From: Klebsormidium nitens
Taxonomy: Eukaryota > Plantae > Klebsormidiophyceae
DNA length: 64,000 nucleotides
Direction: 5' to 3'
NCBI GenBank assembly: GCA_000708835.1
Contig: DF237423.1
Coordinates: forward strand, 1-64,000
In this document: piece after piece, positions 1-64,000 of the stretch
How the letters are laid out: each line of letters opens with the position of its first letter
Position numbering within the stretch: position 1 is the stretch's first letter
The notes under the pieces: generated by a model
Told to the model about the DNA's origin: nothing
The model's input: the letters and a program-made list of their open reading frames with translations, nothing else
Database searches by the model: none
Translations under genes and position numbers: made by a program

Positions 1-190
1 ATTTTGAGCCAGATTTTAGGTGGCAGATAGCCCCAACCAAGCAGATTCCAGCATTGTAGCAAGCTCAAAATTTGACCATCATTTGACCTAATTTTACCCT
101 GAACGCGCTTAGGTGTCCGAGAATTGGTGCTTTTACCTTAACACCTCCTTTTTAGCTCTTCTCATTTTTTTCCTGTCCAAAGGTGCGGCC

Positions 191-3100
191 ATGGCAGTGG
201 CGTTTGCGGTAAACAGAGGGGCTTTGCCCAGATGCTGCCCAGTCAATAATAGAGCAAGCCAGATTGAGGCAGAAGTAGCTGCATCGAGGGCGCTCGGCCA
301 AGGCGCTGCATTGCTTGGAAAATTTGCATCACCAGCAATCAGGGAGTCGGCATTCCATGATGTGGATGCAAACAGGCACATCAAGCGCAGGAGGAAGCGA
401 CAGCTTGCATGCAGAGCTGCTGGAGCGAGCAATGCTGAGAAAACTGTAGCACGATCTGAAGGTACGTTCCATGAAAATATTCGCTGTAGGACTCGGCCAA
501 GTGCCGGAAGCTGTTGGCCCAGGCAGATTTTTCAGCTTATTGGACATAGCAGAGACAAGCTCCTGAGATTTCATTGCGTTGCCCCGGCTGTTGGTCCTTT
601 AGGCACACCCTTGGAGGTGCATCCAATTTGTCGCTGGGTGAGGCGGTGATTGCAGTAGAGTCACCAATGCTGCCAAACTAGAGTCCACGGGCTTCCAGGC
701 CTCAAAGGAAAGCATATTAGTCAATGGCGTTGAAAGATCTCCCTCTCGCAGTGGACTTGCTGTGTGCACGGAAGCAGAGCCTGACCAATCTGAGACTGGT
801 ACCGTGGCACATGGGGGAACTCTGCTTTCTTCCCTGCCACTTCTGGCGGAAGCACACTGCATCTGCGCTGGTGCAAACAATGCAATCCTGTATTCCTGCC
901 ACTTCGTTTCATAAAACATTCACAACCGCTTTCACAAATCATGCAGCAGAAAACATGTTGCAGAAGAGTCATGAAACATTCGTTCTCAAACATGCCACAT
1001 TTCAAACATTCCACCGAAGCCTATAGCACAGACTTTCAAAATACGACGGCTCACGACATTATCTGATTGCAATTGACAAACTTGGACTTGCAGACCGGAT
1101 AGAACTTGGCAAGACTGGCCTGCAAGTCTCACCTGTCGGCATTGGAACGCTACAGTGGGGGGACCCTGGGTCTGGTTTCGGAGACTCTTACGACGAGGAG
1201 ACGCTGAAGGAGGTATTTGACACAGCAGCGGAAGGGGGGATCTCATTCTTTGACACGGCTGAGGTGAGCTCTCATCATTTTTTCCACATTCCCGTTGCCT
1301 TTCGTTATCATCTTGCTGACAAAATGGAGAAAGAGCTTGATTCTTTGCATGAGCCTAATCAGTTTGTACTTTCTCGAAATGAAGTGCGCCCGAACGCATT
1401 AGGTGCTCAAGCACAGATTGTAGTAAGGAGACCCTTTCCCTTTTCCTGGTTAAGTGCTGGGGCTAGTCACCACAAGTGTCTTGAGATGGATGGGTCTGTC
1501 TACCAGCAGATAATCGTCCTGAACTTGTAAATTGTGGACGCCAGTTAACCGCTCTGGACCTCCGTTTTTGGGAATAACTCTTCAATTGACGGTTACATAT
1601 CACAAGCACCAGTGGGAGTGGTCGGTTACTGTGATGCCAGAGTGGGGTTTGGGCAAAATGCATCTCAACATGCATCTCCTACAAACGTTCTCAATAATCA
1701 CACGATCGAACCTTGGTAGTGCATACGAGCTTTCAGATCTCACCCGTTCAAAAGCAGAAGAAGCCTGTGTCTCTTGCCAACACTTGTGATCCTGTAACGA
1801 GAGTAGCTACTTGATAGGCCTATTCAATAACTGTCGTTAGTGGTTGTTAATCACGTTTGATCGGTGCAAACGGGAAGGGACAGGAAGTCTGTGATCATCT
1901 TTTTCCTGTCAAAGCCACCCAATTTGAAGGGCAGAAGGTCTTCGATGAGGTCTTACGTAACTGAAACTCTGCCATATTCGAATCAAAGTGCATGTTATAC
2001 CGATCAGAGTCTGTCAAAATTGTAATCAGCAGTACCTGATCTGCAATTATATTCACTTAGCCATTACGTCTGTCCAGCACAGAGAGGGCATTGAGGGACC
2101 GATCTTCTTCTCAGCGACAAATGCATTGCGGACAAGGGCAGATTAGGTCGCAGAGGCAGATTCGAAGATGTAATGGGAGCAGTCGAATGACTTTTCCCCT
2201 GAAGACTCTTGTGTAGCTTAACATCTTAATAAGTCGCTTCTTTTTAGGGAGTTTGTTTTTGCGTATTTGCTTGCTCGTTTGCTAGGCATGAATTTCTCTG
2301 CTCGGAGTTTGCCTGGTATTTGATTTCAGGCAAATACCACCGGCAATGCGTTGGAGAATGGAACGCATCATAAATCGTACCGGTTTCTATCGAGGCCGAA
2401 TCGTTCGAACATCCACTCTTACGAATCACTGCTCATGGACTTGCTAAAAAGCTCGTTCCGGATTTCAAAATCATTCAGGTTGAATCCTCCGGTGTGCAGG
2501 TGTACGGGTATGAGAGTATCAAGAAGGGCCAGTCCTCGGAGCAGCTGGTGGGCCGCTTCACCAAGTCGCTACCAGCAGGAAAACCGGCGCCCGTGGTGGC
2601 GACCAAGTTCTTCACGATTCCCTGGACGAATCTCCTCGTGGGTGAGGGGCTTCAGATCTGAGACACAATCAATGAAGAGGTCCTGCTGGATCGCAGATTC
2701 GAGATTAATATTGGCGCGCACCTTCACGCTCACCGCTTCAAGATCCCTCAGAAAACAGGACAGCCTGTGGCGCATAGCAAGGTTCAAAAGGGGAAGAGCA
2801 TCACCAACCATTGACAAGGATCTCGAGGTGACGCTGGGGTGTCTTTGGTGGTCTATAATTGCGGAGCATACATAGGTTTCCATCCAATCCGGCTGCTTAG
2901 TGCTCCGAACATATCCCGACCTAGAAGATAGGTAGCGGCGTCTTCAAGCCTCCGCTTCTTTTCAGGTGGAGGATTTCGCTTCGGACGCAAATCCATGATT
3001 GCTGCGCTGAAAGAGAGCCTCAAACGGCTCGGCAAAGACAAGGTCGATTTGTACCAGGTGAGGCCCCCTCTTTCGGTTTCCACTTATCAGCGCCGTTGTA

Positions 3101-6100
3101 TTAATCGTCAAGATCTGGGATGACTCTCGTCGTTTGTTCAAATCTATTAAACTGGTGCTTCCTCAACCCGACTTTCCTTGCCAGACTCTTGGCTTCCAGA
3201 GGTGCCCGAATACAGCATATAATCCCGACTGTCTTCGCCCTGACCGGAGTCTGGTGATACAAAGAACCGACTATTAGGAGCTGCGGTGTAACCTTTTGTG
3301 ATATCTGGTCTCATGTCTGTACAACGGTTCGCTCAAAAGGCGTCCAAGGCCCAACTGTGACGGCTATCGAAGCGGCAAACGCTCTTGACGACCACTGATT
3401 AACCGCCGCACTGGGAGTATCCCGCAAAGCCGGCCTTTTTATGACGACTTCTTCCTGCGCTACTTACGTCGAAGCACTGGTCGACCCGATGCCCATGTCT
3501 TGTCGTTGTTTCCTCGAGGTCCCAGGTTTGACGTCTACACATTTCTTGGCTTGACGTTTACGGGTTTCTTGGCTTGCAGATTCACTTCCCATTTCCCACC
3601 TTCTCGAACAGCACGCTCATGGACGGTTTGAAAGAGGTTAGGGACCTCGGGTTGGCGGACGCGGTCGGCGTCTCCAACTACTCCTTAGCTCAGGTCAGTG
3701 ACGTTTCTATGCTCGCTGCCTACCGTACGTCAAACATGCTGGCCATTTTCCGGAGGAAACGTTGGTCAGGACGACAAGGTGGTGTCAGCAGCACCGTTTA
3801 GAGGTTGTAGCTGATGGGATCGGCTCGCCCGATCGAAAGGATTGATCGTTTGTAATGGGAAGGTCTGTGGTGTGGTAAATTTGTTTGGCCCCAGAGTTCG
3901 GTCTGAATGAACCTGGCAGACGTTTGGGCTTGCAGACTAGCGCTCTTGCAGGAGAGGGTTTAGGACTCTACTTTTCGGTTCCAAGCGTCAGCCCCAGCTG
4001 TGTGTTCCTTCTGCGAAGTTTCCACGCCAGAAGCATGAGAAGCTTTTGATGCTCAAGAACTCAGCTAAGGGTAGTCTGCGTTTTGCAGATGGAAGACGCG
4101 CACTCCCTATTAGACAAGCACGGCATCCCCCTAGCCTCCAATCAAGTCCAGTATAGGTGAGGCATCCTGCGGCTGCGCTCATCCTCTTCGACCTTTTCCT
4201 TCGAGCCTCTGCACATTACTGACAATGAATCATGAACAACTGCCATTTTCGCTTGCAACCGCATGAGGTACTATTCTCAATTAGATCTACCTTGACGAGC
4301 ACCGGGGACATGCTTCATTCCATGCCCCGAGCCACTGTACGTCTTTCGGTACCTTCCCACTGTGTTGTCAGAACCCATGGAAGGAGAACGTGGACTACAA
4401 TTTCCAATTCTGGACCCCCACACCGACTTGTATCCTATGCGCGCGTACGTGGCTCAAAGACTGGTTACTTTTTTGGTCACTCGGTCGCTTGGCTTTGTCC
4501 GGCCCGGTCACAGTCTTGTACCGTATTTGCATGCCAGGTAGGTATTCTAGCCCCCGGTGGGGTTACGATCGGTCGGTCAAAGAGCAGACTAGTCAAGGCC
4601 ACGTTACCGCTCAACCAACCTCAAAGCTACACCAAGTCTTTCGAAGCTCGCGCACAGGGTAACAGCTCTTGTGGGAGTCCAGAACTGAAAACTGTAGTCC
4701 GCGTTCTCCTTCCACGGGTTCTGTCAGCACCTTATCGGACTGCACCGTTCTCGGATCGAGAGTCTTACGGTTTCTTTACGTGCTTTGCTGCAGTTTACTG
4801 AGTCGGGCGCCCGACAAGAGTGGGCTCCTTGAAAAGGCGAAAGTAAGCCTCGCGCTTTACGGCGCCCTTTTTTCTTTGCAACGCGTGGATTCGTTGGCAA
4901 CCGCGGCTGCCCTTGCTAGCATGGATTGGGCAAATGCCACATAACGTGCGTGCTATTTTACCTGAGTGTCAGCTTGGTTAGGTTGTTTTCAAGCGGGTCA
5001 GAGACATGACAAGGCTCCTTTGAAGGCCGTTGATTCTCCCCCGTCCTTTCACAGCCGTTGTACCTTAGTTGACTTCACGAAGTCGATCAATTTCACTCCG
5101 GTTGTAAGTCAGAAACGGAGCCACTCCGTCAGAAGTGAGGGAACCGTCAGCAATCGTCTTTGGTTGTCGCATCGCGGTTCGCTTTTGTATCAATCAATGC
5201 TATTTTGTTTGGGCTGTACTGAGCCAGCGCTGTTCCGAAACCCTTCCCAAGTTGGTCGAAGGTGATGATGACCCTGCATACCTAGCGCGAGAAGTATGTC
5301 CGGTGCGCAAATCTTGCACACCGTTCTCAGGGGCAATTCGTTCAGTTGTGCAGGATTTGGGCGTGTCGGTGATAGCATATCAACCACTGGCCTCCGGCAA
5401 GCTGACGCAGCGGCAACTAGAAAGGGGAGAGCAGGGCAGCGAGGTGAGGTGACAGTACTGACGATTGCTGGATTACCAGAAACGAAAGGGGATTTGAAAT
5501 ACGAGTGGAAAAGGAAGGGCCTCAGATCACGTCAACAAAGGCTGGAAAATGATGAGATGGCTGGGTCTTTTCTGCAGTTTCGACGGACTGTAACTTCCGA
5601 ATCCTGACTAGTAGGTGCAGTCGAGATGCTCATCTCCGCTACATGGAACAAGTGTCGTAATGTCGTGATATCGTGACACGATGTCGCCCCTGTATTCGGG
5701 CCAATGTTCTCGACAAAGCCGACTAATTGAAGGCAGAGGTTCAATGAAGACGATCGATTCTCGTTCTCCTTGTTGCTGTCGGACGCAATCTTCTCGGAGA
5801 AAAGCACGAGCAAATAAACCTTTGCGGCTGCTGGAAAAGATCCGAAGCAGCCGGACAGCATCATCATGCACGATCGAAGTCGCCGCTTTCCATCCGTGCA
5901 AGTCATTTCGCACTCTGACAATATGCACCTATTTGTTCGTTTCATTTCTGCAGCTGCGGCCGCTATTGCAGCTGATGAGCTTTATCGGCGCCGTGAATGG
6001 GGGCAAGAGCGTCACCCAGGTTGCGTTGAACTACCTCGTCTGTAAAGGGGCTATTCCCATACCAGGGTGCGTGCCTGTCCGACTCTTCCGCTGAAACTGC

Positions 6101-7204
6101 TTGTGCTTGCGCGAGCATCAGATTCCCTCTTCCGGAGGATTTTGAGGCGGCCAGATGCCGCCTGGAGGCAGCGCCGCCTGTCGCACATCGTATGCGCCTT
6201 CGAAGTTCCCGTGTCTGATCGTACGTCTCGAGTCCTGATCCCTCTGCTTTTGGTTGTAAGGGCGTTCGGCTTTTGGTATCGCCCGCCTCTGATGTGGCGG
6301 CCCTGTAGAAATGGCGTCTTTCGCTTATCAAAAAAGACTCAACCGTCAAACATGACTGTTTTTGAACGTTCGCTCAAGCGCGGGATTAATTCGGAAGTCG
6401 ATGTGGACCGTAATGAGCTCTTTCGAGGAGAGACAAAAGTCAGCAGGTTGCGATCTCCTGCTTCCTGTTGCTGCCAGGATCTCGTTCGAGGGTAGACAAA
6501 ACCTCAGCAGGTCACAAATGGCTGCTTTCCTGTTGCTGCCAGGAGCTCTTTCGAGGGCAGACAAAAACTCAGCAGGTCACAAATGGCTGCTCTCCTATTG
6601 CTGCCAGGAGCTCTTTCGAGGGCAGGCAAGAACTCAGCAGCTCATGACCGGCTGTTTTTCTGTTGCTGCCAGGTGCAAGTCTGTAGTGCAAGCGAAAGAG
6701 CACGTGGGCGCCCTGGGATGGCGGCTCGACGAGAACGAAGGTGAGCCGTTGGATCTCGCTGATCGCCGATGAACATAAAGGACAGACTGGCGGTCAGTCT
6801 TGTGCCCTGGTCGTGGTGTTGGTTTGTGTCAGGACCCTGTGAGCGGACCTCTTCAGAAAAGCAACCCTGTCTGGGATTGTTTTAATGAGACAAACGATCA
6901 CAGTCGCTGCATTGGGTGAGCTCTTGAAGAGGGCTTCGATCGTGACTGAGGGGTTTCATCTCGGAGGTCTCACTTTCTGGAACCGTACTTTCAGTCGAAA
7001 GGTCTCCATCAACAATTCCGCTCTAGGCGCTTTCAGTTCTTCCGTTGCTGGAGGCCGAACCCCCGGATTGTATTCTTATGTAGCTGGTTCACATTCACAC
7101 CCGGTGAGGCCTCTCTTATGAGGCAGCGGTTCTAACCGAGCATCGACACCCCCTGCTTTGCAGTTGCCACGATCGAGGAGAAGCTGGCAAGCCTCAGCCT
7201 CTGA
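191..7204 (+). CDS. Aldo-keto reductase, probably plastid-targeted (At1g06690/pyridoxal-reductase-like clade); about 10 exons
   Basis: ATG at 191 begins a transit-peptide-like exon (MAVAFAVNRG...). GT-AG exons follow: ELGKTGLQVSPVGIGTLQWG...ISFFDTAE (~1105-1263), VYG...VATKF (~2500-2640), KESLKRLGKDKVDLYQ (~2967-3058), IHFP...AVGVSNYS (~3580-3693), IPLASNQVQY, LLSRAP, VIAYQPLASG, QVALNY...IPIPG, CKSVVQAKEHVGALGWRL (from 6673) and VATIEEKLASLSL* (TGA 7202-7204). The AKR catalytic D, Y and K motifs are present. Confidence 0.93.
6415..6672 (+). repeat. Four tandem ~65-bp intronic units, each ending in a 3' splice-site sequence (ctgttgctgccag)
   Basis: Units end at 6477, 6542, 6607 and 6672. The last unit is the acceptor of the AKR CKSVVQ exon. 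Confidence 0.92.
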
Positions 7205-8919
7205 CAGGAGACATGAGCCGTCTTGAGTGCTCGTGAGACGGACTCCCAGCCTAGGTACTGTATACACGGATCTGGTATGAGGGAGCAGACTGCGCTTTAG
7301 TGGATCTAAACTCAGATTTCTTTGAGGAAAGATAAGCGGATTGTCGTCGTATAGTTGGATCAATTGCGAGTCGCTTCTAGCTTCTCACGGATTAAGACGA
7401 GGGCATGTATTGCGCAGTTGACCTGATGCTGCAACCAGCACGGTTCGAGAACGGAGATAGAGCTTGCTTCTCGGCTTGACCCGGTTCAGTGTGTACTACT
7501 GATTGCTGATCGGGGAAAAACGGTTGATTTGAGCATGCTTCCGGCCTGCAAGTAAGTACATGTTCCACGAGTTGCAGCTGATGCAGCTATAACATCTGTA
7601 GACTGAAGATCTGGTTGCTTCTCTTTGTTTGTTCACTTTCTTGAAGCTGCATATTTCAGCTCTTGTGCTTCGGCACAAGCTACCTACGGTGGGTTCCGGC
7701 CGAGTCGACTCCGACTCGAACCGCAACGAAATTGTGGGACCCGGTATCAAATTCTGTCAGTGATACCGGCGGTTCACGTTACGCTGAGTCGGACTTCCGA
7801 AACATGTACGGTTCGAGTACTCAGGAATTTTTGCTCGGCCGTAAGTGAGTGTCATGAAGTTGTAAACAAGTGTATTATTTTACACTTTGACGGGAGCATG
7901 AAAATGCCACACTAAGATGCGGCTTATGCAACATGCAGAAACCTTTGACAAGCTAAAAAAAATGTTGGGGGACCGTCATTAGCTGTCCTCTGAAGCTCCA
8001 ACATCATGTTTTGTTCAGGACAAATCTCAAATAGCAGCATAGGAGGCGCAAAGTTGGCCGCCATTGTTGGATTTTGAAGAGCGCCTTCTCTTACACTCCT
8101 ATATCAAATCTCTGCACTCTTCTTTCAGTCTGGGTACCGCGGTACTCGTGCACGGTACAAGTCGGAAGTTCCGACCAAGACCATGAAATTTAAATTTGTC
8201 GGCCGCGCAGACTCGAGTCTCGCGCGACGGTACCGTACCTCCGGGTAGTACGTAATTGCCCGTTTGATCGACGTGTCAGGAAAAGCTCGATTCATGAATT
8301 CGGACCCGATTCTCTAGCACGGCCGAGTACGATCGTTAGTACTGCGTACAAAATGTGTCGCGACGCGTGACACCGGTCATACAAATTTGAGACGCGGTCG
8401 ATACCGTCGAGACCCACCATAGGTAGCTTGTGGGAGACCAGCATGCGTCGAACTTGGGACTTATTCTGTCGGAGATCGGTCATTTGATGCGGGTGAGATA
8501 TCAATATGAGTATATCGGGGCTGCCAATTTGTCTCAATGATGGGCCCTGGGCACTAAAAAGACCAGGCCGCATGCTATATATGATGGTACGTTAATACCT
8601 CCATGAGAGCGGCTATATACAAGGGCCAGTGACCTGCTTGCAAATCCGGATCCAATTGGCATGCTTCTACCATTACGCAATATTCCTCACTTAATTTGGT
8701 CCGATCAATTGTCAATATACACTGCGCAACAATGCTTCGATCAATCTCTTCACGTCCATACATCCCGCGCCCAATGTGATACCGCGATGGTGGTGCACCC
8801 ACAGTAAGCTCTAAGTTACCCTCTTGCTTAAGCTAGCTCAATCGACACCTTCGAGGTAGATGGACGGTCTTTATAGACCCTATTAGCAATCTGCCGCGCT
8901 AGGTCGACAAGCACCTGAG

Positions 8920-11900
8920 CTATTGATTGCAGAGTGACGTCACCGAGGGTCGTTCCCGACACCGCTTCCGACAATGTTCGAGCTCCCCGTTCCACGAGTT
9001 CATCGTGAGGTTTCTACAGCACATCAGCTTTGCTAGAGGGTGTTTGGTGGGCTTGTACGACAGGCGGCTAGCGTAGAGAGATATCGTAAGGGCCTGGTAG
9101 CGTGCTAGGTTTGGATTGTCTATATACTGCTTCGCAAAAGCCGCCCCTCGCTCTCCGATCCTCTTCACGACGTCATCGTTATGCCGTGCCCACTCTATCT
9201 TTTTCTCAAGGTCCAGCTCGAAATTAAATGCGGATATTGGGATGTAATGCTTATACGCCTTGAGATCCGGGTAAAACCATTGCAACCCTTCCTCCCATAA
9301 CTTAAACACGACCGAGTTCGCCAGCAGCAGGTTCTTCAGTCGAAACGACGGCCCGTGTCCCTCGACGTCCAGCAGATACTTATAATGCAGAAGCCCCTCT
9401 GCGCTCAGAGCGGATTCCGTTGTCATCCTCTCGCAGTCATCTTCCCCTATCGGGCCCCCGTGTTTCTCCAGCGCCGGAATGTATAGCCTCTTACAGTCGT
9501 CTACCGGGCCGGTATGCCGGGAATCTATCAAGTCCGGTCGGGCCAGCCCCATTCTCAGCACGCGCGCACGGGGCTCGACTGCGGTTAGAGTCCCCCGCCA
9601 AACCGCGCGCGCGTCTTTCAGCTCCCACGGGACGGGGGGGTAACTGTCGACGCGCCACGGGCTGCCCTCCTTGAAGTCCTGCTGCGACCACGTGTAGTCG
9701 TACCTACGATGGGAAAGTGGCGGAAATTGGAGAGAGGAAGGAAGGCGAGAAAGAAAAGAGAAAGGAAAAGGAAAGCGAAAGAGGAGGACGCGAGAAAGGA
9801 AGGAAGCGAAGCGAGTGAGGAAGGAAGAGCGAGAGGACAGTAGCGAGAGAGGGAAGTAGCGAACAAGGAGGAAGACAGAGACGCAAAATGCGAAAGAGGA
9901 AGGAATAAAAGAGGAGAAACGTTGAGGGCGGAGGAAGAGCTGGTCAACGGACAGTTTCGACCGGCGGCATGCGCCCACAGACCGAGCCCAAGGAGGGAAG
10001 GAAGCTTATTGAGGATCCTTGTCGTGTTGCGGCTTACTTGTGTCAAGATTGTGAAAAGCGTTCTAAGAAGCAACCGGATGATTCCAGGCGAGCTTCGGTG
10101 AGAAACGTAAATATCATGATGTTCATCCTCAAAGCTTGCGGCCGTTTGAGTGGCCAAGTTTGGACCTTGCAGAGATTGAAGCCCGCTGTTTCACAGGCTG
10201 CAGCTCCGTATCCCATCATATCATTTGAGTCAGGTCGTGAACTGCGTGCATTTCAGTCAATACTGCAACCCCTTCTATGAAGCTGTGACGTGGGTAGGAT
10301 GAGAAGAGTCTCCCAAAAGATCCTAGTGCCTATACCTCATGAAGTATTGAAAGCGGATCCGTTGACTTACGTTGGGAGGAACAGCGCGTTGCAAGACGCC
10401 CCGTAGTTGTCGTCGCGCAGGCTCCACGACATCATGGGCGCTAAATTCTGGGCCAGCGTCTGGTAGGCCACGGGGGCGCAGCGGTCGGAGAAGGACAGCA
10501 GAAAGTCCGCGTCGGGAACGTCGTGATCGGCAAGCATTTCTTGCAGGCTGGTCAGCGCGTGCAACGCCTGCGGTAAGAAAACGGGTTGACCAAGAGGTTA
10601 AGTACGGGCTACGATTAGCAGGGGTAATAAGATGTCGTGGTCGGCCAGCATTTCTTGCAGGCCTGTGGCAGAATGCAGGTTAATCTGGAGGTTATCTACC
10701 CAAGGTATAAAGCTGTGGGTTTTGGTGTAAGCAGTGGGCTATAGGAGGTCATGGTCAATGAGCTACTTCTAGCAGGCTGGCCTGCGCGTGCAACGCCGGC
10801 GGCAGAACACGGTTGACTGGGAGGATATCTACTGGTTGGTATAAGCAGTCGGCTAGGAAGGTGTGGTCGGTTAGCATATCCTGCAGACCGGTCATTCCTT
10901 GCGAGAAAATGCGGGCCAGCGGATTGGTTTACCGGGAAAAATTTTCTGGTTCCTTATAAGCAGCAGGGTGAAGAACGTTCTGTTTAGTCAGCAACTCCTG
11001 CAGGCTGGCGAAAGCGTGCAGTGCCTGCGAGAACATGCGGATAAGCGGATGGGTTACTGGGGAGGTTCTTAAGTGGTTAGGCAGAAGCAGAAGAATATCG
11101 GGCGTCGCGCGCAGCCAGCATCTTCTGCAGGCTGGTGAGAACTTGCATCGCCTGCAAGAAGCAGTCGGTTAGCAGTTGGGGTTAGCAATCAACGGGCTAC
11201 TGGTACAGCAGATGTCCAATGACTTCTCCCGCCCCTGATAATGCATAATCTAGAAGTTCGACTTGATGATCAAAGGTTGTCTCGTGGTCTCCTGCTCAGT
11301 AAATCGCCTTAGCGAGTCTCAGGATTGAGAGCGTAACGTCGGTTGATTGGGTCACCGTCCAAACCTGTTGTGCCTTCTCATATGTTTGATTGAGCGAATG
11401 ATTGATTGATGTAATAAATGTCGACTGCATCCAGACAGTCTTTGAACGATCCCTATGGTCCGGTGGTCTGATCCAGATTGCTCCAGATTAAGTACCGTCC
11501 CCGTCAATGAAGGAGGAATGATGCGAAGTCTGACGTCTCCATGCTCGGCCAGGTCGCTTTCCCATTCTTGGTCGCTGTCTCCCGGAAGAGTGCCTGATTT
11601 TTCAAGCTTTTGTGGCATGTGCGACCGGTTCACTATTTGCCCCTTCCCAACAGTGGCAAATGACAGAACAGCGGTGGCATCTTTGAGCTAGCGAATGGTA
11701 TCCCATCCTTGCTGCCGGACCTGCTCCAATTAGGCATTATCAATAAGAACCGACAGGGGACCTGAAGCGTCATCCTCATGAGGAAGCCACCCCTGCTTAC
11801 CGAGCCTGGTCAAGAGGCCCTCCAAAATGATGGGCACCGTTTTATGTGAGCTTTCTCGCCCTAAAAACAGAAAGGGGCGAGCTTTTCATAAGACTTACAT

Positions 11901-13526
11901 GCCTCGTCCAGCTAGTGTCGTAGTACGCTGGGTCTCCATGCACTATCCTCCCGACCTGGAACCACAGACCGTCGTCCAGGATCGTCCCGTAACCAGCGTA
12001 CAAGTATTCCAGGTCCTTAAAGTTGGTGTGGTTCTGCAAAGAGGGACGGTACAGCATCATAATCAAAACTATTGCCCCTGACGCTAGCCAGCGCGTTTTG
12101 TCAGGGACGTGTCGTGGTTTCTGCTGCAGGCAGGCGACAGAGGCGATCGCTGCGAAGCGTGATCTCCACATGATGGACACATGAAAGGTTCCAATTGGGG
12201 AACCGAAAGTCCAACGTCCACATGATCACAGACAGTGTATCTGCGGCGGTCTGGAACACTGATTTGCCCTTTGAAAGTGACGAACAGGCTGGACTGACAA
12301 GCTGACGGATGACAACATCCTCTCTGCTCTGGCGCCAATCCCCCACCGGCCTGCCCTCCAGAATGCCAACTATCAGGCACCATGTCTTGGTGAAACATAC
12401 GCAATTGTAGAAGATGGATCGAAGGAGCTCACCAACGGTGCAGGCGTGAAATACAGCAGGTTGTCCAGGATCTGTATCCGCAGGCCCATGTGGCAGTTGT
12501 TCACATCAAACTTGTAGCCGGCAAACTCCTCCTCATTGCTGTGGCCAAGGAGAGGGACCACTCAGTTCCTGAGAGCTCCTCGATATAAAGAAGCCATTCA
12601 AAGAGCGACTACACCTCGTTTGAACATTGAGCGCGCAGTTCCTGGACAGAGGTTCCTCTTCCCGTCTACGGTGGTCCAGAGAGGGCATCCCACAGAATCC
12701 ACTGTATAGTAATCGAGCGAACGCAGCCCCTTCATTGCATAAGGGCTTATATAATGATGGAGCCGAGGCTCAGCTGAAGTGAAAGATGATTGGTTGCAGA
12801 TAGACTAGGAGGAAGAGGATTAGATGCGGTCAAGATCTGTTGAGGGGCACATTATGTCACCTACCTCCAACCCCAGCAAAGGTTCATCCAGCCAGCTTCT
12901 ACCTGCATCATCAAAAGGCAAAAGCTTTGTGTGCTACTTTTCAACGAGTAATGAAGCCGAGGGCGTGCGGATCGACATGACCAAACATATAAATATGACC
13001 CCAAAAACCCTTGCAAGTGACGAGCTTGGTGCAAGATCAGTTCCCTCTTCAGACTGCTGCAAGATCAGAGTCTGTTCAGAATGATAAGCAATGCTGCGAG
13101 GCCGCTTCCCTCTTCCCTTTTTCTCACCTGCTCTTTGGTGATGACCGGAAGCGGCTCTAGCGCCTGCACCACACGCAGGGCGCGCGAAATGTGGATCGTG
13201 TCGCATCTGCTCTCCAGGTAGCGATCCACGAAGACCTGCTGTTCTGCATTCTCTGATCCTGGCTCCCAGATTCTGAGACAGGACGCCTTTGGCGCCTCTA
13301 CCACCTCCTGAGGCGCAGCTTCTTTGTGTGGTGTTTCCATCAGGGCGGTGGACGACATGCTGCGTGTGAGCTCAGAGGACAACGTCAGAAGCGTCCGAGA
13401 GATGGACACGACAAACAGGCAAAGGAACACCACAAAGGCGAGGATCAGGAAGCGCTGCCCCAGGGCTCTGCGCACGAGGAAGATCGCCTGACGCGCTCTC
13501 CATCCCCAGGATCGCTTAGAAGCCAT
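8920..13526 (-). CDS. Glycosyltransferase family 90 (CAP10/KDELC-like) type II membrane protein; multi-exon
   Basis: ATG at 13526 begins a basic N-terminus and TM helix (FLILAFVVFLCLFVV). Internal exons include LRIQILDNLLYF, NFKDLEYLY and DVPDADFLLSFSDRC...PMMSW. The last exon (~9705-8920) carries the CAP10 motifs PWELKDARAVWRG, HYKYLLDVEGHGPSFRLKNLLLANSVVFK, WFYPDLKAYKHYIP and IEWARHND. Exons between 12600 and 13120 are uncertain. Confidence 0.88.
9706..9940 (-). promoter_or_regulatory. About 230-nt AG-free polypyrimidine tract before the last GT90 exon
   Basis: The + strand is almost pure purine with no CT dinucleotide from ~9710 to 9939, so the minus strand has no AG there. A TTGAC branch-like motif lies at ~9943-9947. 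Confidence 0.7.
10535..11175 (-). repeat. Five or six degenerate ~115-bp tandem copies of a GT90 intron-end/exon-start junction
   Basis: The motif agcat..ctgcaggctgg...gcgtgca..gcctgcg recurs at ~10535 (true exon start 10567), ~10648, ~10765, ~10873, ~10990 and ~11115. Confidence 0.85.
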
Positions 13527-14870
13527 GGCGCACTACCCCTGCACTACCTACATCTATGGTCCTGAAAGCTGAGAAAGGAGGAAAGGGCAGCTTTCGAGGG
13601 CAAATGCTGCGACATGCCACCATGCGGTATGTAGGTACCTACCTATTTCAATATCGCTACCGATTTCATTATGCATGCAACAACGCAGCGATCCAGATCG
13701 AGGAACAACTTGAAGAAGGTCATGATTCGGTCACGATTCGATGCCCTGGATGATTGGCAGAGTGGTACCGCAGAACCAGGTACCGTACCACGTGAGTTAC
13801 CTAATCGCCACGTGGACGGCAGCGCACGTTCAACGAATCTAGCTGTACGGTATCAATTCGGAAGGCTTTTGAACTGACGTCATGCTGTGAAGCGAAAGCC
13901 TGTTAAAGGGATCCCTCAACAGTGCTGCCATCACCAGCAATTGAATGCCGTGCGGAAAACAGCGCGCACACAACTTGCAAAAACTTGGGGAAACTTGACC
14001 TAAAGGCCTAGAGACGAACTACCTAGTACGCTCAAGGAGCCAGCGAATCGATCAGAAGGTAGCAACATTGATGCGCAAGCGCGCCTGAAGCCCGACGCTT
14101 AATTCTCTATATATGCAGATCTGAAGATTTGGGGGCGTCTGAATGGGGGCTTATGAACTTGGCCTTTCTCTGACCATGTGTAGCAATGTATTCCGAACCT
14201 TTCACACACGGAAAATATCATACGGGACAGACATGGTAGGATGGCCTGGAGACACGTGCAGCCGCTCAAATAGGGCAGCTAATTGTCGAAAGGTATCAAC
14301 GTCGATCTTATTCCTGGATTCCGTTCATCAACTCACTAGGTCTTCGATTCACCGTCGGTAAAGGATGGGTACAGGATCTAGGTAAGTTTTCATGAGGGTA
14401 CATCCGAGAGCCTTTCTACGGAATGCTGCACGCAAGCGACTGAATACCTATCTGGGTCTGAAGCACCATATGTGCGTCCCTATACATCAGGCCGGTTGAT
14501 GGGCTGATGCTCCACATGTGACTGATCAGGAACGCAAAAGCGAGGTTGCTTTCGAATCATTGCATTTTCAAAACAAGCGCGCAGCACAAAGTGAATCAGT
14601 CTGAACAAGCCGAATAACCGAAGGAACCCTGCGGGGTCAAGCTTGTTTGATCGTCACTCAGCGGCAGATGAAGCCCACTAGTGCTATAAATAGACCTGGG
14701 CCAGGACAGAAGCTAACCAGAACAAGCAGGGCTACTAGAGGTGGACACTGCTCTACAATATCAAATTCAACGAGAAGCGGTCCCTTCGTACTCGTCGTAC
14801 TGTCCACATCTGACCACAAGGCTGACTTGCTTGATGAAAGCTCCAGTCCTCTTCCGTCCACACTGTACAT

Positions 14871-14889
14871 GTTAGTTAGTTAGTTAGTT
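14871..14889 (+). repeat. (GTTA)n microsatellite
   Basis: gttagttagttagttagtt. Confidence 0.8.
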
Positions 14890-15443
14890 CAGCCTTGACT
14901 ATCTAGTTGCTAATGACAAATGAAGTATGTCAACAGTGTTGACACGAAGAGAGATTAAACCTACTTGCGCTCCAACGGCAATTCCAAAAAACGACCTTCG
15001 CCTGATTGGATTCACCTGTTGACCTGCCCGTTACACTGTATGGCCCCTACCGCTATCTGCAGATTGGATATCCTGGGGAACCCTCGCCCGGACTGCACGC
15101 AGTTGATGTCGAATCTCATCAAGTTTCTATCTAGAAAGAACGCCGTCGAGTCGTCACCTTTTATATCCCAAGACCTTTGCAAACTGCAAGCAACTATGTG
15201 AAGTTGTGGCAGGCCAATCTCTTCATCATAGCCAGAGGTGCATGCGACACGAGCTCTGGTCCCGCTTTGTACTAAAGGCCGACGCTCATGCCCTCAACAC
15301 CAAACGAACCGACAGTGTACTGCCTTGACCCCTATTCTATCCGCGTGCTCGCACTTTAGCCATGCGAGGCTGGTCCGAGCGGGGCCGGCAAGCGGAGACG
15401 TGCTTGGCTCATGTCTCGAAGCCAACTAGAGTACGTAATACGA

Positions 15444-18400
15444 TCAGGATCGTTCTCTGTTTCGTAGGTTTTGGCTCTTGGGGAAGGCGCCGCCGGCATA
15501 TGGCAACGCGCTGCTGCCGTGATCCAGATCAAAAACGCCCTTGCCCTGCACAAGGAAGGGGTGCCGAGTTTATGACGGAACTGGACATGTGTCTTGTTTC
15601 TGCACGCCCTTGGAACGATGGACGTCCGATTCCATGCATCTCATGGATTCCAAGCTTCACAAGCTGAGCAAAAGCAGACGGGAATCCTGGTTTTCATGGG
15701 TGTTGATTTTGTCAGGGTCGTTTCGAAAGAGTGGTATAAGACATACGTAAGTCTCGTTGTTACGGACAGAATATCCAGTGTCCTTTCAACCGACTTGTAA
15801 GCAATCCAATGTGGTCCAAAGCTCACCCGGCTCGGTGCCCGCCCGCTGGCGAGCTCGTGCCCCGCGCCGCGACTCCTGATCGACACGTGTGAATCCAGCT
15901 GTAAGCAAAAGGAGGCGCGGTTCTTAAGAATGTGTCTCCCCGTCACGTCGTCTCGGGTCGTGCTGCTGTCTCATTGTTTCACAACTTATCGAGAATCTTT
16001 CCTCAAAGCCCCCTTTTGCTTCTAGTTACGTAAGATGAGTACGGAAACAGACCAGAATATCATCCCCTTCTAGCAGAAGAACGTGCTATCTAGCAGAAGA
16101 ACGTGCTATTAACGAACAGATAAGCCCTCAAAACAACGTCTCATCCATTTCACGTCGCGCTTACTTGCTCATCCTGTCCGCTCTCCAGCCTCTCATCGAC
16201 CGGCGCGATCTTCGCCCTCCCCAGGAGCCGCTCTTGCATCAGGGGGGTCGATGTCCTGCCATCCAGAGCCCCCCCTCCCGGGAACGCGCCTAGCAACCCG
16301 TGTCCCGCCTTCAGGTTACGGCTGGCGGGCCGCGCGTCCATCGCGGCCGCGTTTGCATCAGAGCCGTCCGATGAGAGGCGCCCGTGGCTCGTGGTCGCGT
16401 GTCGGTACTCACTGCCGCCGCGCTCCATCGACGGCCCGCTTGCAAACTGCTGCGAGGGGCCGTATCCGTACTGCAAACGACGAGGACTGCTTGGTCAAAC
16501 ACCAATACGCCTTGATAATCCATTAATGCAGAGCTTTTGTCAACTCCTGTCCGCCCTCTGGAAAAGTTCCTCAGATTTGACATGATACTATTCGCCCTTA
16601 AAAAGCGACACGAAAGCGGGTCAAAGTGCGGCTCACATTGTTGTGAGACTCGGGGATCTCTTCTGCACACTTTGCCTTGTCGCACACACAGTCGCTAACG
16701 CCGAAAAAAATCGACGTCTTCGATCTCCATGCGCCTCCACTCACCCGTTTCAGTTGCTGGAGGCCCCGTGTTGGGTGCTGTCCGTTGCCTGGGGGCTCCC
16801 GTGCTCTGCTCGGTCCAGCCCCGGAGTAGCTCGACGAGGCCTGCTGCAGCGATGTGGGCAGGCCACCGGCCCGGTGACCCACCCCCACCTGAAAGGCAAA
16901 CCGTTTCCGGTCAGAAACGTCCGCACGACTTGTCGAGTCGTATGACTAAGTTGTTCATGAGCAGGGCGAAGCTCTATATTCTGTCCGTTCAGCCATCAAA
17001 GCACTCGCGATGATTGCTCTGTAGCAAAACAGGAAACTATTTGCAAGGTGGCGGACAAAAGAAGGCCCACGAAGGAACAGAAATCCTATCACGCGCAAAG
17101 AGACTTATAATACGTAATGGAACCTATCATACGCAAAGGGACCTCTCATAGGGCCGGCTCGACTGCTACCGCTTAGAAGGGCACAAGCTCCTTACCGTTC
17201 TTTTCCGCTGAGGCTGGCTCGCCAGCGCTATCTGGACCGGATGCTGTCCGCGTGGGCTCCTCTCCGGTCCTGCGATCGTTCCGTTCTCCTCCTCAATCCG
17301 CTCCCTCTGTAACTCGCGCTCGCGCCGCAACCGCTCCTTTCCCGCCCCGTGACTCGCTTGGCTCCCGACATCGTAAGGCGACGGCAGGTGATTTTCTTGC
17401 ATGTCGCGGCGACCCGCAGTTCGAGAGTTGTGACCGCTGCAAATGGAGAAGCAGGCAAGGGCGTTGGTAAGGACCGATTGGAAAGGGTCTCGAAAATCAC
17501 TGCTGAAGGTACGATGTAAGGTTGGCGCAGAGCTTTGCAAGTCAAAGCAAGATTCCTGGGATAGAATCTCGACTAAACATGATGCGCTGGGCTCTGTTCA
17601 GAGCGGAGCCGAAGCTTCAAAGAGATTGCATGACATGCACAAGCATCTAGGCACGCCTCCCCACCTTATTTCTGAAATCTGGACCGATCCGCGCGACCGT
17701 AGCTCCTTCCTTCGACGACCTGCAGATTGCACGACCGGTTGGAATGTGAAGAAGACAAGAGAAACTTCTCCTCAGAATTAACCTAGATCAGAGAAGAATA
17801 AATGGCCTTTGCACCCAGGAAATAACTTGATTATCAACCCTGCAGTAACACGGCTACTCCTGCTGCGGAGCTCGTTTGTTAAGTCGTTTTCGAGGTGCCT
17901 TTGAATGGACAAACAGACACCGGTAAGCGCTCCGAACCGACAGAAGCACCAAAACGAGACGTCTGTTGTCACTCTTTGAGGTCCTTATTCGCACCTTCCA
18001 TTGCGGCCTCCTCGTGCTCCTCGACTTTACACCCCACCGCCGGCAGCAGCGGCGTCGGCACCGGTTCCGGCCGCAGGGGGGTCCCCCGCAACCCCTCTTC
18101 CCGCTCCTTCTTAGCTTTCTCGCGCTCCCCGCGACCGTGTCGCGTCGCGGGGCGGCTCTCCGAGTCGCCATCCGCGCGCGCGGCCCCCTTCTGCGACGCG
18201 AGCGACGTCGGGGCGCGCCGGTCCGCCTTGCTGCGGCTCGGCGCACGCTCCAAAACCCCGTCCAAACCCCCAGCCTCGAAGCCGCCCGCGATGCTCTGCA
18301 GCTGCGCGTCCAAATTGTAACCGACCCCGTCCGTGACGGAGTCTCTGGCTGTCGTGGCCGCGCTGACGTTCTCGTGACGCAAGCTCAGCCCTTCCACCGC

Positions 18401-21400
18401 GAGGCCGTCCCCGTCGGACGTCCGGAACTTCCGCTCCGCGTTGCCTTCCGGCGGAGCCTCGGACGGAACGCCCTCCAGCAGCGTCGGAAGCGGGGAGATC
18501 CGCGTGCCCGCCTGCGTGGAGTCGCGCCCGGACGTCGACGACCCCGCGGCCGCGTCCGCTTTTCGCACCGCTGTCCGCTGCTGCTTCGGGTGCGCCCCGG
18601 GCATGGACCCCAGCGCCAGGGGGGGCACGATTCCGTGCTTCGGGGGGGGGCCGGTTCCCGCCTTCTTCGACCCCCCCTTTTTGACGGGCCCCGCGTGGAG
18701 CCCCTTCGTCCGGGGCTTCCCGTCGCTGACCACGCTCTGGGTGTCGATGTCCATCTCGCTGTCGTCTCCATTTCGGAGCTCCGACTGTTCGCTTTGGTCG
18801 ATCTCCATCCCCTCCGGCTCCTTGTCCCCGGCGCGCCGTCCCTTCGCTTTTTCTTTCGGCATCGCCTTCCGCTCCTTCCCGACGGTCGTTGAACCCCCCT
18901 CCGACGGCGAAACCATCAGACCACGCTCGCGCTTCCTGCTCGGGGGCGGCTTCAGTTCTTGCTGCGAAGTCTGCCTCTCGAGCTGTGGCGGCTTCGCTGC
19001 GGTTTTGCCCTGCGACGGCTCTTCCTCGGACACCGCCTGGAGCGCCGCCGCGGCCGGGCTCTGAAACCCTAAACCCTTGGGCAGGTTGCGCCGCGGCGAC
19101 GTCGCCTCGTCGTTCAGGCCGCTGTCGGGCGTCGCCTCGAAGGTCGTGCAGCTCGCCGTTTCCGCAGGCGCGCGCGCGCGCTTGGGAGTGACCAGAAGGT
19201 CGTTTGCGACGCTGCCACGTGTCGAGGGGCGGGTTTCGATGAGCGCCGTGGACTCGTGGTCGTCGGCCGCGGCCGCGGCGGAGTAGTTTGCGGACGGCGC
19301 GCTCGCGGTGGCGGACGGCAGGTGGACGTCCGTCAGGCCGTCGAAGTACGCGTGCTCAAGACACTGCTCCGCAGTCAGGCGCTGCAAATGCCAAAAGATC
19401 TCCGCGCTCTATTGCCGTTCTATAATTCGCACTGTTTCTTCGAAAGCTTGCTAATGCTGTTGGTCAAGAACTTTGGATCGAAAACGTCGCTGCTGAGTCC
19501 GGGATTGTCAGGGTAGGCCACTCGAGATGGTCTCTCCGTGCAGACAGGGGACCGGCTTGGTTTTCTGTCAGCAGTTCCACGAGTCCCAAACTCGCAAGTA
19601 CACGTCCGACTGGTCATTTACAAAACGCTTGCGAAGTTGTCAAAGCGAAAGTTGAAATGATCTCTAGGAATCGAGTCATGCAATTTACCTTTCTGGGGTC
19701 CATGTTGAGCAGTCCCTTCATCAGGTCGAGGCCGGCTGGAGATAGCTTCCCAGCGTACCGTCTATCGAGCATCTGCAATTGCAAGACAAGACCAACCTTA
19801 GCAATCTGCTCGGAAGCGCCGCTTGCCTTAACCCCCATACTCTCAGAGGATGAGAAGGACCACGGAACAGAGAAACAAACTCGCATCCGCGTTTAGTGCA
19901 AAAGAAAAAGAACTTTATCAGTTCATATAATGTCTCCAACGACCTCGTCTCACGTCTTGGACCAAGTGTCAGCCGCTGTCGATTGCACGGCGACTCAAGG
20001 ACCCGAGAGGCCTTACCTCTGGTCGCCCCATGTCGGGAAACTTGAAGCCAGCATAGCGAGGATTCCGGAGGAACAGCTCCATGTGCTCTCCCGTGAGCGC
20101 GCCCATGACCTTCTGGATTATGTACAACTGAGGCAAACAGGAGCGCGGGTCAGCACAATCCTTGATTGGTACACATTCCTTCATGTGGACGCATCACCCC
20201 ATCCCTCCTTTCCAATGTTCAATCCTCTCATTTGATTCGATGGGGTCCCAAAAGTTGGTAATAGACAGTCTTCTTTGCGCTGATTTGAAAGTAAGAGCGA
20301 CCTATCCGAGCTGCAGTTTCAAAGACGTTGTGATAGACGCAGACCCTGACCAAGAACGTGGTCCTTTGAATTTAAAAGCCTTTTGTTCAGGTAATCGAAG
20401 ACAGGGTTAGTTAAGTGTTTCCTCACTTGGTCAATGTCGCTCTCTCCTGGAAAGACGGGTTGGCCATCCACTAGCTCCCCCATCATGCACCCCACGGCCC
20501 ACTGGTCCACCTCCTTCCCGTAGTCTGTTGACCCCAGCAGAAGCTCAGGGGCGCGATACCTAAAGAAAAGGCTCATTTCGATCCTATTTTTAGAACAGAC
20601 GTTTCTTCCAGTTCTTCAATAACTCGCCTGAAGACAAGTAACATCAATGAACTAGCCCTTATTGTGCTGTGTTCAGGCATCTGCTGAGGTTGAATGCGTC
20701 CTAGCTTCAAGTCAGCCAAAACTGTTTCTTCTAAGAACGTCAGAACCTTTTCTCAAAAACAAAGGTTGACCAAATAATGTTGTATGAGCTTCTGCTTACC
20801 ATCTTGTGGCTACATAGTCGGTCAGGGCAGCCCCTTTGTGCGGCAGGGTTCGTGCAAACCCAAAGTCGCAGAGCTTAAGGATTGGTCCCTGGCCCTCTGT
20901 GCCAGGATCAATGAGCAGATTCTCTGGCTGTAAAGATGCAAAAGAGTGAAGTGCGTCATTTCACAGTCTGTGGCCTTGAGTGGTTGAATGATGGCTCGTA
21001 TTGACAGGCAGACTTGCTTATCAGAATGCATAGATAGATAGGGTGGACATATGCATCATCATGGTTCATCGGAGGGTTTCTCTTCATCCCGCTGTTTGTT
21101 TGGTTTTGCAAGATGCAGGCTGTACACACAAAACTGAGGGGCAAGAGTGCCGTCAGCCTTACCTTGATGTCTCTGTGGATGATCTCATGCTGATGACACC
21201 ATGCAATGGCAGTCACAAGCTGGAAGATGAGTTTGCGCACGAGCTCTGGCTCCACTCCTCCTGGCTTCTCCTCCAAAACTTCCAATAGATTCTTGGGAAC
21301 ATACCTGAAGTAAGGGGTGATGATGAGGTTGCTGTTAAGTTGGCTCATTTGAGGAAACAGTAACCTTTGGTCTCTCAGTGCCTTGTGCATGCATAGACCT

Positions 21401-22065
21401 CCGCAAGTTTGCAGAGGTAGCATTCCCTGGCTTCAATTAGCAAAATCTGCACCAAGTCTGGGGCAACTTGCACTGCATTTTCCCTTGTGAACCTTACTGT
21501 TCTTGACCTGCATGCTTGCCAATATCAAAAGAATGAAACAGCTATAGGAAAGTGCTATTCACAGCGCTTGCACAGCCTCTTCATGGCATGACTGATGTGC
21601 TCAAGGAAGGTTCGGCATTGAGATTGAGGCAGATGCGCAAGTCAGTCTTCAATGTTTACAACTGGCTATTTGGCTATTTGCAATGACCTAAGTACTCCAA
21701 TGAGCGTCCAAACCAGCAAAGCTCACATGACAACACTTTTTCATAATTGCTGAAGGGAAGGCTAAGTAATCCCACAGTAAACGTAGGAAGAATCCAGTAC
21801 CAAACTAAACGGATGCCACTTACTCAAAAACGAGGTACAGCTTGCCCTTCCTTCTGAAAGCCTCCTTGAGGTCAACAATGTTGTCCTGCCTGAGCATGCG
21901 CAACATCTTGACCTCTCGGAGGGTCGTCTTTCGGACAATCTCGTCATCATCTCCCTCCTTGAACTTCTTCACCGCCACAATCTCTCCGGTTTCCTTATTC
22001 TTGCACTTCAAAACGACTCCATATGCCCCTTCTCCGACAACTCCAAGTACCTCGTACTTGTTCAT
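15444..22065 (-). CDS. CDKL5: CDKL5/LF5-like cyclin-dependent kinase-like protein (ciliary length kinase) with a long disordered C-tail
   Basis: ATG at 22065 begins [37 protein letters not shown]...[35 protein letters not shown]. Later exons give [12 protein letters not shown]...HRDIK, PENLL...[10 protein letters not shown]...TDYVATRW (~20930-20800), [10 protein letters not shown]...[19 protein letters not shown]..., and [10 protein letters not shown] followed by a low-complexity tail. The small 3' exons and the TGA at 15444-15446 are less certain. Confidence 0.93.
16073..16111 (+). repeat. Short perfect tandem duplication (ctagcagaagaacgtgctat x2)
   Basis: Read directly from the sequence; it lies in a CDKL5 intron. 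Confidence 0.75.
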
Positions 22066-24160
22066 GGTTCCTGACTCCGGGCCAGAAGCCAATCAGGTCA
22101 GGTTGACCTTGGCACGGTTTGCTGGGGCCACAGCTAGCTCTGGATGGATCATGCCAGCTGGCATACCTGCCCCACCCACAATTGACCTCCACATCATTGC
22201 TCCCTCACCTCCGATTGGCTGGAAGCCCTGTGGCGCCAACAGTTGCTAAACCAGCTTGTCGAACAGGACTTTCAAAGATGCAAATTCAACCGAGCAAGGG
22301 TGTTGTGCCTGCGTCACCGACCCAAACGCTCTGTGATGCCCCCTAATTGCAGCTTTGTATACCAAGACTGAAATCTCGACTCTGCAAGTACCTAATTGAT
22401 TGCAAGGACCATGCGCTAGTCTGAAGCTTTCCCGTTTACACCACTTTCCTTCTGCATTGCCCCGCGGAGTTTTGTCTTCTTAGTTTCGTCAGGAGTTCCT
22501 ATCCGCTCTCTCCATTTCCTTCCCGGCCCTTGACTGGGGTCCTGATGGCTTCACTTGTGACCCTTCAACTTGTACATCTGTTCCCAAACCGTTAGGCAGG
22601 TAGAAAAACATGTAGTAAATGTCTTCAAAGTTGTTTCTAGCTTTCAGCTCCTTACATCAAGCTGGTGGTCTGGTGGAGATTTAGCAGAGTCCAGAATAAG
22701 GTAGAACCATATCCAGATGGACAATGCGGTAAGAATTTAACGAACCGAGGCTTGGCCAATGGGACTGAAAAGCACCGCATGCACAAGCGTCGCCTCTTCA
22801 GGACAGTTCTCCTTCGTACCACAGTACCCTTTATAATAACATTCAGACTATTACATTGGACTTGAACAAATCGCTCGCTGCAATACCCCATCAGAAACTA
22901 ACCGATTGCATTTGGGTGAGCCTGTTTCAGATCGTCATCACCCTGAAAAGGCGTTGCCGATAACAGCTTTCAACCGGAAAACCAAAAGCGGCGTTTGGAG
23001 TTGCAAGGTCCACTTTACCATCTGTGAGGTAGACTTGGCCGCGTCCAAACTCCCATGCGATGACCAGAAAATCGTTGACTTGTTCAAGGGGAGTGGAAGT
23101 TACCCGCTACGTAAGGTTTCAATACCGTCGGCGCAGCACGAGTCAGCCCGGTTCCAGTTCCACCGGGTGAAAACGATGCCAAGCTAGTAGCTACTTCTCG
23201 ACACAAGCTATATCTAACCCTCGGTACCTAGTAAGCTTCTCGTGCTCCGGGTGTCTGTGTACCATGTCGAAATGTACACTCGTACTGAAAGATTGCAACC
23301 GTGTACCTACCTCTGTTCACGTGAAAGCTCAATCACCGACTTCCTAAGCCGAATCTTGGTACTCTATCTCCGTCCGATTGATGAAGTGCACTGATCGGAG
23401 GGTCTGTGGTGTCTTTTTCAGGAGCAGATACATTGCAAGGTCACAAAGAGGGTCAAGAATTTTCGTACAGGAGAGCTACTAGCCGGGGCTACATTGGGCT
23501 AAATTTGAATGGATAAAGCGGGCCGTGTACTTCAAATTCCTGCTAGCTTGAGCTGGCTTGAGCATGTCATTTTATCACAGACGCATCTAGACGCATCATG
23601 ATTGACATAAGTAAGGTTTCCATGAGCTCTGGCAGGCTGCTGCCATGCCAGCCTTGCCAATTGTCGCAACCATATGTCGACGTCCATACCAATGCTCGCA
23701 GCTGACTTATCCAATTTCGAAGAAGCAGGTTGCTGCAGCTTAGGACTGCGTGGTAGAATTGTTGCTGGCTGCTCGTTGCAAATTTCGAGCGTTAGCTCAC
23801 GACTCTTTCCCCGATGAGGCACAGTAATCACGCCTTCAGTAGCGCAGGCTTTCTTCTCGAAAGCTGTAACTCTTGGCCCAGTCCTTCTGCTGCAAATGAT
23901 CGTTCATTCGACCCACCGTCCAGCAATCCTCAGCCATGATGCCCCAGTAAAAGGAGCGAAGCAAGAACCTACGAAAGGAATGACATGGAGAAAAGTAACT
24001 ACTCTTTTGCACATCCGTTTGGGTGCATCAACTGCAGGGCTTCGCTCAGATTGCAAGAGACCAATATTCGATGTAATCTGAGCTGGTCAATAGCTGGCTG
24101 AGCAGGCTATGCCAATAGTATCCGGCGTGCATTCATGCATGAGTTGGGCGCAAGGATCAC

Positions 24161-26800
24161 ATGGAGGGCATGCAATGGTTTACCTCATGCTGCGGGCTTT
24201 GTAGGCGGAAGGCTAGCTTGTTGGTTCTGGGACTTGACAATGGAGGTAAAGTGCCCTAGCGTCTCATTTGTCTTTCCTTATCTTTTGAAATAATGAGATC
24301 ACCCAGCGAAAATTGCTCATCCCAGGTTCAAAGAAGTGGCATCGTCTGGTAATCATCGACAGGCAATCAATGCTTTCTCATTTTTCTCGTGTGTTGTACT
24401 TGCTCAATCCTTGACAAACCCGGAAGCCTGAGAAGGATCCGAAAGCGGGTGCACTATGACACATGTTCAGTTCATGAACATACTTACTTTTGCGTTGCAG
24501 GAAAGTCGACCTTGGTAAAGCAACTGAAGGCTGATAAGGTAACCCTTTATATTCCCGCTTCTTGCATGTTTGTTGTGGCCTTATTGCGCCATGCCATTGA
24601 GAAGCAGCTCATCAAAGAAGCTGGTTTGCACGCCCCTAGGTGATCTCCATGCAATCACCAACCATACCAAAACCTTTTTCGAACCTGGATCCACTCACTT
24701 GTCCGCATTGAAATAGGAATGAATAACATTCGGACTTCACTTGCAACTCTTCGCATTCTGATGACAGTTTCACTTGCACCACTGTTGGTGACACGCTGAA
24801 CAGTTGGTTGACTTGTTGCAACAGCGGCCCAGCCAGGTGGTCCCAACGGTTGGCTTTTCTGTCGAGAAGTTCGTTCTTGACGGGATGGCTCTGACGGTTG
24901 TGGACATGTCAGGGCAGGAGAAATATGTCAAGCTGTGGGAGTCTTTCTACAAAGATATTCAGGTGAGCCTGACACGTTGAGCCCGTTGTCAGAGAAGCCC
25001 GGGAACATTTGGTAAGAATGCAAGAACGATTACAAGAAGTTTCGTGTATCTTGTCGAAGTACCTGTGATTCCTTATTAGATCGCAAGGGAAGAGTAGCTG
25101 GTTGCTACAGGTTGCGAAGGAAGTGAAGAGAAAGTTGAAGGTCTCTGAGCTTCTGAAGGCACCACTCCTATAACGTTAACCTGTCTGATGGCAGAGAATT
25201 CGTTGCCATCGATTCTTCGTTCTCCTGATCTACTCCTTCCTCAACGATCGTCGTTCTTTGCAAACAAAACGTCGTCTCATTATAATCTTCTTCACTTTTT
25301 TGCAAAATTTTGCGACAGCATAAGTTAGTCGGGATGTCGCAGTCACTCAGCATGACGGTTGCACCGTTTTCACCTGTGCGCGCCTTTCAATATCTTTGGA
25401 GACTTTCCAAAGAGTTTGGCCTCCATCCTTAGCGGCAAGTACAAGGTGCGTAAGGAAAGTTATTTCTGCCATCCGAACGCGTTCCAGGCTATAATGCCGC
25501 TCCAGACCTGAAGACCGCCTCAAGACAATTGTTGGGCAGGTTTGCAGAAAGAGAATTGGAGGCTGTTCATAGTCCACCTTCAGAATCCTTTCTGTCCGTG
25601 CAGGCAGTCGTCTTTGTCGTCGACTCGGCTGATCGCGCCCGGCTGTCGGCTGCAAAAGCGCTTCTAGATTCGGTGCTCGAGCGGCCAGGTTCGCAATTTT
25701 AGCCCCTGGTTCACATGTCGATAAGTAGAGCTATCATTAGGGCGGCATTCTCTTCGTTTGTGAACCGTGATTCTTCAGCCGTGACGGGAAAGATAATTCT
25801 GCGTTGGCTAACAAGATGAACGAATTGAGGAGATTGGCCTAGACGGGTTCGCTGCTTCTGCACGAGCCTGGCACGGACGCACGTAGACTTCCAACCAAGA
25901 AATATTTGCGAGACTCAAGATACTCGTCTTGCTGACCGCTCCACGTGAGCTCTGCAGCTAGTCAGGCACGGGCGGGTCTGCAAGACTACCCGCCAATCCA
26001 TTAAGATTCCCTGTCAGAAAACCAGGATTTTGTCTCGCTGACCACTCCGCGAGCGCTTCGTGCAGAGCTCGAGCATTTGCCGCTTCTGGTGTTTGCCAAC
26101 AAAGCAGACCTTGTGCACGCTCTGCCCGCAGTCCAGGTCAGAGCCGCGCACTGGCCGCGTACTTCCGCATACGTCTCCTTGAGCCCTGCAGAATGAATCC
26201 TGATGACCCCTTCTTCTCTGCTTTTAGAAGTGGACCTTAGGCGTGCATTCCCGGCTGGCAAAGCAAGCGCTTACAAGCTGTGCCTTCCGGGAACTTCAAT
26301 CCGGTTCTAGATCTATCCGGCGAGTAGGTCTCACCTTCTAGTCGACGTCGTCCCGAAGTTGTTTGCAAGACCTTAATCTGTCGAAGCCAATACGAACTAT
26401 GAAGTCTCTCCAATTTTGCCCGCAGGTAGCCCAAGTATTGGCGGTCGATCGCCCCGGCAAGCGAAGAGCTTGGCACATCAGGTGAGGCCGGCTCAACGAA
26501 TAGTTCAGACTTCGGATCAACTTCCAAAAGCATAACCTGCAAGAATCGGGAAGCGAGTGCCTCGTACCTCCGAGCGGCCTCGTTGCTTGCAAACGACATA
26601 TTTGCTGCTATCCTGCTCAATCTTCATCATCATCCTGGAGTAGTACGTTTAAGCCTCGTCGAAATGCTCGCGACCTGCTCTCTGGCTCGGGTGTTTGATC
26701 GTCATAACCTCTTCTTGCTTGCAGTGCTAGCAGCGCCCTGACAGGACAGGGACTGGAGGAAGGGATCAAGTGGCTTCGAGACCGGCTTCGCAATCGATGA
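24161..26800 (+). CDS. ARL6: ARF-like small GTPase ARL6/BBS3; about 7 exons
   Basis: The exons splice to MEGMQWFTSCCGLCRRKASLLVLGLDNGG|KSTLVKQLKADK|VVPTVGFSVEKF...VVDMSGQEKYVKLWESFYKDIQ|AVVFVVDSADRARL...|LPLLVFANKADL...|...AWHI|SASSALTGQGLEEGIKWLRDRLRNR* (TGA 26798-26800). DMSGQ in the G3 box is the ARL6 signature. The start codon is inferred. Confidence 0.88.
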
Positions 26801-28339
26801 CATGCATCTCTACGGAGATAGAGAGTCACGAGAGCTTTGGTACCAATGAAGTACGAATCACTGAAAGAGATCTTAAACATACGGTCGGCGGTCCGGTCAG
26901 CACTGTCCTGTACAGGATTTGCGCCATACCTTAGTCTTGCGGACAAAAAGTCGATTCTCTATCTTGCACGGTCGCCGCCAGTGTTCTTCACGTTGAGAGT
27001 CTTTTGATTTAATGCGTGTGGAAACAGAAAAGCAGCCCATCTTGGATGGACGTTTCAAACCTCCCTCGCATATGGTAAGCAAGGAGTGGCACATACTTCA
27101 TTATACTAGCTGTACAAGGTTCACAAGGCTTTAACGTTCGGCTTGACCATAGCAGCAAGTTCAGGTCTTAAGCTCGACTTTGAATCCAACTTGATCTCTG
27201 GTAGATGCGGCATGTCGATAAGATAATTCTGTTCTGCGGAAACTGAATGCCAGTACACAACTTGATTTTCCTTTAGGACATGCAGTTGCGGCCACCCAGT
27301 GGCAAAGCGCAAAGAGCCACCCGTCAGAACGTACTGCCAATCCGTTTACAGATCTTCGAAGCTTCTTAACTTTCAATGCACCCGGTGCACTGTACAAACA
27401 GATTTATGTGTAGCGCTAGGTCTCACATTTCTCACGAATGCAGAAATTGCGATATGAGGCTGCATTGTGGGCCGTGCATTCTCACAATCTGCCACCTTAT
27501 TAAACGCAAAAAACGTGGATTATGATGGTGAAGAAGATGATTATGAAGCACGAAGGTGGCAGGAAGATGAAATTGTAACGGTTGTCAACCGGTGGTCGAG
27601 GCGCCGCTCTTATCTCCGGCAAAACCGTACGCTGACTGTGATGCGATTTGCCCGGGTTTCGAGTCCGCGGCACAATAAATGCCGATGACCTCATCCGGTC
27701 TCCTCCGAGCTTCCGAGGTGTTTCGGAAGGCTTCTCGACGGTGCTCGGAAAAGTGCAATGCTGATCGTAGCATTGCACATGCCGCAACGGCAGCTGCTCT
27801 CACCATTTGTCAACCAAGAAATGGCTTTTAGGCTCCATGCCGGAAGGAGGCGGGACTGCACAAGGAGGTCCAAGAGTCCGGGAGAAAGAGAGGAGTGGCC
27901 CAAAACTGGCAGGATTGCAGCCAGCTGCTCGGTTGCACTCATTCAGTCTTCAATGGGCAAAAGACAGCTGAGAAAGTCAGTGGTGGTATTCTTGGAAAGG
28001 GAAAAGAGACTTGCAACGCTGTGGGGTGGTGTGCAGTCCCGCGGCGTTGGCCGTGCAGCTATATTCTAGATAGCCGGACTCTCTGATGCATCTTGGAAGC
28101 AATTAGTTTCACAGCTCCCATGCAGAGGTGGGAGACTACCTACGAAGAAATCGAGCAAGCTTTGTCGCCCCTGAGCTTTCTGTAGCTTTGCGGAAAGCTT
28201 GAGGTGCACTGTTTTGTTGCACAGGGCCGGCTGCGTCCAACCCTTTGCAAGACTCCGTGCTCAAGTCTCAGGACTCCCAGCTGGCATTGCGTGGCTATCA
28301 GTTTGTGAACTCACTTAAGTAAACCCCTGCTTTAAAAGA

Positions 28340-31300
28340 ATGGCAACACCCAAAGAGGCGGCGGGCTTTCAGGACGTTCCTTTGGCAACTTTTGATGGGA
28401 ACAACGAGCACAGCAGAGCCCCATTCTCGTCGGAAGAATCGGGGGTCAATGAGAGTCCTCAGGGAGCAGAGGACGCAGGGTGCTGCGCATGGTTGTGTGG
28501 CCAGGGTGCGCGCCGGCAGGTGAGACAAGACTGCATCATGAGCTGCCCACAGAACTGGTGTCAAGTGCTGGCTTTCTTGGAGGCTCCCATTTGAGTGCCC
28601 TTGCAATGCCGCAAAAATGTTGTCTGACTCTGCAAGTTTCCTGGGTGCTGTGCAAAAGTGGGCTATGCTCAAAAATATAGGCAGCCTACTGATCGATCGA
28701 TGCACTGCCACTCCGATGCATTGTGCATTACTACTATACAGATCAGAGACCTATCGTGTAGCTGAATATGTCTGTGACCACACTAGCCTGAGGAGTGCCT
28801 CTGAAAGAAGTGCACAGTGGTCGCAGCCTATTTGGGGAGGGTCACTGGCCCTGGTTTCGTGGGTATGCATCTCAATTCAGGGGGCTTGCAGTCCTGCGTA
28901 GAGCGCCGTGCGGTGTGCAAGTGCCGTTCCTTAAGCGAAGGAGGGCAGCTGCTCTAGACTGTTGCCGTTTGACAAGGTTTTCCAGAACGAGGGGGAATCA
29001 TAAGCTGAAGACGCTGTAACACTACTTCCCTGCGGTAGATGCGCTCAAGGGCCTTATGCTTGGAAAGGACTGGATCATACTGTCCGAGTCGCTCTCAAGA
29101 ACTTTCAGGCTCAGGGGATTCTTGCATCGTCTGGGCCGGAGAATGCTGCAAGATCTCGTACCCCTTCTCTCTGGGACAGGCAACTGCGAGCTTTTTGCTA
29201 AGGTTCTGGTTTTGACTGTGTTTCAGATAGTGCATGAAATCTTCTTTTATCTTCCTACTGCTGATTCAATATATGGCTTGCCTGCCTAGCCACAAGATCT
29301 GTTCTTAGAGCTCCTGCACTGCACTCTACTTTCTGTGTTACCAACCCTTCTAAGCACTTGCTTACACCTGCTTTCAGGCATACCTCCTCTGGATAGCAAA
29401 CAGTCCATGAATGATCGTTCTCAACTCACCTTCCCCCAACATACCACGCACCCCGCACCTTTTGTTCGTCCACCGTTTCTGCTGGTGGCGATTCAAGCGG
29501 CTTGACAGAGTCACATTGTCAACTTCAGCTTTCCTTTGAAAATGTCAAGATTCACGTCAACGGTTGGCCCCAGGAGGGCCCTGCGGGGATGTCTTGGCCC
29601 CTTCATATCTAAGCCCCAAAAGTACCCAAGTACACCCAACTGCAATTCTGGCCCGCTCCCGCACCAAGGCCTGCGTAGGGACCTACTAACCCCCCGCCGC
29701 AACCCACATGTTTTTGACATATGCGATGTCTCTGCTAGTGCGCCTCTCTGAGGGACGAATCACAATCACTCCCCATGGCTCGCGAGTGAGGCCTCCCTTC
29801 TTGATCGCCCCCCAAGTATGCTTAAACACAAAACCCACTTTTGTTTCCAGGCCCGCCCTCGTACCAAGGCCTACTCAGAAGCCTACCGCCGCGCCGTCCA
29901 GCGCGCGCAGACCGCCGCGCAGAAAGCCAAAGCTTGGGAGGCGGCGCAAGAGGAGCGCATCGTCGGCAGCAAATGGTATTCCAAGGTCTTCGACTGCCTC
30001 ACCTGCTACGACCCCCAGATCGAAGCGGAGCAGCAGGCGCGGCATCCGAACCCGCGCCGCTGGGCGCTCGGGCTGTGCGACTGCGTGCGCTATCGGGACG
30101 TGCAGGGCCGGGGGGTGAGCTTTCGGGCTTCTTTTTCCTGTCAAGATGTGTTATGTCATTCTTGGCTGTGAACCTATATCCACAATTGTGAAAGCTCTTT
30201 CAGGTTCTACCGCTCTTTCTCGTTCGACCTCTGGCAAGAGGGGCTGTGCACCTGTGTGCACTGACGCAACATACAGGGCCGGGGGATATGCCAACGCGCC
30301 TTCTCTTTGTTGTGACAACGTTTTCTTCTCTTCTTTGTTGTGGATCGGTTCCGCAATTGAGATTGTATCGACTTCAGGATTTACTCTCATTTCCGTTCGA
30401 CTCTGCAAAGAGGGGCTGCGCAATATGCAGAACCAGGGGGTACGATGGTACAGGACACATGCCCCCGTGTGTTTCAGATCTAGTCAATCTACGGCCTCAT
30501 CTTTCTCAGTCTTTCTTTTCCATTTTCGGACTGCGATTCGTCCACCCTGAACCCATCACCAATGAGCAAAGCCTCAACCCAGAGAACGATTACCAGCTGG
30601 GAAAGATCTACTTGTTCTATGTCGAATGAAGTTAAACCACAGATCTAAACGTTTGCACTTTAGGATCCTAAGTCTGAGAACTCCAAGATGACAAGGACAA
30701 AACAAGATGCTGATAAGGCCATAGTATGAGCAGCCGAAAGTAGCACAGAAGCCCTGTCGCAGATCTTCCTTGTCCGGACCCGCACCTGTCCCCAATGGAA
30801 TCATAGACTAGGAAACCCGACCCAGAATGGTGAACCTACTACTTTTGGCTTTGTCTTTGCGTTCTTTTTATCTGACGATCTTAGCTCTCTTTCCTGCTTC
30901 GCAAAATGGTAACATCGCTCACCTACCTCCTCAAACACATCGCCTTCAAGGGCCTGACATCGGGTCTTTAATTTGTCCTTTCTCCCCTCCTCCCAGCGCA
31001 GAACTAGAACCTGCTGTGATCGTTGCTGTGGCCCACTGAATGTTCTGGTTGTCTCCTTTAGCATCAGATTTCTAGCACCATTGGCCTCATATGGTTAGCA
31101 TCACGTCTTTCGTGTTCCCGCCCTTGCAGAACTGAAACCTACGGTGGTCGCTGCTGTGGCCCCCAACTGGACGTGCATTCATATTACTCAACATCATCCC
31201 CTTTCAGAGCAATGACTTCAGGGGGCTAACATCGGGTCTAATTGCTCCCCCCCACCCTTCAGAACTGGATCCTGCTCAGGTCGTTGCTCTGGCCCAGAGT

Positions 31301-33840
31301 GGAAGATCATCCAATCTGCTCACAGACGGTTTTCTAGAAACAACATCTTTAGGGGGCTAGCACCGTAATCTCTTATTCCACCCCCGCTTGCAGAACTGGA
31401 TGCTGCTTTGGTCTCTGCTGTGGCCCAACTGGGCGTTCGGCATGATCTGGACGGAGTACGTGGAGGAGCCGCAGGTGTGCGACAACGTCTGCTGGGACCT
31501 CTGCGTCACAATGGGCTGGCGGGGCATCCTCTGCTGCTGCCTCCTCTTCCCCCTCCAGGTGCGGTCGCAATTCTCACCAGTTCTCTGCTTCTCTAAATCA
31601 CTTTTCCTTTTCTTCTTTCTTTGTTAGTGTTCTTTGGTTCTATGCCTTTGCACAGGTTCCAGAATAAAAGAAGGGCTGGCGCGGCATCCTCTGCTGCTGC
31701 CTCCTCTTCCCCCTCTAGGTATCGTACCGCTCGCGAACGTGACCCCGTTTACTTTCTTCTGGTTTGATGCCCTTTGAACAGGCGCAAACTCTTTACGCTT
31801 TGTCAGCTCAATGTACTTCAGCAGCACTTTGAGTCAGCTTAATGCACGTCAACATTCAATAATATCGACGGTGGGAGTCGGCAATGTCTCCTCTGCTGCT
31901 GCCTCCTCTTCCCCCTCCAGGTGCGGCACCATTCTCAGCAATCTCCTGCTTTGCTTCAAATCTTCCTTTACTTCAGAGTGGCTTCCTTGTCTGGCGCCAA
32001 CACCGATCGTATTTCAATGAATGGCTAGAAGGCGTCTTGTCTTGGACCCGCCGTTTGGCGCTGATCTAAGTTCCTCTTCAAGAACCGCGACTGCTCCAGA
32101 ACGGCCCAGTATTCGTTTCAAAGTCATCTCGTCGCGTGGACGAAAGGCACATGGCTTTCAACTCGTCAGACGGAGCCGGATATTATTCTTTGCTTACGTT
32201 TGCACGGGTTATCCAACTGATCTTTTTCTGCTGCACGTGCAGTGGGGCACCGCGTGCAGCATCTTTCTGCCGTGCTTCGCGGCGACCTCGTACGGCTTCC
32301 GCAAGGCGACCGTCAACAAGTACGGCATCAAGGAGGACGCCGGCAAGACGGCGCTCTACGGCGCGTGCTGCCCCTTCTGCTCCATGAGCCAGGTGAGGAG
32401 TCGGTCGGCGGACTTTCCTGGTTAGAAATGAGGTTTCACGCTCAACGAGAATCGTTTGCGCCTTTGGGGTATTGGGCGTAACTCTGGCCGGGGTCCCCGA
32501 CGAAACAGTGCTGCCCCAACGACCAATTAAGTGCAGCGGAGCGAGAATTAAGCCCAAACGTTTGGTTTTCGAAGTTCAAAAGCAGGGACCGGTTGTTACG
32601 CTGACATCATGGAGACAGAGCTCAGGTTAACGGCTTTCCTCAACCACCTGTTTGAGACAGATTAGAAGATCCATCTGTTCGCGACCCAGCGAAAGAACGG
32701 AACTAGTCTTTGTCTGAGTCGAGAAAAAGGAAGCGAAGGACCGGGGCAAAGTAAGGCAGATCAAGACTTGCATTCGTTTTCAGCAGTCCAATTGACTCGG
32801 GCCGTCTCGAACGGGATGCTCATGGCAAGACGGAAGGCTAGCATCCTTGAATGGGCAGGTTCTTCAGAATAGCATGGATTCGCCGGGCAGTTCGGACGCT
32901 CGGATGAAAGGTTCCAATTTGAAAGCCTGGCTGTTGACCGAGGTATGCCCTCGCGTTGCTCAAAAGTGATATTTCAGCCTGGAGATCCGGATCATTACAG
33001 CAAGATCTGCATTCTTCTTTTTATTTTTGCCTCCAGTGAGTACTGCCTATAACTTTCCGACAAGCCTGCTCTTCGCGGTCTTGCTTTTCACCTGGGCAAG
33101 TTTCCGCCCATATCGACGTAGAGTCTTACAAATTTCCGCTCACTTTTGAACTTCCATTTTCCTGTCTTCCCGCTCAGATCTATGCCCACGTCACCGAGAT
33201 CCACGACCGCGAGGACCTCGCGCGCCTCCAGTGGGAGGCGCTCGCCCAAACCCTCCAAACCCTGACGGACGCGCCCGCGACGCTCGAGATGGAGCGCCCC
33301 GCGGGGCTGCGGCAAGCTGACGTCGAGATGACGGAAGCGGGCGGCCTCGCGGCCGCGGACGCGCCGCGCAAGGCGAAGCTGGGCGAACGGGTGCGCAAGC
33401 AGGCGGGGCGGGAGCTAAGCAGGTAAGGGGGTCTGAGTTCCTGAGGGTATCGGGGCATTGGGCGCAGAGTTTCTTTGAAACGGATTTGGAAGTAACGTTG
33501 GAGCGAAGAGTCCCGTTCTGGGACAGGCACTTGTTTATGTTGCAACCTTTCATCCCGTAACCCATGCCTCGAGTTCCAAACACAATCTCGGCTGCTTCAA
33601 AGCTACACGCTATGAGAAACCGCTCTTCTTCCGCTTGCCTTCCGGCCGGACAACCGCCTCTGCTGCAGCCCGGCCGCTGACGCCATGTTACTGACGTCGT
33701 TCGTTCCCCCGCGACGTCGCAGGGTGTTCCACAAGCGGGAGTCGGGCATCGGCGACGGCGACGAGGTGCCGGACGAGTTCCTGGACGCCGGCAACGCGCT
33801 GCGCTACCAGCACGTGCCCTGGTCGAAGATCGGGTGCTAA
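28340..33840 (+). CDS. PLAC8 (Cys-rich, DUF614) family protein; multi-exon
   Basis: Exons lie at 29851-30114 (RRWALGLCDC), 31394-31558 (WSLLWPNWAFG...CCCLLFPLQ), ~32243-32392 (RKATVNKYGIKED...ACCPFCSMSQ, the PLAC8 core), ~33179-33423 and ~33724-33840 (...PWSKIGC*). Exon 1 (28340-28519) and the exons at 28500-29850 are tentative. Confidence 0.78.
30950..31420 (+). repeat. Four ~130-bp tandem copies of branch point + pyrimidine tract + AG + exon start
   Basis: cag|aact.ga..ctgct...g..gctgtggccc starts at 31002, 31130, 31263 and 31394 (the true exon). ctgac/ctaac motifs lie at ~30955 and ~31225. Confidence 0.88.
31510..31975 (+). repeat. Three copies of a PLAC8 exon end plus donor (tcctctgctgctgcctcctcttccccctcyag|gt)
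   Basis: Junctions are at 31558/9 (true), 31718/9 and 31920/1. Confidence 0.9.
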
Positions 33841-34050
33841 ATGATTCCAGGTGTCGAATACGGAGCAGCGACACGTGTCGAAACCTGGAGGGAATGACGG
33901 GTTATCTGTGCTTAACACGCTGCGCTACCAGTACGTGCCCTGGTTGAAGATCGGGTGCTAATCCAATTTAGGTGTCGATCGAGAAAACGAAGGAGCGACA
34001 CGTGTCAAAAACTGGAGGGAATGAAAACTTATCTGTGACCAGTACGTCGT
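33797..34050 (+). repeat. Tandem duplication of the PLAC8 stop-codon region
   Basis: gcgctgcgctaccag.acgtgccctggt.gaagatcgggtgctaa...aggtgtcga occurs at ~33797 and ~33919, with a partial third copy near 34038. Confidence 0.88.
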
Positions 34051-36069
34051 TGCGATGGCAAGGTCGGGCGGCGAACTCTCGAGTGAGGAGAGGCCGTTAG
34101 AAGCGCGCGGCTTGGTCAAGGAGTAACGATCAACCCCTTCGGCCGAGATACTGGAGAACTTGTATAGCCTTCTGGTTTCGGACACTTTAATAAAGCCGCC
34201 GAGCTGTGTACGACGGCGGCTTGACGCGTCAGATGATTGCTGACTTTCAACGAGAATCGAGAGCTTGATATGAGAGACTCGGGTTGGTGCATTTTTCGCG
34301 CAGTTCTGATTGATAATCGACAGGCATTCCAATTGATTCGATCAATTCTGTAATCCTCCGTGCACGAGCCGGAGCTATATGATGTTCAAACACACGTTTC
34401 CAAGTTTCATGCAAACCGCAAAGTGTCGGACGTCGGGATTGGCGTCCACCAGCTGTGTGCATAAAGCTTGATTGGAAATCGACCGCGCCTTACTTCGACC
34501 CATTTTACACTAGAGGTGAAAGAGAGGGCCTTCTTTCTGCAGAGATATTGTGCAGCATACGAGTATCGCGGAAAATCACGCAAACTGATCTCACATCCAC
34601 TTGCAGTGCCGTGCATGCACACGAGCTGGCATGAAGCCGTGTAATTAGATCCTGAAGTGTCATGCTTTCTGAGTCAATACCTAGACGTCGCCAGCCCTGC
34701 CAATTCAGCCGCACAGTTGAAAGCCCGTATCTGTACGTGCATGCTTACAGCTACTATTGCAAAAATCGGGTTGGAAGGAACCCGGCCAACGTACGCGCGT
34801 ATGTCGCCATCTAGTTAAAGCTCTGATCGTTTTCAGAAACGTTTTAATGCTCAACTATAGAGATCGAAGAGACTTTCTGCTAACAAAGGCCAAGCAGCTG
34901 CATTAAGGAGCCACAAGCTGATATTCAGATCCTGCTCCTTTAAGATGCTTCATGATTCGTCTGCTCCTGGAAGCGGCTGATTGCTAAGATACAGAAGCAC
35001 ATTCCCCGGAATCGTTTGCTCTGCCAGGCCGGCTTCTGCATGAATCATGAACATAATCTTGAGTTTCCTTTGAAGATCGGTGTAGAATCCCCTAGATCAA
35101 TTCCGTTTATAGCGTCCCGTCGCACGTAGATCTGGAAAGAAAGATGCAGAAGAAAAGGTATGAGATGCTCGGGACAGGAAACTTTCTCATATCAGGCCAT
35201 ACAAAAAACGGTGCATGCTAAGCAAACTGAAGATGCTTAAAACATGACCTTTTCCGGAAAAAGGAACATATCAGGTTGGTATGTTCCGCGCTTCCGCTTG
35301 CGGCGAGAACTGAGGCGAAAAGAGTTACGTTCAAGGAACCACCTTGGACATGCTCAAGTATCAATGCACGTATAGCGCATGCGTTGCTTACTTTGTGAGA
35401 CAGCTCCTTAGTACATTCTGAACGGATGATCGGACAAACCTCATGATTTCAAGCCAGAAGCATTGTCGAGAAGTATATATGATAGGCTAGAAAATAGTTG
35501 CAGCTTGAAACGTAATTGCACTTGTGTCATGCCAAAAGGATAGGCACGGAGGGAAACGGCGCTAGAGGTCGCCTCTACGAAATTGAGATTCCGTGGGGCT
35601 ACATTGTGCGACAAAACGCTTGCAAACGAGCCGCTAACCAGGAGGTTGGTCAAATGCCCTTACCAGGATGGACAGTTTACCAATTTCTACTTAGATCATG
35701 AACGGTGACCGATTGTGGTTAGCAGCAAACCTTCCCGTAAATCCACCTCGAGGAAGAGCTGTAAGCTGGGGTTGGCCTCTATTGTCTCCTGCATCCCTTG
35801 CCAAAACTGCGGCGTAAAGCTTGATTTTTGACTTGCTTGCTTTGGAAGACCCCATGCCTGTGTTCTCAGGTTGCATTTGAATGCGTTTGTCGGCACTCGG
35901 CAGTAGAAAGACACCGTGTCGATCTCCGGATCTCGTCACCCTCGGTACAATTACATGCGACCTAAGCTTGAATTGAGTAAGGGTCTTGACTTGGACGAGA
36001 AAAGGGGTCGGGTTAAGCAAGCCCGAATGTCTCCGCACGGAGATTATTGTCGAGGCTTCCTCAATGAAC

Positions 36070-36960
36070 TTAACAGCAGAAAGACAAAAAGGACGAAAAA
36101 CGTATCTGCCATTCGTATCCCTCCACGTCTATCTTGATCACATCCACGCGCGCGCGCGCCCAGTCTTCGCCTTGTAGCAGCGTGTCCAGCCTCACGTAAT
36201 CCACCGGGACCGCGCCCGCGCCCGCGGCCGCCCCGACCGTATTCCCCGGGGCCCACGTCATGTTGTCGCGCACGAAAACCTTCTTCCAGTCACTCCGATA
36301 ACTCTCGTGTGACCTAAGAGCCGTGTGACCTAAGATAGGCACCCGGGGGACGGGTGGGGTTGGTATGGTGGTTAGGGTGGGGTGGGGTGCGGAGCGGCTG
36401 ATTACTCGGGTTAGGATTTTAGTTTGAAGTGCCCGGGTAGCTCGTATCTTAAGTCACACGCCCGTTAGGTCACACGAGAGTTACCGGTATCTTCCTGTCT
36501 CCGTCCCCGACAGCTTTATTCTCGACTTTCACCGCCAGGGACTCCTCCACCGAGCGCGCGAGCAGGCCCGCCAGGCGCGGGTTCGCCTCGACCGCCAGAA
36601 CGCGCCCGGTGGGTCCCACCGCGCGCGCGAACAGCGCCGTGTACCCGCCAACGCACGCGCCGACGTCCACCATGTTCTGCCCCGCGCGCACGAGCGCGCG
36701 CACCGCTTCGATGGTCCCCCGCTCCTACACGGTTCCTTGACATAAGTGCGGAGTGACGCCCCGATCCCGGGAGTCGAGGAAGAAGTGAGTGTCAAAGAAA
36801 TAAACGTAGCACATGAGGACGTGATAGCCCAAGTAGAACATTCTCTTCGCGGACCGGTCGTCGGCTCGGAGCGCCTCCGCTAGTTTCTCGAGAGCGCTCT
36901 TCAGGTCGCCCTGCTGGTGCGCGCGCTCGATCACGGCCCGCAAGTCAGGAGGGGTTTAAC
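36070..36960 (-). pseudogene. FkbM-family SAM-dependent methyltransferase, disrupted
   Basis: The translation reads FFLDSRDRGVTPHLCQGTV*ERGTIEA...NMVDVGACVGGYTALFARAVGPTGRVLAVEANP...ENKAVGD and, after an insert, VRLDTLL...VDVIKIDVEGYE. There is an in-frame TAG at 36725-36727 where the family has G-x-W-E, a MITE insertion, an upstream in-frame TAA and no clear C-terminus. Confidence 0.8.
36301..36481. mobile_element. MITE of 181 bp with perfect 17-bp TIRs and a TA target-site duplication (Tc1/mariner-type geometry)
   Basis: The ends are TA|actctcgtgtgacctaa and ttaggtcacacgagagt|TA, with TA at 36299-36300 and 36482-36483. Subterminal gtgtgacctaag repeats are present. Confidence 0.88.
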
Positions 36961-38988
36961 CCTTGACCTCTGGCAGGTGCAGTCTGGGGGAATCTGTTTC
37001 CACCTCTATATGATACGAGCTGAAAATTGTCGTTCGACGTGGCAAAGTCCTTGCTCAACGGCTTGAACAGACCTTGCATCTCGACTTTTACCCAGACGGG
37101 AAGGTCACGACGACCCCCATTGATGTCGTCTGCAAGAAGGTCGAGAATAGCGTTCGAATCTAGTGTTAAGCCAAAGGGACCTGGTATTTTTTGCGCGAAT
37201 TCGAATTAGAAAAGTGGGAGAACTGATCTGCGGCGTCGCTATCTTCGGAGGAAAGTTTGCAATTGCGATCTGATCCTACGTCTCTCTCAACAGCGAACAC
37301 GCGAGCGAGCTTTTCCAAGGGTTTGGAGGCCCTCGAAAGAGCATTGCAGGAACTAAAGGACAATTTCGAGCGGAGCTATATACGCAAAGGGCGGCAATGA
37401 GCTCTAACTTTGTCGGCAGATTTTGCGCTTAGCAAACGAGGCCCATTTAATGCAATGCAGGTAAGAGGTCTTGCTTCGCTTCGAATCCGCAAAGAGGTCG
37501 TTACGGACCATATTGTGACGTAACAGCCGCGCACTCAGCAAATCTGGTCTAACGTTCGAGAACTCTGCATCCAAATCTTTTCTCCACGATTGTGATCCGC
37601 CCATCTGCGCGCCCCGCCGTAGGCCTCACTTACCTGTCACCGTTATCTAGTGATGGCTGCCTTCTGTTTGCGGACCGACTTTCTCTCCGTTCAAGTTCCT
37701 CGAGAACACATTGCTGTGGGTGAAATCTTTCCGGTCCCGTTCCGGGTCGAGTTCGGATACAAGCAAGTACTGAGGAGATGAAGATGACGTTCACTAAAAA
37801 GCTGAATTGAGTTTGGAAGTAAATAGGCCACCCAATCACCAAATCTCCAAGAGACCAACTTTTCAGCTCGCCTGCCCACCTCTGTGTTCCTTTGCAGCAT
37901 CAGGCACTTCTTCGAGATTGTCTATCTGTTCCCCCAGATCTCTGACAATGGTAAGAAGCTCCTCCGTCTCCAGATCCCCTCCATCTGCATTGATGTGGCT
38001 TACGTTGGGCTGCCTTGGGAAGATGTTCTGATGCAAGGAAAGGAGGATAAGCTGTTAAACTGTGAGGACAAGTATGAAGGCGATGGCAAATAAGCATAAT
38101 AATGAAGAGAAGAAGTCGGTTTATTGTGAAACTTTCTTGCGGATAGTACCTTTGTTCGAACTCGGAGCCTTGAGTCCGTAACCATTCATCGGATTGACCA
38201 GCGGCGAGCTTAATCTGCAGGCAGCCTCAATCTTCCGATCGCACATTCACTGCTGTTGTGAACCTTTATCCTTAAAGTTGGATGGCAAATTTTGAGTGCT
38301 CCGTTGAGATGCTTGGAGGGAGATCGCCGGACTTTGTAAGGGGAATTCTGCCGTTCTCAGCAGATTATCTTCCGGCGTTTCGTTCATTGCCAGAGAGCTC
38401 ATTGGTCAGCTTCGGTAGAAAGGGTCGTAGCTGGATTCAAAGCAGGGGTACAGACTGCCGGGCGTCCGCCGCTGATGCTCAAAACTGTAAGTATGAGAGG
38501 TTGAAGAGTCCACTTTTACTTGGAACCAAACGAACCAGTCTCTGAGATGACAAATTAACAGCTTGCCACCTCACAGGCCTTCAGTCAGTCCGAGCCGCCA
38601 CGTTTGCTAGGGCGCCCCAAAAATATCATGACCAAAATACGGGGCATCGTTTCTTTCTTTCACGTAGCAGCGACGTTGCGGTCGTTCCTTTCGACACAAT
38701 CGCCTACCGACTTTGTGTTCATGGTGGGCTTTACCGGATAGCGTATCACAGTGTCATGCATATCGTCGGGTAAGTCTGCGGTAATTGCCACTCGATGTGG
38801 CGCGTTGAGCTGAAACCGTTTCAAGAATCATTGTGCGTTCAGATGAGCCGTTAAGCGAAGGTGATGTGACAACTTGCCTTCCGGAATACGCAAAACAACT
38901 GCGGGCTCAATTGTGCCAGCAATCTCAAGCCTACTGAGGACAAGCCGGGACTTTTGAAATCAACGTATGGTCATATCGCACTCTGGTA

Positions 38989-39160
38989 AGTCTAGTCTGC
39001 CCTAACCGCAGTGTGCCTTAAAATAGGCGGCGGCCCGGGGGACGCGGGTAGGGTGCGTTGGGGTGCGGATCGCGTAAGTTTCTGGGTTAGGGTTTCAATT
39101 TGGTTGCTCGGGGTCTACTAATTAATGTTTTGGCACATAGCTGTTTGGGCGCACAAGAGT
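38989..39160. mobile_element. Diverged second copy of the same MITE family
   Basis: The ends are TA|agtctagtctgccctaa and ttgggcgcacaagagt|TA. The internal blocks ataggc..cccgggggacg, ggggtgcgga and gggttagg.ttt are collinear with 36301-36481. Confidence 0.72.
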
Positions 39161-40219
39161 TACCACTGACCAGTATTCATATCTCATCCAGGTGTGACCG
39201 TCGAAACGTTGGCACGCCTAGTCGAATCGCGGCTGCGTCTGTCTATCATTAGCAAGACACCGCATGATAGCGGCGCATGCGTGAAGGGGATAGCAATGGT
39301 CGGCAGAGCCTGTAGCACACTCGCCACTTGCGGTTCCCAAGGTGGTAAAATTGTTTCTGTCTGATCAGAACACGACAGACACTTGTTGCCGTCTTCCAAG
39401 AGTAATGAACTTTTTGTCTATAGGCTCTATCATGATGCATGAGTGACCATAGCAACTTGAGGAGATCCAAGATGATCCTCATGCCAAGAACCAAAAAGCT
39501 GGGCGACGTACGCGCTTATCAGAGATGATCGGCCGGATGCATAAAACTCTTACGTGACTATATTCGATCGACGCTCAAGGCTGAGTGTACGTCCGAGAAT
39601 TCTCGACGGCAATCCGAAAGATTCGACCAGCATCATTTTTCAAAGCGCTTTGACTCTAATCGATGCCCATTACTTGCACCGAATGAAGGTAAACGTAGTC
39701 CATCCGGCGGTCCAGTCCAATAGATTTAACAATCAGTAGCGTTTGCCGGAAGCTTGGAACTGGGGTGAACATTCCGTTTCCAGGTTCTACGAAACGCTTC
39801 AAGTTACAAGAGCCGGCCTTTATCAACAAACTCTACAAGCTCTATTCAAAAGGGCTTGATTTTACCAAAACGTATCTATCAAAAGTAAACCCTGGTCCCA
39901 GGATTCTTCATAGGCCCATGCTAGCCATTGCGCTTCATGAAGCGCTCTTTGACAAAAGGTTTAGCAGACGGAGCCTTTTGCAATCTCTAGTCTCCAAACG
40001 CTCCACATGGTACACAAGTTCTTATCGTTACATGGGCGAAAGCAGGCCCGCTTCTATGCTCATTGACCGGTGACGCTCTCGCTCAAGTCAACATTCCCGT
40101 CCGTGGCACAGCTTTCTCGCCCGTCCGTGCTAAAAGTACACGTATCATCCGGATCAGTTGACTCATTTCAATCGTGACCGCTAACGTACAGTTTTAAGCT
40201 GCCCGCCAAAAGCGAGAAA

Positions 40220-43200
40220 TCACGCCCCCGCTTTGAGCTCAGTTGCCACCCCATCCGCTGCACGGGGCGCCTCCTTCTTCATTCTCTGCTCGCGCGCCCC
40301 CTCGTCCTCTAACCTCGGCACGTCGGAGGGCGCGGGCGCTTCCTTCTCCTCAACCCCCGGTCCATTCTCCTGCTTGGGCGCCCCCCCATTGGGCGCAGAC
40401 TTCTTCTCCTCCTCCTCTGGTTGCGCCTCGGTTCCGGCCGCCTCCGTTCCTTCCGCTGCCACTCCGTCCGCCGCTTCTCCCTCGGCGGCGGCCTCCGTCT
40501 CCACCTTGCCATTCGCGCCCTCCCCCTGGTCGCCCTTTTCGGCGACGTCTCCCTCGGGCGCCTGCTCTTTGCTCCCGCCATCACCGGCGACCTTCTCCTT
40601 GGGCGCCTTCTCCTCAGCCTCCGTGCTGACGTCAGCGGGCGCCTCTTTGCTCTCGTCAGCAGGCGCCAGAGCCGGCTCCGCGTCCTCTGCAGCGGGGACG
40701 TCCTCGTCCACTTCGGCGGGTTTCTCCTCGGTGACGTCAGCGGGAGCTTCTTCGGCCTCTTTGGCGGGCGCCGCTTCCGTCTTCTCGCCCGTCTCGGCGG
40801 GTTTTTCCTTGCTGACATCAGCGGCCTCCTCCATGCTGACGTCGGCGTCCGCCGGCTTCTTCTCAACCGCGCCTGCGGCGGGGGCTTCCTCGGCCTTGGC
40901 TGCAGTCTGTTCCCCGTCCTGTCAAGGGATATGTATTAAGGTAAGCAATCAACGACTTCGTCAAACGTGTGCACGTTATGCAATGTGACTATTTACCAAC
41001 ATCGCAGAAAAGAAGACCAATCCGGCAGACGGCTGGTGAATTCTAAGGCCGAAAAGCAGTGCCAGGACGAGTTACTGTCTTCGTATTTGAGATTGTCGCA
41101 ATTGCAAGCAACGTCGATGTTCCCAACCGAGCAATATTTCACTATGCAGTTGCTTTACCTAGTAGCTGAGGTTTGTATATCAACAACAGTCGCAGACTCT
41201 GCAAAACAGTAAGCCATTCAGAGAATCCTCGCAAAATGTTGAAATTATCGACGGTCCTGCAATCTGGAGAATCAGCGAACTTTCCGGGACGGCATTAAGC
41301 CTGCCCGCCAGCTTTTCAGATTGCAAAGCATCTAGATCCACAGCTTGCCCACAGGCCCATGCAGAGTCGCTCTGACAACTGTCCAAAAAGCCCAGAGCAA
41401 ATCTGCAAATACGAACAGCCAATTCGTGTGTGCGACAGGAAGCCCAACCCTCCACCCCACTCACCTGCTCTTTCTTCGCCCCGTCTGTCTGCGCCGCTGC
41501 GCACTCCATCCCCCCGGGGCACTTCGCATAGCCCCGGTAGTGCCCGTTGTGCAGCTTGATGAGCGCCGTCTCGAGGTCCCGGCAATCGACGCCGGACGCC
41601 TTGGCCAGCTCCTCCAGGACGTCCGTGGCCTTGACCGGCGACTGCGCCTTTTGGCCGTCCGAATCCGCGCCCTTCTGGCGCTTGTTGGTCCGCGCGATCT
41701 TGGAGACGAGGCCCAAGTGCTGCGAAGGGATCGTGAATTGTTCAGCTTGCTGAGGTCACTAATAGAAGTGCTGACGTATGTCATCGGCTTGCTGATTGGG
41801 CTTAGCCACCAGGCAAAGGTTACGGTGCCTTGGGAGGAAAATCGCTCGAGCTAAATATGACTTGGGTTCGGCTCACCGCTGATGATGCGGAATACACAAG
41901 CACTGCAAACCGTCGGGCTCTTCAGAATGAATGAGCCCGCTGGCTTCTTTGCTTTGAAACGGCACGGGTAGAGAGGTGTCGTCCGGTGGTCACTGCATCG
42001 AAAACTTTACAAGGTAGCTGCAAAAGCCAACAAAGTAATAGAAACATATGCCTCGAACCATCGAAAACTGCTCAACAACCTAAGAAACATATAATTAGCC
42101 TCTTGACCGTCATCAAAGTTAGATCGGCTACACGACCACAACCAACCCGCATGATATTCTGCTGCGAATGCTCGAGACGCCGCGTCCCTATTAGAACCTG
42201 GTTCAGAGCCCTGTCAACGTTCTTCCACTGATATGCAAGAACTCAAAAAGCCTATACGGACTCCCCTTGTCGCGTGCAGCCCCCACGGTTCTGAGACAGT
42301 TTCCTTCCAGATCAGAACCTGAAACATACTCAGACGAAAAGACCAAAGTGAAAACCTGACCGTTGGGGCCAGCACTGAAACGTTTCTCGACCGGCCGTGC
42401 CCACGGTGACCCTTGTCAGAAAGTTCTCAACGCCGGGGCACGAATCCACTTACCTGCACTACTTCCAGCGCCCTGTCGCTGATGTCGAGCCCGTCCTTGA
42501 CCACACCTCTTCACCCGTCGGTCACAAGACGACTTTTGTTATTAATGCCGAGAAATCCGACCCGCGGCTCTCACCTGCGCTGCTTCCAGCGCCCTCTCGC
42601 TGACGTCGAGCACGTCCTTGACCTGCGGGTACAGCTCCTTGAGGTCGCGCAGGAACAGCTCCGCCGTGGTGGGGCCCATGTACGGCAGGGCCTCCACGCT
42701 CGCGCGCACCTCGCTGCACACAAGCGGCGGATCGATAATCAACGATTTTCGGGTCAAGTGAAAGATAGTCTTACTGTTTGAAGCCAAGCTTTTTCTCCTC
42801 TGTATTTCAGATGCATCGAGTCTTATACTAGTTTTCCTTCTTCTCTTTCTCTGCAGGTGAGCGTGTAGTGCAGGGCTTCCACTTTGGCATGCACCTCGCT
42901 GCACACACGCCGGTGCATCCGGTTGAGATCTCAGATATCGATTGTCAGGTACCTCCGAAGGCGATTGGGTAAGTGAGATGTTTGTCTTCTCTGCAGCGAC
43001 GTTTTGTGGGTACAATGACGCCACAATATTTCACAACGATCATGTGTAAGAAGGTCACCCCATTAGCCCGCAGCTCGCTGCACAGACATGGATGCAAGAG
43101 AGGTGGAGAGCTCTCATCAAGGGAAGAGGATGACTTTGGCAGTCACTACTCGAGCAAAGGAGACTGCTGAGAGGAGACTGCTCACTGCGGGTCCTCGGAG

Positions 43201-46200
43201 CTGGTGAGCAGCTGGCGCACGCTGCCCGCGTACTGGTCCTGCAACACCTGAGTCAGCGATTGCAGCTGCTTGGTGGTGCGGTCGCGGCGCTGGGCCTTAC
43301 CCTCCTGCAAATTGGAGAAATGGTCTCGAACCAAGACGTTCGAATGGACGGAACGGGCGGGGTTGGTCTGGAGGTTCGCTTTGGATCGTCGATTTCTTTC
43401 ACCCTAGAGTGCTTCTTTTGCAAGTTACCCTTATCGGAGGAAGGGGGGAATGGAACTCGAGACTTTTACCCTGAGTTCTTGGAAGTTGGCCTGGTAACAA
43501 CGGGTGGCCGGACAACCAGCCCGGATCGACGAGCATATGTGAGACAACATGGAGGAAGAGAGTGCAAAGGATGCCAATCCATATACGGATAAGGCTGGGG
43601 AATGTCATGTGAGCAGATTTCCTGCTTTCAATGCCTCCGTAGTCAATAATCAATAAAAATTTCAGCTCTTTTGCTTGGCTTCAAATGTGCCTGGACTCGA
43701 TTAGGTAGCCCTTTTGACTTTTATTTTTCCTCTGTCCCGCCCCGTCCAAGAGGCCCGTACTGAAGCGGGACCTTCTTGACCCATTGTATATTCTTGCACA
43801 ATTTTTGCTGTCCCTCTTGGGGCACTTACCAAGTCAGCTGGACTGCCCCTCCCCAGAACACCAATGCCAATGTCGCCCTGGCTGCTCCTTCTCCTAACCG
43901 TTAAATACTTCGTCTTTAAAATGTTAACTCTTACCTTACCCCCCTGCACCCCCTTCGTAGCTATAGGCATCTACATCTGGATGGTAAGAATCTTACAGGG
44001 CGCTTTCTTGAAAAGCCCTGACCCCTGACCAACAGCCGATTCTCGGACCCCTCCTAGTCCAACATGGCATTTTTATACACAAGAGTCAACAAGGGAACCA
44101 AGCGCATCTTTCCGGACCATCAAACCATGCTACCAGATGTCAACTTACATCAAAGCACCCACTACTTTTCCTGGGGCTTCGAATCAGACTGGTGTCCAAC
44201 CCCACACTTCGCACATACAAGCCTCCCTGGTCACTCAAGACTCTCCAAAATCCGTCCTTATGTCCCACAGCGCCTCATCCTCACGTTTACCTCCCTTGAT
44301 GTAAGTTTCGTCCTAATCAAAACTCTCAGCTAACCCAAGCTGGTGTACAAAACCCCCAACTGGTGATGACATATTGCCCCACTCACCGACAGCTTGTCCC
44401 ACAGCGCATGATACTCCAGCTTGCCGGCGTCTGACACATTCTTGATGCCCCCTTCAGTCAGCACTTTGTATGTGTTCACGACCTGCCCCGCACTGATCCC
44501 CCGGCTGAAGAGCACCGAGAGCAGGAACCACTGCTCAAGCGCCGCGTCACCCCCATTCTCAAGGTCAATGCCGGCCTCCTTGCTCTGGCGGCCGCCGTAC
44601 CTGCAGATAGTTGGCTAAGGATTGGAACCGACATATTTAAACAAGGGGTGATTTTTTTGGAGCGACTCGTTGGAGTCCTTGTGGAGGCGGCGACGACTAT
44701 ACTTGCAATAACGAGGAATTCCAGGTTTTGTAGAGCTCTCTTTGAGAGTTTGCCTACTTTCAGCGAATAGACTCACGGATTCAGGGAACTAGGGGTATTT
44801 TAGGCGCGAAAGGCCTTGGGGATTTGCAAGTACAGTCCGCATATTATTGCGTTAGACAACAAAAGTAGCGCTCTACAACAGCTCTTCAGTGTGCCCCCAA
44901 GAAGCTTGACAAGACTTGGTGAAACAGCAACTGCGTTAGCAATTGCAATTGAGTCAGTCTTATATTTTCAGAGGATCCTGGGATAGCCTCTTTTCAGACC
45001 CTGTGCAGGACACCAGAACTTCTGTGAACACTGGGGCGCCTGCAGGGCTCACATTGCTTGCAAACCATAAGCAGTAAGAAAACGGCAGGAACTATAAAAG
45101 AACTGAGAGCTATGATGGTAAGATAGCTTGTGCTGGTGCATGCACCTGCATTTTTCACAAGGACAAAAAGCTTTGTTACCCAGATATCAATACTTTTCTA
45201 AGTTACATTGAATTTCAATGTATTCATTTGTTTGGAGAGAAAGACACATCACTGTTTTGCCCATGTTTGACAACAGCAAGTTTTGTAGGCTATGCATTTT
45301 TCAGACTGAGTCCAGGTAAAACAGTATTACATCATCTTAACTGACGCAAGCGTTGAAAAACACATGCAACTATTTGGCGAGGAAATGCAAAGGGACCTTG
45401 AGCACACCTTTCAAAAGCCAGAAGTAACAACAGCCAATCAAGACTGGAGGGAATGAAAGGAGCTGGCCCCAAGAGGGCTTCTACCCAAGAAGAGTTATCA
45501 TACGCTTCCAAAACATGTTTAATGCTCACCATGAAGTTTGGTGGGTATGGACAAATCCAGAAATGTGAAGACACTTGGTAAAATGTGAATCTTATGTGGT
45601 AATGTCGATTTGCTTATCTGCCCTTTTGATTGCTTGTTTGGGGGCAAAGCAAGCGCAAAAAGACCAAGAAGCTCCCCTTCGAAGAGCTGGATGTCACACA
45701 AACACAATGAAAGGTCAGCATAGAATTTCTTACAACCATTTTCTACATAAGTTGCCTTGTGTAAGCGATGGCACTGACACTACGGCGTTCTGAGCATCCA
45801 TGTCTGGTGAAATACATCTCACTGAAAATACAATTGAAGGCTTCAGACAGTGGGCCCCCACCGAATGGTAAATGGAGGGCTGGTCCCATTTTTGTTCCTG
45901 TCCTTAGAACCACATGCAGCCTGCTGTATAGCCCTCTCACAATGTCAATCCAATACCTCAGGAATGCCTCTCTGCCCTTCCAGCCATCTTTCTTTCAAAG
46001 GTAAAAGGTAAAGTAACCATCCTTGACTGGAATACATGTACATGCACGATGGCATAATCCACATTGTCCTGCTCTTCTGTTGCTCTTGCAGAAAAGAAGA
46101 GGAACGCATGTCTTGGAAGGGGGATCAAGGGGTAATGCAACGAACGGTATAAGGTTGCAATGGATGCAGTCTAACCAGACAGGGTAGGTTGACAGTCAGC

Positions 46201-46468
46201 CCCCAAACGTCATCATGAGCTGGATATGACTCCACTGAGTAAAGCCACAAAATGCCCCTTCTCTTATGTTTCAGCTCAAAAATAAAATGGAGACAAAAGT
46301 AATTAGCTCAGACTCCAATTTCCATCAGATCAAGTTCCTACTCCTCAAGTGCACTTACCTGTCTATGAGACCAACAGCGAGTTCCTGCTGGTCCTTCTCG
46401 CCCAGACGCCCTGGCAGCACTTGCGTGTGCTCCTTCTTGGAGGCAGCGCCGCGCTTCCTTGGGGCCAT
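40220..46468 (-). CDS. Helix-hairpin-helix (DNA glycosylase/endonuclease III-like fold) protein resembling an uncharacterised prokaryotic family, with a long acidic E/A/P/K tail; 6 exons
   Basis: The exons splice to MAPRKRG...LIDR|YGGRQSKEAGIDLENGGDAALEQWFLLSVLFSRGISA...LWDKLS|EGKAQRRDRTTKQL...DQYAGSVRQLL...|EVRASVEALPYMGPTTAELFLRDLKELYP...ERALEAAQ|HLGLVSK...DLETALIKL...|DGEQTAAKAEEAP...ELKAGA*. LPYMGPTTA is an HhH hairpin motif. Confidence 0.75.
42440..42630 (-). repeat. Duplicated exon end plus donor of the HhH gene
   Basis: The true junction is GCGCTGGAAGCAGCGCAG|gtgaga (42575). The copy is GCGCTGGAAGTAGTGCAG|gtaagt (42454), 121 nt further into the intron. Confidence 0.85.
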
Positions 46469-47460
46469 TGCGACTGAGCAAAAGCGCAGAAGCTGATTCA
46501 ACTGTATGTTCAGAAGCAGCAACACCCTTGCAATGTGAGGGGTGAGCTCGTCCCTAAGGAAAGCGCGACGCGAGCTGAACTTCAAATCTTCAACACGGTC
46601 ACCAGTGTAGCGCCAAGTTCCAACCACATTCACAAGCACATGGCAAACTGACCAAGAAAAGGAACCAGCATCAACTTCTGAAACTCGCTTTCTCTTTCCT
46701 TGCGCCTGTTCACACTACGCTTTATCAGCTGTGCTTGTGCCGTGATTGGTAATGTGTAAATTGGCTCTACATACTTGATTGCCACGTCACCAAGTCCGCA
46801 AAATCTTTGCATGCAGTCGCATTTATTTCCGGCGCTTTGTCTTGCGTCACCCTTGGGTGCCAAGTCTGAAAAATGACGTCCGCAAAAGGCACATGCCGCA
46901 GCCAAGTCAGCAGTGCATAATGGCGCCCGGCCCAGTCCAGACTCCAAAGCCCTGTTTAGAGGGCTTGCTACTGAATGCAAGCCCTCTTGAGTCTCAGCTC
47001 AAACTTGAATGCCAGCTCTTTGGAAAGGCCTTCTGCTCAAGACGTTGGCGCTAGAACGACGCATCACTTTTTACTCTAAAAGTCTCCAAGACGCCTTTAA
47101 AGGGGAATTTCCCTGCCCGTAAAAGCTGGCGCGCTGCAATTGGTCTTCTAGGTATCATTCAGCAGCTGTTCAGCATTTGTCGGACCTGTCAGTCCGCTCC
47201 TGGACATTCATCCTCACTCAAACATTCTCCTTAGTTGGGCTTACTTCTTCTTGGAGCGCTGCAGCTCATATCTCACACTGAGGGAACAGGCTGCAATGCG
47301 TGGCTGAACTAGATTGCAGCATGCTGTAATACTTCTATCTTCTAAAGAATAATTTCAAGGAAGCAAGCTCTCTTGCCACTGATCAACCACCGCTGCCAGC
47401 AGCTGAAGAAGCCCTCTCAACTACCTGAACCACCAGATACCAGTCGTCAAATACTTACCA
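46469..47460. promoter_or_regulatory. Probable bidirectional promoter region between the HhH and arginine decarboxylase genes
   Basis: The two divergent start codons are about 1 kb apart. No specific motifs were assigned. Confidence 0.45.
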
Positions 47461-50400
47461 ATGCCGCGCCACCGCGCAACTCCCGGCCCGACGTCCAACA
47501 CCCGCACGGGGGGCCGGAAAGGCACCATGCCTGAGCCCCCCGCTGACCTCCCCAAGGAAGAAGAGCCTCAACCCACTGATGAGGAACAACCTGCAGACAC
47601 CAAAGAGGACAACGCAAACGGCAAGAGGTCGGCTGAGGGGGAGGCGTCGGGGGGAACTATGGTGGGGTTGAAGCGGCAGAAGATGGCGAGTGGGCGGCAT
47701 GGGCTGGTGGTGGTGCCCAGGATTCCGTACCAGTACTTTGTCACCAAGGTGAGGAGAAGGGGCGTTTGAGGGGCCTTAATGCTTCTGTGCTAAATGTTGA
47801 GCTGCTTGCAAACGGGGTACAAGGGTGGTGTCATGATGTCAGGCCGCAGGGGGCGGTGAGTGACTTGGTGGGTTGTCTTTGTAGGCTGCCGCATATTGAA
47901 CACATGTTGAGCTTGAGATTATAGGTTGAACAAGTGGGAAAGCAACGTAGCTCGCACTGATGGCGCATGCATGACGACCAAGCCTGTTTGCATCTTTGGT
48001 GACTCGGGTTTTCGTCCTTAATATTATGTTTCTGAACAAGTTTTTTCCGGCATGCAAGTAGTTCCTTCCTCTGGTCAAAGTGTCAGCTAGAAAGCATGGC
48101 ATGAGTGCTTCCAGGTAAATCCTTTCATATAGGACTTGTGTCTTCCATGACAGGGGTTTGGGGACACTGACGAGGGCGCTGGGAGTGATCCATACGAGAC
48201 GGGCTCATATGACATGGCGCTTGAGATGGCTAAGATCCACCAGTTCAACATATTACAGGTGCGCACCTTCAGAGTGCACCGCAGCAAAATCCGTACGTTT
48301 GTTTACTTGACATGTGCCCTTTTGCTTCCTTGTACTTTTCTTTTAAGAACGCAACCCTTCTGTAGCAAAACTTGAAATTGGGCACAATCCAAGTTGGATA
48401 TGTGAGCTCAATGGGTGTTTGTTAAACATGGCTTCCACTTCTACTGCCTGGCATGCGTTCTTTAGCTTGTCACGCGTTACAAGCTCCCTTTGGATCTCTC
48501 TCACTTTTCCTTCTTTGCAGTACACATCGGTTCTGCCCCCGGAAGCACATGAGACGCCCCTTGAAAATGCAGAGCCTAACTTCATGCATGGTGAGTATCT
48601 TTGCTTTTCTCAATTGATGTAATAGGTGCTTAAAGTTGGACTGAGAAACTAGTTGCTGTACCTGATTGATCACGTCCGGATCAGTTTGATGATCTGGACG
48701 TGATCATGCATGAGGTGACCCTTCGTTTTGTAGGAGACATATGCTGGTCGGTTGTGCATCTAGCAGTGACGCTACCTCGTATGGGCATGGAAATTGAGCT
48801 TCTGGACTAGGCTGAAGAGCTGAGAACTAGTGACCAGGCGGCCCAGCTTACGAATATCTAAGGACCAACGCACACATTCTGTGCACTGCTTGCTGCCGCA
48901 GTTATCTGGATCTATCACGTTCTGCATTCCCGCTTGTCATTGCGGACGGGGCCACTTCGTAAAGTTGCGCGCTGATTCAACGAGGGGACCAAGGCGACCA
49001 TTATTCAGACTCGTCGTCACACACAAGTCAAAAGCATAGGTTCGAATAGGCCGTTCAATAGCCTGAGGCAATACAAAACGTGCTGGGCTCAAGACAGAGT
49101 CATTCATGCTGACGTCGCAACTTGCTGGACAGTTAACTTCTGTGGCCGACCGAGAAGCTAAGAGGTCCGAGATTGTTTGGCCGGAATCTAGAAAGGTAGT
49201 TCCGTTGCAGGTGCCGTTTTGGAGACCATCATGTCCGTGATGCATGGAACCAAGGGCGACCGGATCTGCGCCGGCATTGGCCGAATCCATGTAAGGCTCC
49301 CGATGACGTCGCAGGAACAAGTTTGTTGTTTCTTGGGTTGATAATATTTCTGCCGTGTCTCCTTACTCCGTCGTCATCAAAATTAGCTCAAATCTTCTGT
49401 CAAAGTTTTAAGAGTCTTCTGGGAAGAGTGCTTCCAACTGCTTACATTTATGGTGCTGTGGTTATATGTGCACGTAAAGATTATCATGGACTACAGTATG
49501 TGCAAGGCGTGCCTCGATGCCTTCGGCGGCCAGAAAGCTTCTGCGGGAAATGCCACTGTTTCGGAGAAGCAGAGTGTTCGAGCGGCTGAACAAGTCGCTT
49601 CTCGTGTAGGTGCGGCGCAAGAAGGACAAGTTCGTCATTGGAGGCTACGCTGCAGGTGAGCCAACTCTTCTTTTTCTGTCTCTGAACCAGAAGCGCATTC
49701 AGTTTTTCGTGCTGATGATCAATCTGGTTGCGTATAGTGCTTAAGGAATGCTTGAGGACGAGACGGACAAAAGTGAGCACTGCCACAACGTTCTCGTCCA
49801 GAATTGATATAATACCTCTGCTTGCCTTGCCACGCTTTGACAGGCGCTCTCTTTAGAAACCTTTTGCCTTTCCTTCACGGTTTGCGTACCGGATGTCGAA
49901 CAGTCTGTGTCATCCAATTTGTCAACTCGACCAGATGACTTAGAAAATGTGCTGTCGCCAACCCAAAAGCAAGCGCATTTTGAAAGAGCTGCTAAGTGAG
50001 CTCACCTCCTTGCCTCCTAGCACATAACATGCGCCCCAAATTGTTGCGATCATCTGCCATTGCTGGCTTCAATCCAAGATCGAGCGGAAGACGTCTAGTC
50101 ACAGACTCGTCTGCGTTACAGATCTGCCCACTTCGAATTGATTGCAATACAAGCTGATTAAGTTGCTATGTTCTCAATTTCCAAGGCAATCAATCTTGAC
50201 TCGATGTCAACCTTGTTTGCAGAGTACAAGGGCCACGCGTGCGCAGCCGACGCGACCAAGTCCCTCCAGGACGACTTGCGTGGGATCGTCGAGCGGCGGT
50301 ACGACACCAACGAGTATGAGAGTTTCGGAGAGGACTACACCGTGCAAGTGAGGATGAGACTCCCCTCCCACCGTGTTTGCTTCTAAGGAAACATGTTGGC

Positions 50401-51022
50401 ATCTCGGATGAGATCTTTTGTGATCTTCCGCACTATGCGTATGCTTCTGCGTACAGCCTGCAAAGCCCAAAGCTCGTGCACTTGTGTCGAAAGAGTTGCG
50501 ATGCTTCGTTTGGAAACACGTGTTCCGACTTCTAATACTGGACGCGGAAATGCCTCCTGGCGTCAGTAACTTTCTTTTGTTGTGGTCGACGAGAAGCATT
50601 AAGGAGGCAGGCCAGCCTCATTTCCATCCTTTCAATATCGAGGACCCGTGTTGCCCCGACATTCTGACGTTGTCATTTGTGCCGCCCTATGTTGCCACGA
50701 CTTTGCTTAACGGTCGCGTTGAGCATTGCAAGCTCTCATACGAAGTCCCCCTTAATTGGACCATGCGAACTCCTCTTCAAAGTGCACTTCGAGCTTGCCC
50801 TTTTACCTTCAAACAGAGAGAGCTTCCATTCCTACATCTTTGTTTCAGTCTCCCGCAGCTTTAAATGCACATCCGAGGGGACCGATTGCTTGTGCCTTGA
50901 CTCGCTCAGTGCCATGTTATATCGGGGTGGCATTTCTGCAGGAGCACGAAGTTAAGAAGGGCTACGGAACTGTGCTGGCTGCCATCTGCTTCACATCCTA
51001 CATCATGCCGGAGATCGTCTAG
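47461..51022 (+). CDS. Pyruvoyl-dependent arginine decarboxylase proenzyme (AaxB/PvlArgDC type); 7 exons, about 264 aa
   Basis: Exons 47461-47748, 48154-48258, 48521-48590, 49211-49290, 49610-49655, 50223-50347 and 50942-51022 splice in frame to ...RIPYQYFVTKGFGDTDEGAGSDPYETGSYDMALEMAKIHQFNILQYTSVLPPEAHE...FMHGAVLETIMS...ICAGIGRIH...VIGGYAAEYKG...KSLQDDL...KKGYGTVLAAICFTSY...*. This is collinear with chlamydial AaxB motifs (ALxxAKIxxFNIxxYTSVLP, HGAVLExIM, IGGxAAEY). Confidence 0.88.
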
Positions 51023-52205
51023 AGCCGAGATTGGCAGTTGTACCACGCGATCCGACAGAGACTGCGGCCACTGCCCAGCTCGTACCACCGCAGGAGGTGC
51101 TGACTGCTTAACAGCCGGGGCAGATACGGTGGCAAGTTTCTGGGAGAACGCGGCTAGCAATGTCCGTCCCCGCCTCAGTTTTGTAGGGCCAGATAGCTGC
51201 AGAGACTGTTGTGATAGATCGAGGAACCGAGTGTGACCTTAGTTACCGTGATCGGATTGAAATCTTGTAGAATAGTATGCCCGCGTGCGATTCTGTAAGG
51301 GGTGACTGTATCTGACGTATGTGCTCCGAAAAGTTGCACATGCATGCATGCTATGGACTCCGGAAGCACATCTGAAAGGCAATAAAAGCTTGCCCGTCAA
51401 GTGGTCAGTACGTGCAAATATCAAAGTATGGTGTTTGCAAACATATGTAATCTTGTAGTAGCTCAATGCGTGTAGGTATTTGCCCGGTATTTGGAGTTCA
51501 CGCTGCGCTTGAGCAAGCGGCCTATATGCGCATGTTTCCTCAGTGGATAGCTGGATGCTTGCATCGCTCAGATCAGTGAGTAGTTCATGAGCAGTTCATG
51601 AGCAGCTCTTGAGGCTTCTCGTTTTTGCCCTATTATCGTCAGCGCATCTCGGTCAGCTTGCAGCGCAGCCAGGCTAGAGCCGTTCACCATCGATTGGCTC
51701 GCGCGGTTCAGAGCACTTTGGGGGCGGGGCCTCTGGCCATGTCCGGTTTTCTCTGTCGCGTTGATTTGTTCACGATTGCTGGAGGGAGGCGTAGCAGTGA
51801 GGAGTGATATTTGAGGTGCATGAGGCTAGCTGTGGCACTCACATGCGACTTTGAGTTGGCTTGGCCAAAGACCATTGTTTGTATTGTTATTGCATGTTAT
51901 TGTTATTCTTGTTCAACAATTGATTGCGCTCAAAGTTACATCATTAATTGCACGGCTGGCCATTGTAGGGTAATCACATATGTACTGACTCAGGCCAGCT
52001 ATATTGTTCCATTCGACGACAATGATCATGCATTCCTTGTAGGATCATGTGTTGCGATACAAGACTCTGTTTGACCACGCATTGAAGTGGAGTAAATATA
52101 TAGACTCGAATGCATGGCGATTGTAATGTACTTAAAGTCTGACACTTTTCAGTCGTAAGAACATGCGCGTCGCGGGGTAAGAACCTCACTTAATATTGCT
52201 CAATG

Positions 52206-53570
52206 TCAACGTTCCATGTTCTCAAGCTCAAAGATCACTCCTGGAAATGTTCTCTGTAGCTTGAAGAAGCTGTTCATAGAGTCAATCAGGCCATCCGTTT
52301 CCTCACTCCTTTCTGAATCTAACATCACGTATACCTCAACTGCGACTTTCTCAAGAAGCGGGGAGTTTGGAAGGAGGCTATGCAGATTCTTGGTCAATTC
52401 CAGAAGGTCAAAAATATCGAGATTACAAAACCTGAGATGCCGTAGGTGCCTTAGGCTAGGACCCCGCTCCATCAGGCCGCTCGGTGGCAATTTGGATGTT
52501 TCCACTTTGAGGTATTCCAGCAAAGGATTTGAGATTGCCACTTTTTGAAGCATCACTGTCAGGTTGATCTCCATCTCGTCATCATCCAAGCCCAGTACCC
52601 CTTGATTGAACGTGAAATCCTGAAGACTGGGGCTATTGTCGAGCAGCTGAACCGTCTGCTCCCAAGTAGCATTGATCAAATCCAGAGCCGTCAACGAAAG
52701 CAGCTTGTGTCTGACAACCAAGGTAAACCGATCTTCTTCGAAGTCGTCGTTTTTCCTATGTTCCTCCTCGAAGCGCAGCGAAATACGCTGAAGGCTGGGG
52801 GTGGACGTAAGGTCGATGCGAAGCGCTTCAGCACGAGAAGCTAAGTCGAGGTTCAAGCTTTCCAACCTCTCAAAGTTCAAGCACAGCGTTCCTTCCAGTC
52901 TCCCTTGAAGAGAAAGGCTCTTCAGAAAAGGGCATGCCTGTGTCAAGCTAACCTGGTTCAGCACCCCGACCAACTGATCCCCGCTGCAATTCGAGAGCCT
53001 CAACTCGGAAAGGTTGTTGGGGAAGGAAAGCTGCCATGAGCATCCTTGGTGTCGAAAAACCTTCCTCGTGCATAATTTGAGCCGCTTCAGATTGCTGCAC
53101 CGCGAGAGAGACTCCAGCATGAAGTCGGTGAAAGTGAGCTCGTTTTCGTCAAAGGGTGGTATGTCGAAGCGCTCCTCACTAATGATGAAGGCGTATGGAT
53201 CGTGGTAGGTAAAGTCTTCGAGAGTATCCCTCAGAGACTCAATCCACTTGGCGGGAAAGACCTCAGACAGCTTGCAGCTATTCCCTGCGCTCTTGCAACT
53301 GTCGCAATGGCGATCTACAATTCTCAGTCGCAGGGTTTTCACGTTCTGCGCCTGTGCAAGGAAGCGGCCGTATGCTTTGGTGGACTGGCAGTCCTCCCTG
53401 CTGGCACAAGTCATGCAGCCGATCTCTAACTCCACATCCTTGATACCTCTGGCTGCCCTACGGAATGCTTTGCTCACTCCTGATATTTGCAACAACTCCT
53501 TCATGCTGAAACCCTTCATCAGAATCACGGTGAGCAGATCTGTTGGAAGGACTTGAATAGGAGGAGCCAT
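52206..53570 (-). CDS. F-box/LRR-like protein, single exon
   Basis: The ORF is uninterrupted. It has an F-box-like N-terminus (IQVLPTDLLTVILMKGFSMKELLQISGVSKAFRR) and many LxxLxL repeats (LKRLKL, LSELRL, LESLNL, LQRISL, LRHLRF). The first ATG is at 53570; the ORF track extends to a TTG at 53627. Confidence 0.8.
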   Translation of the reverse strand: MAPPIQVLPTDLLTVILMKGFSMKELLQISGVSKAFRRAARGIKDVELEIGCMTCASREDCQSTKAYGRFLAQAQNVKTLRLRIVDRHCDSCKSAGNSCKLSEVFPAKWIESLRDTLEDFTYHDPYAFIISEERFDIPPFDENELTFTDFMLESLSRCSNLKRLKLCTRKVFRHQGCSWQLSFPNNLSELRLSNCSGDQLVGVLNQVSLTQACPFLKSLSLQGRLEGTLCLNFERLESLNLDLASRAEALRIDLTSTPSLQRISLRFEEEHRKNDDFEEDRFTLVVRHKLLSLTALDLINATWEQTVQLLDNSPSLQDFTFNQGVLGLDDDEMEINLTVMLQKVAISNPLLEYLKVETSKLPPSGLMERGPSLRHLRHLRFCNLDIFDLLELTKNLHSLLPNSPLLEKVAVEVYVMLDSERSEETDGLIDSMNSFFKLQRTFPGVIFELENMER

Positions 53571-53676
53571 TGGGCTTTCTCCTTGCTGCTTCTCTCTCCA
53601 GCTTCTTGTTCTCTGCCACGACGTCAAGCCTCCCTCACCCTCGAAACGCCCAAAGCAGAATGCGGCAATGCAGCCA

Positions 53677-53864
53677 ATTAAATGCTAATCAATGCAGCTA
53701 CATGCAGTATGATTACACGCGCACGCGCGCGTAAGACCTTACGGTTAAGGCGGCCAGGCCGGCCGCGCGTCTCAAAGGGGCGTGAGTCCACGGTCCGCGA
53801 CGCTCGGCTGGGGGCCCCGCCGGCCCGTGCATGCATTGCTGGGATTGCATGAATTAGCTATAAT
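53677..53864. mobile_element. Possible old MITE: imperfect ~40-bp inverted arms around a GC-rich palindromic core
   Basis: The left arm attaaatgctaatcaatgca...cacg aligns loosely with the reverse complement of the right arm (attatagctaattcatgca...cacg). Confidence 0.3.
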
Positions 53865-54257
53865 GTAAGATCTAATACGTGCTTCAGTCACACCGTACTG
53901 GAAAATAGGTAGCTTAGTAGGACATCGCACCCATGCGCAGATCAGGCTAGCAGGAGGCTAGCAGCGTCGCCGCGTGAATTCTTGAAAGCAAATGATATCC
54001 TTGTATTCACGACTGCATGAGGGGGTGGCTGCAACAGCTGCACCCACTTTAAAGGTCAAGTCAGAGTCAAACATGTGATCATTCAGTGAAGATAATATGA
54101 AGCTTCGCTCGCTAGCCAGGCGGCCATTTGAGCCTGGTCGGGCACATATATGCAACCCCACTTTCCAACTCAAAGTTAGTCACCCAGCCTCCATCGCCTT
54201 CACGCCTTCATTTGGTAGCATTACAGTACTCTTGATGAGCGCCTTTGGTTTCTGGAC

Positions 54258-57200
54258 TCAATTCTGATCATTCGGAGACAGCCGACGAGCTACAAACATA
54301 CGTTGTTTGTCAGATTATGCTGCTGAAGGGTGATAAGAGCGGACGACAAATCCTCACAGCATCCCCCCTTGCGGTCCTCCGCTTTGCGACCCTAACGGCA
54401 CAAACAACGAGCCCACATTTGCAATAAACATCATACTCGTTTCGGAACCGTTTGCGCTTTTGCCATGGATGTCCCGAGTCACGGCGTCCAGAGCCCCTTG
54501 CAGGTTTTTCTCCTGCGGACTTCCGGACATCACCGCAATCAATGCCATGCGGGCCTCGTCGCGCACAACACCCGCCACACCTAGTTGCCCCGCCGCAGCT
54601 TCCGCCGCCCCAGGCCGCGCTTTGGACCGCGGATCCACCGTAACGCCCATGTCCAGATGTTTCTTCTTCCCATCGATCCCGTCGCCCGTTTTCCGCACGT
54701 TGCCCGTTACACCGGTCCTCCCTGTCGAAGAACTCCCCCTCTTGCCAGCAACACGTCTTCCGCTTTCTACTGGACCGTCACCAACCGGCCGACTACGTTC
54801 TTCCACTTCAAACGACGTAGAAGTCCCCCCGCCTGCGCTGCGCCCCGCCCCTCTCTCCCGGTATTTCAGCGCCAGCTTCGCCTCGACGGAAGCTTTGAGC
54901 GCCTCCCACTTCTGCTGCCGCACGTCCGCGCTCGTTCCCGGGCTCCCCTTCAGCGTGTCTTTGACCGCAGCCTTGACCGCGTTCCACTCTTGCTGACTAA
55001 TGAACCGGCCACTCGCAGCCTGTGTATGTCCCCCGCTTCCGGGCACCCCCACCGAGCGACCCGGCTGATCCCCAGAATGCGAATCTGAAACTTCAGACGC
55101 ACTCTTCGAGTGCGCAACCCCTTCGGCCTCTTGTGAGTGTCCCTTAGCGGATGATAAGCTCACAGAATTATCGTCCCGTCGTTCGCTTCCCCCCTCTTCT
55201 TCCGCCCTCAGACCCTCCCCGCTACTCGCTTTTCTCCCGTTCCCAAGCCCCCCGCCAATCCGCCTCTCTGCATCCGCGTTTCCGGTCCCCGTACCACTCC
55301 CCAAATTTTCGGACGGCACCCCGTGCCCCTCCGCCGAACGCCCCCCCGCGTCCGCACCCTCTGCCACCTGCTCCAACACGTACTGCCGGTTCCAGAAGGG
55401 GCCCCGTCGGACGATCTCCCACCCCGGCCCTCTGTTCACAACCACTCCGTCCCGGGTCCGCCCGCTTCCGGACAGGGCCTCTCGCCCGTTCCGCTTAAAC
55501 GCCGGATGGTCCATTATGATTTCCCACCACGGCTTGTCCGCGGCTCCTCCAGCCGTCCGCCGACTGCTGGAACCGTCCGCAGAGTGAGCGCCCACTCCGC
55601 TGTCGATTCCGTTCCGCTGATCCGAAGTGCCCCCTGTGTAATCGCCGTCGGCGGGATCCCTTCCCAGTAAGTCGTCCGCATTACCTTTCGCGGTGCCAAT
55701 TGTCCGTTCCGGATTCTCACGACTCCTCGGAGAGTCTGCCTGCTCATTCATCCCCGCATCACTTCCGCTTCCAACCTGGGAACCCACTCGCGCTCCCCCG
55801 TCAAACCCCGAGTTCCGTTTCGCTTCGACTTCCCTCACCACATCGCCCAATAAGCTGCTGCCAGGTGGCCCGCTGTCCTTGAAGGCATCCGGTCCCCACC
55901 GCCGGATTCCGCCCCTCTCGCCGGATTCCGCCGTCGCCCCGCCCTCAGACTCCTTCAAGCGGTGCGCCAACTCCTGCTTGAGCCGCTCCTGGGCGATGGC
56001 GGCCGCCTCAGCAGCTGCGGCGCAGTCCTCGAAGCTGTCGACTGAGATGGAGAAGTGCGGCTGGAGGCCCACCGCGCTGCGGCCCCACTTGTTGCCGAGT
56101 ACCACGTCGTCGAAAAGGTCCTGGAGAAGGATGGGTTCAGATATTTTCGATACAGTAGAACGAGCGGAACGATGATGTGGAATAGCAATGCGAATCTTCT
56201 TGTTGCCAAGGACTACGTCGTCGAAAAGGTCCTGCAAAAGGATAGGTTGAGAAAATTTCGATACAGCAGAATGAGCGGATGATACTATAACGGCCCGCTG
56301 CGGCCCCACTTGTTGCCAAGGGCTACGTCGTCAAAAAGGTCCTGGAGAAGGAGCAACACCTTGAGGTGCGGAAAGCCGACCAGCCGAACGACGGGCCGGA
56401 GGCTGAACGTCCAGGAAGTTACGTCGTCAAGGAAAGTTTTAGAGGTGATGCAACTGATCTGAAACGGGTCAGCACACCAGGAAAACTGATATGAAAAGAG
56501 AGTTGTATGTTCAGAAGAAAGCGGCGGCCGTCTTGTTGGTCAACCTTCTGACGAGAACCTGAGCTGATTTCAGAGGAGTGTATCAAGGTCAAGGCAGAAT
56601 TTGAAGAGCTCAAAAGGCTGGTTTAGGGCCTGATGCAACAGAGAACGTCAAAGTGTAATGAGTGGTGCGTTTGGATCGGACAATCTTGCATGAGCAGGAC
56701 GGCTTAAGTACGGAGAGGCAAGCACCCTGCTCTTCGCAATTCAACTGCCCGAAGGCGAGAATTTTCATACAACTTGAGGTTGGACAAAAGGATGCATGCT
56801 CCCCGGCCCCTTTCTCGCGGGATTGGGTGTCGACGCAGCGGCCCTCGAACAGCTCGAGTCCGGTGCCATTCACTGACAGCCCAGGCCTCTGTTCTTCTAA
56901 CTGTCCTTCCTTGCGCTCCAAAAAACTTTCTCAGAGACGAGACCTCCTGATCCAAAACCGAAAGGCCCTGCTCACCTGCGCATACACCGCCGCCAGGTTG
57001 AGCAGAATCTTGTCGACTCCCGCGCTCGTCCCAGACGGGGCCTCCTCCATCAGATCCTTCACATCGCTCGGTTCCAGCAGGCTGGTGTCCTCTTCGAGCC
57101 CGTCCGCATCGGAGGGGGGTGCTCCTAGCCCGCCGGGGGGGGCCCCCGGATCGAGGGAACTGTAGCGCTGCGCGCGGCGCGTGCGGATGAGGCCCTCAAA

Positions 57201-59383
57201 GTGGAGGTCGACGCTGCGGTCGAGGGCGGAGTGGAGCGCGGACTTGTCCAGGAAGCACGGGGTGTACCTGGAAGTGCATAACATGATCTGGAAACACTTC
57301 ATACCTTACCCTTAAAAGTGAAGTGTCAAAAAAGCACGTAGATACTGCTAGAGCGCCCATGTCCTCTGAAGTGGCATGATCGTCCGACGTGTTGGTGAAG
57401 CAACGGAATCGGAACTTGTCCTTGACTTGTCCTTGGCTGTAGTAAGTTCTCGTCACCACGACATTCAAAGAAGTTGCTGGTTTTTCAGCTGTACTTTGAA
57501 ATTTTACGTGACAAATTCCATGATGTAATCAGCGGATGAATCAGGGGCCAACGAAAAGATAGGGTCACAAGAGCAGACGGACAACTTAAAAAACTTACTT
57601 CAGCCCGTTACCATTGTGGAAACCGAAAGCTATCGAATGCCAGTCTTAAAAATGATTTGACTTGAATAGCCCAAGACACAACGCAGCTGGCCGAGCCTGA
57701 GCAGAGGGAACTCCGTGCTGATTTGAAGAAAGGCAACACCGCACACACCATAAGACTGTGGGAAAGGCGTGATAGATAAGGGTCTGCATCACCCGGAAAA
57801 GCTTGGTTGAAGATCGTCAACAAAGAACTCAACTTCAGGATCCGGTCCCGTATAAGGATTCTTTGAGAGTGCTCAGAAGTGAGACACACTCGCTTGACAC
57901 TCATAGTAATGCCAGTTGGCTTGAGATGTGAAACGCAGGTCTCACCAGCGCACACCGTCTTCGCTCGGCACCACGACATTGAAGTTGTGCGCGACGAAGA
58001 TAGGGGTCCCAGTGAACCCCCGCGCTGCCCGCCAGCCAAACTGCCTCCGAAGGATGCGCTTTGCAGCGCGCACCTGCTTCTTGTTGGGAACCAGCTTGAA
58101 GGCATCTGAGTCCATCTGCATAATGCGGCAGAGTGTTTAATCGAAACACTTGAGCAGGTGTGGGGTTCTTGAGTGTAGCCTAAGTGAGACTTGTTGGCTA
58201 ATGAGTGTCCAACTGAGACACTTACAATTGATGGAAGAGGCTTCCACTCAGATAGAGGAATGAGCAGACGCCTACTTTCGCAGAGGTTCATTCAGAGGTG
58301 GATACTCATACGACGATTTGGCTTGAGCGAAACGGATAAGTTGCTAATCAAAGCGGCTATATTTGGTTGGTGGGAGGATCAGCACGCTGACATGCCAGGT
58401 GTACTACCGTGAGTGTCCCCTACTGCGCAAGAAAAAGGCACCAGCGGAAGGTCGGTTCACGATGTCGGGGAGGGGCAAGCTACCAACCAAGATTGCTATG
58501 TCGGAGGTGCGATTCTGACCTTAATGCAGTTGTAAGCATCCTGGAGGGAACACTCCACTACCGTGCTGCTCGACACCTCTGGCGACAAGAGCCAGCCCGC
58601 TTTAGTGACGTCGACCTGGCGGCCTGCACAAAGGAGGACATACAACCAAGTTTGTAAGCAGACTTCTGTTTGTATATAAGAGTCCTGCCACTGTACGGTG
58701 GGAGTAACGCCGCAAAAGACCTTCAGCACTTCTCTAGTTCTAATGTTGTGATTGTGACTTGATTAATAGTTTCACACAACCAAAGAAACAAGCTAGCTCA
58801 GGGAAACAGGCTGGACGAGAGTGGAGAACGGATTCAAGATCTGCTTTTCCATGCTCCCACTCTAAATCTGTACCAAGTCGAAGTGAGCAGAGCAGAAAGA
58901 CGACGACTCACTTGCCGCCTCCTTGTCCAAAAAGAACTCGAAGCGCGGCTTCTCCCGGCCCCGGTTGACCCACCACAGGAGTCCCTTCTCCACCGCTCTC
59001 CCCACCGGCATGTCATTCATCGCTTCCAAGAAGCCAGGGAGAGGGTTTCCTGGGGGCAGCTTCTGCACAGGGCCCAGAGACACCATCTGCTTCCTGGCTC
59101 TGTCTCCCATGGTGTAAACGGACCCCACAAAGGTGGGCCCCAGGGGCCCTTCAGTGTCAGGGGTGTCAGCATTTGAATGGGGGGTCGGCTTATGGGAGTG
59201 AATGAGGGGAGTGGAAGACGGCTGTGCGCAACCGGAAGGGAAGGGGCTGGGGTCGTCGGCGATGAAGTTTGAGGAGGTGCCAGCGGAAAGGAGACCGGGG
59301 AGGGCGGCTGATGTCAGCGAAGCTGGGTTATCACCTCGTCCGTGGCTTTCACGAGTGGTGGTACGCCTTGATGCTGCACACAA
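54258..59383 (-). CDS. Tic22-like family protein (At5g62650-like) with a long G/S-rich C-terminal extension; N-terminal exons unresolved (probably up to ~60500)
   Basis: Exons include ...KPRFEFFLDKEAA, DSDAFKLVPNKKQVRAAKR...FTGTPIFVAH, YTPCFLDKSALHSALDRSVDLHFEGLIRTRRAQR...LLEPSDVKDLMEE and DLFDDVVLGNKWGRSAVGLQPHFSISVDSFE (from 56120). These match remembered motifs of the plant Tic22-like protein (TPYFFDK..LD..L..SVD.HF..LI.TR; VD.VLLG.RW...GIQP....VDSFE). The stop is at 54354 or, if spliced, ~54258. Confidence 0.78.
56085..56350 (-). repeat. Three tandem ~110-bp copies of acceptor plus exon start (cag|GACCTTTTYGACGACGT...GGCAACAAG)
   Basis: Copies start at 56341, 56231 and 56120, and all retain CAG. 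Confidence 0.9.
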
Positions 59384-60598
59384 CGTAAAGAGCTATGTGA
59401 CAGTCGACCAGGCTGACAGCATTGCTGCTGAGAAGATTCAGGAATGTTTCCAGCCATGCCCTACTCACAGATAAGTTACAATGTGATTGTACCAACTAAG
59501 GCTGCTTAATCAGAGAATGTTCCTTCGAGCGACATTAACTTCCAGAATCATGCACTTGATAACAAAACCCACCACCATGAAAGTAATGACATTTTTCTTG
59601 AGTGAAGCCATCAATGGGCAAGGGAGGATTGACAGTGACTGATTTTGGCAGAGTCCTTATCCGAGGGCGCCACGCCATATCTTCATGCTTCAATCCAAGT
59701 GACCAACTCACCTGCACTGGTCCAAAGCTGGTCTGAACCGCTCTGTGTGAGCACCATTGGTAGTTCCATTCTGCCTTCTTGAAAGCTCTTCTCACGAGGG
59801 ATGCACTTCTAAACAAACGGCTTGAACATGAGCGGTGTTGGTAACCACACCTTCACATCCAAAAAACCCTCCTCCTCTAAGAATGTGAGCTAGCTTCTAC
59901 TTTGGAAGTTGCAAGCTAGCTAGTTGCAAAGAGTTACCTGACATGGTAACGCCCTGACAATCTGCAATCTTTAAACAGATAATGATGCAGCCGCTGGTCG
60001 GCACAGCAATCCAGCACCCGCAAACTCTGTGCCAGGCGGAAATGTCAAATATCTTTCTGCCAGCTGCCGCTTCTGACTACCCTTACACTCCTGACTCAGA
60101 TAAGAAGAGCTATCCTCAAAGTGCCCTGGAACAGCGCTGCAACTTGGTACCCCTCTCTTTGCGGAAGCTGCTTCTGCTGCTGAACGATGAATCCTCTGTC
60201 AATGGCTTCCTCCTCATGAGATCTAGCAAGGTGGGAGAAAATATTCGAGGTTTTCTGGATGTGGGATAAGTAGGCAGCAATCTCCAAGACATGCGCGTAG
60301 CCCTTAGTCCAATATTCTTTTGGAAGACAATATGACGGGCGATAATCGATTATAAGCGGAGGGCTGACTAGTGCCGAAATTTCTAGCTTTCCCGAAATGC
60401 CTGGCCCTGGAGCTGGAGCTGGGCAGAGTCTTCTGAGAAGTCTAGACTCTGATTGTCGCCACTCGCATTGCTGCAGGTTTCGCCATGATGATGTGGTCTG
60501 CAAAGGTAGAGTAGCTTTCCTAGTCAAACGTTCAGACTCGCAACAGAATGTGTACTCGCTCTTAGGTCCATGGTTCACGCTACGGCCTTATAAAAGAA

Positions 60599-60624
60599 GT
60601 ATGTATGTATGTATGTATGTATGT
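60599..60624 (+). repeat. (GTAT)n microsatellite
   Basis: gtatgtatgtatgtatgtatgtatgt. Confidence 0.85.
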
Positions 60625-61307
60625 GGTCTGCAAAGCTACTGTAGCTGAGCATACAAAATAAGAGTATCAAAGCTGGTGCATTGTGGGAGGTGGTGTAGCA
60701 GTCCAGCTTGTTGAAAGTCCCGCTTGATTCCCTGCAAAAACTGGGTCTGCGTCGGAAGTGGTTTGGCTTCATACCACCATGGGAGCAGCAAGCAGCTCCG
60801 ATGCTCCTCCTGACTGCGCGCAAGGAGTCCGCTTCACCAGCATTCGAGGGGTTGGGGCCGCTGACGTGCTCTGGGATGGAGATGATTGGGGACGATCAAA
60901 AGGTATTTACTTGATGCCCTTTGCTATCACAATCAGCATTTGCCCCCCTGGTTTTTGAGTTAAGCTGGACTAATTTCAATTCCAGAAGCGCTGCATCGCT
61001 ACGAAAACTCAACCCGGAAGAATCAATGAGAATCTCAGAATTGTATAGGGTGCCAGTTCCGCAACAATTGTCTCACTGAGCGCTGTTGGTTTTTCCACAA
61101 TTGCATGTTGGCGCCACCGCATGTCGTGGACAAAGTGTTGGCATAGATTGCGAATAGCCCCCTGTTACTTCACAAGCTTTGATCTTTCTGAGATACAAGC
61201 TTTTCAAGCCAACCAGAAATACACCGATTAGCAACTGCCACCAGGAAGCTGCATCTTTGAAATCTACCAGGCTTGCGAGGCGTATCAGCTTGAAAGATGG
61301 AAGCAGT

Positions 61308-61353
61308 CATTGCCACCTCTGCCAGAAGTGCATTGCCACCTCTGCCAGAAGTG
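61308..61353 (+). repeat. Perfect 23-bp tandem duplication (cattgccacctctgccagaagtg x2)
   Basis: Read directly from the sequence. Confidence 0.8.
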
Positions 61354-61894
61354 TTGAAAAGGGGAATTGATCATTGACAATCCAAAAGCAGAACAGTTCT
61401 TTGACAGTTGCACATTTGAAGGTCTGCCAGTTCCAACCAGACATTAAGGCAGTGTAGCTGAATACCATGATGTCAGCTTTTCTCATTGATGCTTATGGCA
61501 TGATTTCCTGTTGCAGGTGGTCAGTTGTTAGAATCAAGGATGTTTGAGTTGGAGATACACACGTTTCCAGAAAGAGGGCCTCCGCTCGCGTCCATGACCA
61601 ACAATCTGTTCACCCGGGACTGGGCGAACCCCATTCTTTCAAACTTCAAGCTAAGAAGGTAGGTCAGGAGCCTCCGAAGATTGTTCAGTTGAGGCAGGGA
61701 CACCAAGTATACTCATAGGCACTCCTCTTGAAAGAGACGCTGGCAGATCTGCACGTAACGTCTTACAAGGTCAGTGGGAAGTTGATTCCTCCCGTGCAAG
61801 GCAGCCTTTCAGCAGTCCAGCTTGCTCTGCACCGGCTCCTCTTTGGATTCTTGCCTTTGCTTCTGATTGCCACTAGTAGACTTCACCAGCAAAG

Positions 61895-64000
61895 ATGGAT
61901 ACCCCACGTTTCAGGGTCCAGAGAGCCAATGATAAGAAGCCAGAGCACCTTCGGCTGGTCAAGATACGGGGGGACGGCAAGTGTCTATTCAGAGCTATGG
62001 TGAGAATATTCTCTTCCCACTTTCTTCAACTGGCTGACCTTCCAACCCATTCTCATCAGCAAGGCTTCAACTTCAAGAATAAATCACATATGTTGCTTAT
62101 TCACACGTCGCAATCGTCCAGTGGGCTGGGCGCTCATCTCGACCTTGAGCAGACGTTTCTGTTGCCATCACAAGCTGGTGTTTGACATTTGAAAGCTCAT
62201 TCCGGCACGCAGTTTTTTTGTCGTCTGTTGATCAGAAACGGCAGGACAACCACAAAGTCAATCCAGAAGGTGCAGCCTTTACTTGGTTTACATGTCGTAA
62301 GGTATTAATCTAGACAAGACGTTGTTCAAATGTACGTCCTCTTTTTGACCCGTTCCGTCTTCTCCTCCAGGCATGCGGCCTTGCTGCGAATAAAGGAGAG
62401 GTCCTCGGGTTTCGGGAAGAAGAAGAAGCAGGTCCGTTGGCCTTCTTGCATTGCGTGCTAGTTGGCTGAGGCCAAAGCTAAGAAAATTGCTATCAGCATG
62501 TTCTAGCTGATTGACTATATTCAGTGATTCTCCTCCAACGCTTTACTAAAACGGAGTGGGCCCGAACCCTTCTTGGCCCGTCCTAAACGCTAAGATGAGA
62601 GGATAAATACAAGACGTTCCGCTTGTTTCTGCACAAGCTGAAAGCGTTCAAAAAGGTTCGTACTGATAACCACCGATTGTTTCCAGATAACGGACGCTGA
62701 ACCCGTTCTCACTGCTCTTGCGAATGCAGACAGTCTGCGCCTGGCGGTACACGACGCCCTATGTACAAACGAGCGGCGGCGGCGGCAGTACGAGGAGGCC
62801 CTCATTGCAATCACTTTAGACCAGTCCGTCGAAAGGTAAGACCGCAAGCCTAACCACTGCATGCCGAACCAATTTGATTTGCGGAGTCTCAGTCTTTGAT
62901 TCTTTACAGGCGTCAAACCGCGTTGCTCTTCATGAGTCGAGTGTGGAAGACTGCCATCAGTGTAAGTCTCAGTTGTGTGTTTGTACGACAATCTCATCTC
63001 AGCTTTATAGACGTTCTTTCAAGTGCAGCGTGCCTCTTTGTTCGGATTCTTTTTGTTATCTCGTCGGATCTGTCTGGCTGCCCAAAAGGCGGTCAATCGA
63101 ACATTCCTTTCCTAGGAGCTTTGCGGTTTCCTGCCCAGTTACCCTCTGTTAGCTGTTGTTAAGTATGCTTCGCTGGAGTAGCTCGTCACAAGGCCACTCC
63201 CAAACTCGGTTTCTCTAGCTCTGTTTCTCCCCAGCCTGTGGATAAGCGTTTGAAGAATCCGCTGACTCGCGCTTCTACTTGCTGGTCAGCGCCGAATGTA
63301 TATATGACTGCCGTAGGAAAGCCACTTCCTTTCCGGGTTGCAAGCAGGTACTGCACGCGATTAAGCAGACCAGATTTCTGGGGAGGGGAGCCGGAAATGC
63401 TGGTGAGTTCGCGGTCGTGGATTCGGAATCTGCGACTCGGTCTTCTTGCAGGTTGTATGGCGTCCCGTCTAATACAGGGTCAGTACGGCAGACCTTCTTA
63501 CATGAGGGCAAGCCAATTTGCGAAGTTGCTGGCCTATTTCCAAGTTGTTGGGACACAACGGACAATTTGTGCGTCGGCCAAGTGCGAAGTCCGCAAACTT
63601 GTGAAAGAAACTTATGGATCGGCCAGGGTTCTGGGATTGTCCAGAACCTTCTAAATTCCAGGTACGTTTTATGATTGATCAATGCGTTATCGTCTTTTCC
63701 ATTACGCAGGTCTTATCTCGAATGCTCAAGCTGCCAATATACGTCTACGTTCCAGAATCGACGGTAAGCGTGGCTCCTGTTGACCTTCCCCAATTCGGAC
63801 GTTCGACTGCCTGGGCGGATTCCGGTCGGAAGCATCAGCATAGACAGATAATTTGTCATCACCAAACCGTCTTCTTTCCTCCAACGTGTGTGCAACAGAG
63901 AAGCAAAACCCAAGAGTCGATTTTGATGAATCGACAGCCGTTATCCCCATTGCGCTTTACTGACGTCGGTTGCTCTGCCTTGCTTTTGCAGACGAGGTTC
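61895..64000 (+). CDS. OTU-domain deubiquitinase (plant OTU3/At2g38025-like); 3' end beyond the window, 5' end uncertain
   Basis: The exons read LVKIRGDGKCLFRAM (to 61999)|ACGLAANKG...EEEA|DSLRLAVHDALC...YEEALIAITLDQSVE|RYCTRLSRPDFWGGEPEML|VLSRMLKLPIYVYVPE. The catalytic DGxC and WGG motifs are present. Confidence 0.9.

Follow-up and report, generated by a model that had tools for sequence, protein, structure and literature searches.

The closest described systems are pyruvoyl-dependent arginine decarboxylases (PvlArgDC) from an archaeon and from Chlamydia. PdaD of M. jannaschii (PDB 1n2m and 2qqd) is a protein of 165 aa with a Ser-Ser cleavage site. Its residue Asn47 reportedly takes part in cleavage, while Asp35 and Glu109 are said to function in substrate binding and catalysis, Asp35 by touching the guanidinium group of the substrate; the 2qqd sequence carries an alanine at the position of Asn47. 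Chlamydia AaxB (195 aa) converts arginine to agmatine within the aaxABC system of arginine:agmatine exchange, where it serves exchange rather than polyamine synthesis. Accounts of plant polyamine synthesis, to our knowledge, include only PLP-dependent arginine and ornithine decarboxylases. The plant SpeA-type arginine decarboxylase (ADC) performs the same reaction that is proposed below, but has an unrelated fold and needs PLP. The fold of SpeDA, which also forms agmatine from arginine, is likewise unrelated; this enzyme is pyruvoyl-dependent but derived from AdoMetDC (PMC10407285, PMC9992855). A literature search yielded neither a paper about PvlArgDC in plants or algae nor functional work on the Viridiplantae homologues. 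The ‘prokaryotic ADC’ of Spirodela is a PLP enzyme.

The sequence studied here is a window of 64,000 nucleotides of Klebsormidium nitens (assembly GCA_000708835.1, contig DF237423.1, positions 1 to 64,000 of the forward strand). A coding sequence at 47461-51022 on the plus strand consists of seven exons separated by six introns, all of which are bounded by GT...AG. The joined exons comprise 795 nt and encode 264 aa plus a stop codon with no internal stops, which bears out the seven GT-AG exons joining without frameshift of the original prediction. The RNA-seq check of the junctions that had been suggested there gave a clear answer: all six were matched to the base, with no mismatches and no gaps, by transcript contigs from four runs of four studies (X1, X4, X9, X12) in which the introns are skipped exactly. 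Since DNA cannot lack the introns, these contigs derive from spliced RNA. The gene is spliced, transcribed, eukaryotic and nuclear. Its transcript of ~1.5 kb spans ~47013 to ~51306 and is composed of the following features.

47013..47460, plus strand: 5' UTR of ~448 nt; three runs have contigs beginning at 47013/47014.
47461..47748, plus strand: coding part of exon 1 (aa 1-96), with the N-terminal extension, after which the conserved domain begins (PRIPYQYFVTK).
48154..48258, plus strand: exon 2 (aa 97-131), with D116 (48211-48213) and N128 (48247-48249).
48521..48590, plus strand: exon 3, ending in phase 1, with T133 (48524-48526) and S134 (48527-48529).
49211..49290, plus strand: exon 4 (HGAVLETIM...GRIH), from spliced contigs.
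49610..49655, plus strand: exon 5 (VRRKKDKFVIGGYAA); base 49655 is the first of the E197 codon.
50223..50347, plus strand: exon 6; bases 50223-50224 complete the E197 codon.
50942..51022, plus strand: coding part of exon 7 (EHEVKKGYGTVLAAICFTSYIMPEIV) and TAG stop codon, from spliced contigs.
51023..51306, plus strand: 3' UTR of ~284 nt; contigs of X1 and X4 reach 51302-51306.

Three conserved motifs are completed only by splicing, namely FNILQ/YTSVLP at the junction of exons 2 and 3, HGAVLETIM at that of exons 3 and 4 and GGYAAEY at that of exons 5 and 6. The putative pyruvoyl serine is encoded by TCG at 48527-48529, exactly where it had been placed in advance.

Membership of the spliced protein in the PvlArgDC family, likewise predicted together with an HMM search as a check, was confirmed in two ways: exon 2 alone exceeded the gathering cut-off of Pfam PF01862 (26.6 bits versus 22.7, profile positions 9-36), and the entire protein reached 302.8 bits over residues 63-263 against a profile built from nine PF01862 proteins. 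The other single exons gave no Pfam match because the pieces are too short. With exon 2 as the query, a phmmer search of the PDB returned chance TPR matches only and a search of the ESM Atlas nothing usable. BLASTP comparison with full-length homologues resulted in E-values down to 1e-88 at 55-61% identity, with PF01862 present in all matches. The K. nitens protein itself is absent from the matches listed in a collection of 5.8 billion proteins, although it would be expected near the top. The nine-protein profile retrieved the M. jannaschii PvlArgDC from the PDB with an E-value of 8e-9 and only 38.5 bits. This distant enzyme differs by its length, by its Ser-Ser site and by the lack of an N-terminal extension, yet it is of the same Pfam family as the algal protein and agrees with it in the cleavage serine and the residues of interest: D116 corresponds to D35, N128 to N47, T133-S134 to S52-S53 and E197 to E109. 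Among 307 subfamily members, D116, N128, S134 and E197 are each conserved in no fewer than 306, the serine of the cleavage site being present in 306. Judged by its sequence, the protein is a member of the bacterial-type PvlArgDC subfamily that is marked by DP(W/Y)ETGSYD...FNI..YTSV.PPE...GGYAAEY.

We therefore propose, with a probability of about 0.72, that the locus is a nuclear, transcribed seven-exon gene for a self-cleaving PvlArgDC proenzyme that converts arginine to agmatine and that belongs to a Viridiplantae-wide clade of bacterial origin. By analogy to the M. jannaschii enzyme, whose structure is solved, and to the characterised AaxB of C. pneumoniae, the proenzyme would cut itself between T133 and S134, the predicted serinolysis site, to give an N-terminal beta chain and an alpha chain of 131 aa. 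The former S134, now the first residue of the alpha chain and the predicted pyruvoyl precursor, would become the pyruvoyl cofactor. N128 would assist in cleavage; substrate binding and catalysis would fall to D116 and E197. The chains presumably assemble as (alpha-beta)3, and L-arginine would be decarboxylated to agmatine without PLP. We infer self-cleavage, arginine as the substrate, the place of the enzyme in the cell and the use of its agmatine for putrescine synthesis; K. nitens may in this way possess a second, cofactor-independent route to agmatine. Against this proposal we count that no characterised enzyme was found within the bacterial/plant subfamily, that the profile matched the PDB enzyme with no more than 38.5 bits and that the K. 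nitens protein is missing among the matches listed from the large protein collection.

The identity of the substrate is where an alternative has most to offer. The closest homologues, eukaryotic as well as bacterial, miss both NCBIfam equivalog cut-offs (TIGR00286, 46-60 bits versus 107; NF009064, 38-55 versus 207), and Sorangium proteins that are named PvlArgDC are also among those far below. The K. nitens protein thus fails the archaeal PdaD equivalog models by proxy of its close homologues; its single-exon pieces had no match to TIGR00286 or NF009064. Because the subfamily scores fall below these cut-offs, arginine specificity is extrapolated, and the fold and the self-processing may have been retained in a neofunctionalised enzyme with a different substrate or role, acting for example on an analogue of arginine or on some other basic amino acid, in which case the gene would not supply agmatine. 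Such a change would fit the distance to the only solved enzyme and the repeated substrate switches of pyruvoyl decarboxylases with the AdoMetDC fold (PMC10407285, PMC9992855), as well as the absence of polyamine genes in the bacterial neighbourhoods examined (L007, L025, L016). In favour of the main proposal, one gammaproteobacterial homologue has an APC amino-acid permease 17 nt downstream, which is the layout of decarboxylase/antiporter systems. The invariance of the Asp and Glu residues equivalent to D35 and E109 throughout the subfamily speaks for arginine, as do the names given to the family by the source, which are arginine decarboxylase throughout among the matches listed. We know of no activity other than arginine decarboxylation for the PvlArgDC fold and consider a different substrate unlikely. 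Similarly tentative, and in our opinion rather doubtful, is the idea that the Viridiplantae PvlArgDC represents an unrecognised PLP-independent enzyme, present from green algae to ferns, with a job perhaps unlike that of the canonical plant ADC, be it in specificity or in a compartment-specific supply of agmatine.

The proposed arginine decarboxylase is not confined to K. nitens. Annotated homologues are found in trebouxiophytes, streptophyte algae, liverworts, mosses, a lycophyte (Selaginella, LOC112341617) and a fern, and include proteins of Marchantia polymorpha, Riccia, Sphagnum, Calypogeia, Adiantum, Spirogloea, Chlorokybus, Botryococcus, Coccomyxa and [Myrmecia] bisecta. All of these Viridiplantae proteins contain PF01862 and are 52-61% identical to the K. 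nitens protein; no seed-plant protein was among the best 120 matches of the profile searches. The original prediction had considered that sporadic algal homologues may already be in databases. They are indeed there, but a distribution from trebouxiophytes to a fern is not sporadic, and since the same gene is found in databases from green algae to ferns it is an old plant-lineage enzyme and not a one-off. In a maximum likelihood tree of green-lineage, prokaryotic and viral sequences, from which chlamydial AaxB is absent, the Viridiplantae formed a clade with a support of 99/87, which was recovered in 99% of the bootstrap trees; of its 30 rows, 15 are named as Viridiplantae. Within this clade, the K. 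nitens protein paired with that of Myrmecia bisecta (99/80) and the embryophytes grouped together (99/92); monophyly of the streptophytes was not rejected by the AU test (p 0.32). Three of the six K. nitens introns match chlorophyte or moss orthologues in both position and phase: the intron at alignment column 267 (phase 1, before exon 4) is common to Coccomyxa, that at column 294 (phase 0, after exon 4) to Myrmecia and Sphagnum, and that at column 351 (phase 0, after exon 6) to Myrmecia and Coccomyxa. The shared introns and the well-supported clade among bacterial sequences fit the earlier view of a prokaryotic origin ancient enough for introns to be gained. Most likely, the gene was acquired from a bacterium before the split of chlorophytes and streptophytes and gained its introns afterwards. 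It would be a clean example of an ancient bacterial gene turned into an intron-bearing plant gene. A conserved and expressed pyruvoyl-type homologue from trebouxiophytes to a fern would add an apparently unstudied enzyme to the polyamine pathway of non-seed plants, although it is no surprise at the level of databases because the orthologues already have automatic ‘arginine decarboxylase’ names.

A chlamydial donor is a different matter. The original prediction had labelled the gene as being of the chlamydial AaxB type, which would imply that the plant lineage received it from Chlamydiae and that it functions, like AaxB, in arginine/agmatine exchange or acid resistance. AaxB is a bacterial-type PvlArgDC and cleaves itself at Ser53 (PMC2720952), and the predicted cleavage site of the algal protein is Thr-Ser. 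However, Thr precedes the serine in 265 of 307 bacterial-type subfamily members, and the Thr-Ser site is therefore not diagnostic of AaxB. The residue before Ser53 of AaxB is taken to be Thr52, and the AaxB sequence near the cleavage site appears to resemble the subfamily motif, which is a lead only. The relatives from Bacteria and Archaea among the matches listed include Desulfobacterota, Ignavibacteriae, Firmicutes, Myxococcota and Methanothrix, and no chlamydial protein was present in the best 120 of 336, 729 and 258 matches of the three profile searches, one of them with an N-terminal profile kept short so that proteins of ~195 aa would be favoured. A scan of contigs with the pattern [DN]P[WY][EH]T[GE][SA][YF]D found Sorangium, Methanothrix and others and no Chlamydia, but this pattern would probably miss AaxB; the supplements of PMC3689656 contain no AaxB entry. 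Moreover, aaxABC is itself reported to have reached the Chlamydiaceae by horizontal transfer (PMC2720952). None of the seven long flanking ORFs that were scanned between 41 and 59 kb of the window has a Pfam match, so that no porin (aaxA) or antiporter (aaxC) partner was recognised beside the K. nitens gene. For a gene of a eukaryote, an argument from operon structure has no force in any case. The label is not supported by these findings, and we regard a chlamydial AaxB-type gene as highly improbable. The value of the present analysis lies in the correction of the chlamydial-origin idea and in showing that a biochemical test would be easy.

A further rival, that the alga has no working gene here because bacterial DNA contaminated the assembly or because the locus is a relic in decay, draws on the closest bacterial-like proteins being as similar (~59-61%) as the closest algal ones. 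It is very improbable and was rejected on account of the six spliceosomal GT-AG introns removed in transcripts from four studies, the intron positions common to other green-lineage genes and the intact ORF with all key residues kept.

The N-terminus of the proposed proenzyme allows for two starts. Upstream of ATG 47461 the frame is closed by an in-frame stop codon at 47305-47307, and the 5' UTR holds two tiny uORFs, one at ATG 47296 (MRG*, in the frame of the main ORF) and one at ATG 47321 (ML*). The alternative candidate start, M23 at 47527, would give a protein of 242 aa and aligns with the start methionines of the proteins from Myrmecia and Coccomyxa. With two uORFs in a long 5' UTR and an uncertain start codon, the efficiency of translation is open to question, which is counted against the proposed decarboxylase. 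Residues 1 to ~62 form a charged, lineage-specific extension; alignments to homologues start at aa 55-87, and a Pfam scan of exon 1 alone gave no match. In K. nitens, Myrmecia, Coccomyxa and Botryococcus the extensions are rich in Lys and Glu and look disordered, whereas those of Chlorokybus, Spirogloea and the embryophytes resemble transit peptides. These two types give a hint of different compartments, one being nuclear/cytosolic-looking and the other transit-peptide-like.

The window gene encodes a putative pyruvoyl-dependent arginine decarboxylase (PvlArgDC) that is transcribed and spliced. Rebuilt from the sequence, its seven GT...AG-flanked exons join, as had been claimed, without frameshift into a coding sequence of 795 nt (264 amino acids) with no internal stop, and the upstream frame is closed by an in-frame stop at 47305-47307.

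Coding exons of the window gene
47461-47748, + strand, exon 1 (coding part)
48154-48258, + strand, exon 2
48521-48590, + strand, exon 3
49211-49290, + strand, exon 4
49610-49655, + strand, exon 5
50223-50347, + strand, exon 6
50942-51022, + strand, exon 7 (coding part)

The position of the Ser codon (48527-48529) was correct in the original prediction, and the motifs it named are all present in the protein, three of them across exon junctions. Four public runs (presumed RNA), each from a different study, supplied contigs that were aligned to 47000-51600. Every run has a contig that omits exactly the six introns with 0 mismatches and 0 gaps, and the joints, after stated shifts of the cuts (47748|48154, 48258|48521, 48590|49211, 49290|49610, 49655|50223 and 50347|50942), match all six predicted junctions. 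Because DNA cannot lack the introns, these contigs represent an RNA product. The two longest contigs measure 1522-1527 nt, and the transcript, which spans roughly 47013-51306, has a 5' UTR of about 448 nt (47013-47460) with two short upstream reading frames; control by uORFs is known for other polyamine genes.

Upstream ORFs in the 5' UTR
ATG at 47296, + strand, uORF 1 (MRG*)
ATG at 47321, + strand, uORF 2 (ML*)

Low-depth contigs at 48818-49224 and 50320-50668 begin inside introns 3 and 6 and reach into neighbouring exon sequence at a depth of 2.6-4.2, compared to 30-38 for the spliced contigs (runs X1 and X4), and probably represent unspliced precursor RNA. Two long uninterrupted ORFs downstream of the gene gave no Pfam matches.

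ORFs downstream of the window gene
52206-53627, - strand, 473 aa
54354-56309, - strand, 651 aa

Family searches were run exon by exon, and the whole spliced protein was aligned and profile-scored in scripts. Exon 2 alone (35 aa) passes the PvlArgDC family PF01862 with 26.6 bits (gathering score 22.7) and, as query of an exhaustive HMMER search, retrieved 28 proteins, many of full length. The spliced protein aligns to these homologues over residues 63-264 (E down to 1e-88, 55-61% identity) and scores 302.8 bits against a profile built from nine of them; PF01862 is in the precomputed annotation of all matches listed in the profile searches. The sole PDB matches of the homologue profile are the Methanocaldococcus jannaschii enzyme (1n2m, 2qqd; E 8e-9), whose D35, N47, S52-S53 and E109 correspond to D116, N128, T133-S134 and E197 in the profile alignment. 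These Asp, Asn, Ser and Glu residues are unchanged in at least 306 of 307 collected subfamily members. By homology, the proenzyme would undergo serinolysis between T133 and S134, leaving an alpha chain of 131 aa with S134 converted into its N-terminal pyruvoyl group, and the cleaved enzyme would decarboxylate arginine to agmatine.

The relatives of the window protein share the motif DPWETGSYD...FNI..YTSV.PPE and make up a bacterial-type subfamily, which is well separated from the archaeal enzymes. Its eukaryotic and bacterial members score 38-60 bits with the NCBIfam equivalog models (cut-offs 107 and 207). Among the prokaryotic relatives that carry names are Dethiosulfatarculus, Ignavibacteriae, Alicyclobacillus, Desulfitobacterium, Sorangium, Omnitrophota and Methanothrix. 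The best 120 of 336, of 729 or of 258 matches contain no protein from Chlamydiae, which tests the AaxB label indirectly. The label 'chlamydial AaxB type' had been argued from the Thr-Ser cleavage site. This site is not diagnostic of AaxB, because Thr precedes the cleavage Ser in 265 of 307 subfamily members (Ser in 42). The cleavage-site region of AaxB presumably resembles that of the subfamily, which we take as a lead and not as evidence.

A maximum-likelihood tree of 89 sequences (LG+C20+F+G4, unrooted, AaxB absent) unites all 15 named Viridiplantae and 15 unnamed transcript-like sequences in one clade (99/87), with embryophytes at 99/92. The window protein lies in this clade among green-lineage algae, paired with Myrmecia (99/80). 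Its placement with other streptophytes was not rejected by an AU test (p 0.32), so the data are compatible with vertical descent. The genomic loci of four orthologues were used to map intron positions; three of the six window-gene introns match others in alignment column and phase.

Introns common to other green-lineage genes
intron 3, common to Coccomyxa
intron 4, common to Myrmecia and Sphagnum
intron 6, common to Myrmecia and Coccomyxa

Taken together, the Viridiplantae clade, the AU result and the common introns point to a bacterial gene that was acquired once and long ago, before or close to the divergence of chlorophytes and streptophytes. The tree does not settle the bacterial sister group and, being unrooted, leaves the direction of transfer as our inference.

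By source name, homologues occur in a lycophyte and a fern (Selaginella, Adiantum), liverworts and a moss (Marchantia, Riccia, Calypogeia, Sphagnum), the streptophyte alga Chlorokybus and trebouxiophytes (Botryococcus, two Coccomyxa species, [Myrmecia] bisecta); Spirogloea, also a streptophyte alga, was inferred from its SM gene id. None of the best 120 matches is from a seed plant, which is no proof of absence, because PMC5895676 gives a grapevine gene the annotation pyruvoyl-dependent ADC. Green-lineage orthologues are already known in public protein sets under automatic names. The correctly spliced window protein is in none of the lists (best 120 of 336 and of 258 matches), although with 302.8 bits it would place about 17th, so that the public gene model of the locus may be absent or different. 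No publication on a PvlArgDC of plants or algae came up in our literature search; the interest is moderate and lies in the green-lineage clade as a whole, apparently biochemically unstudied.

M23 of the window protein aligns with the first residue of the Myrmecia and Coccomyxa proteins, and the real start codon may therefore be at 47527. The charged N-terminal extension (85 aa) matched no Pfam family in the search by exon. Comparison of 47461-47715 with the homologues P0063, P0231, P0232, P0236, P0235, P0007 and P0031 revealed two kinds of extension in the green-lineage clade, which may reflect different compartments: Lys/Glu-rich and disordered-looking in the window protein, Myrmecia, Coccomyxa and Botryococcus, and transit-peptide-like in Chlorokybus, Spirogloea, Marchantia and other embryophytes.

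About 80 viral contigs (L035-L112, IMG/VR, many named GVMAG) carry intronless homologues of about 215-230 aa that retain the catalytic Asp, Asn, Ser and Glu and form a clade (100/100) apart from that of plants. In two of them (L084:3983-4642 and L047:3983-4642; 34% GC) an Rpb2-type RNA polymerase subunit is encoded about 1.8 kb away from the gene. A paper on viral polyamine enzymes (PMC9992855) does not mention the PvlArgDC fold in viruses. Many Methanothrix/Methanotrichaceae MAGs (L008, L010, L011, L017-L027) encode more than the classical archaeal form: they have a PvlArgDC of the bacterial-type subfamily, about 240 aa long and extended at the N-terminus. This suggests transfer between domains. 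Bacterial neighbourhoods were uninformative except in a gammaproteobacterial MAG (L028), where an APC-family amino-acid permease (3554-4810) is encoded 17 nt downstream of the homologue (2959-3537), a pair that resembles the decarboxylase/antiporter pairs AaxB/AaxC or AdiA/AdiC.
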